This document shows, in pieces, positions 1 to 64,000 of a DNA stretch of 64,000 nt. This DNA is from Octopus vulgaris (lineage: Eukaryota). A program made the position numbers and the translations under genes. The notes beneath the pieces are model-generated. The model did no database searches, was not told where the DNA came from, and saw only the letters and a list, made by a program, of their open reading frames with translations. Position 1 is the stretch's first letter. Every line of letters begins with the position of its first letter. The stretch covers positions 68,572,001 to 68,636,000 of the forward strand of contig OX597832.1 of the NCBI GenBank assembly GCA_951406725.2. Direction: 5' to 3'.

Positions 1-1451
1 TTTTCTCTAAAAGTGCAGTTTTCTGCAACATACAACCTTCTGTTTATTTATATCTAATTTGTACATCTTCATCATCATCAGCCAAGGCATTTACTAATTC
101 CTTGATATACTTTTATATATATATATATATATATTTTCAAGCCTCATTTTGCAATTTTTCCTGGCAATTAATACAGAATAAGATTTCTTTTCCAGTCTGA
201 AACACCGAAGAACTTATCTGAATTTTGAATTGGTTTATAGTGGCACCAAATTAGTATTCTTCAAATGCAGATACTAACAAATTGCAAGGATATTTAAAAT
301 GAATTAAAGAAACTAGTGGAAACATCTCTTATCTGATAAGCAAACAAATACAATCAATGAATTGAAACAATAGTGGAGATCTGGGTTAAAATGTTGGAAT
401 ATCTCATTGCTTCAGAAGATATTGTTGCTGTTGGATGAGAGCAGCTGATAGGGGCTGATACACATTAACCAAAATGTTATACTTTTTAAGTAGATGATGG
501 ATTAAAGTGAAGAATGATAATCCAAAGAACTCTTAGAACACATCTGCTCCCAGTCAGAGGCAATTATCCTCTTTAGAAGCTTTGTTTACTATAAACAAAA
601 TTGAAATATAATGAAAACAACTGCTTTAAAATACATATATAAATACTAATAAAATACATGAAACATTCAGTTTGTTTTAATTTGCCAATAAAAAATAAAA
701 CTTTAGGATGTTTGTAATTTACTGATAAACTTTATGGTTCCAATGAGATACATGGAAGCTGATTTTTCTCTGCCTTTAATTAAAATCTACTTTCACTTTA
801 CTTCATTAAATCAGGAAAGGAAAAAAAATAAATGGAAGACATAAAACTATTTCAAAAACACTGTAAACCAATCCCTTTGAACCGTATAAATTGCTGTTTT
901 ATGTAATTAATACCAATTCAATTAAAATTAATTGAAGTATACTATTATATCTTTATTCTAATTAAAGTGTAATATATATCCTTGTTCCAAATATTTTTAT
1001 TTCATGCAACTTCTCTTTTATTATCGTCAGATATGGGTTAATTGTGTACTTTGGTTCAAGCCTGAATCTTTAGGGGAATTCTGTGGGGCTGGAAGAGGGA
1101 AAGGAAAAATGAGGGGTTCCTAATATGCCTGAGAATAGTATGAATATAAGTGTAATGAGAATACACCTAATTAGGAATTGGAAACTAATTTATTGGCTCT
1201 GGTCACTGAAAATGAAGCGTAACACTACAAAATCCTTACAATGAACTTGTAATTCCATCATTCATGGGTTCACAGGAACAACAACTGTTGACCTCTTCCT
1301 GATTCCTCGCTACCAATGTACATTAATATTGCTGTTGCCCCATGCTGTCTAATTCAACTGTACCAACCCACACTGCTTCTAATATCATTTTCTGACTAAT
1401 TCTGTCTTGCCAACTGCCAAAATATACTGATGTATAGTTGAGCCAACAAAG

Positions 1452-1558
1452 GATCTTCACTTGGGCTGCTTTAAATGTACATACCAGAAATAGCAACCAA
1501 ATCTTCCTTGAATCACACTCCATTGCATTAAATAACTGTCATATTGTACACTGTGCTT

Positions 1559-1615
<57 letters not shown>

Positions 1616-1899
1616 GTATGTATATATATATACAGACACATGTATATATACATACATATGTATATATAAATATATATATATATGTATGTATATATATATA
1701 TATTTATATATATATATATATATATATATACTTATATATTTATGTATATATATATGTATGTATATGTATGTATATATATATATATATATATAAAGCACAT
1801 TGTACAATATGACAGTTATTTAATGCAATGGAGTGTGATTCAAGGAAGATTTGATTGCTATTTCTGGTATGTACATTTAAAGCAGCCCCAGTGAAGATC
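1452..1899. repeat. Inverted duplication (~109-bp arms, 1452-1560 / 1791-1899) around a (TA)n/(TATG)n tract
   Basis: Arms are reverse complements with about 3 mismatches (gatcttcacttgggctgct...tgtgcttta vs taaagcaca...agcagccccagtgaagatc). Confidence 0.95.
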
Positions 1900-4749
1900 G
1901 TTTGTAAAAAGACAAGATGGCCATGACTGGAATGTGTTACTGTCAATCTGTAGCAAGGAGTTTTGAAGTCTGCAAATGATAAGAGAAAGGATACTACATT
2001 GCTCTAAGCCTTTCACTTTAGATGAATGTGGTGAGGAGACAAGCATTCATAGCAGGACAAAAATAGATTTGGGCATTTATAAGTTTAGTTATGGATGAAT
2101 GACAAACTCTTTATTGAGGTTGTGTAGATGAACAATTAAAAATGTTAGTGGATCAAGGACTTCATGATAAAAATTGACCAAATGTGGAGGAGAGTTGGAG
2201 TTAATGAGGAGACACTATAAAGGTGCTCTAACATGACAGCTAAATTTCCCTGAATCATATTCTGTTTAAAACGAGATAACAATGGATAATAACCTTTTAG
2301 ATACAATTTGTTAAAAAATAAAAATGTCTGGAATGGCTTTTGGTATGATGTGTGTTTGGCTAAAAGTCGACCTTGGTCTAAATCACAATAGCAACATATA
2401 TAAGTAAATCTTCTTTTTATTCATGGAGTGACCGTATTTGTGAACATAATATAGATCTAATGCATGCATCAATCTTATTATTACATCATATCATTTCCCA
2501 TCTCATGACCATATTTCTCATAAAATATATTATATGTTCTTGTTACCCTTATTTTCATAAAATATGTCTTCAATTAATTTTGGAAATGCAGAAGAATTCT
2601 GGGGGACTTAATAAAATAACTGATGTGATCATTATTAAGATGCTGTTTGGAAAATAACCTAGATGAAAGTTTCCTATAAAATTACGATGCAAGGTTTTCA
2701 TTTACATGTGGACATTTTAAAATTGAGGGTGCTGTCTTACATAACTAGAAGTGAGACAGGTTGATATTGAAAGTTTCAACAGAAGCTCTTAATGAAATTA
2801 TCAACCACAATGTGTTTTTCAACAAAGGACCTTGCGTTTGCTATGTAATTAAGGGTAAGGTCATTATTTTAATATTGCTCATGAAAAGTCACACAATAGA
2901 TGTAGTTACAGCTGAGAAACCTGGAAATACGAGTCACACATGAATGTCAATACTTGTTCCATAGATTGTCATTACAATGACAAAATTCCAGTGCATAATA
3001 ATGTAATTGATGAAGAGACCATAGGTTGCCAAGCTGAAATCAACTGCAATTGTTTCACTGTGTGTTCACTATTCATTGATAATGACTATGAAAACTAGCT
3101 TGTGAAACATATGTTATTGAACAAAACCGATTCATATGTTATGCAATATCCATTCACCTATTTATTCATGCTACCTTCCATTTTAATACGTGGTTCTTTG
3201 CTGAACCAATAGTGTAGCATACAGAATGATTCGTAGAAGTTAGTTGCATGTATGGCATTGATTGTTCAAATGGCACCAAGGTCGACTTTGCATTTCATTT
3301 TTCCAAGGTTAATAGTGTTATATTCCTGAAATTGATGTTACTTTCCATTTACTTTGTAAAAGTTATCCTTGTCAATTAAATTGATTTTGCTTTGTACAAG
3401 ACATACCTAACAGATACATTCAATTGATATTGTTAACAACTACACTAACAAAATACTCTTACCTCCTTCTTTTCAATGTTTCTCCTTCTCGTTATCATTT
3501 AAAGATTTGCTTTCCATGCTGGCACAGAGATGACAATTGACCAAGAGCCAGCAAGCCAGACGATTGTGCCATGCTCTGCTTTGGTATGATTTCTATGATT
3601 GAATAGTCTTTCTAAAGTCATATTTGGATAAACCTGCTTTTAAAACCTTTAAGCCCAATCACTGGGACACAGGGACTTTTAGCAGTAATTCATTCAGCTA
3701 ATTCCCAACATTTACCACCACAGGATCAGAAATGAACATACTACAAGCTCATAAAGTGGCAAAAAAGCAAAACACTGATTTGCATATTCCTTTGAAAGAC
3801 ATTCTAGCAGATATGAAAATGTACATATGCTAATCACTGTTGTATTTCACTTTAAGAGAAGAAATTCCTTCAGACAATTTATGTTAACAACATATGCATG
3901 ATTCAGTGATACAGAGGATTCTGAGACACAAATGTTTCAACATTATTATGTCTCTTCAGTCAAATGTAACTCTGGATATTGGAATCTAAACAAGACTGGT
4001 TGTTCTTGTTCATAGAGTTTATTAAGCAGATATATGCAACAGTGATGAGCATATTCACGTTTGATCAGCTGTAATGCATTAAGAGCAACTGTACACATCA
4101 TCATAAGAATTTAACTTTTTATTCTTTGGCTCCCTTATCAACTCAGAGTGTCAAGCCTATGACCTTAAGTGTTTCTACTCCCTGTGACACAATGATTGTA
4201 TCTTTTAGACATATATTGTCTAACTTTATGCAAATATGACTGCTATTTGTCACACACTGAGCAACTATGTTACTATTGCCATGCTTTGATTGAAAACCAG
4301 AAATGTTGCTTGTAGAGCTAAGAAGGTAACCATAAATATAGTTGCCATAAATATGGATAGATGAATCATTCACAGTCTCATGCAAGCAAACATGAAATGA
4401 CAAAAGTTCCACATCATTTGAAATCAGAATATGATAATAATCAGGATGATCATGATGATGGTTATGATGATGATGATATGGAAGGAAGTATGATGACAGC
4501 TAAGTTTGTTCACTGGAGATTGTGGGCAAAGAACAGTCATGAAAGAACACACAGACCAGAAGACATCACTGAATATAATGAGGGTTTTTACAATCCAGTG
4601 TGACTCAGTGATTGATGCTTGAAGATGACATGTTGTTGCAATGGATGAAAATAAAGAAAGAAATCAAGATCATAGATATTGCCATATCTAGGAATGTACA
4701 AGAGGATGACAGAAATCATTGAAACGTACAATCTATTTAAAGGTGAAAT

Positions 4750-5045
4750 TGCATGAATGTGGACCTTGAAGTTCAGAACTGTCAGTCCCGTAGTTGAAGG
4801 ACATTAACTGAGGTCATTAACAAACAGGTTTGACAAATTTGTTGGAGGAATTGGGATTGACACGAAGGTAGAACATGCCCAGAAAACTGCTTTACTGAGG
4901 ACAAGTAGGATCTTAAGACTGGTATTTGTGTGTTAAGTATCATGGAAAGAAACCCTGGGAGACCTTTGACAACAAGTTACTGTCTGCTCTTACAGAATTA
5001 ATAGGAGTAAGTGAAATTGAGAGCTCAGAGAAAAGAAATGAAAGG
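4750..5045 (+). mobile_element. 3' fragment of R4/Dong-like (RLE) non-LTR retrotransposon
   Basis: Translates to FDKFVGGIGIDTKVEHAQKTALLRTSRILRLVF*, matching the QKxALLGTARILRxVL C-terminus of R4-type elements. Followed by (AAT)n. Confidence 0.7.
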
Positions 5046-5063
5046 ATAATAATAATAATAATA

Positions 5064-5247
5064 TCCCTAAAGATTTGAACAGTTGGATATAGGAAATAGG
5101 CATAAAATCCAGTTTAGTACAGCTTCTGAAAACAGTGTTGTTAAAGACAGCTAGGATATTTAGGAGGGTTCTTGGCATCTAAGGTTACTTTTCGTAGCCC
5201 AGTGTTAGGAATTTTTCTTTTCCAACAGTCCAATATCCTGTGTGCAT
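5064..5247 (+). mobile_element. Second R4/Dong-like 3' fragment embedded in (AAT)n
   Basis: IPKDLNSWI*EIGIKSSLVQLLKTVLLKTARIFRRVLGI* plus a short 3' UTR, with AAT repeats on both sides. Confidence 0.75.
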
Positions 5248-5276
5248 ATGAATAATAATGATAATAATAATAATAA

Positions 5277-5320
<44 letters not shown>

Positions 5321-5321
<1 letters not shown>

Positions 5322-5803
5322 ATTGTTTTGTCTTGGTATAAAAGATGGCTACAGCAAATATTCTGCTCAATACCACAGATTTGCTTGTCAGTTGTTTGGC
5401 CTTAACCAGTTGACCATGTCCCTTAGTGGTTGATGATATGTGCATCTCTGATCACAAGCAGAAGTAGTGGGGGAACATCATAGCCATGTGTTGAGAGGAA
5501 TTCTTTGGGGTTTGAATAATTCACCTTTGGAAACATGGGTGTTTCGTTCAACATCCTTAAACAACCCTTATTCAGGGACCTTTTGAGCAGGATGTGTTAC
5601 TTGACCAGAAGAAAATTCTAACTGGGCCCCACCTGCAAGGTCATGTGCTGATTATCTTGATATGAGATCACCATGTCACACACATATGGTTGTGATGCAT
5701 GTGCCTGGTGTACCCTTATCAGACAGGTAGTCATGAAGTGTATACTGGGCTTCGTATATTTTACCCCAGTGTCACTTTGATGGCATGCACTGATCTCTCA
5801 CTC
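5321..5803 (+). mobile_element. Non-coding ~480-bp element flanked by (AAT)n, copy 1 (probably a non-autonomous retroposon)
   Basis: Highly similar to 6270-6754. Ends ...ctctcactc(AAT)n. Confidence 0.8.
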
Positions 5804-5845
5804 AATAATAATAATAATCATAATAATGATAATAATAATAATAAC

Positions 5846-5897
<52 letters not shown>

Positions 5898-6115
5898 GGG
5901 AAATACGAAGGTTGTGGTCAATGAGGAGAGCAGATGTGATACCAATAGTAATTGGGTCACTTGGAAGTATCAGCACTCAACTGCCAACAGTGGCTAAAAA
6001 AATTCTTCACAGGGTTCTTGAAGCATGACCAGTAAACAGGTGTCACCTTTGCCTGCTGACTGTGGACAGCTGACACTTTTCTTCATACCCAGCAACATAA
6101 GCTGTGAGTTTTCAT
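5898..6115 (+). mobile_element. Third R4/Dong-like 3' fragment in (AAT)n
   Basis: EIRRLWSMRRADVIPIVIGSLGSISTQL matches the RLE-region motif (ExxRLW...VIPIVIGALG). Confidence 0.75.
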
Positions 6116-6136
6116 ATAATAATAATAATAATAATA

Positions 6137-6754
6137 GTCCCTTACTGGCTGACGATATGTGCATCTTTGATCACGAGCAGAAGTAGTGGGGGAGCATATG
6201 CCCTGATGCAGTACCAGGCAGTGGCTCTCATGGCTTCTGATCTTAACTTATTGGAAGTGTTATCATGTACATTGTTTTGTCTTGGTATAAAAGATGGGCT
6301 ACAGCAAATATTCTGCTCAATACCACAGATTTGCTTGTCAGTTGTTTGACCTTAACCAGTTGAGCATGTCCCTTAGTGGCTGACGATATGTGCATCTTTG
6401 ATCACGAGCAGAAGTAGTGGGGGAGCATCATAGCCATGTGTTGAGAGGGATTCTTTGTGATTTGAATAATTCACCTCTGGAAACATGGGTGGTTCTTTCA
6501 ACATCCTCAAACAACCCTTATTCAGGGACCTTTTGAGTGGGATGGGCTACTCAACCTGAAGAAAATTCTAACTGGGCCCCCACCTGCAAGGTCATGTGCT
6601 GTTTATCTTGATATGCGAGCACCATGTCGCGCACATATGGTTGTGATGCATGTGCCTGGTGTACCCTTATCAGACGGGTAGTCATGATGGGTATATTGGG
6701 CTTCGTATATTTTACCCCAGTGTCACTTTGATGGCATGAACTGCTCTCTCACTC
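6137..6754 (+). mobile_element. AAT-flanked non-coding element, copy 2, with a longer 5' part and a partial internal duplication at 6137-6198
   Basis: Direct repeat of 5321-5803. 6137-6198 repeats ~6368-6428. Confidence 0.8.
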
Positions 6755-7474
6755 AATAATAATAATAATGAAAATAATAATAATAATAATTCTTTCTACT
6801 TAAGGCACCACAAGGCCACCAGTTTTTTGGGGAGTGGCACTTCATTTTATTGACTCCTGAAAAGGTGCCAGTTTTAACCCTAGAAGTATTTGAAGCCAAA
6901 ATGTAAAGAGCAGTAATAATTCCTATGAAGCACTTTTTCTGATATTGTAACAATTCTTGCCGCTTTAATAGAAGTTTTGTTTTAAGAACAAGGCAAGTAG
7001 TTCCGAGGGGGAGGGTTAGATGATAGCCTTAACCTGATGTACTTGACTGATACCCAAAATGAAAACAACTGTGACCTCAGCAGGAAGGGAACTCAGATTG
7101 TAGAAAGCTGGAGGAAATACCAGAAAGCTTTCTCCAGATGATCTGATGATTCTTCCTAGTCTAATCACCAATCACTGATATTCCATGTGGTGGGATACAC
7201 CCAATAGCACAACCCAGCATTTTACAGAGAATTTTGTAAAATGAAATCAATTGGGTACAAACTCAGAAAAGAAAAGGAATTATCTGAACACTTCATTATG
7301 CTGTCCAGCATTTCCAGTAAATCTGCCAAATTCTTGCCTCAAAGATAACTATTTAAAGTCTGTCCAAATTCTGTTGTCCTTGTTTCTATTGATTTTCCTG
7401 ATGAGTTACTAAAGTCAAAATGAAAAACAAAAATAATAATAATAATAATAAAAATGGTGATGATGATAATAATT

Positions 7475-7685
7475 TCAAATTTTGGCACAAGGCCAGCAGC
7501 TTTGGGAAAGGGGTTAAATTGATTACATTCAGCCCCAGTATGTAACTGGTACTTATTTTATCAACCCTGAAAGGATGAAAGGCAAAGGTAACCTAGGCAG
7601 ATTTTGAACTCAGAACATAAAGATAGAAGAATTGCTACAAAGTATTTTGCCTGGTACAGTACCAATTAGACCAGCTCACCACCTT
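7475..7685 (-). mobile_element. tRNA-derived SINE (family with core ctttgcctttcatcctttcggggtcgataaaataagtaccag)
   Basis: Same sequence recurs at 43330-44800, 54335-54520 and 63175-63380. B-box-like GAGTTCAAA on the minus strand and an AAT-type tail. Confidence 0.75.
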
Positions 7686-8539
7686 AACAGTAATGATGAT
7701 AATAATAATGAGGATGATGATGATGATGATGATGATGATGTTCAAGATGTTGACAGTGTTCAAATTCTTAGCTCTAAATGCACTTTTGTTTCAAAAAGTC
7801 TTTAGAAATGTGATCATATATCAATTTGCCAGTTCTCTAATAACTCCAATGCAAAATTGCTAATTAAAGATTTGTTAAGCATGATCAAAGCAAGGAATTG
7901 ATGCCAATGCTGCCGAGAACTGGTTTACATTGTGACCTATCAGTCACCATTATTATTACTTCAATGTACACAACAGACACTCTACAGAGTTTCTGGCTGT
8001 GAACAGAATATTAATCTTGACGACTGCTTTGGCTAATGTTATTTGAAATGGGTTTCTTGAATTATTTATCAAAATGTTGATTTTCAGCTTGTATCAGCAA
8101 GCTTTTGTAGCATTAATATGACTGCTTGTGACAACTTTCGAAGGAGATGAACAGAAATATATCAGCCAATGTGACTTTAATATGGCAACACATCTCTGGA
8201 GAGAAAATATAACAAATTTAATTACTAAAATATATGCTAAAATGTATTCATTTATCTGACACTCTCAAACAGCAGAGATAGGCAATCCCTCGGGTTCCAG
8301 TAATCAGTCATATCTACCAATGATTGAACCAAATATAATTTCCTTTATTCTCAACAATCTACAGAAGCAAACCATGGTAAACTTGGAGAGTTAGTGACAT
8401 TTGTTGGTTCATTCTTTGTAATGTAATTTTCATTCCTTTAAGATGTCGCTAAAATTGTGTTTTGTGAGCAGAAGAATTCTTAGTTGTAGTTTCCTAAGAA
8501 GTCAGTAATTATCCTATGGGTGCCCCTATTACACACATG

Positions 8540-8872
8540 CATACATCAACATCATTATCATCATCATTATCATCAACATTATTAGTATCATCAACATCAT
8601 TGTTGTTGTTGTTGTTGTCGTCATCATCTATATCATCAAAATCATCATCATCCTCATCATCAAGATCATCATTAGCATCATCATCAACATCATCATTATT
8701 GTCATCATCATCATCGTCATCATCATCAGCATCATCGTTACTGTGATCATCATTATCAGCAGCAAAATCATCATTAGCATCATCATTATCATCATCATCA
8801 TCATCAACATCATTGTTATTGCTGTCATCATCATCGACATCATCAAAATCATCATCATCATCATCATCATCA
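8540..8872. repeat. Degenerate (CAT)n microsatellite, the expanded tail of the adjacent retroposon
   Basis: Low-complexity CAT/TCA run directly abutting ttaacgtctattttccatgc. Confidence 0.9.
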
Positions 8873-9586
8873 ATTAACGTCTATTTTCCATGCAGGCAGG
8901 GTTTGCTTTGTTTGACAAGAGCTGGCAACGCCAAGAGCAACACCAGACTCCATAGTCTCTTCAGACATGGTTACAATAGCTGGATGCCTTTCCTGATGCC
9001 AACCACTCTACAGAGTGTACTGGATGCCTTTTAGGTTGCACCAGCACTGACAGAATCACCAAATACCTCGCAAGACAAGAACCCTTCAACTGGAAGGGCA
9101 CTGAGTAAGATTTAGGCTGTTTGGGTGTATATGAGTGTTTGCTGTTTCTCACCATTTGACAACTGGTGTTGGTCTGATTATGTCCCCGTAACATAATGGT
9201 TTGGCAAAAGAAAATGATAGAACAAATACCGGACTTAAAACTTTCAAGGTGGTGCCCCAGCATATATATGTATGTATGCATGTATGTATGTATGTATGTA
9301 TGTATGTATGTATGTATGTATGTATGTATGTGTGTGTGTGTATGTGTGCATGTATGTATGTATGTATGTATGTATGTATGTATGTATGGGAAAAAAGAGG
9401 CAAAATAAAGCTTATCTGATGTGTATCTTCCTTATTTTAATCATCAGAAAAGCTACAAAATGGATTCAAGCATTGACTGGCACTTTTCAAAATCTGCATT
9501 GCAGTCCTTACTTGATAAAACACAAATCCAAGTCCTCTGATGTAGCACAAACCCACTTTCTACCTCAGACTTTCTCTCTCTTCAAT

Positions 9587-9654
<68 letters not shown>

Positions 9655-9756
9655 TATGTATGTATAATATATATATTATATATATATATATATCATATAT
9701 ATATATAGATAGATACATACATATGTGTGTGTCTGTGTGTCTGTATATATATACCA

Positions 9757-9934
9757 TCATCATCGTTTAACATCCGTTTTACATTCTAGCATGGGTTTGA
9801 CAGTTCGACTGGGGTCTGGGAAGCCAGGAGGCTGCACCAGGATCCAGTCGGATCTGGCAGTGTTTCTACAGCTGGATGTGCTTCCTAATGCCAACCACTC
9901 CGTGAGTGTAGAGGGTGCTTTTTACGTGTCACCG
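9757..9934 (-). mobile_element. SINE/RTE-associated 3' end (…gcatggaaagcggacgttaaacgatgatg family)
   Basis: Related copies at 8872-9080, 19195-19385, 24150-24480, 35150-35280 and 50195-50400, all ending in (GAT)n. Confidence 0.75.
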
Positions 9935-9989
<55 letters not shown>

Positions 9990-9994
<5 letters not shown>

Positions 9995-10095
9995 TGACAG
10001 AGTGAGATAAAAAATACAAGGCTGTAAATAATTTTCATAAGTGTTCTGGAAACTATTTACAGGTTTGGATTTTTTATCTCATTCTATCAATTTAT
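9990..10095. repeat. Imperfect hairpin (~42-bp arms) at the start of a ~250-bp insert between two (TA)n tracts
   Basis: aaattgacagagtgagataaaaaatacaaggctgtaaata pairs with tatttacaggtttggattttttatctcattctatcaattt. Confidence 0.85.
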
Positions 10096-10241
10096 AAATG
10101 CATACTAATATATGACCCACGTTGGACTCCTCATTTTTATCATTATCGAACCTGGAGCTTAACCATGGTCTATCCATAGCACTTACTTAGCATTACCCAC
10201 CACCTTTTGGGTCTTCTTGACACCAATACCTCTCATATCCT

Positions 10242-10293
<52 letters not shown>

Positions 10294-10339
10294 CAATATA
10301 TATAATATATATTATAACAAATACACTGGTAGACAGGAA

Positions 10340-10560
10340 TCACTTCTTGCACTGGTCAAAAACAAAATCTTGCTTGGTGTGGTTATGAACCCTACCACAA
10401 CTCCCTGGCCAAGACCATTCTTCAGAGCATAGATGAAGGAGACCGAAAGAGAGGCAGACATAGAAAAGCCTAGTTTGACAACATCAAGGAATGGACAGGT
10501 CACAACACAGAAAACCTACTACACATGACACCAGTTGTTGACTATAAAAGCTATGATGAG
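10340..10560 (+). mobile_element. RTE-clade LINE 3' fragment
   Basis: HNSLAKTILQSIDEGDRKRGRHRKA*FDNIKEWTG resembles the RTE C-terminus (…ILQGxVEGxRxRGRQxxxWxDNIKEW). Confidence 0.7.
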
Positions 10561-10819
10561 GCTTTTTTGTAGCTGGGAATGATGGGTTTGGAGAAATCGG
10601 TGGAATGGCTGGCAAGTGTGAATGGAGTGCAGTGGTATGGACATGTGTTGGGGAGGGATGGGTAGCTTGTTCTGAGGAGGGGGATTGCATTTGAGGTAAA
10701 TGGAGCATGAAAATGAGGTAGACCGAGGAAAAGGAGGAGTACCAGTGAAACACTAGGGTTGATGGAATCAACTAACTCCCCTCCTCCAAATTTCAGGCCT
10801 TGTCCTTATTAGAAAGGAT

Positions 10820-10856
<37 letters not shown>

Positions 10857-11127
10857 AACACACACAAACACACACACACACATACAAATATGATTCAAAG
10901 GCTCTGAGAAAGCCAAAAGATGATGTGCAAGCACCTAGCTCTGAGTGCTCTGAATCTCATAGCAGAAATGACTGTAAGCTATTTAAGTTGATCCCATAAC
11001 TCCTATTCCCTTGAGGTTCTATTAATTCCATATATATAAACATGTATATGCCCCCCACCACCACAAATCTGCATATGCATAAGTGCAACTGTGTAAGTGA
11101 GTCTGTGTTTCCATTGTTTACATATTC

Positions 11128-11338
11128 TTTTATTCTTTTACTTGTTTCAGTCATTTGACTGCAGCTATGCTGGAGCACTGCCTTTAATTAAGCAAATCGA
11201 CCCCAGGACTTATTTTTTGTAAGCCTAGTACTTATTCTATCAGTCTCTATTGCCAAATCACTAAGTTACAGGGACATAAACACACCAGCATCCGTTGTCA
11301 AGTGATGTTGGGGGACAAACACAGACACACAAACATAT

Positions 11339-11395
<57 letters not shown>

Positions 11396-11520
11396 TATAT
11401 ACATATATACAATGGGCTTCTTTCGGTTTCTGTCTACCAAATCCACTGACAAAGCTTTGGTCAGCCAAAGACTATAGTAGAGAACACTTGCCCAAAGTGC
11501 ACTGCAGTGGGACTGAACCA
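11128..11520 (-). mobile_element. CORE-like tRNA SINE with internal TA/TG microsatellite
   Basis: Reverse complement of the 24909-25340 element. Further copies near 31250-31600, 35285-35750, 46330-46497, 47140-47510, 52130-52250, 54975-55100 and 60715-60800. Confidence 0.85.
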
Positions 11521-12644
11521 CCCACCCACTTCTGCACCTATATGTTTACCAATTGTAAGCAAAAGGGTGAATCAAAACATTATCCTTTCTTTTTTGTTCA
11601 CTGTGTAAACATGTCTAAGGTATTCATTAATTGACAAGCTAGGGGATTCTTTCCTTGCTTGGAAACAGGGGAATGTTAGTGACTTGAAGGGCATCCAGCC
11701 TTAGAATCTCTAATTCAAGCAATTCCATCTCACCCATGCAAGAAGAGAAAAGGAAATTTTAAAAATCGATTATGATGATGATGATGATGACAATGGTGAG
11801 GAAGATGATGATAATGCGCATGCTCACACACACACACACACACATACACACACTCACACACACACACATCAAAGGCTATGAATGTTAATATGATCTTATG
11901 ACCTTCACCAGCCACCACCCAACCAACCTATTTCTTCCTAAATTCTAAGTACAAAGCCAATGAAAAGTCCTTCTGAATATGTCTAGATTTCACAGGAAAT
12001 ATTTCATACAGTTTCCCAACTATTAAAATGTAAAATAGTTTTATTTCACACATATTTTCATTGAAATATTTTTTTTTATGTGTATGAAATAGTTTCGTGA
12101 ATATTTTTGCTCGCAGAAATCTTTGTTCACAAGCAGAAATCAGAAATTTGGTGGTTTCTCATATCAAAAATGCAACTATATCGAATAATAGGTCCAACCT
12201 TTTATCAAGATAGTTTTTCTAAATTCATATATTTCCATTTCTGTTATCGACATTAATAAGAATTGATCATTTGTACTCTTCCTAGAAACCGAGTGAAAAT
12301 AAAATAAAATAAAATAAAACACAAACAAAACATAAAGAAGAAAATCTAAAATAATCAACTAAATAAAATTGTTGATTAGTTATTTCAGAAGAAAAAAAAA
12401 ATAAAGAAGAAAAACAACAAATTTGCAATAAACAAAGAATGGAACAAGTTCTTTCCAATTTAACAAATAGCTAAGAATTCACACTTAATTTATGTTTCTC
12501 TCGTAACTAGAATTCCGATAATCAGATAAATTTTTTTTATCATTCTCCTCCAACCATTTTATTCTATATTACCATTTTCTGCAGGATAAAAAAAAAACTA
12601 TACATACATATACATACATATCTATCTATCTATCTATCTATCTA

Positions 12645-12680
<36 letters not shown>

Positions 12681-14231
12681 CAATGCACTGTTGCATGGAT
12701 GCACAAAAGAGAGAGAGAGAGAGAAGGGGTGGTGTGAAGTTATGATAAGAAGTATCAACAAATATTTATCCGTTATAGTGGAAGCCTAATTTATATTATT
12801 CCAGATTTCTTTGATGCAAAAGAATCTAAGTAGATTTCTTTTATTCTCTAAGACTATATAAAATCATCGAAGAGGAAAATATTGTTAGGCACATCTTCCT
12901 CGCAATAAAACTATAACAACATTTAGAACAATAACAAAAAGAAAAAAGATAACCAAATAAAAGGAAAACTACAAAAAAAAAAAAAGAAAATGATTAATAT
13001 TTTGCGATGTTGTAAACTATCTCTGTATGTAGAAGATGAACATTGTAACATTTAGAATATCTGAAATTATGTTTTCATAAATCTTTTTCATTTGGTTGTC
13101 AAACAAGATTTATTTCATTTGTTTTTGTATTTTTATTTTAATCTTTTTTTCTGTTCTTTCACTAGAAATGTTATACTTTAATTTAAACACACACTTGTTA
13201 AAAATCAATATTCACACTTTCGGGCTTTTCGGATTTACATGTTTTATGTTGTTTATTTATTTGTTTTTGTTCTTTATTTCTTATTTCCCCTCCCCCCACT
13301 CTTTATGATGTTACATCCATACACCACATCAATAGAAATCTGTGTCTATCGAACAGGGAATAACAGAAACTTTGTATAATAAAATATTTCATTTCCAAAG
13401 GCAGTATCTAGCAAAATTAGAGAGAGAATAGACAAAAATGCCAACAGCATTTAGTTACATCTCTTCACATTCTGATTTCAAATCACCCTGAAGCTGAATT
13501 CATCCTCCATGGCCTCAACACCACCACCCATCCACCCTAGCACCTTTCCCACCTTTTTTTCCAATAACCCTAATCATCCAATTTTTTCCCTGTTCCCTGC
13601 TATATTCCCTGACCAATACCAGTGTAGAGATACAGTCGGGGTATGTGACTGATGCATGCTGTGCCAAAATGGTCATTATTTTGCCAGGATTTGAAAAATG
13701 ATAAAGAATACCCACCATGGGGTGGAATTTGGATTTAGAACATGAAGAATAGTAACAATTGTTTTGTCAAAGCATGTATGCCATTCAACAACTGCTGCTT
13801 TAATTTTACTGTCTCATTAAGTGTGGGTGCAACTCATTAATTGAATTGTAAGATTTAATGCAAGTAATGGTTTGTATTTAGTCAGAAGGTCAGTAATTTT
13901 GAGAAGAGGGGTGCTTAGTATCATGTACCCCTGTACATGACACATATTTCATTATATTGACTCCAGAAGCACGAAAGAAACTGGTGACCTGAGCAGTATT
14001 TGAACTTGGAATGCAAAAGAGCCTGAAGAAAATCACCAGCATTTTACTTCACACTAAGTGCTGACTAGAGGTAAAGATGAACGACAGACCAGCACTTCAA
14101 TTACAAGACTATTTGTCATTGCAAACACTACACAGCAGTTGTACCTTTTGATATGTGGTATATTTGAAGAACGGCTAATTCTGCTAGTTTCAAGGGAATC
14201 ATGAATTATTTAGTGAAAGTGAAATAATGCA

Positions 14232-14452
14232 AAACTCTCTTAATACCAACCTATCTGAAAATTCCCCTGGTTCTGGCACAAACTTCCTGTTTAAAGTGTT
14301 CCAAATTGAAACCTTGCAGCATAATTTCATGCCAATTTATGTTCAAATACCAACTTGATAAAAGAAAATTTATTTTAGATCTTTCATTCTTCTTGAAGTT
14401 AATGAAAACAAAAGTAGAGGATTTCAATGGAAATATGGTAACAGAAGGGTTA
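14232..14452. mobile_element. Degenerate MITE with TTAA/piggyBac-like ends
   Basis: Left end aactctcttaatacca is roughly the inverse of right end tggtaacagaagggttaa. Confidence 0.4.
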
Positions 14453-14864
14453 AAATATCAGGGTACACACATTTAAATAATATTTACTCTGAAGAGAAAC
14501 ATCAAACTCTGTAATAAAATTAGTGAAGTGGTCAACTAAAAAGTTTCATGACATGTATAAAGTCCTAATAAATAGGCAAATTCTTGCTTTCACTTTAAAG
14601 TTGGTGCTTATTTCACTTTAGTTTTGGTATTAACTTTATCAGTCTGATAGGAAAACATCTAGGTACCCCCTCTACAACTCTCAGATCTTATGAAGCAAAC
14701 ATAAATACTTCTATATATTTAGTCCAACAACCTGCAGCATTAACTTGCAATACCACTCTAATTTCTCTCTCTCTCTCTCTATCTCCCCCCTCTCTCTTTC
14801 ATCATCATTGTTTAACGTCCGTTTTCCATGCTAGCATGAGTTGGACAATATAATACACACACAC

Positions 14865-14911
<47 letters not shown>

Positions 14912-17900
14912 CACATACACACACATGTATTCACACACACACACACACATGTATTTGAATGTAATGCCTAAAATGGCTCATTCCTGCCCCACTATCATAC
15001 TTTAGCTTCTCAATAACTGACCCAAAACCATTTCCTTCTCTGCTGTATCCCCATTCAGGTGAAGAAACTTTTTCTAGTGAGATACTTTGTGATCTCACTA
15101 ATGCCTATAACACTAAAATTACATCCAGGACACACTGCAAAATGGTTGGCATTAGGAATGGTATTCAACAGTATAACTCTTGCCAAAGAAGACATTTCAG
15201 GCCAATATAGGCCATGGATTAATGGGATCCACTTGAACCGACTCACCAAAGTTAGCATGGAATATGGACATCAAATGACAATAATGACAAATAATAAGTT
15301 TTTGGTAAGAATTGTAGACCAAAGTGTCAGGAAAGAATACACAGGAAACCAAAAATTATTCTCCCGTTTACTGGCACCTGACCCTGGCCTCATTGACAAT
15401 TTTAATTCATCTAATTGGATTTCTAACTTAGAATTTATGGAGTTTGTTAATTATAATCAATGGTTCATTGTTTTGAATGTCATAAAATGTTGCCCAATGT
15501 TTAACTTTCTCCACTCTTCTTGGCATATTATTTGCTTTTCCTACTCAGACATGAGACAAATAGTTTAAAAGTGGGTGGGAAGCATTATCACAGTAATCAA
15601 CCGGTGTGATATTGATAATATTAGAACCTGAAACCATGTGGTTGGGAAGCAAGCTTCTCAGCCATTTAGCCATACTCATACCTCACTGTTTAAACACACA
15701 CACACACACACACACACACATTCAACTAGTGTATCACTGATAATTCTATTATTTATCCTAGTGAAATTTCAACTTCGAATAAAGGTGAAGTGAGATGTCA
15801 GATAATCTTATGCATCTTAGACATTCTCTCCTTCAAAGACTACAGATCTGAAGAATAATTTCTTTGATGTGGATTTGACACCTCTACACTTTAAGGAAAT
15901 ACCATTCACTAGACATAACAGGACAATAATTTTGAACTACAGCCTCACAACCCATGAACTGTCAACATCATTCAACCATGCATGCATTTTGCATTCAGAC
16001 GAGCTGAAGGCAAACTTCCTGTAGTAGTAGCAGTGATTCTAGGGAATGAAGGATGTGTGACTGTATGTGGAAGCTACAATGGCTTGTTTAGTGCAAAATA
16101 CAATGGTTTGTGGCAGGTGTTTAAATTGAAATGCCTACTAATATTAAATCATGCATTGGTTCGTATTTCCAGTAATAAGTTGTGTAAGCTGAAACAAAGT
16201 ATGAAATCCACAAGAATGAAACATAAGGAACAGTAGACATACCCAATACAGCCTTGTGAAAATATTAAAATTTTCCATACTCCCATCTTTGGTTTGGACA
16301 CAGTAATGTTCACTGCATACAAGTAATTGTTGATATAACAGATGGATACTCCATACAGTGCAATAATACTACAGAGAGATTCCCAGTTCTTGATATCCTT
16401 GAAGTTGATTACAAGCATCAGCAGAAACTCATGGCGGCTTAATTATAAAGTTCCATGGAAAGGTATTTCCACTGCACGACCTACTACACCTTACTCCCAC
16501 CTGTTCCTCTAATAAATGCCCATCAACCACCTATCTACCTCCATCATCATGTAGATGGTGACTTATACCCATATGGTATGGCAAACACTAGTTGAATTTA
16601 TGGAACTTCTTTATAAATTACCTTACAACCACACTAAGGACAAAACAGAGGAACTGGAAAAAATGCTACGAGTGGCAGGCAGTTTTAACTTATGCCAGTC
16701 TCAAAAATAAAACTATTGTTACTCTACATGCCAAATCTAATCTCATAAAATTAAATCTCCATTTTGCTGAACAAGATTACTACTCAGACATGAAAGGTTT
16801 TCAAGCCACATGTTCTGTTTTTGTTAATCCATGTACATAAGTTCTCTTCTACTTTTAATTATTTAAATTCTTCCTCAAAGGAAGAAGCTGGTTTGTAACA
16901 CACATACAAATCGCCATTGTGGGAATGTAGATAACAAAAACATTTTGAATTTTGGAAAAACATTGTATATTTTGACAGATCCACTGACTGTGTTTTAGAT
17001 GTGCAAATTACGTGGTTGATTTCTTTTTCAGAAAACTCTTACACTTGCAAATTGTCCTTTAGGCATTTACTCACAAAACCAATTGCACCAGATAGCATAA
17101 ATATGAATTTAGAAAAGCTGAACGTTTCAAAGCAGTCTTCTCTATTTATACTCTTTCTCTTTCACTTTCAAAACATTATTTGTATCACTGGAGCAGGTGA
17201 TCTTTATGAAGGTCCATGCTTTTTCCCATTTGTCGCAGGCAACAATGTTCAACCTGTAATTAAGGTCTGTGTGTGTGTATATGTGTGTATCTATGTATGT
17301 ATGTTTGCATGAGTGAGTGTATATTCCTGTTTACTGATTGTGTAATTCATGTTATGCAGTTGTGTAATTACCACATACAGAATAGTGTTAAGCATTGTTA
17401 TTTCTTCAAACAGCTTGTCATCATCATTATCATGACAGCCATCATTAATATCTCTCACATAGGATCAAATTATCAAAAATAAAAAAATAATAAAAAAGGA
17501 ACTAATTGTCTCATTCCATTTCTGAACAACTGCACAAGTTATTTTACTATAAAAAACAAAACTGGAAATAAATGGTGACATGAAAAAGAAAAAACCTAAA
17601 CAAAAAATTGTTTGTAGTAACAGTTCTGCAATGATAGCGATGGTGTTGGTGGTGGTTTAAATAAAATTAACAAACAGATGCTAATTAAATTCTATACCAT
17701 TTAAATCAGCATTTCAATTGGAGCCTCGCAAATTAGGATATTTGCTTTGAGGGGAATTTTCAAGTAAAAACATGTAAATTAATTTCATATGATGTTATTT
17801 AAAAAAAGCTAACAAAGATTCAATTTAGCTTTCCAATGGATGACAAAATGGGAAGGCAGCTATGGACATTACATTTAATTTCTATTGTTTTGCATTTTAA

Positions 17901-18211
17901 ATTCTATAAATATTTATCCATTTGTTTACTTTTACATGAAATGCAGAAATAAGTAAAATTCCAGAGACAAATAATTTATGAATCATTATGTTTATATTGT
18001 TTGGATTCTTTCCTTTGTTACTCATTTCACGTTTTGGTTGGCAAACCATGGAGGGGTCGTGCAGTTTAATTGTGCATTAGGGCTGCATGTTGATTGGAGT
18101 CATCAACTAATTTGCATGGGAATATATTTCGTTAATATCATTGTTTGTCCATGACAAAAGCATTTTTGGTTAGAACACATGCATTCCTAGCAAATACATA
18201 CATACATAAAT

Positions 18212-18439
18212 ATAGTAAATTCCAAAAAGCAAAGAACAAACACAAGAAACACAACAACATGAGGCCGTGGTACACGTAAAGTATTAGCAGATGCTCAGGG
18301 AAGGAAAGAAAGGTGGCTTATGTTTTGAGCAAAGCGCTTCTTCAGAAACAGAGAAAATTCCAATAGAAAAAGAAGACAGAGGAAAAAAATCACCAACAAT
18401 TTGCATGTGGTTACATTTTGAAATGACCGGAAGGGAATG

Positions 18440-18440
<1 letters not shown>
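18212..18440 (-). mobile_element. Short non-coding repeat carrying a decayed minimal hammerhead (18316-18349)
   Basis: Homologous to 35392-35590 and 38682-38860. Minus strand reads gttt CTGAAGAA gcgc ttt gctc aAAA cata agcc. Confidence 0.6.
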
Positions 18441-18470
<30 letters not shown>

Positions 18471-18531
18471 ATACACAAGTACACACACATGTGAGTGTGT
18501 GTGTATATATATATGTATGTATGTATATATG

Positions 18532-19008
18532 TATATCAATCATAAGAGCATGCAAAGGTGCATACCTGCTAGAAAGAGGAGTTAAATACGACAGAAAAAC
18601 AACAGTAGTCAGGTGAACAGGCCAAAAGAAATCTTTCACATAGCCCAATGCTCTGTGGATATACTTGGACCATGGTTTCTGATCTGACAAACACCCTCAC
18701 CTTCGTTCTGATTTTGGTGCAAAACAATTCAGAATGCCAGCAGACTTCAGATGGGTTGTAAAGGTTTTTCAGTCAGTAGTATTTGCTGAGGAAGGTGATG
18801 CTGCTTGTCAGACCAGAAACCATAGTTCAAGTATCTCCAAATACCAAGAAATATATAGAATTAGGCTATATAGGTTATGCGAAAAATTTTTTTGGGGACT
18901 GTTCACCCGACTACAGCTGTTTTTCTGTCGTATTATTGGTGGTTTAAATGAGGGTTTAACTCCTCTTCCTAGCAGGTAGGCGCATTTGTCTGCCCTTATG
19001 ATTGATAT
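18532..19008. mobile_element. Old palindromic HHR cassette with diverged inverted arms
   Basis: Three blocks of inverted homology, e.g. tatatcaatcataagagcatgcaaaggtgcatacctgctagaaagaggagttaaa vs its inverse at 18954-19008. Begins in a TA/TATG tract. Confidence 0.9.
18779..18834 (+). ncRNA. Type I hammerhead ribozyme, probably decayed
   Basis: gtatttg CTGAGGA [weak stem II] GAAA c cata g TT caagtat. The left-arm minus copy reads GAAA ccatgg TC caagt (palindromic stem III, GUC site). Confidence 0.7.
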
Positions 19009-20117
19009 AAATTTTACTTCTATAGCTATCAAATGTTATTTTAGGCCTGCAACCAATTATATTATTGTTGTTGTTGTTGTTGTTGTTGTTATTATCAACT
19101 ATTTATATTGCTGCAGATAATAATAACAATAATAATATCTATATAAATATTCACTCCTGAATATTTGCTCCTTATAATATATATATATATACACCGTGCC
19201 GGTGGCACGTAAAAGGCACCCACTACACTCTCAGAGTTGTTGGCGTTAGGAAGGACATCCAGCTGTAGTAACTCTGCCAAATCAAGATTGGAGCCTGGTG
19301 CAACCATCTGGTTCGCCAGCCTTCAGTCAAAATCGTCCAACCCATGCTAGCATGGAAAGCGGACGTTAAACGATGATGATGATGATATATATATATATAC
19401 ACACAATTACACCCACACATGTGTATACATACACACAATATATGTATTATACAAATACATATATGCTATTATCACACTTATATATCTATATTATATCCAT
19501 GCATTCATATATATATATACACAGCAATATACTATATGTATGTATGTGTGTATGTGTGTGTGTGTGTGTGTGTGCATGTGTAAATATGAGCATGTTTTGA
19601 TTCACACTGCTAATTTTTCTCCTGCAGATATTTCTACACATCACAATTTTTCCTATTTTTACTCATGTTTTTCTTTCCTATTCTCGTTATGCATAAAACA
19701 TTTATGAAGAGTTCATTAAATACAAAACAAAACATAAGTAGTCACATGTTATCACAATAATTCTGCCCCCACCATACACACCCCCAATGTCAAAAAAAAA
19801 ACAACAGTAACAACAAGATGTTTCGATTTCATAAAATATGGTAAAAATAAATTAAATGCCAATTCTATGGAAGCATTGTTTCAGAAATAGTAAAAATACA
19901 CACACACACACACACAAAAAAGGAAGAGAAAGTTTTACTTCATCTATTTCAATATGCTATGTATAGCAGTTAGCACTTACCTTCTTGCAGTTGACAAACT
20001 CTTTTAATGTAGCACTTTCTCTTTTTTTGTGATTAAGTGTTGATTCCATTGTCTGTGTGAAATAAGAAATTAGTCATGAATGTGTAAGCACATGCATATA
20101 CATACATACATACATAC

Positions 20118-20184
<67 letters not shown>

Positions 20185-20813
20185 CATAAATATTTACATA
20201 CATATATACACACACACACACACAAATATATATATATATATATAGACATATATACACATATCTACACATACACACACATAAACATATACTTACACATATA
20301 TATATCATCATCATATATATACACATACACAAACGCACACACATGTTTATTTGCATGTGTATATGAATGTATGTATATATATATATATATATATATACAT
20401 AAATATATACATATATATACTTATATACATATATACACACACACATACACACACACACGCACACACACACACACACACATATAGAGACATATATGTATAT
20501 ATATAAACATATATATGCATGTATGTATATATGATTATGTGTGTGTAACTTGTGTAGCTAAGTGTTAAGAAAAAAAGCAAAGAACCCAACACACACAGCA
20601 TATACCAAAGTGTAACAAACACATAAAAAATATATATGAATCCCACATATAGAAAATGTTGCAAGAAATCTTAGCAGCTTGAAATATCAAATAATATGAA
20701 CATTACAGGAAAACTTTTGATAAAATAAATTACACAACAGCCACAGCTGGGGAATTGTAATGAAAATCTTACCACATTTAAAATTAATTTCACTTTCCAA
20801 TCAATATACATAC

Positions 20814-20865
<52 letters not shown>

Positions 20866-23278
20866 TGGTTATACTCATATATGTGTGTGTGTATATATGT
20901 ATATATATGTATGCATGTATGTGTATGGGTTTATGTAAATGTATGCATAGAATACTTTTAGGAACATTTAATTTTAGACTAATACATTTCAGCATTTCTA
21001 AAACATTCTATGAAATGAGTTGAATTGTTTAAAGTATTTCATTTTGTAGTGAAGTTTTACTTCTATGCGGTTAATTGATCTGCCTGAAACAGCAGCCAAA
21101 TCTGCATGTTTTTCAGGTCAGATTGAGATGGTTGGGCACAGCTGTTGGGACACTGGTGATTTGCTATATCTTTTGCAAAAGCCTTCAGCTAACCAAAGAC
21201 TTGTGAGTAGATTTAATGGACAGAAACTGAAATAAGTCTACGGTGTGTGTATGTGAGAGAGAGAGAGAGAGAGAGAAAGTGAGAGAGAGAGTGTATGTGG
21301 GCATTTGTGCATGCATGCGTGACAGCAAGTTTGGTCCCACTGCATGGTATCGTGGTCAAATATTCTTTTCTCTAGTCTTGGATGAAGCTTTGGGAGTGAA
21401 ACTGAACAGAAATGCAAAACATGTTACACAAAAATATTTTGATTTTAAAATCCGATTCCCTTTGTGACTCACAAAATAGCCTCACTCTTACTTCACTTCA
21501 ACCACATTGAGAACATCCACTACTGGCACCCACTATTGACTCAAAATGTTCACAACAACCTACAAAAAACCATTATCAACAACCGTATTAATGATTAAAA
21601 ATGCAACACAATGTTTTCATAATTAACAAGGAAATGAATCGACAACATCACTCATATCTCTTCCTCTAACATTCCCTGCACTAGTGACTGCCTGTCTTTC
21701 TCTCTGTCAATGTGCCTCACACCCAATGTCCATTGAAATGCTCAACATCAAACATAGACTTGGTGTATCATTATTATTTGGTGTTTTTCTCTTGGTGCAA
21801 TTTAAAAAACAGCAATCCAGGTTTCCTGGCAACTTCCAGCAAAATTGAACAAATTAAAGCCAATGACGTCTTCTTTTAATTTATTATTCACAAACATCCA
21901 CAGCATATAAACTTACAACCTACATGTCATAAAACATTCCCTGCAGCAGGATGATAAAACACACATGCACACATGCACACAAACGCACACATGCACGCAC
22001 ACACACACACGCACACACATACACTTCCATATCACAATTCATTTTTCTCTAACTCTGTGTGCACATACATATGTGTGTGTGCGTGCACATGCATGTGTGT
22101 GCAATATATATATGTGTGTGTATGCAAACAAATACACAATTTAATACCCACGATCACATGCACTCATGCAGATACACATGCCTACACATGCACACAGACA
22201 CTCATCTATCTTTATATCTACCTCTCTGTATCTATCTATCTATCTACACACATAACATTCAATATATATATATGTATGTATATATAAATATATATATATA
22301 TATATATGTATGTGTATTTATATACATATAATATATATATATATGTATGTATGTATGTGAATTTATATATATACATATATATGTATATATGTATGTATAC
22401 ACACACACACACACACACAGAGGATTGAATTTATCATTTTCTCAGCCAGAGCAGTTTTTTTGGGTTCTTTTTCTTTTCTTGTATTAATATTATTTCCTGA
22501 TATCAATTGCTGTTGTTCTTTGAAGCAAACTAGATTGTTTTCAGTGGGGGGGGGGGGCAGTGAGAAGGGAGTGATGAAAGAGCAAGAGGAAGAGTTGTAA
22601 GCTATTTTATTTTTATTTTTCTCTTCTTCTGTCTCCTTTTCCATTTTTTGTCATACTTTTACCTTTGATTTTTTTTTTTTATTTCTTTAAAATATAAGAA
22701 CAAAAAGAACACACACACACACTCACATACAAACAAAAGAAAAAAACATATACGAAAAAAGAAGAGAAACACACGGACTGATGTTAGTAATGTAATGTTA
22801 TGTTATGAACTCATATTTCATTATATTTGCTTTGGTTGACTGCACATGATGAAATAGGTCCTAATTTAATCAACAATTGTCTAGACAAGCCACATATATA
22901 CAAAAAGCACTGACAATAATATTAATAATAATACTGATAATAATGACACTAACAGTAATAAGAACGACAACAGCAATGATAATAGTAATAATAATGAAAT
23001 AACTGACAGCTACTCATCTGTGACTCCTTATTTAGCCCATCTAATCTCCTGAACAAACTAATATGTTTAACACAGGATTTCTAAACCAGACACCAGAAGA
23101 AAAAAAAGTCAATGTGAAAAACAAAACAAAAACTAACCAGAAAATTGTAATTCGAAAATATGAAAAAATAAATGACTAAAAAAAAATATACAAAATATTT
23201 TTAAAACATTGATACAGCAAAAATATAAAAATTATCTCAACTTTGATATGTTTGCCTGTGAGTATATGTGTATGCATG

Positions 23279-23310
<32 letters not shown>

Positions 23311-24514
23311 TGTATGTATGTATGTATGTATGTATGTATGTATGTATGTATGCACATATATATATATATAAATATATAGAGAGAGACAAACCCATAAACC
23401 CATAAATATAGAATTGTGTTTTTGCAGATTCAATTAACTTTTTAAATTCGTTTTAGCAATAATTTATTCAATTAATCAATTAATTGTGTGTGTACATGTA
23501 TTTGTACATATGTGTGAATGTATATATGTATATATATGTATATATATATATATATATGCACATATATATATACATATATATATATATATGCATATATATA
23601 TGTGTGTGTGTGTGTCTATGCACACATATATGTATATTTGTTCATATATATACATATACATATGTATACATGTATACATATATATAGTAAATATATGTAT
23701 AAATGTGTACACATATATATATACAAATATATACATGTATATACCTACATATACACACACACACACACATATATATATATGAATACAGACATTCATATAT
23801 GCACACATACACATACATATCTATTAATCCCTACACATGTTTTCTCTCTCTGTATTTTTATTCTCTCTCCATTTTCTTTCTTCTTATCCTTTTCTCTCAA
23901 ATAGCATGAGCTCAAAACGTCAGTGACTTTCCCATTCTTCCCAAGTGTCAAACTAATACACTTGCTTGTTGTTCCATCACCTAACTACACAAATAAATGC
24001 ACGCACACACACACACAGATATATTATCTGAAAAGTATGCTATTAAATATCAATCATGATCTTACCAATCAGTTTTGCATAAAGAATACAATGGAGTGTA
24101 AGGTAACAATCCAATTATATATACATTTTTGTGGGTAACAAGGCTACAAGTGGTTTCACATCTTGTGAGTTACTTGGTGACCCTGGCAGCGCTGGTGCCA
24201 TGTAAAAAAGCATCCAGTTCACACTATGAAGTGTTTGGCATTTGGAATGGTATCCAGTTGTAAAAACCATGCCAAAATTAACTTTGCCTGTGTTAGTGCC
24301 ACATAAAAGGCACTGAGTCCACTCTGCAGAGTGGTTGGTGTTAGGAAGGGCATCCAACCATAAAAAACTATGCCAAAACAGACACAGAAGTCTAATGCAG
24401 TCTTCCGCCAGGCCAAATCCTGTCAAACCAGCCTACTAATGTCAGCATGCAAGGCAGACCTCAAATGATAATGATGATGACGTGTGTATATTTATATATA
24501 TATACATATATGCA

Positions 24515-24675
24515 ATTTAAAAATAGGATAAAATCTTTATAAGAATTTCTCATAAGAGAAAAATCCACCAATGTTTCTCTTAAATATATTTATTTATATT
24601 ATATAGAGGGCGTTACTATACATAAACGCCACACACTAGGAGGGACTCTTAAAGTCAAAATGACCAAAATAAACA
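24515..24675 (-). mobile_element. Fragment distantly related to the 480-nt HHR unit at 44831-45310
   Basis: Shared motifs taagaa..ctcataagagaaaaa, tatatagagggc and tatacata.a.gcca.ac.cta.gagggac occur in the same order. Confidence 0.65.
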
Positions 24676-24685
24676 CATCAACACT

Positions 24686-24731
<46 letters not shown>

Positions 24732-24738
24732 CATATAT

Positions 24739-24785
<47 letters not shown>

Positions 24786-24908
24786 AAATAAGGGCAAAAG
24801 AAAAATTCTAATGCTAAATATGCCTGAAAAAGACAAAATTGTCAATAACCATTATAATTTAAGTGTCTCGAAACAAGCCGATAGAAATTTCTAAAAAAAT
24901 CCGTTATA

Positions 24909-25340
24909 GGCGCAGGAGTGGCTGTGTGGTAAGTAGCTTGTTTACCAACCACATGGTTCCCAGGTTCAGTCCCACTGCATAGCACCTTGGGCAAGTGTCT
25001 TCTACTATAGCCTCGGGCCTGACCAAAGCCTTGTGAGTGGATTTAGTAGACAGAAACTGAAAGAAGCCCCGTATATATGTATATATATATATATGTGTAT
25101 GTGTATGTGTGTGTGTTTGTGTGTCTCTATTTGTCCCCCTAGCATTGCTTGACAACCGATGCTGGTGTGCTTATGTCCTCGTCACTTAGCGGTTCGGCAA
25201 AAAAGACCGATAGAATAAGTACTGGGACTTACAGAGAATAAGTCCCGGGATTGAGTTGCTCGATTAAAGGCAGTGCTCCAGCATGGCCTAAGTCAAATGA
25301 CTGAAACAAGTAAAAGAGTAAAAGAGTAAAGAGTAAAGAG
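24909..25340 (+). mobile_element. Full-length CORE-like tRNA SINE
   Basis: A box TGGCTGTGTGG, B box GGTTCAGTCCC, CORE-like caccttgggcaagtgtctt, internal (TA)/(TG) tract and (AAAGAGTA)n tail. Confidence 0.88.
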
Positions 25341-25342
25341 AG

Positions 25343-25403
25343 TTACCATACTTGTCCCAATTTCGAGGTTAATTCATAAGAATTTTCCCCTCCTCAGCGA
25401 TAA
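25343..25403 (-). ncRNA. Type I hammerhead ribozyme (left arm)
   Basis: Minus strand: ttatcg CTGAGGA ggggaaaattcttatgaattaacctc GAAA ttgggacaag TA tggtaa. Confidence 0.75.
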
Positions 25404-25471
25404 ATACTTAAGGCATAAATGAAATACTTACTCATGGGTATGAGTATGTATTTCATTTATGTCTTACGTAT

Positions 25472-25532
25472 TTATCGCTGAGGAGGGGAAAATTCTTATG
25501 AATTAACTCCGAAATGGGGACCAATACGGTAA
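25472..25532 (+). ncRNA. Type I hammerhead ribozyme (right arm)
   Basis: ttatcg CTGAGGA gggg-aa-aattc-ttat-gaatt-aa-ctcc GAAA tggggaccaa TA cggtaa. Stems I and II pair; stem III is imperfect. Confidence 0.8.
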
Positions 25533-25819
25533 TAACGGATTTTTCTTGAAATTTCTATAAATTTCTTAAATTATAATGGTTATTGACAATTTTGTCTTTT
25601 TCAGCATATTTGGCATTAAAATTTTTCTTTTGCCCTTATTTTATGTTATTTATAAATTTAAACTTTAATGGTATTTTTTGATATGCTGGCCTTTGATAGA
25701 ATTTTTTTTCGGAAAAAAGTTTATCGTACATTAGTTATATATATATTTATATATATATATGTATGTGTGTGTTTATTTATATATATATATGTAAGTATAC
25801 ATATATACATATGCATATA

Positions 25820-27108
25820 CGAGGGACGTTCAATAAGTAATGCCTCTGACCCACTTGCAGTTGTTTGATCTAGCTGAAATTTTGCATGTGCAATCATTTA
25901 TATCTCTATAGAGTAAGTGGCAAATTACAGCTCTGAATTAATTGTGGTTTCTGATTTACAGGTGTTTGAACAGAGTCAAGTGTGAAATGGAGCCTGTTGA
26001 GTGTCGAGCAGTGATCCAGTTTTTGTATTTGAAAGGATGCACATCACGGGAGACTTTTGATGAAATGAAAGTAACTTATGGTGATGATGCCCCATCATAT
26101 GACCTTGTAAAATGCTGGCATCATGAATTCAAACATGGTCAGAACTCTGTGGAAACAGCTCCCAGATCTGGTTGCCCCTTCTGCCATTGATGACGCATCT
26201 GTCTGTGAAGTTGAGGCTGCCATTTTGGAAGATCGACGCATAATTATTCGCTAAATAGCCCATGAGGTCAAGATTAGTACCGGGTCTGTGGAAACTATCA
26301 TTCATGACCATTTGCATATGCAAAAGGTGTCTGCCAGATGGATTCCCAGGTTGCTCACGCCTTTCCAGAAACAAGAACGCATCGAGTGCTCGAGGGTGAA
26401 TTTGGAGATGTGCCAAGAAGATGAGTCAAAATTTTTCAAAAGACTGATTACACAGGATGAAACCTGGGTCCATCACGATGATCCAGAGACCAAAGCCCAG
26501 TCAATGCAGTGGAAGCACCGTGACTCACCCCCTCCAAAGAAGGCAAGGGTGCAGCCCTCCGCTGGCAAGGTCATGCTCACAGTCTTCTGGGACCAGGACG
26601 GAGTAGTGATGACAGATTTCCTGGCAAAGGGTACCACAATTGCAGGAGCCTATTATGCTTCACTTTTGAGGATATTAAGAGAAGTTATCAAAATCAAGAG
26701 GCGGGGCAAGATCAGCAAAGGCATCCTCCTCCTGCAGGACAACGCTCCGGTCCACAACTCACTTGTCGCCAGATCAGAAGCACAGGCGTATGGCTATGAA
26801 CTCCTCCCCCATCCCCCTACTTTCATGACCTTGCACCCTCTGATTTTCATCTCTTCCCAGTCATGAAGTTGTTTTTGAAAGGAAAGCGTTTCCCAGATGA
26901 TGCAGCCTTGATTTCTGAAGTCACGTTCAGGTTGGAGGACCAAGCTGGGGTCTTCTACAAAAACGGTCTCCAGAGCTGCATCAAACAATGGGAGAAATGC
27001 GTAACTCTGGATGGTTCCTATGTAGAAAAGACTAATAACTGTGCCAAGTTTCGTTGCTCTACTGCTATGGGAAGTGGGTCAGGGGCATTACTTATTGAAC
27101 GCCCCTCG
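25820..27108 (+). mobile_element. Full-length mariner DNA transposon (1289 bp)
   Basis: 37-bp TIRs cgaggg(a/g)cgttcaataagtaatgcc(t/c)ctgacccactt with 2 mismatches, and TA duplication at both ends. Confidence 0.97.
25987..27036 (+). pseudogene. Mariner DD34D transposase, frameshifted with a premature stop
   Basis: WIPRLL, ITQDETW, LQDNAPVH and HPP...DLAPSDFHLF motifs are split across three ORFs (25942, 26288, 26863). Confidence 0.95.
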
Positions 27109-27825
27109 TATGTAAGGTGGTAATCTTGATCTCCAACTTTACATGTAAATTGTGCTATAACTCATAATACTCTGTTATTTACCTTGTGAAGATCTCTCAT
27201 AAGGAATTGTGGTGCATAACAAAAATGTGTAATTATATCACTGACAGATGAGAATTGTCTTTGATGTTTACCAGAGCTGCCAAATCCTGTGGTCAGATTC
27301 AGCAATGACTATATTGAATTTGTGAGAAATTTTCTTTCTTATGATATAAAAATCTTTAAAAAATTATGTTCTTTTTAAAGTGAAAATTAATGAAAAATTT
27401 ATCACTTTTATATTTCATAACAATTATCTGTCCTATCCCCATCGATTTCTATTTCAAACTGAAGTGAAAGATGTCCTCTTCATGACAGCATGAATTTCAA
27501 CACAAATCAAGCTACAGCACTCCCCATGCATTGAACTAGAATGATGGCTATTGTTCAGCAGACAAAAGAAGAAGAAAGAGAAAAAACAGGGCACACTTTG
27601 TAAATGGGTGGAAATACCAGGGTGAGTGAAGGCTCCTGGCATATGTAAGTGTCAGATTTTGATTTGAATGATATCAGAAAAAAGTTCAAAATCAGAAGTT
27701 TTAAATTATAAAATTTTTCACAGAAAAAAAATGATTTTGGCATAAAAATGATCAAGCAAAAAGTGTGTCTTTGTGTCGTTAAACTGTGCTTGGCTCTCTT
27801 CTGTGGTGCTCTATAGTGATACCTA

Positions 27826-27866
<41 letters not shown>

Positions 27867-29714
27867 GTGTGTGTGTGTGTGTGTGTATGTGTCTGTGTGT
27901 GTGTCTGTGTGTGTGTCTGTGTTAAACGATGATGATGAGGATGATGAGATATATATATATATCATTTGTTTTGCTGCATTCTTTTAGAAATCCTCCTTTA
28001 TATCTCTGCATATGTACACTCTGAGCATATTTTTAAAAACAAGATCAAATTTGGAATATATTTGGAATAAATACCATTCTTAGGGTTTCTATTTCTCAGT
28101 GGCATTTCCTTTTATAATCAATTCAATAATTTGCTTCAAGAAACAAAGAACCTGTTGTTGTTGAGCATATCAATGTGAGCCTTGTAGTAAGCTTTTGCTG
28201 GAAGATCCATTTTCATCTTCACCAGATCATTATCCGGCAGCATAGTGACAGGTATCAACTTGTTTATTACTTAACTAACTAAACATGATAAATCTCTTCT
28301 CCTTTTTCTTTTCTATTTAGTATTTGCAGTCCAACCCTTGCTAGCATGGAAAGCAGACGCTAAACGATCCTATACCAAAACTCTCTTCTCTTTCTCCCAG
28401 TCTTTATGTTTACATCTTCAACTCACTAGGATTATCATTTGGCTTTTTGTTTGTTTGATTGTTTGTCTATTCATTCATGTATTTATTCAGTAATTGCACT
28501 GCAGGCATTCTGTTCCTCTGCAGTATAATGCGAAAGAAATGGAAAATAGCTAAATGGCAGCAGTTGTTTACCTGCATGAATTAGACATGGACAGGAATTC
28601 ACATATCCACAGACATGCAGAAACATCATGTATGAGTGTGCATTTGTGTGTGTGTGTGTGTGGGGGGGTATATATGCATTTAGAAAGAGAGAGATGGAGA
28701 CATAGTAATAGAGTGTTGATTACATTAATATCAGCATACAGTTGGTTGCTAATTAACTCTCATTTGAATATTAAATCTTGCAAAATATCTTACCAAATTT
28801 GAAAATTGAGTGTTTCTCAGTTGTCTGACTAATGGTGATCTAGTTGTCTGATTAACTGTATTATCTGCTGTTGATTTATCACGTGAGTAGTTGTCTATTT
28901 CATAGACATGTGTACCCAAACTGTCCAACCCACACCAGCATAAGAAAACAGATGTTAAACAATGATGACAAGGATAATGATGACGACGACGATGATGATT
29001 CAGTATTATACAGTGCACAATAAGCTGCACCTTTTGAGTGACAGGTAAAATCCAATTCACAGACATTGATACCGTTTCCATTCAGCCACCCATTTTCACC
29101 CACAGGATATAGGAAGACCCAACTCTATAGAAAATGGCATGACATATCTGCCCAAGATGCCACCCATTGGGATTGGACCCAGGACTTTGTGGTTGTGAAA
29201 TGACCTCTTAATCATTCAATTATGCTGCACCTCCTAGAAGTAAACCATACAAACATTACAAAGAAACTATGCCAACTCTGCATATTAGAGAAATATGAAA
29301 GTGTATTTGCAATAGTTTTTTTATTAACTAGAAATGCAGGACTTGTTTTTTCCTACATGCACTGAAAGTATAGTCCACTGCAATATTTTGAATCTATAGA
29401 TTTCTGGATCAAGTGGAACTTGCTTCGTTATTTTAACAAATAACCCTTTTTTTGTAAAACACTTGTTTAGTTATCAATGATTTGTATCAATAATTGAATA
29501 TCTATAACTGAATTTACATTAATGACATGCACACTAATCTTCAATGCATTTCAACGTGTATAATAATAATCTTCATAATCTTCTAGCCTGCATGTGTGTG
29601 TATGTGAGTGTGTGTGTGCATGCAAGCATATGAGTACACACGTGTGTGCCTGTGCATGTATGTGTGTATTTAGGTATGTGTGTGTATGTATTATATATAT
29701 ATATATATATATAT

Positions 29715-29768
<54 letters not shown>

Positions 29769-30667
29769 GGTGTTAAGCCCTCTAAGGGATAAAAGCATCC
29801 AGAGGCACTCCTGGTAATTACCTCAGTAAATATGGTCCTTGTTATAAGGTATATGATAGCAGGTAATTTAAGAGGTAAACCATAGTGTAATGTATATATT
29901 GTATAAACTTTTTGAAACAAATGATATATATATATATATACATATACATTAAACTACGTCTATATATATATATATATCTGATTTGTTTGAGCAGTTCATT
30001 ACAACAATGACATTGCATCTGTTTAAATCTGATCAGAGATTCTTTGTACAGACTTCTACATCACATGAAGAATAACCAATTCCTCAAACCAGCATCCATT
30101 TACAATCAATGCTGCTTCATAAACAGCCTCAATCACTTTCATCTGATGCTTCAATCCATTTTGTGTCCTCCCAGTAAATTTTTCTAATTTCGTTCTTCTC
30201 TTCTGGAATAGATAAATTTCTTAGAAGAAATGTATTCAGAAAATTGAAACTGGACTCTACTTTTCAAACCCTCACAAAGTGGCATAATTCAGATTTTTGA
30301 GACTTATTTCTGATTTCTGTAGCAATGAGAAAATTATTTGCTAGATGTAACATTGCAGTTAATTAAAATAAATTCATAAGTTAATTTATTATGAGAAGAA
30401 TTCAGTTTGATACAAGATGTGGCAAAATAGGATTTTCAACAGAGCATCATATGAAATGCCCTGCAGAAATTCTTCCAGCATTTTGGGGTTTTGATTTTAA
30501 ATTCTACCATATGTACTTTTAAACCAACTGTTTCTCTTTAATGCTTAAAATTTCATTCACTTCCAAAATTATGAATTAGCCAACTCTTAGCCATGACGTC
30601 AAATGACACTCTACTGCATCCATAAGGTAAAGACACATTAGACAACGTAGTCCTAGATACATATATA

Positions 30668-30829
30668 CTGTATTTTAACGTGTATATGGAACCCCCTAAT
30701 TTTGGGGGCTTAAAATTTGGAAAAAAGGTTTCATAAGGGATTATAATACAATCCATGTATAAGAAACTACCATAATTTTTAACCTAATTTTTGACGAAAA
30801 AGGGTTTCCTTATACACGTTAAAATATGG
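30668..30829. mobile_element. 162-bp pogo/Tc2-type MITE
   Basis: TIRs ctgtattttaacgtgtata / tatacacgttaaaatatgg (CCGTATTT-type, CpG-decayed) with TA on both sides. Confidence 0.85.
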
Positions 30830-31947
30830 TAATAAATGGGATCATGGCTGGATTGATTCCCATCACAGAAATGATTAACTGCAGTAGATCTGTGGATGAA
30901 TAATAATTTGCCACTAGGAATGAGGCCAAGAATTTTATGGGGAAAGAACAGATGTAAATATTGACCCTAGAAATTGACTGCTACTTTATTTTGTGAATCC
31001 GTTGAAGGATGAGAAGCAAAGATGGCCAGTGTGAGATATGAATTCAGGAAGTAAAGGGTTCCAAATAAATTTCACAAGGACTTTGACCAAGTTTCTAAGG
31101 ATTCAGGGAGAAAAAAAACAACTAATGAGAGAGTCAACCTATGGCTATTTGACTGGCAAAACATTGCAACTAAATGCCCTTTCAATAACAAGCAACCGTC
31201 TTCCAGAGATTTTAGGATAATGGAATGTTATCCTCGTTTCAGTCATTAGGTTATGGTCATGCTGGGGCACCATTTGAAGGGTTTTTAGTTGACCAAATTG
31301 CCTCTTGTACTTAATGTTTTAAAGTTTGGTACTTTTTTATCAGTCTCTTTTGCTGAACTGCTAGACTAAAGGGATGTAAGCAAACCAACACGTGTGTCAA
31401 GCAGTGAGGTGAGAAGGCAAACATTGACATTGAAACACATACATACATATATATATATACAATGGGCTTCCACTGAGTTTCCATCAACGAAATTCTTTCA
31501 GAAGGCTCAGGGCTATAGTAGAAGACACTTGCCCAGGGTGTTGTGCAGTGGGACTGAACCCAGAACCATGTGGATGCAAAGCTTCTTATTCACACTGCCA
31601 CACCTATGCCAGTTAGTACAAAAAGCAAATAGAAAACAAATAGGACGCAGTGACCACTAACGGAAAGCTTTTCATCTGGGAGTTAAACAATAATAAAATC
31701 TACTACAACAACCATAATGGCCTACATACAGCAGTGATGACATTGTGTTTCTGTTTTAATAAAATATATAAAATCAAAAGGAAGGGGAAATGATTGATAT
31801 AAAACCAAAAGAAAGAAAATGGAGAGGAATGGGGTAAATAAAGAGATAGAAATAAATCACCGGAAGAGAAAATCTGAAGATAAAAGGCTTCATTTTTGTG
31901 CTCTGGTTATATAAGAGAGAGAGAGAGAGGGAGAGAGAGAGAAAAAA

Positions 31948-31982
<35 letters not shown>

Positions 31983-32490
31983 TAAGAAATCTCTAAAATA
32001 GTGTTAGCATTAATGAAATTATGATGTATGCAAATGAAGACCATCAAATCAGAATTTATTATAAATATATAAAACAAAACATCCCCCACCAAAAAAAAAT
32101 TAAGAAGGAATCAAATAGCAACACTGATGATGATGGTGATGAGGAGGAGTAGGAAAAGGAGAGCAAGAAGATAAGGAAGATGGACAACAACAAAATATGT
32201 AGCCATCAATAACAATTAGATGAAGGGCTTCTATATATGTGTGTGTTTATTTGTGTGTGGCATATGCATACATATATACATACATACATACATATAAATA
32301 TGTATATATATATGCGTTTAAATATTTGTTGTGCAAGATTTTTTATGTGAAGTCGTGAGTTGAAACAGATATTGTTATATTTCGGAATGGTCATTTTGCC
32401 AGTTTAGCCAATAAAAACACACACACTATATATTTGGTGTTATTTTGCTTCAGTATTATTTATTTTTTACATTAATCTTAAGCTTATTTC

Positions 32491-32535
32491 GGCCAGAGCT
32501 CTTTCGTCACACTCCTGTGACCGCATCAGTGGTCC
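32491..32535 (-). ncRNA. Variant minimal type I hammerhead in the PLE pLTR
   Basis: Minus strand: ggacca CTGATGCG gtcaca-ggag-tgtgac GAAA gagc TC tggcc. Non-canonical core segment, perfect 6-bp stem II, near-absent stem III. Confidence 0.7.
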
Positions 32536-32863
32536 TTTGTTTTCTTCTTTCTTATTTGTGTCTCTCCTTACTAACCGTCAGCCATTTTGTATTTCTATTG
32601 TATGTCTTCATTTGCGCATGCTTATATCTCTATGTGCGTTTATGTTTATTTAGTGTGTGTATGTGGGGGGATGGCTGTAATATTTGTATCTTCTGTTTAT
32701 ATATGTTCATGTAATTTGTATTTTGTCTTTGTTGTTTTTGTTTATTCTTATTTTGTTCATGTGTTTACATCCACTTATTATTATCATTACATATGCTTGT
32801 ATGTATGTATGTATGTATAACAACAATACTAGTAATAATAATAATAAATCGAATCGAAAAAAA

Positions 32864-32902
<39 letters not shown>

Positions 32903-32964
32903 GTTATTTATTTCTATTAGTTTATTTATCTGTGTATTTATTATGTTTTCACGATCCTCTATGG

Positions 32965-33985
32965 TCATATGTTGTGGTTTGTGTTAGTGCTCCATTCTAG
33001 TTTTCTATTCAGGCTAGGTTTATTTTCTATTATGTGTGTAGCTTCTGTAATTTGTCTAATTGTTGCATATGATCTATGTGTGGATAATATTTTAATTTCT
33101 ATGTTATTGATTGATCCCCCGTGTTCCTGTTTGGCGTGTTGGTACAGAATCGATGAGCTTTTACCTTCCTTGAGTTGTCTCAAATGCTCATTTACCCACT
33201 CTCCTATGCTTCTTGCCGTTTCCCCTATGTATGTTGTTGTCTTGTTACTGCATCGTCCCTCTATACATCTTATACTATAGACTACATTTCTGGCTTTACA
33301 GTTTGTTTGTGGGCTAAATCTACATACAGTACAGTACTTATCCGTACAGGGGGTTCTACTAAAAGGATAGGTTCTACCAATTATAGATTTGATAGGGTTG
33401 CCTGGCTTTTCAACAACCTTAATTCTTAGCTTAAGTTTGTCTAGGGTCCTTCTAAAGCGGTACGCCAGTTCACCTCCAGGGGTGGTGTCAACGAACATGA
33501 CACTCTGATATTTATGGCTATCATACCAAGAGTTGGCCTTCCCTATTTTCTTTTTTGTCCTTTCTATAGTGTTCCATGACTTGTTCCTATAGAGTGGGCA
33601 AATCCCATTCCTATCATTACATAATATATTATCAAATTTCTTAATGGCTCCTTTGTATACTCTGATCCTTTCTTTATGGCTGTAACCTGAGAACTGCATG
33701 CGGTGAATGAAATATTGTATGTGTCTCTTTAACTCTGTAGGCTCACACATGCGTGACCCATTTCTCATTATTCTGACGAGGGCTGCCATCAAAATATTGA
33801 ATTTGGCATTGTCCGCAATGGCTGAGTTGCGGTGGATCAAGTATTTTGAGGCCATAGGTTTGGCATAGTATGAATGAAGGATTTGGGTTTTATTATTCAC
33901 AATTTCTAGCCAGAGTTCGGTGTCTAGTACTGGTAGTCTATGGTTGGGGTGTTTAGTGGGGTAGTCTATTGTGACCTTAATACTT
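32965..33985 (-). pseudogene. PLE polyprotein C-terminus: RT end/thumb, Cys-rich linker, GIY-YIG endonuclease
   Basis: Frame is open upstream of the listed ORF (…HRLPVLDTELW…, LPFLD-like). YYAKPMAS; CTDKYCTVC…NCKARNVVYSIRC…YIGETARSIGEWVNEH…LYQH…RQITEA..I…PSLNRK. Confidence 0.92.
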
Positions 33986-35391
33986 GATCCACCGGAACTC
34001 AGCCATTGCGGACAATGCCAAGTTCAATATTTTGATGGCAGCATATGTGTGTTTTGTGTTTATTGGTATTACATAATTCAGTAATTTATTAATGATGCAT
34101 TTTAATCGATCCACGTCTGATCAACTACAATAGTACAGAGATCTGGAATTAAATGCCAACATATCCACCTGAAACATACCCATCTTCTATCCTGTATTAC
34201 TAATCTTTTATTCTTTAAATAACATTTCTACATATATATTTGTGTTGTGTGTGTGTGTGTATGTACGTACGTATGTATGTGTAGTCAAACGTCAAAATAA
34301 AGCAGGATTAGTAATCCAGGCAAAATAATACAAGCACTCTACACATAAAAATTCACTGGGCTAAGCAACAAGTCCTAAGGTTGATGCTGGAATCCAAGCA
34401 ATCTGAATCTAAGTCTGTTACCAGTCAAATTCATAAGTCTATGGTCAGCAAAGAACTGGTCAGTTACTGCAAATTGATGTGAGTTCACTTTAGCCCTGAA
34501 AAGGACAAAAGCAGGGCTGTTGTGTTCTCTCATTTCTCTTGATTGATCATGGACTGCTGAATTAATGAAACTGATCTACAGAAGTGAATTCCTCCAAATG
34601 CTTCCCTACAGCAACTGGCGGCCCTCACAGAAGATATAGAATTTATTATCTGTGTGAATTTTAAATATATATAAAAGAATTCATAATCCAGGTGAAGTAC
34701 TTTATAAGTTCTCAGTACAAGAGTATACACCAAGCTAGCAAATCTGTTTTGGAATAAATATAGCAAAGAAAGGAATCCAAACTGAACAGTCACCAGTCAA
34801 CTTTATAAATCTGAGACATGATCACCAAGTAAGAGTGGTAAGACCTTGTTACAGAGTAACAGTGCTTTGTGTTCGTAGGCAGCCGGAGCTTTGAACTGTT
34901 CTCTGGTCTGATGAAGTGACCTTATGTCTACATGTGTCTCATGGAATTTATGTGTATGCATGTATATGTACATGTGTATACATGTATATATGTTAATGTA
35001 TTTTCTGAGAGTGTGTACACATATATACATGTATATTCAAGTATGTGTCTGCTTGTGTGTGTGCAAAATAATGTCATTGTTCCTCTGATGATGACCATTG
35101 CCTTTGGGCTGAGAAGCTTAAAAGAATAAAAAGAATCATCATCATCATCATCATCATCATTATTTATTGTCTGCTTTCCATGCTGGCATGGGTTTGACAG
35201 TTTGACAGGAGGTGGCTAGGTGAAGACTGCACAAGGCTTCAATGTCTGTTTGGGCATGGTTTTTACAGCTGCATGCCCCATCTCTATTGCTGAACTGCTA
35301 AGTTACGGGGACATAAACATACTGACATTGGTTGTCAAGCAACAATGGAGGGACAAACACAGACACGCAAACATATGCATATCTATCTATA

Positions 35392-35590
35392 TATAAATTA
35401 AAAAAAACAAAGAACAAACACAAAAAACACAGCAAAAACAACAACGCAAGGTTGTGGTAGACGTAAAGTATTAGCATACCCTCAGGGAAAGAAAGAAAGG
35501 TGGTTTTACATTTTGAGCAAAGCTCTTCTTCAGAAACAAAGGAATGTCCAATAGAAAAGAAAGATGGAGGAAAAAAATCGCCAATGATTC
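35392..35590 (-). mobile_element. Short HHR-bearing repeat (decayed HHR 35503-35537) nested in the TA tract of a CORE-like SINE
   Basis: gttt CTGAAGAA gagc-ttt-gctc aAAA tg TA aaac equals GAAACGUA after restoring two CpG transitions. SINE halves lie on either side. Confidence 0.7.
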
Positions 35591-36187
35591 ACTGGACTTC
35601 TTTCAGATTCTGTCTACCAAATCCATTCACAAGGCTTTGGTCAGCTCAAGGCTATAAGAGAAGATACTTGCCCAAGGTGCCATGGCGTGGGACTGAACCT
35701 CAAACCATGTGGTTGATACGCAAGCTTCTTACGATACAGCCACGCCTGTACATTAAATATATATGTGTGTGTGTGTGTGTGTGTTTGTGTGTGTGAGAAG
35801 TATTTAGGCATAGCAGTTATCAAAAGGATATACCAAAGAGTAGTAATTTCCATTGATAATGGCTTCAGAGCTGGAAATGCTGTGACTGGGCATGTATGGT
35901 GTTTTCATATCATTTACCATAAAAGAGAATTTTTTCACCATGGTAACTGCCGTGAATTTGCCTTCACAATTTGAAATAATATGTCATAAACATATTTTAA
36001 CTCACCTAAAGTCCACATATATTCTTTTATTTATTAGTTTTTTTATTTGTTTCAGTCATTTGACTGTAGCCATGCTGGAGCACTGCCTTTGTCGAACAAA
36101 TCGACCCTAGGACTTATTATTTGTTTTTCTAGACTGCTATGCCTAAATACTGCTTGGCACTGATACTGCTGAATATAAATATATATA

Positions 36188-36442
36188 GAGTTGCTGAAGC
36201 ATGGAACAAACTGCTGGTATCAGTTGTTAGTTGTCGGAGCACTGCATCCTTCAAAACTTCCATGCTTTCTGTGATTCACCAACACTACACCTGATTTTCT
36301 CCCCTCCATTCACACACAAGCATGTATCTGACTCATACATTGTTCGCTCTCAAGACATTTGTACATTACTGCATGTACTTTATACGCACTTTCTGACAAG
36401 TTGTGGTGCACCTGAGCACTGTATACAATAATTTCATTATTA
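36188..36442 (+). mobile_element. CR1/L2-type LINE 3' end
   Basis: RVAEAWNKLLVSVVSCRSTASFKTSML (RVxxxWNxLP..VV....FK motif) plus a UTR ending in (ATT)n. Confidence 0.75.
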
Positions 36443-38208
36443 TATATATATAGCTTGATAATACATTTTCTGATGTCTCCTAGTTTTTATCTGTACATAT
36501 ACATCATTTTATCATACATTTAATCTGATATTTTACTCTTTTATCAAGCTGTCTGTTAAAGGTTTTACGTAAACATATACCTTTCGAAGTAATATGTTGA
36601 TTAACTCAAACAGGTGTGAAAACTATACCTATTATGATTTCATGCAACATAGATTCATAACCATTCTATGTTTTACAATTTCAAACAACATTTACAATGT
36701 GACTGGACAAACTTGAAATGATGCCAATCAGTTCATTGAAGACTTCAACATTGCTAAGGAAAATGATACCAAACAGACATATGTTATATATCTGTCATGA
36801 AAACTGTCTTTCTGTAGCAGGTATGGAAAAATAATAAAAGCGGTCTATTCCATACCATTTCAGCACCAAAACAAGACGTTAAGTGATGAACATAGGAATG
36901 GCTTATAATCAGGACATATTTACAGATTGTTTTAATTCCAATATCTTTCTCTGACCATGTGCCTCAACAAGAGGCTGTCTATATATTCAGTGCCTTCTTA
37001 ATTATGGTTTTGCCGACAGTCTTCTATGTTCTACGGTAATTTTTGAAAAGAACATGCTGAGATTGGGAAAATAATAAAACTGTGTTATATATTAAAACTG
37101 CATTTTTATGGCTTTCAAATATGTTCAATTTAATCGATTCTAATACTTCAAAATAAACACCACATGGATGAGTATGAAAATGTATATATTTATAAATATA
37201 AGCATGTGTATGTGTGTGTGCATGTGTCTGTGTGTGTATGTGTATTTGAATGTATATATGCACATAAACACATATATTTATATATATGTACACATATACA
37301 TATTTATTAGTGTATGCCTATTACACATGTGAAGAAAGAGATAGAAAGAGAGAGAAAGATATATATATAATAGAATATATACGTACATATGTACATACAT
37401 ACATACATACATACATACATACATACATACATACATACATACACATATGTATGTAACTAAGCTTTGTATAGAGAAGGAAAGAGAGAGGGATATTGAAATT
37501 ATTTTGAAGCATTATATCGATTAAATTGATTATATTTGAAACCCATAACAATGCTGTTGTAATAAAAGACAATTTTAGCAAGTTTCCTTTTAACTATTTG
37601 TGTGTATGTATGTATATATACACACATATAACATATAATGCATATATATCTACCTATGCATATCTATATTCATATACATATGTGTGTGTGTGTGAACATA
37701 TATAGATATGAATGCAAATATTGATATATGTATGTGTTAATGCTTGTGTATCTAGTACCTCCTTATGTCTTTTGAGGACATGATCTGCAGTTTTTTGTTT
37801 CTAAGAATGATTCATAGTTACCCAGGTATGCAAATCTCCTATCTTTGTGCTTCTGATGTTGTTACACAAAAATGACAAATACCAACAAAGATTGTCACAA
37901 ATGTGTATATGTATGTGTGTGGGTGTGTGGGTGTATTTGGGTTGGTACACATCAAACAAGCATGCATGTTTATGAATATCTGAATGCATTAAATATAAAA
38001 ATCAGCAAAAACATTGTAGAATACCAGAGTGAGGTCATTTAAAATGTTTAGTTTTCAGTGTCTACATCCTGAGAGGAAAACCCTTCTACAAGCTTTCCCA
38101 GCCATTGGATTTTTTCCTACAACAGAAGTTATAACCAAATACATAATTATGTAACATGGACCAATAAATTTTTATTGCTTTTAGTATATACGTAGGTATC
38201 TGTGAATA

Positions 38209-38269
<61 letters not shown>

Positions 38270-38681
38270 CATACATACAAGAAGTAATACCTCAAAATAC
38301 ATACATATACAAAAATACACTCACATGAATCCAGCAGTCACTATTTCTTGATACTAACTAGGGGATCAACACAACAAGTTAAGAAAACACACTTCCATTT
38401 CATTGTACTCCTAATGCTCAAAATTATGAGCAATATTTCTCCAAGACCAATATGGAGGGCTACTATTCAAACGATTTGACCAGGAAATATATTAGTAGTT
38501 GTGATGGCAGACACTGAGTCACCAATTTATTTGGGTAGAAAAACCATATTGATTCCTTCTATTCTAAATGTTGTTCTTTGTGACTAACTCTGTATGTGCT
38601 TGTATACATACATGTACACATATAAATACGTATACATATATGTATGTGTGTGCGTGTGTATTACCCTATGCTACTCTGTCT

Positions 38682-38859
38682 ATAGTTAATTCAAATAAAA
38701 AAATAAAAATGGATAGCATGAAGAAGTGCATAGAAGATGTATTAGCCTGATGATCAGTGAAAGGAGAGAGTTTAACATTTTGAGCATAGCTCTTTGTCAG
38801 AAAAGAGAAAGGGAAAAATCCAAAGACAGAACAGAAATCACCAATGGCACATGTGATAG

Positions 38860-38860
<1 letters not shown>
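38682..38860 (-). mobile_element. Third, diverged copy of the short HHR repeat (decayed HHR 38770-38803)
   Basis: tttt CTGACaAA gagc-tat-gctc aAAA tg TT aaac, with the same layout as the 18212 and 35392 copies. Confidence 0.55.
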
Positions 38861-38897
<37 letters not shown>

Positions 38898-38898
<1 letters not shown>

Positions 38899-39330
38899 TT
38901 AAAAATTAATTAAGGGTAGAAATTGATATTAGTCAATTAAAACCAGTGGTCTAGCATATTAAAAAGAATCCGAAGATTAAAATATTCAGCGCCCCAAAAG
39001 TAAAGGCATTTGAAAGATACATTCGAACTTAATCGGTTGTACTTTATGCATGCAAAACTCCGGTATCGTTTTTTTGCATCTAGTCCAGCAAATTATGTTC
39101 ATAACAAACTGTGCTGACGAAGTTACAGATATCCTTGTGATATTAATAACTGAAACCATTCGGTACACAGGTGATTATTTCATTTCGTATATTTTCATTT
39201 GTCTTATTTGTTGCTTTGGGTTGTGCTGAATTTTATTTTATTTGAGAACATAATCTTTGTGGAGAATGGCGATTTGACGTCTATATCTAGCATGTTGACT
39301 GTCCACTTTTCGTGTTCAGTCCTTAATTGG
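38898..39330 (+). mobile_element. ~430-bp non-coding insert between (TA)n tracts carrying one intact HHR (solo pLTR/retrozyme-like)
   Basis: CpG-retaining sequence bounded by TA repeats, containing the HHR at 39109-39170. Confidence 0.75.
39109..39170 (+). ncRNA. Type I hammerhead ribozyme with canonical core
   Basis: ctgtg CTGACGA agtta-cag-atatc-cttgt-gatat-taa-taact GAAA cc-attc-gg TA cacag. All three stems pair; predicted cleavage after A39165 (GUA). Confidence 0.92.
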
Positions 39331-39649
39331 TATATATACATATATATATTATACAAGCATGATTATATATCAAAGTGTATTCATATAGTTTTATATGTAT
39401 ATATATATAATACTTTATATCATTTGTATTCTGTATAAATTGGACCTTTTTTATGTAAATATTTATACATTTTTGTATTTCATGTATTTAATATACTTTA
39501 TATATTGATTTGTTAAAATTGTTTATCCTTACATTTACTTCTATAAACACACACACTTATTCTTTTATTCTGTTACTGGTTTCAGGCAGAGGCTGAGACC
39601 ATGCTGGAGGACTGCCTTTCAATGTTTTGGAGTGAAGAAGTGAGTTGGG

Positions 39650-40110
39650 TTCTGCTGCTCTTCTTTGTGCCTCCTGTCACAATGTGGGCTCATCTGCAAT
39701 TTCAGATAGAAATTTGTCCAGGTGCTTCTTCAATATTTCTACATCTAAACCCTGCAGGATATTAAACAATTATGGTCCATTGAATCCCAAGCTGTTGCAA
39801 TACTGGGTCCTTATCTGAGATGAAGAAGGTGGTACCTTTGGTAGTATGCAGTGCTGTCCAGCTTTTAATTCAAAAGCTGGGAGCTAGACCTTCCAGGACC
39901 TTCCATATTTACATCACTGCATACCTTTCTTGTTTTCTCTCCAGGAAGTAGAGCTTCACTTCTTGTAGTCACTATCAGCAGCTCATCTCTTTCACTGAGT
40001 CAATCTTCTTTGTGTAGTGATGCTGGATTGCTTCAAGCTCTGCCACCAATTTGATGCTTAGTAGCAATTACAGTTGGAAGCAGTAATCCAGACAATTGAG
40101 GACAAATTCT
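39650..40110 (-). mobile_element. CR1/L2-type LINE ORF2 C-terminal remnant
   Basis: IKLVAELEAIQHHYTKKIDSVKEMSC***LQEVKLYFLERKQERY matches LExIQRRxTKxI…YxERLxxLxLYSLERRR. Confidence 0.8.
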
Positions 40111-40381
40111 CGCCATAGGGGTGGCAAAGGATCCTTATTTCTACACACACACATATATATTATTATTTCACACACACACACACATATATATTATTACTGC
40201 GTATCTACATATATGTGTGTATGCATATAGAAATGTATACATGCATGTAGATACTTAAACACACAAATTGAATATATAGCTACACCAATGGAGAAATACA
40301 TGAATGTATTTGTTATAGGAAAGACATTTAAGAGTAAAATGCAAGAGAAATCTACATAAATGCACACATATACAAGCATGC

Positions 40382-40446
<65 letters not shown>

Positions 40447-41222
40447 TATATGTACATACATATATATATATGTACATGTGGTACATGTGCATTCTATACA
40501 TACATACATGCATCTTCATATATGTATGTACATATATATATATCTATCTTTATACATATGTGTATATATATTTATATGCATGTATATATGTATGTGTGTA
40601 TATATATATTACAGACTCCTACTACACATATCTACATAGACATATAAACGTATAATGAAAAAAAGTAATGGAATAAATTTCTCACTAAGTGACACCTCCT
40701 TCATTTTTAAGTGTTCAATTGGAAGATTAAATTATTGATTTTTACTTTTGGTGCTGGCAAGATAAAAAAAAACATTAATAAATAAATAAAGAGAGAGAGA
40801 ACATATTTCACAATGCAGTATATTTTCTTCTCTATTAAACATTAAATGACTTGTATTAGCCATAAATTTATCTGAGAATGTTTATCAATGAATCACTAGC
40901 AGAATACAACAAGAAAAATAAATAAAAACACAAGAGATGTGAACGAAAATAAAAATGAAAAAATAAAAACAGGAGGCAGGCTGGGAAACATTATCCATGC
41001 ACCATTCATATTTACAAAAACATTCCTTTTTCTTCTTTTCCCGTTTTATGTATAGAATATATGTAATTTTTATATGCTTGTATGAAACTATATGTAGGTA
41101 CACATACATATACACGTGTATGTATGTATGTATGTATGTATGTATGTATGTATGTATGTATGTATGTATGTATGTATGTATGTATGTATGAATGTATGTA
41201 TGTATGTATGTATGTATGTATG

Positions 41223-41273
<51 letters not shown>

Positions 41274-41607
41274 TACAGCTCCAGCAGGGCTGCAGTCAAA
41301 TGACTGAAACAAGTAAAAATATAACTATATATATAGAAAGAGAAAGAGAGGGGGGAGAGAGAGAAATAGATATGTATATTTACATGCATGTATATATATG
41401 CAGATATGTGAATAAATATCTGCCTACTATCTATCTATCTATCTGTCTGTCCGTCTGTCTGTATATGTATATATATAGATATATATACATTCTTATATAT
41501 ATAAATATATAGACATATATATACATACATATATATATACACACACACGCGTATATATACATGCATATACATACATATATATATGTATGTATATATATAT
41601 ACTATAT

Positions 41608-41784
<177 letters not shown>

Positions 41785-42046
41785 TTTCTTCTCTTCATTT
41801 CTTGTGCTCATACAATTTATGTCTCTGTGTGTAATTACAACCAGAAAGTTAAGAAGAATCCATCATCGTGTCTAATATATTTAAAAGTCTCAACCAATTT
41901 CAGAGGTAAAATAGATTTGGGAAAAGGAAAATTAAAACAAAAAAACAAAAGAATCAAGAATGCCACGAATTTGCAAATGTTAAATTACTATTTTAGCTTT
42001 ATTTCTTTTCAGCTTGTTTCATAATTACCTACATGTATGTGTGTGT

Positions 42047-42111
<65 letters not shown>

Positions 42112-42124
42112 CATACATTAATAC

Positions 42125-42157
<33 letters not shown>

Positions 42158-42488
42158 CATACATGCATTCATACATGCATACATACACACACATATATAC
42201 ATACATGCATACCTACCTACATGATATAATATATATTGGGGGATAAGATTTTCGATAAATTTTACAAACTTTTGTATTCTTTAGAGGTCTCGAGTTAATC
42301 TCATATTTTCCTATTGTATCCAAATCTTAGAACCGATTTCCATGTGTTTCCTTTTGTTTGCGTGATCTTATACTTTATCCTTGTAATAATTTGAAATGCT
42401 ATTAAATATATCCTATTTCTGCTCTTTATGTTCAATATATATCTATTCTATATCTTCAATTCAGTTTCCATTATATTACATTCATTTA

Positions 42489-42543
<55 letters not shown>

Positions 42544-42555
42544 CCTAACCTCTCT

Positions 42556-42597
<42 letters not shown>

Positions 42598-42769
42598 CAT
42601 ATGCAGAATTGTGTGTGGGCACGTGTATGTATGTATGTATGTATAAATGCTTAAATAGCTAGAATGCATGCTATTTGAAATATATTCTGAATCAATGCAC
42701 TTTAAATGCGTAATTTCAAGTATCACATAAGCCCCATGTTCTTTCACCTTATTTCTTTCAGAATGGATG

Positions 42770-42800
<31 letters not shown>

Positions 42801-43329
42801 CATACATACCTACATACCTACATACATACATACATAATATATTAGCGAGAGAGAAAGATGTGTGTGTGCATGTATGTTTATTAAAATTTCTTCATTTTTC
42901 TGTTATAAACTCAATACTGAAAGATAAATTGCTTATATGGAGTTTTAGAATTCTTTTGATTACATACGATATTTCATAAAGATTGTTATTAATCCCTCAA
43001 GGAAAGAAAAGGCAAAATTTACCAAACTGAAATTTAGAAATCAGAGTATAGAATAATAAATCTCATTATAGGCAAGATTCTACTGTTTTTCTCTATGTAC
43101 AAAATATTTATACAGCAAAATTTCAATATTTATATGTTCCTGATTTATAACGTTGCCTTCAGGTTAGAAATTATAGAAAATGGTAATTATTTCATATCCT
43201 AAAGAAACTGGAAAGTAACTTTATCATTTTTGCAGGAATGATCTGAAGATATACAGATATATATCTAAATAGTGCCAAGTGTTTTGGTTCCTACTCGCCA
43301 TTTTCTATCATTTATTACCCTTAATAGGA

Positions 43330-44800
43330 AACAAAGCCATAATTATTGAGGCAAAGACAGGGGTTAGTTCTGCTCATCATCCCTAATATTCAACTGGTGC
43401 TTTTGTTTTATTGATGCCTGAGGGATAAAATCTAAATTCAACCTGGTCTGGATTTGAACTCAGAATGTTGCAATCTGCTGATGCAGCTCCTACATTTTTA
43501 TATATACTATTTTTAATACAATGATCCTTTCTACTATAGGTACAACTTGAAATTAGGGGTGGGGGGAGAGTCGATTAGATCGACCCCAGTACACAACTGG
43601 TACTTCATTTATTATCCCTGAAAGGATGAAAGGCAAAGTTGACCTCAGCGAAATTTGAACTCAGAACATAATGACAGGCGAAATACCACTAAGCATTTCA
43701 CCTGGCGTGCTAACGATTCTGCCAAGTCGCTGCCTTATCCCTAAATGTAATAATAATAATGGCACAAGGCCAGCAAGTTTGGAGGAGGGGTTAAGTTGAT
43801 TACATCGACCCCAGTGTACAACTGGTACTTATTTTATCAACACCAAAAGGATGCAAGGTAAAGTAACCTCCGTGGTATTTGAACTCAGAAAGTATAGACA
43901 AATGAAGAATTTTGTCTGACCTGCTGCCAATTCTGCCAGGTCAATGCCTTAAAAATGGTTTGGAGTTCTGGCACAAGGCCAGCAATTCGAGTAAGGCGAA
44001 AATTGATTACATAAATTCCAGTGCTTAACATATACTTGTTTTATTGACTATAAAAGGATGAAAGGCAGAGCCAACATCATCATTATCATAACTACCATTG
44101 TTTAATGTCTGCCTTCCGTGCTGGCATGGGTTGGAATTTAATGTAAGAGCACAAACACAGATGAAATGATGACACAAAGCATTTTGCCAGGCATGCTGAC
44201 AATTCTGCCAGCTCACTGCCTTAACAACAACAACATCAACAACATAAACAATAAAAAGAACATAACCAGTAGCAACAACAACTATAATAATGGTTTCAAA
44301 TTTTGGCATAAGGCCAGCAATTTCAGGGAAAGGTGTAAGTTGATTACATCAACAACAACAACAGAATCATTAGCACACAGGGTGAAATGCTTAGCAGTAT
44401 TTCATCTGCTGTTATGTTCCGAGTTCAAATTCCACCGAGGTCCACTTTGCCTTTCATCCTTTTGGGGTCAATTAAATAAGTACTAGTTACACACTGGGGT
44501 CGATGTAATCGACTCAATCTCTTTGTCTGTCCTAGTTTGCCCCTTCTATGTTTAGCCCCCAGTGGGCGATAAAGAATTAAATAATTTATTTCTATCTTAA
44601 TCCAGTAATTTTGATGGGCGGGTGATAATCAACACCATTGATTGCAGGTCTTGGCTGGTACTTAATTTTATCAACACCAGAAGGATGAAAGTGAAGTTGA
44701 ATTTGTCGGGATTTGAACACAGAATGTACAGGGCCATAAAAAACACCAAGAAAGATATTTTCCTCATGCCTTCATGATTCTGCCAGCTCACTGCCCTTCA
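43330..44800. mobile_element. Cluster of about 6 copies/fragments of the AAT-tailed tRNA SINE, mostly minus strand, one plus strand at ~44365-44580
   Basis: Repeated ggcacaaggccagc…actggtacttattttatc…aaggatgaaaggcaaagt…tttgaactcagaa…attctgccag blocks separated by AAT/AAC runs. Confidence 0.85.
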
Positions 44801-44803
44801 AGA

Positions 44804-44839
<36 letters not shown>

Positions 44840-44971
44840 GGCATTATATACTTGCCAGAAGGCATTATACATACATGCCAAACGCTAAGAGGGACAATTA
44901 GTCATTTCTACCAAAAATATTACTAATCCCACCGAATGCAATTCTTCAAAGTAAGACATTTAAAAATATAT

Positions 44972-45019
44972 AGACCTGTATCACAGTGATTTCATACTTA
45001 CGTACTCATCAGCAGGCCT
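44972..45019 (-). ncRNA. Minimal type I hammerhead ribozyme, tandem copy 1
   Basis: Reverse complement of 45594-45641. Confidence 0.9.
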
Positions 45020-45451
45020 GAATGCATTATAAATAAACAACGACCCTGCCCCGCTTAAGTCGATCAGCTAACTGTTCAACATTCAACGAAGCACATGGGT
45101 GAGTTTACATATATTACATCCTGTCAAATGGCAAACTTTAACGAATTGCATTTCGGGAGAGGAAAAGTTTTTTCGGAATAAAAATTTAGCAATTAAGGAC
45201 AACTACTTAATAAGGAAAACTTAACAAGAAATTGTCAGGTAGATAGCGTAAGAACCTCATAAGAGAAAAAATTTCGAAAATAATTATTTCTTATTGAACA
45301 TATTAATTTATATATAGAGGGCATTATATACTTGCCAGAAGGCATTATACATACATGCCAAACGCTAAGAGGGACAATTAGTCATTTCTACCAAAGATAT
45401 TACTAATCCCACCGAATGCAATTCTTCAAAGTAAGACATTTAAAAATATAT

Positions 45452-45499
45452 AGACCTGTATCACAGTGATTTCATACTTACGTACTCATCAGCAGGCCT
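45452..45499 (-). ncRNA. Minimal type I hammerhead ribozyme, tandem copy 2
   Basis: Identical to copy 1, 480 nt away. Confidence 0.9.
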
Positions 45500-45593
45500 G
45501 AATGCATTATAAATAAACAACGACCCTGCCCCGCTTAAGTCGATCAGCTAACTGTTCAACATTCAACGAAGCACATGCATTTATAATGCATTC

Positions 45594-45641
45594 AGGCCTG
45601 CTGATGAGTACGTAAGTATGAAATCACTGTGATACAGGTCT
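45594..45641 (+). ncRNA. Minimal type I hammerhead ribozyme (inverted arm)
   Basis: aggcctg CTGATGA gtac-gtaa-gtat GAAA tcactgtga TA caggtct. Near-palindromic stem III (ATCACtGTGAT); predicted cleavage after A45634. Confidence 0.92.
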
Positions 45642-46240
45642 ATATATTTTTAAATGTCTTACTTTGAAGAATTGCATTCGGTGGGATTAGTAATATTTTT
45701 TGTAGAAATGACTAATTGTCCCTCTTAGCGTTTGGCATGTATGTATAATGCCTTCTGGCAAGTATATAATGCCCTCTATATATAAATTAATATGTTCAAT
45801 AAGAAATAATTATTTTCGAAATTTTTTCTCTTATGAGGTTCTTACGCTATCTACCTGACAATTTCTTGTTAAGTTTTCCTTATTAAGTAGTTGTCCTTAA
45901 TTGCTATATATATATATATATATATATATCTTCTTGAAGGGCAGTGAGCTGGCAGAATCATTAGCATGCTGTCAGGTGTCAATAAATTAAATCCCTTGTA
46001 CCTTCAGTAGAAAAGATTATTATTGATAGGCTGGCAGAATCATGAAGGCATGAGGAAAATATCATCCTTGGTGTTTTTTATGGCTCTATACATTCTGTGT
46101 TCAAATCCCGACAAATTCAACTTCACATTCATCCTTCTGGTGTTGATAAAATTAAGTACCAGCCAAGACCTGCAATCAATGGTGTTGATTATCACCCTCC
46201 CATCAAAATTACTAGAAAAAAAAAAATATATATATATATA

Positions 46241-46398
46241 TATAACCTTGGACCAGCCAAAAACTTGTGAGTGGATTTGGTAGGCAGAAGCTAAAAGAAG
46301 ACCCTAGTATATATATATATATATATATATACGAGGGTCTTCTTTTAGTTTCTACCTACCAAATCCACTCACAAGTTTTTGGCTGGTCCAAGGTTATA
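46241..46398. repeat. TA-centred inverted duplication of a SINE segment (46241-46309 / 46330-46398)
   Basis: 69-bp arms with about 3 mismatches. The right arm continues into the rest of the SINE; the left arm has TA on both sides. Confidence 0.93.
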
Positions 46399-47985
46399 GC
46401 AGAAGACACTTGCCAAGGTGTCACACAGTGGAACTGAGTGCCTGGAACCATGTGACTGGGAAGCAAGCTTCTTACCACACAGACATTCCTGTGCCTATAA
46501 TCTTATCAATAATAATAATAAGTAAGTGAGCTCGCAAAAACGTTAGCACACCCAGTTGCATACTGGGGTCATTCTAATCAACTAGCTATCTTCCCCCAAA
46601 GTTTTGGACCTTGTGCCTAGAGTAGAAAAGAATATAACAATAATAACTAAGAAATGAAAGGATAGAAAAAGAACAACAATCGTAGAGAAAATGTCTTCAT
46701 CTAAAACTAATTTATATTTCTAATCTAGATACAGTCACCACACTTTTTGGAAGCAGAATGATGGATGACTGCCACATCTTGCTGTTAATATTGTTACTTA
46801 TTCTAACAAATTTGGAAATTTTAACAGTAAAGAAAGTTTTTTATGTTCGGGATTTAAACTTGAAATTGTTGGTGAGTTCACCAATAATACCTTTTGGTAA
46901 TTAATCCATTTTGGGTTTTGAGTTACAACTTTTTAGAGATGAAGCTTGTCATTTATCTTTCTGAAGGTAATAAATAAAATAACAGACTAAGGTGGAGAAT
47001 TATTTGAGGATATGGTTGCGTAGTTTCCTTCAAGGCCCTTGTATTCTGAGTTCAAATTCTATCCTTACTTACTTGAGACATAATCAACCTGGGAGTCCTT
47101 CAGCTCTTTTAGTAGATTCCATTCTGTTATCAATAATTTTTTAATCTTTTACTTGTTTCACCCATGCTGGCCATGCCAAAATGCCAACTTCAAGGGTTTT
47201 GTTGAAGAAATCAACCCCAGTACTTACTTTCAAGTCAGATATTTATTCTCTCAGTCTCTTACGTTGAACCACTAAGTCATAGGTATATAAACAAACCAAC
47301 ATAGGTTGTCAAGGGATATCGGTGGGACAAACACAAAATACAAACACACACACGTGTACACACAAGCATTCTCACATGTACACACAAACACAGAAATATA
47401 CATCTACCAAATTCTTCTAGCGAACTATAAAAGAAGACACTTGCCCAAGATGGTGCAGAGTGGGACAGAACTTGTAACCTTTTGGAGAGCAAACTTTTCA
47501 CCACACACCCAGAAAATAAAAATGCTTTTTTGACAACATAAAAATTAGTTCTGTCCATTTCTATTCATAATTCATCTCCTGCTAAGATCAATATCATTTT
47601 TGATCCCAAAGGGGATCGATAAAATGCTATATCATAAATATGTTGAGATAATTTAATAAACTCTGGCCATCCTTGAGCACTTAATGGCCTTGTATCAAAG
47701 TAAGAAATCAATAATATTCGCAGAAATCAAGTTGTAAACACAGAATGAATTCTCTCTTGAAGAATCTACTTCCTACTTGTCTGTGTTCGAAGTTCAAATT
47801 TTGCCAGTGAATACATTACATTCCTATGTTTTGGTGGTGGTTCCCTAATGTCACCCATTTCAGTTGTCATCAAACAAATTCACATTCAAATGCACTGGGG
47901 TTATGGCATTCCACCTATTTTCAAGAATAATTCCTGATCAGATCAGAACACACACACACAGACACACATACACACACACACACAG

Positions 47986-48020
<35 letters not shown>

Positions 48021-48543
48021 CACACACATGATTGTAGCAAGTAGCTTGAGAAAAATTTGGCTGGCATTTCTAGCAGATCCTAATAACCACAGAGAGGCTC
48101 CCTCTTTTGCGCCATCTCTCTGAATTTTCAACACGAAATGACATAAATCTATGGATTTATTTACTTGATTATATTGCACCCCTTCTGTGGTGCCTTTGTC
48201 AATTCAAACAACAATAATGGACATCATGCCACAGGGTCTGTCATGCATCTGCAAGCCCTTTAGGCCAGAGTTTGTCCTTGTTTCAATAGTATTTATGTGG
48301 TTGACAATACAAGACTCACCTCAAATAGGGCATCAGTCCCTCACTAGATTAACCTCCCAGATGTTGCTACCACTGGATGGACACAAGATTCTGCCCAGCC
48401 AGAGAATTAAACCCATAACCTAATGATCGTGAGCCCAACACCTAAGTCATTATACCAGGTATTTACAGTTATATTCAACACATTTGTGTACACTTAGAGA
48501 TGGGAAAATCTTTGCCGACTCTAATTAATTAGATTGAAAGTCA

Positions 48544-48755
48544 TTAACTCTTTAGTACTTAAAGCAGCCATATCAGGTCTAAATATTTTACATGGGTTAT
48601 GTCCAAAGCAGCTAGATCTGACCTCTCACACCTATCCTACAATGTCCTTTTAATGATAAACAATCACAACATGAGAATCTCAAAGCTATGACATAATGCA
48701 AGATTAATTCAAAATAATGTGATTTGACAGAGAAATCTGAATGCTTCAACGTAAA
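48544..48755. mobile_element. Degenerate TTAA-ended MITE-like repeat
   Basis: Starts ttaactctttagtact; the weakly inverse end is ctgaatgcttcaacgtaaa. Confidence 0.35.
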
Positions 48756-49879
48756 ATATAGACATCAGAACAGCAAACACAGAATTTGCCATTTTTTAAT
48801 GATGGTTTGATTTCTAAAAGAGGAAGTTACTTATTTCAAAGGAGATGCTACAGGCTATGGCAACTGAGGCTCTGTAGTCATCTGTTTTGTTGTCATAGTT
48901 ATTGCTGCTTCTCTCCAGCCAGCACTGGACAAATAAACCAGCCATATTCACTTTCTTTTGTGCAAGAAACCAGGTCTGCATTAACCACCATATTCCGTTT
49001 TAAGGTGGTGGAATGTGAGTAAAAGAGAGTTGACTGCTATATCTAGCATGTTATGTGACTCCATAGAAATACCCTCATTAGGTTGATTGTTTCTTATTTT
49101 ATCTGCTTGGATGGATGAAAGGCTGAGCTTAAAAGGAAAGAGATATCACAGGGCATTTTCTTCATTGCTCAACAGATTCTACACGTAAACTGCCATTTTT
49201 CTGCTGATCTGTTTGATTTCATTTGATGTTCCACAGATTTTACCAACCCATCATATTTTTATCTTGCCATTCTCACAACTTTCTCATAATCCTAATATTC
49301 TAAAAAACATACACAACAAAATTATACTTGTCGTGTCGATAACATTTTAAAACATCTTCCTTAATAAATGCCACGAAATGGTAAAGTTAGAAGAGAAATT
49401 CAAGAGATTCTTCAGTATAGGATGTTGCAGTTCCTTTATTCTTTCAAAGGTGTCATTCAATGGATCATATACTTGTTTTCCTTCACCTTTTCGTTTGTAT
49501 TCTTATATATTTGTAGTTATTTAAATGATTAATGTAACAGTTAAATGGTTTTCAATTAAATGTCATTATGTATTCCTACACAGTATTGCTCTTTGCAGAC
49601 TTTATCGAGAAAACACAATGTTCCTCTTCTTCACTACAGTTGCTTTATAGATAAAAAAACATTTTCCTTTGTATTTTCATGACTTTCCTCTGTTGTATGT
49701 TAAATTTAAACACATTTCTCCAGTCAACAGAAACAGTTTCTTAATAGCCAGACTTCAGCTTTGATTCCTTGTTATTAAAGAGATGAGAGAGAGAGAGAGA
49801 AAGAAAGAGAGAGAGATTGTATTAGTTTGTTGTATGTCACTTTAGTTTGTTAACTGCCACCATTAGAACTGTTACAAAA

Positions 49880-50200
49880 TCATCACCACTATCATCATCA
49901 TCATCATGAGCACCACCACCATTATCATCACCACCACCATCATCATGGGCACCACCAGCAGTACCACCACCTTCATCATCATCATCATCATCATCATCAT
50001 GGGCACCACCACCATCACCATTATCATCATCACCACCACACCACAACCACCATCATCATGGGCACCACCAGCAACATCACCACCACCAGTACCACCACCA
50101 CTACCACCACCACCATTACCACCATCATCATCATCATGGGCACCACCACCACCATTATCATCAGCAGCAGCAGCACCACCACCACCACCATCATCATCAT
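49880..50200. repeat. Compound (CAT)/(CAC) minisatellite with recurring unit catcatcatgggcaccacc
   Basis: Unit appears about 5 times and abuts a SINE 3' end. Confidence 0.9.
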
Positions 50201-50446
50201 TTAACGTCTGTTCTCCATGCTGGCAAAGGTTGATTGGTTTGAAGGAGTTGTCCACCTGGTAATCTCCATTTGTCTGTTTTGGTAAAGTCTCTCTGACTGC
50301 TTGCACTTCCTAGCACCAACCACTCTACAGAGTGTACTTGGTGCTTTTAACATGGCACCAGCATGGGTGCTTTATGTAGCACTGGCACAGGCAGGCACTT
50401 TTTACTTGACCTGGGTGCTTTCTCCTCCAGATTTGGTAGGAATTCA

Positions 50447-51300
50447 GCTTTCACCAACCACTCGTCCATCCTGAGGTTCTGAATTGACCACCAGATATAG
50501 GGGCAGTGGACCCTATCAAAAGTTTTCTCCATGTCAACAAAAGCGAAATTCAGATGTTTATTTTTCCTGCCTACCAGGAAGGTAGAAGCAGTAATGCTTC
50601 TTCTTAGCACAAAACCATACTACATCTCCTTTACGCTAAATCTCTTCCTAATTAATTCAGCAATGGCCCTTTCTCTAACTTTCATCATCTAGTCCAGCTA
50701 TTTGATACCTCTGTAATTATTTCTGTCTAAATGTTACCTTTACTGTTGTAGCAGTTGACTATCATGCTACTACACCAGTTATTAGGTACAACTCACTCGT
50801 GGACAATGTGATTAACTACATGGATGACCAGACCATATCCCACACTGTCAGATATTTTAAGCATCTCAATAGTGATTCCCAGAGGGCTGTGGTCTATCCT
50901 TAATTACTTTATCTACCAAGCTACTGCCTATTCAGATAGCTGGTCTCTTTGTTGTGTCCACATTAGGAAAACTCTCCTTCTCCCATGTTTTCCTACGTTT
51001 AGCAGCCCTTCATAGTGACATTTCCAAGCCTCTTTCTTTGCAGAATCACTAACTGCAAGTGAACCACCTTCTAGACGAATGCACTTTTCTTACAAAAGAT
51101 TGTAGTTGTCTTTGACAAACTGTCTTGCAATCTCAAACACCTACTTCAAGCTTCTGGACCTCACACCATAGAACAATGGCAATGTTCTTCCTATCTGCTT
51201 CTCTCCTGGCTAAGTATACCTATCTTCTAGATTCCCTTCTAGTTATCTGATATAGTTCTCTGCTATCATCAATCTTCCAGTCGTTCCAAGTCTGTTTCTT
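50447..51300 (-). pseudogene. RTE-clade LINE reverse transcriptase remnant
   Basis: DRNNYRGIK*LD and HLNFAFVDMEKTFDRVHCPYIWWSIQNLRMDEWLVKA, with multiple stops and frameshifts. Confidence 0.88.
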
Positions 51301-53421
51301 TGCTCTGATAGCCTTCTTTGCTACACTGTTCCACTGCCACACCACTCATGGTCTGGTTGGGAAATTTCCCCAGCCACAGATGCTTTGAAGTCATATTGAT
51401 GTTCCTCCTGAATTTTGTTCTGCTACTAACTGAAAGAATCTTCTTGAAGTATTGAGTCCACTCCATGGTGGGTGACTATCCTGATTCCAACAAACAACTA
51501 CAACCTAAAGGAATCAATCAATATTTATGAACCTCCTGCAACTGTAAATAGTATCAATATATCTATGAGTGTTCACTGCTTAATTCTTTCATTAAGTGCT
51601 GTGCCTGGTGATAGAATATTGATTCTTAGTCCCAAGATCATTGCTTCTTTGAGATTCATATATGTCTACACAACCTCCATCTTTATGATTGCATACCAAA
51701 TCACTTGTTGAAGCCATGCGCAAGATTCACTGTAGTCACTGAACATCCCTGATGTGGAAATTATATCTCCTCTGCATCACATCTTGTTCTCTTAAATTAT
51801 ATAAGGGACATATTGTAGAATGTATTTCTGGATGTGTTATGGCTCTCCAGAAATGGATTACATTGTTACATTTGGTGTGTCTTTGATTTCAGGAGTCACA
51901 AAGTATATAAAGAATTTAAGAGTCTAAGAATGGAAATCTTATTTATTAATTCATTTACATGGAATCATCCAACTTTGTTTCAATTAGTTTTGAATTCCTT
52001 AAAGCTCTGAAGAATACAAAAATGACTGAAGCAAATTTATAAGTTTGTGTGTGTCTGTGTCTGTGTGCACGTGCATGCTTGTGTGTGTGTATATGCATGT
52101 GAACACATACACATATGCATATATGGCTGAAAAGCTGTCTTTCCAGCCAAGTGGTTTTGTGTTCAATCCCATTGCACAGCATCTTGGATAAGACTCTTCC
52201 ACTATAGCCCTGGGCTGACCAAAGTCTTGTAAGTGGAAACTGAAAAACAAAACACTTCCTCTGTAATTGTAGATATTTGTGTGTATATGTGTACCCTTGT
52301 CTTGATATCAGGTGATGGTATCAAATAAATGCTACCATCATATAAATAATGTTGTTTGCTTCCAGTCTTGGGTGAAAAATGTTTAACCAAGGAAAATATT
52401 ACCTTGGATGAAAACAGGTAATGGTTGATGACAAAAAGGTAATCCAGCCATAGAAAATCTACCTCCATGAATTCCATCTGACCCATGCAAACAAGGAAAC
52501 GTGGATGTTAAAACAATGGTGATGATGATGATGATGATATGCAAAAGCTTAATTGAATTATTGATAGATCACAAGAAATGGTGGTGCCTTATCATTTCCT
52601 TTTCTTATTTTTATTCTTGTTGTTATTTTTCTTTTATTCTTTTTGCATAAATCCTATCGTCCATAAACAGTTATTCACCATAAAAAATATATAATTTCAA
52701 AAATGCAATTTAAGGTTACAGTGTCAATTTCTATGGTGAAAATAGCTTCTAAGGTCATTTACGATATGAAATATATTTCATACAAATCGCCAGAAATGTA
52801 GAATGTGAAATAACTGCTCTTATACTTAAATAAGACAGAAAGATAGTAAATTAGAATAGTAATGTTCCCATTTGTGAGAGGCAGTAAACATATCGCATAT
52901 AAAACGCTTTTAAAATCGATAAATTCAGAAAGCTACAGCCATTCTGAAAAGTTTTAAGTATCTTGTAATAAAACCGAAAATCCGCCTCATCTGAATAATG
53001 TACAAATAGCAAACATTTTTGTACAACTCTTCATGTCATTGTCCTCAAGTCTGTCGGTAATATACACTTCAGGAGAACAATAGAAGGTATCGATATATAT
53101 GTGTGTGTTTAACAATTTCACTGGAAACTAACAACATATCTATGTATTTGCGTACAACTCTATATATGTGTGTGTACGTGTGTACATATGTATCTGTAGA
53201 TCTCTGTGTGTCTATGTTTATGTATATATATGTATGTGTGTGTGTATATATATGCACACATATGTGTGTGTGTGTATATATATATGTATATATGTATACA
53301 CACATGTATATTAGGGTGAATGTGTGTGTGTGTGTGTACATATGTATCTCTAGATCTCTGTGTGTCTATGTTTATGTATATATATATATATATATATATA
53401 CATACATACATACATACATAC

Positions 53422-53466
<45 letters not shown>

Positions 53467-55845
53467 TGTGAGATATGAAAGCAATTGAAAATATAAAATC
53501 TTCGTATCAAATGATATTTTGCCATTTGTTATAACGCTATTAAAAATAATCATATAATAATAGCACAGTACACCACTACACTAGCTGTTCCGATATATTG
53601 ACAGGGAGTTTGGCTTTTGAATATATTCAATGGCACGGCTTTCTTGAAATCTACACAAATTTACATGAGTTACAGTTATATCCTCTTAGGAGAATGTAAT
53701 GAATAATTTAATGACTAGGTAATCAAGTTATGAAAAACTTTTGGCCAAGACCTGATCATCCATTTATAGACCAATATCTGTCTTAATTTCTATTATTAGG
53801 GAATGATATATCTTGTTCTGTTTGGTATTTACTTCAATAAATAAAATTTATTGCTGACTAAGTTACTCTCCATTGGATATATGCAACTTCAAACCACCAA
53901 ACAGTACCAAATACGATGTGTTGAGTATTAAATAATCCAGAATGTGTTGGGAAAAGAATCAGAAAATTATTCATATTTAGACTGAAAAAGTAAAAGCAAG
54001 CAAGAAGGCATTGGTTCTTATATTTCAGTAATTTTATCCATTTGTTTGTTGTTATTGTTGTTTAAACCTAGGCCAGCCTAGATAAAGCATACCTAAATGC
54101 AAAGATGTTCCAGCTGTGACCATCTTGTCAGTTTCACCACATAAAGAGCTTAATTAATGTGTCTAATGTTGCCTTGCTTTATAGAAAGACAATCAGCAAG
54201 GTGATTTGAAGCAAATTTAGCAGGTCAAGGGATGGCTCAGAGTCAATCTCATTAGCCTGTGTATAGAGCTTTGGTGATGGTGTTTTTGTTTAACACAATC
54301 TACCCACACCAAAAACACATGCAATCAATATTCTTTTCTACTCTAGGCACAAGGCCAGAAAGTTTTGGGGATTAGATCGACCCCAGTACACAAAAATAGT
54401 ACTTAATTTATCAACTACAATAGGATGAAAGGCAAAGTCGACCTCGGCATAATTCAAACTCAGAACATAAAGACAGATGAAATACCGCTAAGCATTTTAC
54501 CCGGTGAGCTAGTTCACTTCCTTCACCTGCAATCAATATTACCAGATTGAGCTGTTACAGGAAACAGAGTCCATCTCAGGCCATCACATTATCAGACATG
54601 TCCTTCTTGTTTTAAGGCAGAAGGATGTGATACATATGGAATTTCACTGGTATTTTTGTAAATATTCCCTCATTGGGTGAGCATCTTTAAACATGTGAGC
54701 ATCTTGTGTCTGTAATTGCAGTTGTTCATGTTCAGTTCAGTCACAACTGAAAAGATCTGAGATGAAAGGCACTCTAACAGTGACCATCCAGTCTGCTTAT
54801 TGCCATATTGTGTTCCAAATTGCAATTCACTTGTGGCTTCATTGTTATTCATAACAAGTCAAATAACATGCAATATGTCCTACATCAGCTGGAAGTTAGT
54901 CCAATGGAGGGGTACTGTAGGAAACGTTGAGTATGGAAGGACTGCCCTCTCTTTGCACACATTTATGTTTTTACATATGGCTGTAAGTTCACATTCCAGC
55001 CGAGTGGTTCCAGGTTCAATCACATTGTGTGGTATTTTGGACAAGTGTCTTCTACAATTCTCTTGGGTTGACTAAACATTGGAAGAGGATTTCATAGATA
55101 GAAACGTGTGTGTATACGTGTGTGTGTGTGTTTGTACCTATGTATGTGTGTATGTCTGCATGCACAAGTGAGTTCATATTTCCTTCAAGGACAATGACGT
55201 TTTAATTTACATATTGAATATTTTGCTATCTTTGCAGAACACTTCCCATAATTAATCTTAAATGAAATCCATTTTCATTTACCAAGAAGTGCACTAAATG
55301 AACTCTCCACAGATATTTCATTGAATTTATCCAAAGAAATCAAAATTTCAAAATAAACTCAAAATACCAAACAGTGTTAAGTGTGGGGTGGGGGATTTAA
55401 ACAGATAAAAACCAGCCAATTCTGTCAAATAGTGTAAAACAAAATAAAAATGATAAAATTATGTAAACATAACAAATAATTGAAAGTAAGACAAAAAAAA
55501 AGCACATATATTTTTGGCCCTTTTTAAATTCTTGTTTTTAGGTCATTTCTTGGTGGCATTTATTTTATTTAGTGACTTTATTTGTTATTTTTTAAATTTT
55601 CAATATTTTGATTTTTTTTTTTGCGATTTCTATCTCTATCCTTTAACTTTGCAAATCAATGAAAATTTTACACTCAACTGTCTTCTCAAAAACATAGAAA
55701 CACAAACCAAAAGGTTGTGATGTAGCAACGTTCCTTTTACATATATATATATATATATATATGTAGGTCCCGGGTTGATTCGGGGTTAACCACAGTAAAT
55801 AAGGTACTCAATACATAGCAGAGTAAAATTAATTTATTATATAGA

Positions 55846-55899
55846 AGGAGCTTCTACAGGACTAGAACTGTTTCATTCAAGAGAAATCTTCAGGAAGCT
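55846..55899 (-). ncRNA. Type I hammerhead ribozyme (left arm)
   Basis: Reverse complement of 55905-55958. Confidence 0.8.
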
Positions 55900-55901
55900 T
55901 C

Positions 55902-55958
55902 AGGAGCTTCCTGAAGATTTCTCTTGAATGAAACAGTTCTAGTCCTGTAGAAGCTCCT
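55902..55958 (+). ncRNA. Type I hammerhead ribozyme (right arm)
   Basis: aggagcttc CTGAAGA t-ttc-tctt-gaa-t GAAA cag-ttctagtc-ctg TA gaagctcct. 9-bp stem I, GUA site, U.U at the base of stem II. Confidence 0.85.
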
Positions 55959-55964
55959 TCTATA

Positions 55965-55995
<31 letters not shown>

Positions 55996-56056
55996 TTTAA
56001 AAATATAAATATATGAGAGAATGGAGCTGAACGACGAATTAACAAAATTCCTTTAT

Positions 56057-56137
56057 TTTCGACATATGTTTCGAAGGCTGCATAATCCTAATTGCAAAGG
56101 AATAAGGAGTACATTATGCCGCTTTCTCATCAGGAAA
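56057..56137 (-). ncRNA. Type I hammerhead ribozyme in the inverted pLTR
   Basis: Near-exact reverse complement of 57820-57902. Confidence 0.85.
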
Positions 56138-56368
56138 GCAAGGAACTTATGTCAACATCAAAATGCACAAAAAACTTTTAGATGATTGCTCACACGGAGC
56201 CCATAGCGATAATGAGTGTCTCTTTAAAATATTCCTTTATAAGGAGTGACGTCAAAATGGTTGGATGTAGAAGATTCTAGAAGGTTGTAAAGGTTCAAGG
56301 GTTGTAAAGGTTCATAGATTTCTAGTGTTGGAGAATGCAATCCTCAATGCAATATCAATTCGCATAAG

Positions 56369-57220
56369 GTGAGGATTGCATTCTCCAACACTAGAAATCT
56401 ATCGCAGATAATTGCCTCCCATAATAATAAGCTGCTAAATAAGGACTCTTCACCCAGGAGTAGCGACACTGCCCTTACCAATTCCAACCTAACATACAAT
56501 AATAATAATAATAGAAATAGTATTGATATTAGCAACATTCATAGCAGCATTGGCGTTAACAATAGTAATAATGATAATAACATTAGCCGAATTATTAACA
56601 GTGGTGGTGTTAGTGATAATAGTAACAGCATTTCTAATAACAGTTGTATTATTGATGATAACAATCACAGCATTCCTATAGTCAGAGAAATTGCCGACGA
56701 TATTACAATTAATAGTAATGATAATAAGATGAATAGTTTCGTGGCCAATGCTAGCAACAATATTTACACCTATCATAACAATAAAAACTCTGTTTTAGTA
56801 TCGGAAGTTAACCCCAACAGATTAAAGTTCTTATCCAAAAATTCCAAAATTAGAAACACCATTTACCAGTGCAAAATTTCTTCTGGAACCGATGTCTTCT
56901 TCTACATTAGAGCAACTTCTTCTAAATTAGCCCAAAGGATCTCCAATCATTATTCAACTTTCCGAGATAAGAGAAAACAACACAGCATGGAACTAAGTAA
57001 ATTAGTTTGGTGTCTGAAGGACAGCAATACAACTTTCAAGCTGGAATGGTCCATATTGTCGGTGTCCTTTCCGTTTGATAAGGGCAGAAAGCTTTGTGGC
57101 ATCTGTAATTCCGAACTTTTTCATATTTTGTTCGCCAAAGTCCCTTTAATAAATACAATCGTCGAGAGGTCCTACAGGTGCATGCACTGGCAAAAACAAA
57201 CCTTTCACTCATATGAATAA
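56369..57220 (+). pseudogene. PLE C-terminus: thumb end, Asn-rich linker, GIY-YIG endonuclease with CxxC insert
   Basis: RIAFSNTRNLSQIIASHNNKLL…NTIYQCKI…FYIRATSSKLAQRISNHYSTFRDKRKQHSMELSKLVWCLKD…LEWSIL…LCGICNSE…RCMH. YIG is mutated to YIR and there is no RT core. Confidence 0.85.
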
Positions 57221-57819
57221 TGATTAATATAGATAACCCCTTGAATTTTAATTAATATAACTTTTTTTATATATGTCACCCCCATAGTCATAAAAAAATT
57301 TTTCATACTTTCAAAGAACTACTACCCAATCCAGTGAGGTATGTGTTGCCTTAGTCCCCCTACCTCGCCCTCCTCTTTCTCTCTCTTTCTCTCTCTATAT
57401 CCCTCTTTCTATAGTAAGCACAATCAAACACACAGACACAAACCTCTCACCTCACCACTGTCTGTTTTCTGACATCTACCCATCCACATACACAATCACG
57501 CACACACATACACAAACACACACATTAATGCAGTTATATACAGTCACACACACAGGCACTCATTCACAAAATAAATTAACAAAATCCACCATTCATATGA
57601 CCTGCACCCTTTCACCTTCCTATTCTTATGCCTCTCTCCTCCAACTTCGTTTGAACCCTTGAACCTTTACAACCTTCTAGAATCTTCTACATCCAACCAT
57701 TTTGACGTCACTCCTTATAAAGGAATATTTTAAAGAGACACTCATTATCGCTATGGGCTCCGTGTGAGCAATCATCTAAAAGTTTTTTGTGCATTTTGAT
57801 GTTGACATAAGTTCCTTGC

Positions 57820-57902
57820 TTTTCCTGATGAGAAAGCGGTATAATGTACTCCTTATTCCTTCGCAATTAGGAATATGCAGCCTTCGAAACATATGTCGAA
57901 AA
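57820..57902 (+). ncRNA. Type I hammerhead ribozyme with long stem II and palindromic stem III
   Basis: ttttc CTGATGA gaaagcggtata…attcct-tcgcaatt-aggaat…tatgcagccttc GAAA catatg TC gaaaa. Predicted cleavage after C57897. Confidence 0.88.
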
Positions 57903-58103
57903 TAAAGGAATTTTGTTAATTCATCGTTCAGCTCCATTCTTTCATATATTTATATTTTTAAAATAAACATACAAATTTCCACACGAAAGCACGTAATCTA
58001 TGCCCTAGGCACGTAGCTTCAACCGTGTTTTTTCTGATGTGAATTTGCTACCCAGGTATCAGTTAATTCGAATTATCCTTAATAAGATAATTCATTCAAC
58101 TAC

Positions 58104-58176
<73 letters not shown>

Positions 58177-58592
58177 CATACGTACGTACACACACACACA
58201 TATATATATATACATAAGCAAACACACACACACACGCATATATATGAAATTATGAGGATAATTTGGTGCTTGACTGTAGAAAGAAAACTTCAAATGACCC
58301 GTCCTTGTATCATCTATGTGGATGTTTTATTGTCCCTTTTTGTATCACCTAGCTGTCCAGAAGTTTTGCGTTCTTGTCCCATTTTGTATTTTATACACAC
58401 ACACACACACGTATATATATACACATATATATATACATATACATACATATGAAACAGTGCTACATTTTAAACTTTCAGTCTATTTTTTGTATTTATATGC
58501 ATATTCATACGTGCATATATACATACATTTATATATGTACTCAAACATATAATCTACCTATCTCTCTATCTAGCCATCTGTCTATCAATCTA

Positions 58593-58632
<40 letters not shown>

Positions 58633-59069
58633 CTCTCTCTATGTATGTATCTGTATAAACATTTATGTGTTATAAAATTACTTATTTTACAGTTAGGAAT
58701 TTCACTCTTTTTTCTTCTTGTAATTTCTGTTGTTGTATATCAGATTTGTACTTTTTTTTTAGCTTTATCCACAGTTTTTGCTGCTTACCAGTTCACAGGA
58801 ATACAATGGTCTCAGTGGAACACTGAGATGTCATTTGCTCAGTTGGGAATACAACTGAACAATTACATTAAAATTGATCAGATGTGCTCTCCAAGTGGAT
58901 TGCAAGATGGTTATTGGCAAGACTAATGTATAGATACATACATACGTTCATATATATATATATATATATATGAAGTGATGGTATGTTGCCAACTTAATGT
59001 GGCAGTCCCATGAAAGGGAAGAATGCTACTGTTATTTAACCCTAGGAAACACCGTTTCCTCTTTACTAA

Positions 59070-59700
59070 ATATACTAAATTTATAATTATATATATAATT
59101 ATATTAAAGGGATTAGGAAAGAAACTTCTCCAACATGCTGAAAGAAGGCAGCAAATGCACCAAAAATCTACTGTGTAACTCCTACAAGACACAGGTTAAT
59201 GAAAAATACGAAATAAAACTTCACAGCAAATTGTATATTGGGTCCAATTTTGGGATGAAAGCAATAAAAAGAGATTATTTCCCACCATCAGCACGATATT
59301 CAAAGAATTTCCTGCAAGGCTATTTTGATGAAATGAAAAAAAACACGTGGCTGAAAGGAAAAATGAGAATTTGACTTTATTTGGTGCATATGCACAGATA
59401 TTTGTATATGGATGTATACCTTTGCTTTGTATGGGTTTATGGTAAGTATCTGTGATTATGTTTCTTTGAATATTGTGCTGAGGATGGGAAATAAGCTCTT
59501 TTTTTGTTTTCCTCCTGAAATTGGACCCAATATACAATTTACTGTGAAGTCTTATCTAGTATTTTGCATCTGCTTACATACAACCTGTGTCTTATAGGAG
59601 TTACACTGTCGATTTCTAGTGTCTTCTTTCAGCATGTCGGAGAAGGTTCTTTCCTGAGCCCTTTAACATAATTATGTATATAATTATTAATTCAGTGTAT
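59070..59700. mobile_element. Old palindromic HHR cassette (arms ~59070-59307 / 59463-59700)
   Basis: Blockwise inverted homology, e.g. gtgtaactcctacaagacacaggtt / aacctgtgtcttataggagttacac and aaattgtatattgggtccaattt / aaattggacccaatatacaattt. Confidence 0.9.
59472..59538 (+). ncRNA. Type I hammerhead ribozyme; decayed partner on the minus strand at 59230-59297
   Basis: attgtg CTGAGGA [imperfect stem II] GAAA ttgg-ac-ccaa TA tacaat. Confidence 0.75.
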
Positions 59701-59782
59701 GTGTGTGTGTGTGTGTGTGTGTGTCTGTGTGTCTGTGTGTGTGTGCATATGTATTTATAGATAGATAGATTGATAAATAGAT

Positions 59783-59813
<31 letters not shown>

Positions 59814-59834
59814 TACATACATAACAAAAGATTA

Positions 59835-59893
<59 letters not shown>

Positions 59894-59920
59894 TACATGT
59901 ATATGTGTAAGTGTGTATAT

Positions 59921-60020
59921 ATGTGTGGATGTACATGAATATTTAATTGTCTCGAACAAATCTAGGAAAGTGCTCAATTGCTCAACACTCATTGTAGAGT
60001 ATATGGTGGCAATCTCACAT

Positions 60021-60061
<41 letters not shown>

Positions 60062-60240
60062 TGCACATACATGTGTGTGTGTGTGTGCATATGTACATAC
60101 ACATGTATGGATGTAAAGTATATATGTATGTGTGTGTGTGTGTGTATGGTATTGCCACCATATACTCTACAATGAGTGTTGAGCAATTGAGCACTTTCCT
60201 AGATTTGCTCAACATAAATATTTGTGTACATCCACACATA
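59921..60240. repeat. Inverted duplication around a (CA)n…(TG)n core
   Basis: 59957-60013 is the exact inverse of 60151-60207 (57 bp), with looser homology beyond. Confidence 0.93.
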
Positions 60241-60249
60241 TTTAAAGCG

Positions 60250-60485
60250 CCCTTTTAAAGCCTAGCCAGGCTCATGGGCCCAGTTTTAATGGTGTATGTG
60301 TTCCCCAGCTGGACAGGACGCCAGTCCATTGCAGCGTTACTCCTTTTTGACAGCTGAGTGGACTGGAGCAATGTGAAATGAAGTGTTTTGCTCAAGTACA
60401 CAACACGTCGCCTAGTCCAGGAATTGAAACCACAATCTTACGATCATGATGCTAACACCTTAACTACTAAGCCACGTGCCTCCAC
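60250..60485 (-). mobile_element. tRNA-derived SINE (V/CORE-like centre)
   Basis: Minus strand has TGGCTTAGTAG (A box), GTTTCAATTCC (B box) and ttgagcaaaacacttcatttcacattgctcc. Confidence 0.7.
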
Positions 60486-60876
60486 AACATTATGCAAGGC
60501 TCTGATATATTGAATTGGCTGTCAACAATTACCAAACTGGTCCCTCAAATTCAATGAATGGGTCATCTGCCAGGCTTCTGATGACACAGTTCTATAGACA
60601 AAGGGTCAACACATGTCGATGGGAAAATTGCATCCTGAATATTCTGTGAACTAGAATTGAAACTTGTGTCTCTTAGTTAGGAGAGGAATTATTGAGTGAC
60701 AGTTATGACTTCATGGCTGTGCGGTAAGAAGCTGGCTTCCCAACCACTTAGTTTTGGGTTCAGTTTTATTGCACAGCACCTTGGGCAACAAGTGTCTTCT
60801 GCATTAAACCTCAGTTCACCAAGGCATTGTGTTATCAAAGGAACTCCAGAAAACCCATTGCAAATGTATATTTGTT

Positions 60877-60919
<43 letters not shown>

Positions 60920-61871
60920 ATTATAAAGTGACTCAAGGAATGAAATTTTCCTACAAAGTACGTAACTCACTTTGTGATTTCTGTTGATTAACAGTAAAAA
61001 AAACCAAAATTCATATTTACTGACGTCCTGAGTTCTATTTACCAACTTCATACTATCAAACATACCCATACACACACACAAACATATAATTACACGCATT
61101 CACACACACACACACACACCTATATATTCTGAAGTGGAGTGGATCCAAATCGTTGATGAATAATTCAACAGGATGTGAAAATGGAAACAAATTGTGATTG
61201 CCAAGAAAGGCACAAGAGATGACGGCTGGCGTTATTTCCTTCAAACAACAAAGAAAAACAATCTCACCAAAACCAGCAACAACAACAACAACAACGACAG
61301 CAACAACAGTACATCGAAGGTGATTGTAGTGGATATAGCAGAAAGAAAATCATGTAGATACCATTCAGCACAAATTTCCATCTCAAGGATTGGTTTTGCC
61401 GGAAGCTTTGGTGGAAACTACTCCACCACACTAGAATTGAACCCATACTGAAGTGATTACAATATAAACCTTTCACCTCTTCAGCCAGGTGTATGACCAT
61501 TTGCCAAACTTTTGAGGACATATTGTACTATCCTCAGCAAGTGTATCATTGATCAAAGTTGTTCTAGCTATTATCATATGTCCTTCCTTTATAAATATAG
61601 ATCAATGTGATGTTAATCTTGGCTGCTATTTTAGAACATCAGGTGAGGTGGTTGATGATTTCTGTTGTCTCAAGAATATTATTGAAAGAATTGGTGATGG
61701 TTTGATAGCATTTGTATTGGTATCATTTAACCTTTCAGCAATTCTGATCTGGAAGACTCATCTATGACCACAGGAATTCTTTCGGTGACCATCCCATTTA
61801 CTTCACTGACATCTTTCAGGTTTAAACTTAAAACAGAAGTTTGTGTAAGATGGTGCTTGCATCTTGTTGTG

Positions 61872-61916
<45 letters not shown>

Positions 61917-62059
61917 TTACAGCTGTATCATCATGTCAATAACCACACTAAAAGAAGCATCAATCTTTACATTCTAATCTTTTTGCCTTTTCCTTTCTTT
62001 TAATTACAAATTATGTTACAGCACTGGGGCCAAATGTGTATTGGTTTTAACCCTTTCAA

Positions 62060-63030
62060 AATGAGTTTAGATCAGATCCACATCACCCCCTCTGGCTGTT
62101 TGAATTCAAAAGTGAGTCTTTAGCAATGGAAGTGGCAAGAAATGTTTATTGTATTTATGGAGATGAAGCTTTAAATGTCCAGATATGCCAATGATGGTTT
62201 GGTCAGTTTCACTCAAAATTGGTTGTCTCACAGATTCATTTTCATCTGGATGACCAAATTATGTCAATACTGAGCTTCTGAGAAAAATTTAAAGCAAATT
62301 TCATGAGAATTACCAAATAAGTTCAATTCAAGTCAAACTTGAATCATAAAACATCAGGATATCTAACTTTGACCATTTCTCAGATTAGTCAAAGTATCAC
62401 TCGCTGCTTGTCATTGAAAAATAGACTTGTTACTGAATTTTTCTTGGTAGAATCATCAAAAGAGATGAAAAGTGGGTCCTTTATAATGACATCCAATGAA
62501 ATCAATAATGGTTAGTCCCCGATGTGACAGAAGAATCAAGCCCCAAACCAGGACAATACCCAAAAGAGGTTATGCTCTGTGTTTGCTGTGATATGAAGGG
62601 TGTGGTCTTTCAAGAAGTATTAACTGAAGCATCTAATGTGGAGAAATATTATCATCAATTTGATGCACTGTACAAAAATTTGCAGCAAATGTGTCTGTCA
62701 TTGGTTAATCATAAAAAGGTGTTGTTCTTACATGATAATGCCAGGCCACATATTGCCTGAGTCACTCACAAAAGATTATGGTACTCTATATGCAAGTTTT
62801 GCTCCATCTTTCTTACTTTCTAGACTTCATGTTTTCTGACTACCATCTCTTAAGATCATTATAAGATCATTTCAAGAGGTAACAGTTTATTAATTGTAAA
62901 GCGGTTAAATGAATTACTCTGAGTGGTTCTTTGCCTTGAAACCTGATGGATTTTACACCAGGGAGTTCAACAATCTGCCAAATAGAGAGGATTATGCCAT
63001 CAACATTGAGGCAGAGAAATATTATTTTAA
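62060..63030 (+). pseudogene. Heavily decayed mariner transposase, a different family from 25820
   Basis: DEKWVL, KEVMLCVCCDMKGVV, LFLHDNARPH and SDYHLLRSL motifs in shifting frames. TIRs not recognisable. Confidence 0.88.
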
Positions 63031-64000
63031 TCGAATATATCGATTAAGGGTAAAGAAGTGTTTCTTTCCCATCTAGCAATCAAGAGGACTTTGAACTAAG
63101 GTTATATATAACCTCATTAATTGTAGCAGGTATTGTGAGATATGCAGCATTTGTTTGTATATTTATTCTTAATATATTTAGGCAGAAATGTTTGCATACT
63201 AGGCAAAATGCATAGCGATATTTCATCTGTCCTTATGCTCTGAGGTCAAATTCTGCTGAAGTTAACTTTGCCTTTCATCCTTTCTGGGTTAATAAATTAA
63301 GTACCAGTTGTGTACTGGGGTCAATCTAATCGACTGGCCCCCTCCCCCCAAATTTCTGGCCTTGTGCTTAGAGTAGAAACGAATATGCTTAGGTAGATTC
63401 AGACACAACGATATGCTGGTCACTATAGTATACAATCACAGGTGAATAACTTCTCTCTTTTATAGCAACAACATGTTCCACACACTCAGTTTATTGATGC
63501 ACAACATTCTGGAACACCTGTATTTTATCATGTTATCTCATCAGCCTGAAGAACCTGCACCTTTGGGCCTAAATCAAGCTGCTGGATTTGCTTATGCTCT
63601 CAAAAAGCAAACTGCCTGCTAATTAGTGCTTATACCTGCCAACTGATTAAAAAAAAAACAGTCTAGCTCATTATTTGTAGAGCAAGATCTGTAATGATTC
63701 TTTGAGGTCCTGTGTGCCAATGAGCCATATTATGAATAAATATGCTTCTGGCTGTTGAGACATGCTGGAACACTAATGTCCCAGAATCGTGTGTGCCAAG
63801 GAACTGGGTTGAGCACAATATTGTAAAAAAGAGAGATTATTGTACTATGAGAACATTCACAACTATGTCCAGCATATCTTGTGTTCGAACCTGTCCAGAT
63901 GTATTAAAAATAAAAGCAGGAATAATCATTTTACACACAGAAACAACACACACAGAGTATATATATGAAGACCCCCCCACACACACACATATATATTATG

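What the first reader, a model, noticed from the sequence alone, without database searches (positions are those of the whole stretch)
55763..55973. Minimal 211-bp cassette: a perfect 69-bp palindrome made almost entirely of two back-to-back ribozymes
Seen: zero mismatches between arms. The symmetry axis sits exactly at the 5' edge of HHR stem I (aggagcttc/gaagctcct), suggesting that the stem I inverted repeat provided the microhomology for joining the two cDNAs or for foldback. It is separated from PLE 2 only by (TA)n but is unrelated in sequence. The core has an unusual U.U in place of the G10.1-C11.1 pair. Inference: in a read-through transcript the perfect hairpin would mask the HHR.
Basis: partly seen in the sequence, partly recalled or inferred. 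Interest (0 to 1): 0.75.

Follow-up and report, generated by a model that had tools for sequence, protein, structure and literature searches.

The report
Penelope transposon's mirrored start-of-transcript stubs
The small palindrome is one of hundreds of two-armed stubs identical to the front end of a protein-coding Penelope-like retrotransposon in the same genome, likely formed anew at each insertion when two DNA copies run off the likely capped start of the element's RNA and are joined head to head, which would show how these elements make their inverted ends.

Summary
The palindrome is real: 70-bp perfect arms around a 5-nt insert, a type I hammerhead motif on each strand, (TA)n on both sides. 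It is not unique or an artefact: the genome holds 1,775 exact hammerhead-core hits and 303 zero-loop centres. The long arm equals bases +1 to +141 of an autonomous Penelope-like element (intact 713-aa RT/GIY-YIG ORF, Hydra-clade motifs); the short arm is +1 to +70. In 67 sampled loci, arm 5' ends pile up at +1/+2 (38 of 114), with none at -1 to -9. A TATA box sits at -29 in 4 of 4 parent variants, and a non-native G precedes 22 of 32 free ends. 26 of 27 cassettes carry exactly one tail. The window's junction recurs at 12 loci with both tail polarities and two subfamilies, and 7 of 95 cassettes have unlike arms. Best reading: internal priming at two sites near the mRNA 5' end, run-off at the cap, then end-joining. 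Inverted pLTRs and tails are known; I found no paper on start-site-bounded stubs. No RNA or raw-read data could be obtained.

The parts
55741..55762 (.). (TA)n target microsatellite, left part; its last 4 bases also match parent +138 to +141
   Evidence: sequence; blastn of parent against window matches 141 nt, 55899-55759
55763..55899 (-). Long arm: parent bases +1 to +137 (hammerhead motif, AT-rich stretch, tail); 5' end at 55899
   Evidence: identical to parent L151 +1..+137
55763..55829 (-). One-sided 'tail' (+71 to +137), inferred to lie between two reverse-transcription start sites
   Evidence: of 199 arms, 93 end at +58..+72 and 103 at +134..+141; exactly one tail in 26 of 27 cassettes
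55849..55899 (-). Type I hammerhead motif, 6-bp stem I; predicted cleavage between 55855 and 55854
   Evidence: motif scan; cleavage not tested
55900..55904 (+). 5-nt junction insert TCAGG, a copy of neighbouring arm sequence, ending in the G that precedes +1 of the right arm
   Evidence: same junction at 12 loci
55905..55974 (+). Short arm: parent bases +1 to +70, without tail
   Evidence: blastn 70 of 70 identical to parent
55905..55955 (+). Type I hammerhead motif; predicted cleavage between 55949 and 55950; U.U at 10.1/11.1
   Evidence: motif scan; cleavage not tested
55975..55995 (.). (TA)n target microsatellite, right part, shared with the left end of PLE 2
   Evidence: sequence; inverted arms of PLE 2 at 55982-56303 and 57654-57976

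Best explanation
The cassette is a head-to-head pair of copies of the first 137 and first 70 bases of the hammerhead-bearing front end of an autonomous Hydra-type Penelope-like retrotransposon, likely made anew at each insertion by two reverse transcriptases that start inside the RNA and likely run off its capped transcription start. Shown: sequence identity with the parent, two 3' end points, a sharp 5' boundary at +1/+2, TATA at -29, excess G before the boundary, varied junctions, mixed arms and (TA)n flanks. Inferred steps: (1) the pLTR promoter starts an mRNA at +1 (A) or +2 (G), so the hammerhead is its first 51 nt and the ORF starts at +184; (2) the element's protein, probably a dimer, nicks both strands of a (TA)n tract and primes at about +68 on one strand and about +137 to +141 on the other, at AT-rich spots of the RNA; (3) the template is the uncleaved RNA, helped by a local hairpin over the cleavage site; (4) each cDNA ends at the cap and often gains a C opposite it; (5) the two cDNA ends are joined by microhomology (most often the self-complementary AGCT, or GA using the cap-derived base), sometimes with a short templated insert as in this window. 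The product lacks the TATA box and the ORF, so it is likely dead on arrival. Long insertions with the same ends would come from priming at the downstream pLTR of read-through transcripts.
For: Parent: intact 713-aa ORFs at L151 and L153 with the arm sequence in front, ATG at +184, unit about 5.2-5.6 kb. Long insertions (1-10 kb) end in the same two ways, one end with tail and one without. 5' ends in 67 loci taken from the list: 33 at +1, 5 at +2, 20 at +3..+22, 56 at -10 or further upstream, 0 at -1..-9 (a blast version gives 0 between -27 and -1). An older subfamily shows the same pile-up: 40 of 48 arm ends at +1/+2 in 28 loci picked by similarity to an arm. TATA first base at -29 in 4 of 4 parent upstream variants, with substitutions but no indel in the spacer. 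The base before free +1/+2 ends is G in 22 of 32 (background 0.18; binomial p 2.4e-7 against 0.25; native base T). It is GG in only 4 of those 22, and 4 of 5 free +2 ends read G then GCTTC (counted from the printed list). An extra G is the described mark of mRNA capping at full-length L1 junctions and can serve as microhomology (PMC11702581, passages). One tail only: 26 of 27, 29 of 29 and 21 of 21 cassettes in three sets, matching two internal start sites and use of uncleaved RNA shown in vitro for PAc (PMC11167929). De novo formation: 16 junction types in 27 cassettes; the window's junction has the tail left in 5 and right in 7 of 12 loci and occurs with both tail variants; cassette haplotypes have long-copy counterparts except one singleton. 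Two templates at least sometimes: 7 of 95 cassettes have arms of different haplotype, one (L187) differing at two diagnostic sites. 182 of 199 arm ends run into (TA)n.
Against: No RNA evidence: the start site, the cap and hammerhead cleavage are all inferred. Some of the 22 G's could be templated by duplicated CAG from the partner arm, or by a one-base fold-back on stem I (the base after its 3' strand is C). 10 of 32 free ends are not G. 88 of 95 cassettes have identical arm haplotypes, which also fits one RNA or a fold-back. 20 of 58 short arms end at +3..+22 and need resection to be explained. The 67-locus sample comes from the first 149 Mb of one contig and needed one exact young-type core per locus. 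The initiator matches only as pyrimidine-purine. PAc primes without homology and belongs to another clade, whereas ends here fall at TA-like spots. In a second hammerhead family of the window, 5 head-to-head palindromes also centre near stem I although its TATA-like stretch lies only about 10-20 nt upstream (read by eye), so a self-complementary stem edge alone can attract some joins.
Confidence: 0.72

Rival explanations
1. Fold-back or self-priming: one cDNA (or an antisense RNA) folds back at stem I or at AGCT and copies itself, so the axis is set by structure and not by a transcription start. This is the first reader's second option and close to the antisense self-priming proposal for head-to-head Penelope palindromes.
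For: 88 of 95 cassettes have identical arm haplotypes. The cDNA end can re-form stem I, and the next templated base would read as G. L057 joins through the stem I repeat. Head-to-head palindromes were read as self-priming on an antisense template in PMC3846280 (passage).
Against: 7 of 95 cassettes have unlike arms. Solo arms start at G+1 right after (TA)n with no partner (L115, L128). Fold-back predicts runs GG or AGG, seen in 4 of 22, and cannot give G before a +2 start (4 of 5). A polymerase meets the 3' strand of stem I first, so a structural stop is expected near +51, not +1 (inference). The 6-bp palindrome GTTAAC just upstream in the young parent is not used: no ends at -1..-9.
Confidence: 0.14
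2. The fixed 5' end is made by RNA processing: cleavage by an upstream tandem hammerhead, or a splice acceptor at the stem I edge as in D. virilis Penelope.
For: Tandem hammerheads joined at the cleavage site exist (L018; L054). The parent has a pyrimidine-rich stretch then TAG at -1..+2. The D. virilis intron ends at the 5' edge of helix I (PMC4209133).
Against: Tandem cleavage would leave GA before AGCTTC, but free ends mostly show a single G after varied bases. Splicing would start the exon at +3 behind a constant upstream exon, yet only 1 of 114 arms starts at +3 and no constant upstream sequence is seen. Parents with ORFs carry a single hammerhead.
Confidence: 0.08
3. The whole palindrome is a self-standing non-autonomous element (MITE-like or retrozyme-like) copied as a unit from a few master copies.
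For: Hundreds of near-identical copies; 303 share one centre; 12 share the window's centre.
Against: The window's junction occurs with both tail polarities and two subfamilies. Another asymmetric junction has the tail left in 11, right in 5 and on both sides in 1. 16 junction types in 27 cassettes. Haplotypes track those of long copies. No promoter, no tandem arrays of the unit, no terminal inverted repeats at both outer ends.
Confidence: 0.04
4. Assembly or sequencing fold-back artefact.
For: Perfect palindromes next to (TA)n can be artefacts (own knowledge); raw reads were not seen.
Against: Same architecture at many loci with different flanks, asymmetric tail, varied junctions, private arm mutations and mixed subfamilies.
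Confidence: 0.01

Closest known systems
Insertion structure of endonuclease-positive Penelope-like elements: inverted 5'-truncated copy plus one-sided tail (PMC8557442 passages; PMC3846280 parts 1-3)
   Same: Head-to-head inverted copy, tail at one end only, microhomology at the junction, TATA and initiator-like motifs in the pLTR, hammerhead in the pLTR.
   Different: No ORF and no element body; both arms bounded at one fixed position with an extra G; tail about 67-70 nt against 30-40; present in hundreds of copies.
Hydra clade of C-terminal EN+ PLEs (PMC8557442 section 11)
   Same: Parent has RWR (for RWK), DKT, CxCx5C linker, CxxC and CxH, C-terminal GIY-YIG-type domain, hammerhead, (TA)n target.
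   Different: Unit of 5.2-5.6 kb against the usual under 3 kb, owing to a 3-kb microsatellite-rich 3' region; no phylogeny was run.
PAc (Poseidon, Anolis) internal two-site initiation (PMC11167929 parts 1-2)
   Same: Two 3' end points bounding a tail, both target strands extended, uncleaved hammerhead RNA as template, AT-rich target.
   Different: Here both end points lie in the 5' untranslated part (ATG at +184), they fall at TA-like spots, and the run-off products at the RNA 5' end are seen in the genome; the parts read did not describe such products.
Minimal hammerheads of metazoan PLEs (PMC4209133 parts 1-2)
   Same: Type I topology in the pLTR; that paper notes opposite-strand pairs 100-700 bp apart, ascribed to truncated PLEs.
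   Different: G10.1-C11.1 is replaced by U.U, stem II is short (3 bp), stem III is longer (4 bp with an 8-nt loop), and the two cores lie about 17 bp apart.
Non-LTR retrozymes (10.64898/2026.07.22.740005 parts 1 and 3)
   Same: Non-coding, type I hammerhead, derived from a PLE pLTR.
   Different: Retrozymes are head-to-tail tandems thought to give circles; this unit is head-to-head, dispersed and likely not re-mobilised.

Membership tests
EN+ Penelope-like element (parent) | Single ORF with RT and C-terminal GIY-YIG endonuclease | tested here: met
   713-aa ORF with YRDD at 347 and YIG at 603. Atlas neighbours carry GIY-YIG, RVT_1 or HTH_animal on part of their members. Pfam HMM scan gave no RT or GIY-YIG hit, so the call rests on motifs and the atlas.
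EN+ Penelope-like element (parent) | pLTR from partial tandem, inverted 5'-truncated copy, one-sided tail | tested here: met
Hydra clade | RWK motif, DKG changed to DKT, CxCx5C linker, CxxC and CxH, no Cx2-5CxxC finger | tested here: met
   RWR at 38 (conservative change), DKT at 116, CNCPDKTTC at 567, CDLC at 667, CMH at 695, no DKG, no Cx2-5CxxC
Hydra clade | Insertion into (TA)n | tested here: met
   182 of 199 arm ends
Hydra clade | Short length (generally under 3 kb) | tested here: not met
   5.2-5.6 kb between successive +1 positions; the paper says 'generally', so this lowers but does not exclude membership
Hydra clade | Groups with reference Hydra RTs in a phylogeny | not tested
   reference sequences were not at hand
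Type I hammerhead ribozyme | Core CUGANGA, GAAA and NUH around three stems | tested here: met
   family variants seen 10 or more times fall at N7, loop II, loop III and downstream only (low power, many loci were picked on an exact core)
Type I hammerhead ribozyme | G10.1-C11.1 pair | tested here: not met
   U.U, nearly invariant in 239 arm contexts; described as highly conserved in PLE hammerheads
Type I hammerhead ribozyme | Self-cleavage | not testable with these tools
   no assay; predicted stem II pair probability only 0.05-0.07 in an isolated arm; no Rfam hit
Non-LTR retrozyme | At least two consecutive head-to-tail units each with a hammerhead | tested here: not met
   cassettes are head-to-head and dispersed; only rare 47-nt tandem duplications (L018, L046, L054)
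MITE / inherited palindromic element | Copied as a fixed unit with constant internal structure | tested here: not met
   junction diversity and mixed tail polarity

The most novel reading that the evidence does not exclude
These stubs are a genome-wide record of the Penelope insertion reaction in vivo: a dimeric enzyme primes both target strands at two fixed internal sites on two separate capped, sense, uncleaved RNAs, and about half of all arms come from the very 5' end of the mRNA. That would settle how head-to-head inverted pLTRs form (two sense cDNAs, not antisense self-priming), let start sites of such elements be read off any assembly from the extra G, and place the hammerhead as a self-decapping switch in the first 51 nt of the mRNA, held off by an overlapping hairpin.
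Probability: 0.4. Interest if true: 0.7.

Novelty: new variant of a known kind. Interest (0 to 1): 0.5.

Why it matters
How Penelope-like elements make their tandem and inverted ends, and what their hammerheads do, are named as open questions in PMC8557442 (passages). One earlier proposal invoked self-priming on antisense RNA (PMC3846280). A family with hundreds of tiny, young products and intact parents makes these questions testable: the start site, cap copying, two-template use and cleavage state can each be checked by CAGE, a junction census and a short in vitro reaction. If read through, each stub would give a perfect hairpin of about 70 bp, a possible source of small RNAs against the parent's 5' end; inverted Penelope copies have been linked to siRNAs in flies (PMC3681739 passages). 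For annotation, such stubs are easily misfiled as MITEs or retrozymes. The locus itself is most likely a dead insertion.

Tried and rejected
Rfam at gathering thresholds: no hit. Pfam: no RT or GIY-YIG hit for the parent or two window ORFs; one weak unrelated hit below its cut-off was ignored. A tail-only DNA search, meant to sample arms without requiring the hammerhead, returned nothing, so use of cleaved RNA (arms starting at +46) is only weakly tested: none among the 30 short loci of the sample, L057 ambiguous. The promoter scan is bacterial and uninformative here. One search read the variant position wrongly and one search used a reference shifted by one base; both were replaced. One search dropped most arms of the ORF-adjacent set through a position filter, so L128 and L145 are not among the 32 free ends. 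The set was left out of the G count because it was selected on GG, and tail-bearing arms of the set because the query fixed their neighbouring base. Two places of the list (L079 and the last listed hit) were not in the 67-locus sample. No RNA or raw reads were obtained, which leaves the start site, cap, cleavage and read support open. Literature searches gave no paper describing ORF-less, start-site-bounded palindromic PLE stubs or a cap G in PLE junctions. The library lacks most subscription papers, the hammerhead file S2 of PMC8557442 was not among the held supplements, and the preprint's supplements were not seen. Earlier-findings look-ups by sequence and by place were empty. Rejected: artefact, inherited MITE, retrozyme, derivation from PLE 2, and a native 9-bp stem I.

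Full report
Observation. The window holds exact inverted arms at 55830-55899 and 55905-55974 (70 bp) around TCAGG, flanked by (TA)n. Each arm carries a type I hammerhead motif reading away from the centre. As RNA the palindrome folds at -120.4 kcal/mol, z -25.7. Rfam has no hit at gathering thresholds. The left arm continues for 67 more bases (the tail) before (TA)n. I number the arm from the A of AGCTTC as +1.

A family, not a single event. The window lies in G000, a 2.8-Gb AT-rich, microsatellite-dense animal assembly; a short repeat nearby resembles, from memory, a cephalopod one, which was not tested. All 40 scored of 440 candidates matched the 138-nt query fully, and all 40 had a second, inverted match adjacent. 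The exact 45-nt core occurs 897 + 878 times, the zero-loop centre 303 times, and the window's own junction 12 times on 10 contigs. With 7 of 27 sampled cassettes having the zero-loop centre, several hundred to about a thousand cassettes are likely (estimate).

The parent. Pairs of cores 1-10 kb apart delimit long inverted insertions that end exactly like the cassette, one end with the tail and one without. Behind about 3 kb of microsatellite-rich sequence they contain a GIY-YIG-type coding end. Searching with the sequence that follows the tail in L068 gave 30 loci; besides L068 itself, nearly all have hammerhead and tail directly in front of an ORF. Two full 713-aa ORFs without stops were found (L151, L153). 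The long arm is identical to parent +1..+137 (141 with the ATAT that follows), the short arm to +1..+70, and the ATG is at +184. The protein has RWR, DKT, YRDD, CxCx5C, YIG, CxxC and CxH, which fits the Hydra-clade description (PMC8557442 section 11). Pfam profiles miss it; atlas neighbours carry GIY-YIG and RT families on part of their members. PLE 2 next door is another family (35% identity over 130 aa; no DNA match) that used the same (TA)n tract.

3' ends. Of 199 arms, 93 end at +58..+72 (57 at +68) and 103 at +134..+141; 182 run into (TA)n. Exactly one arm has the tail in 26 of 27, 29 of 29 and 21 of 21 cassettes of three sets. This matches the two internal start sites, extension of both target strands and use of uncleaved RNA reported for PAc in vitro (PMC11167929 parts 1-2). 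The strict one-tail rule, which also holds in the mixed-subfamily cassettes L054 and L081, points to an asymmetry in the enzyme complex and not to random pairing of tailed and tailless RNAs (inference).

5' ends. In 67 loci taken by coordinate from the list, 114 arms end as follows: 33 at +1, 5 at +2, 20 at +3..+22, 56 at -10 or beyond, none at -1..-9. The older subfamily gives 40 of 48 at +1/+2 (these loci were picked by similarity to an arm). Four parent upstream variants all have TATA starting at -29, with substitutions but no indel in the spacer, and T at -1. Where the base before a +1/+2 end is not supplied by the partner arm it is G in 22 of 32 cases (p 2.4e-7 against 0.25), GG in only 4, and G in 4 of 5 ends at +2. 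L115 and the ORF-bearing L128 begin with G then +1 directly after (TA)n. For L1, an extra G at full-length 5' junctions is read as the copied cap and can act as microhomology (PMC11702581 passages). I infer that +1/+2 is the capped transcription start. Against this: no RNA data, 10 non-G ends, possible templating of some G's by the partner or by a one-base fold-back on stem I, and 5 stem-edge palindromes in a second family without a TATA box at that distance.

Made anew each time. 27 cassettes show 16 junction types. The window's junction has the tail on the left in 5 and on the right in 7 of 12 loci and occurs with both tail variants; a second asymmetric junction splits 11, 5 and 1. Cassette haplotypes have counterparts among long copies except one singleton, and 7 of 95 cassettes have unlike arms, L187 at two diagnostic sites, while 88 are alike. 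An inherited palindrome or a pure fold-back cannot give the unlike arms; at least some insertions use two RNAs.

The ribozyme. Common family variants fall at N7, loop II, loop III and downstream of the motif; U10.1 and U11.1 are nearly invariant (low power). G10.1-C11.1 is described as highly conserved in PLE hammerheads, which cleave poorly in vitro and probably as dimers (PMC4209133 parts 1-2). Stem I forms in an isolated arm (pair probability 0.72-0.99) but not in the parent's first 220 nt (0.01), where a hairpin over the cleavage site competes, nor in the palindrome (0.00). Activity is untested. All copied arms include the part 5' of the cleavage site, so the template was uncleaved; arms starting at +46 were not seen in the 30 short loci of the sample, a weak test.

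Comparison and novelty. Inverted 5'-truncated copies, one-sided tails, junction microhomology and TATA-like motifs in pLTRs are known (PMC8557442 passages; PMC3846280 parts 1-3 and passages; PMC8969392 passages). Opposite-strand hammerhead pairs 100-700 bp apart were noted in PMC4209133. Retrozymes are head-to-tail (10.64898/2026.07.22.740005 parts 1 and 3), which this is not. Ten searches found no description of start-site-bounded, ORF-less stubs or of a cap G in PLE junctions, within a library that lacks most subscription papers. Earlier AI notes report similar 200-bp hammerhead palindromes in other genomes as de novo PLE stubs; these are leads, not support, but they suggest the structure is widespread.

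Verdict. Observation confirmed, interpretation partly supported. The cassette is the shortest insertion product of a young Hydra-type Penelope-like family: a new variant of a known structure, and a dead copy at this locus. Its value lies in what the family's junctions say about the insertion mechanism. Confidence 0.72 in the full mechanism (about 0.95 that it is a de novo PLE insertion product); interest 0.5.

Noticed in passing
window 44806-45930: Second hammerhead family with a unit of about 480 bp in head-to-tail tandems plus an inverted copy (retrozyme-like); 1,096 candidates in the genome, an array of many units near C1:64.64 Mb, and at least 5 head-to-head palindromes centred near its self-complementary stem I edge.
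   Followed up: partly
window 57825-57900: PLE 2's pLTR seems to hold a hammerhead with a very long stem II (about 54 nt) and a palindromic CATATG loop III, missed by my scan (sequence printed, read by eye).
   Followed up: no
window 56318-57220: PLE 2's ORF remnant has an in-frame asparagine-rich (AAT-derived) stretch before the endonuclease, like the N-rich inserts described for Adineta Penelope elements (PMC3846280).
   Followed up: no
window 56314-56402: 33-bp exact inverted repeat with a 23-nt loop at PLE 2's inversion junction.
   Followed up: no
window 32965-34023 (-): 352-aa ORF end with a cysteine cluster and a YIG motif, apparently a Penelope-like element of another clade (no Pfam hit).
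   Followed up: no
window 26255-27123: Frameshifted transposase fragment that looks mariner-like (label recalled, not tested).
   Followed up: no
L061 4254-7301, L065 4601-7720: Long ORFs (1,015 and 1,039 aa) of non-LTR retrotransposons nested in the parent's microsatellite-rich 3' region (label from recalled motifs).
   Followed up: no
L018, L046, L054: 47-nt tandem duplications of the hammerhead joined at or next to the cleavage site through the stem I repeat: possible seeds of retrozyme-like tandems.
   Followed up: partly
L128, L145: ORF-bearing copies that start at or next to +1, one directly after (TA)n with an extra G, one behind an inverted short arm: the cassette's junction type also caps long copies.
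   Followed up: partly
window 55841-55857 (-) and 55947-55963 (+): A short hairpin spanning the predicted cleavage site competes with stem I and could keep the ribozyme off in the parent RNA.
   Followed up: partly
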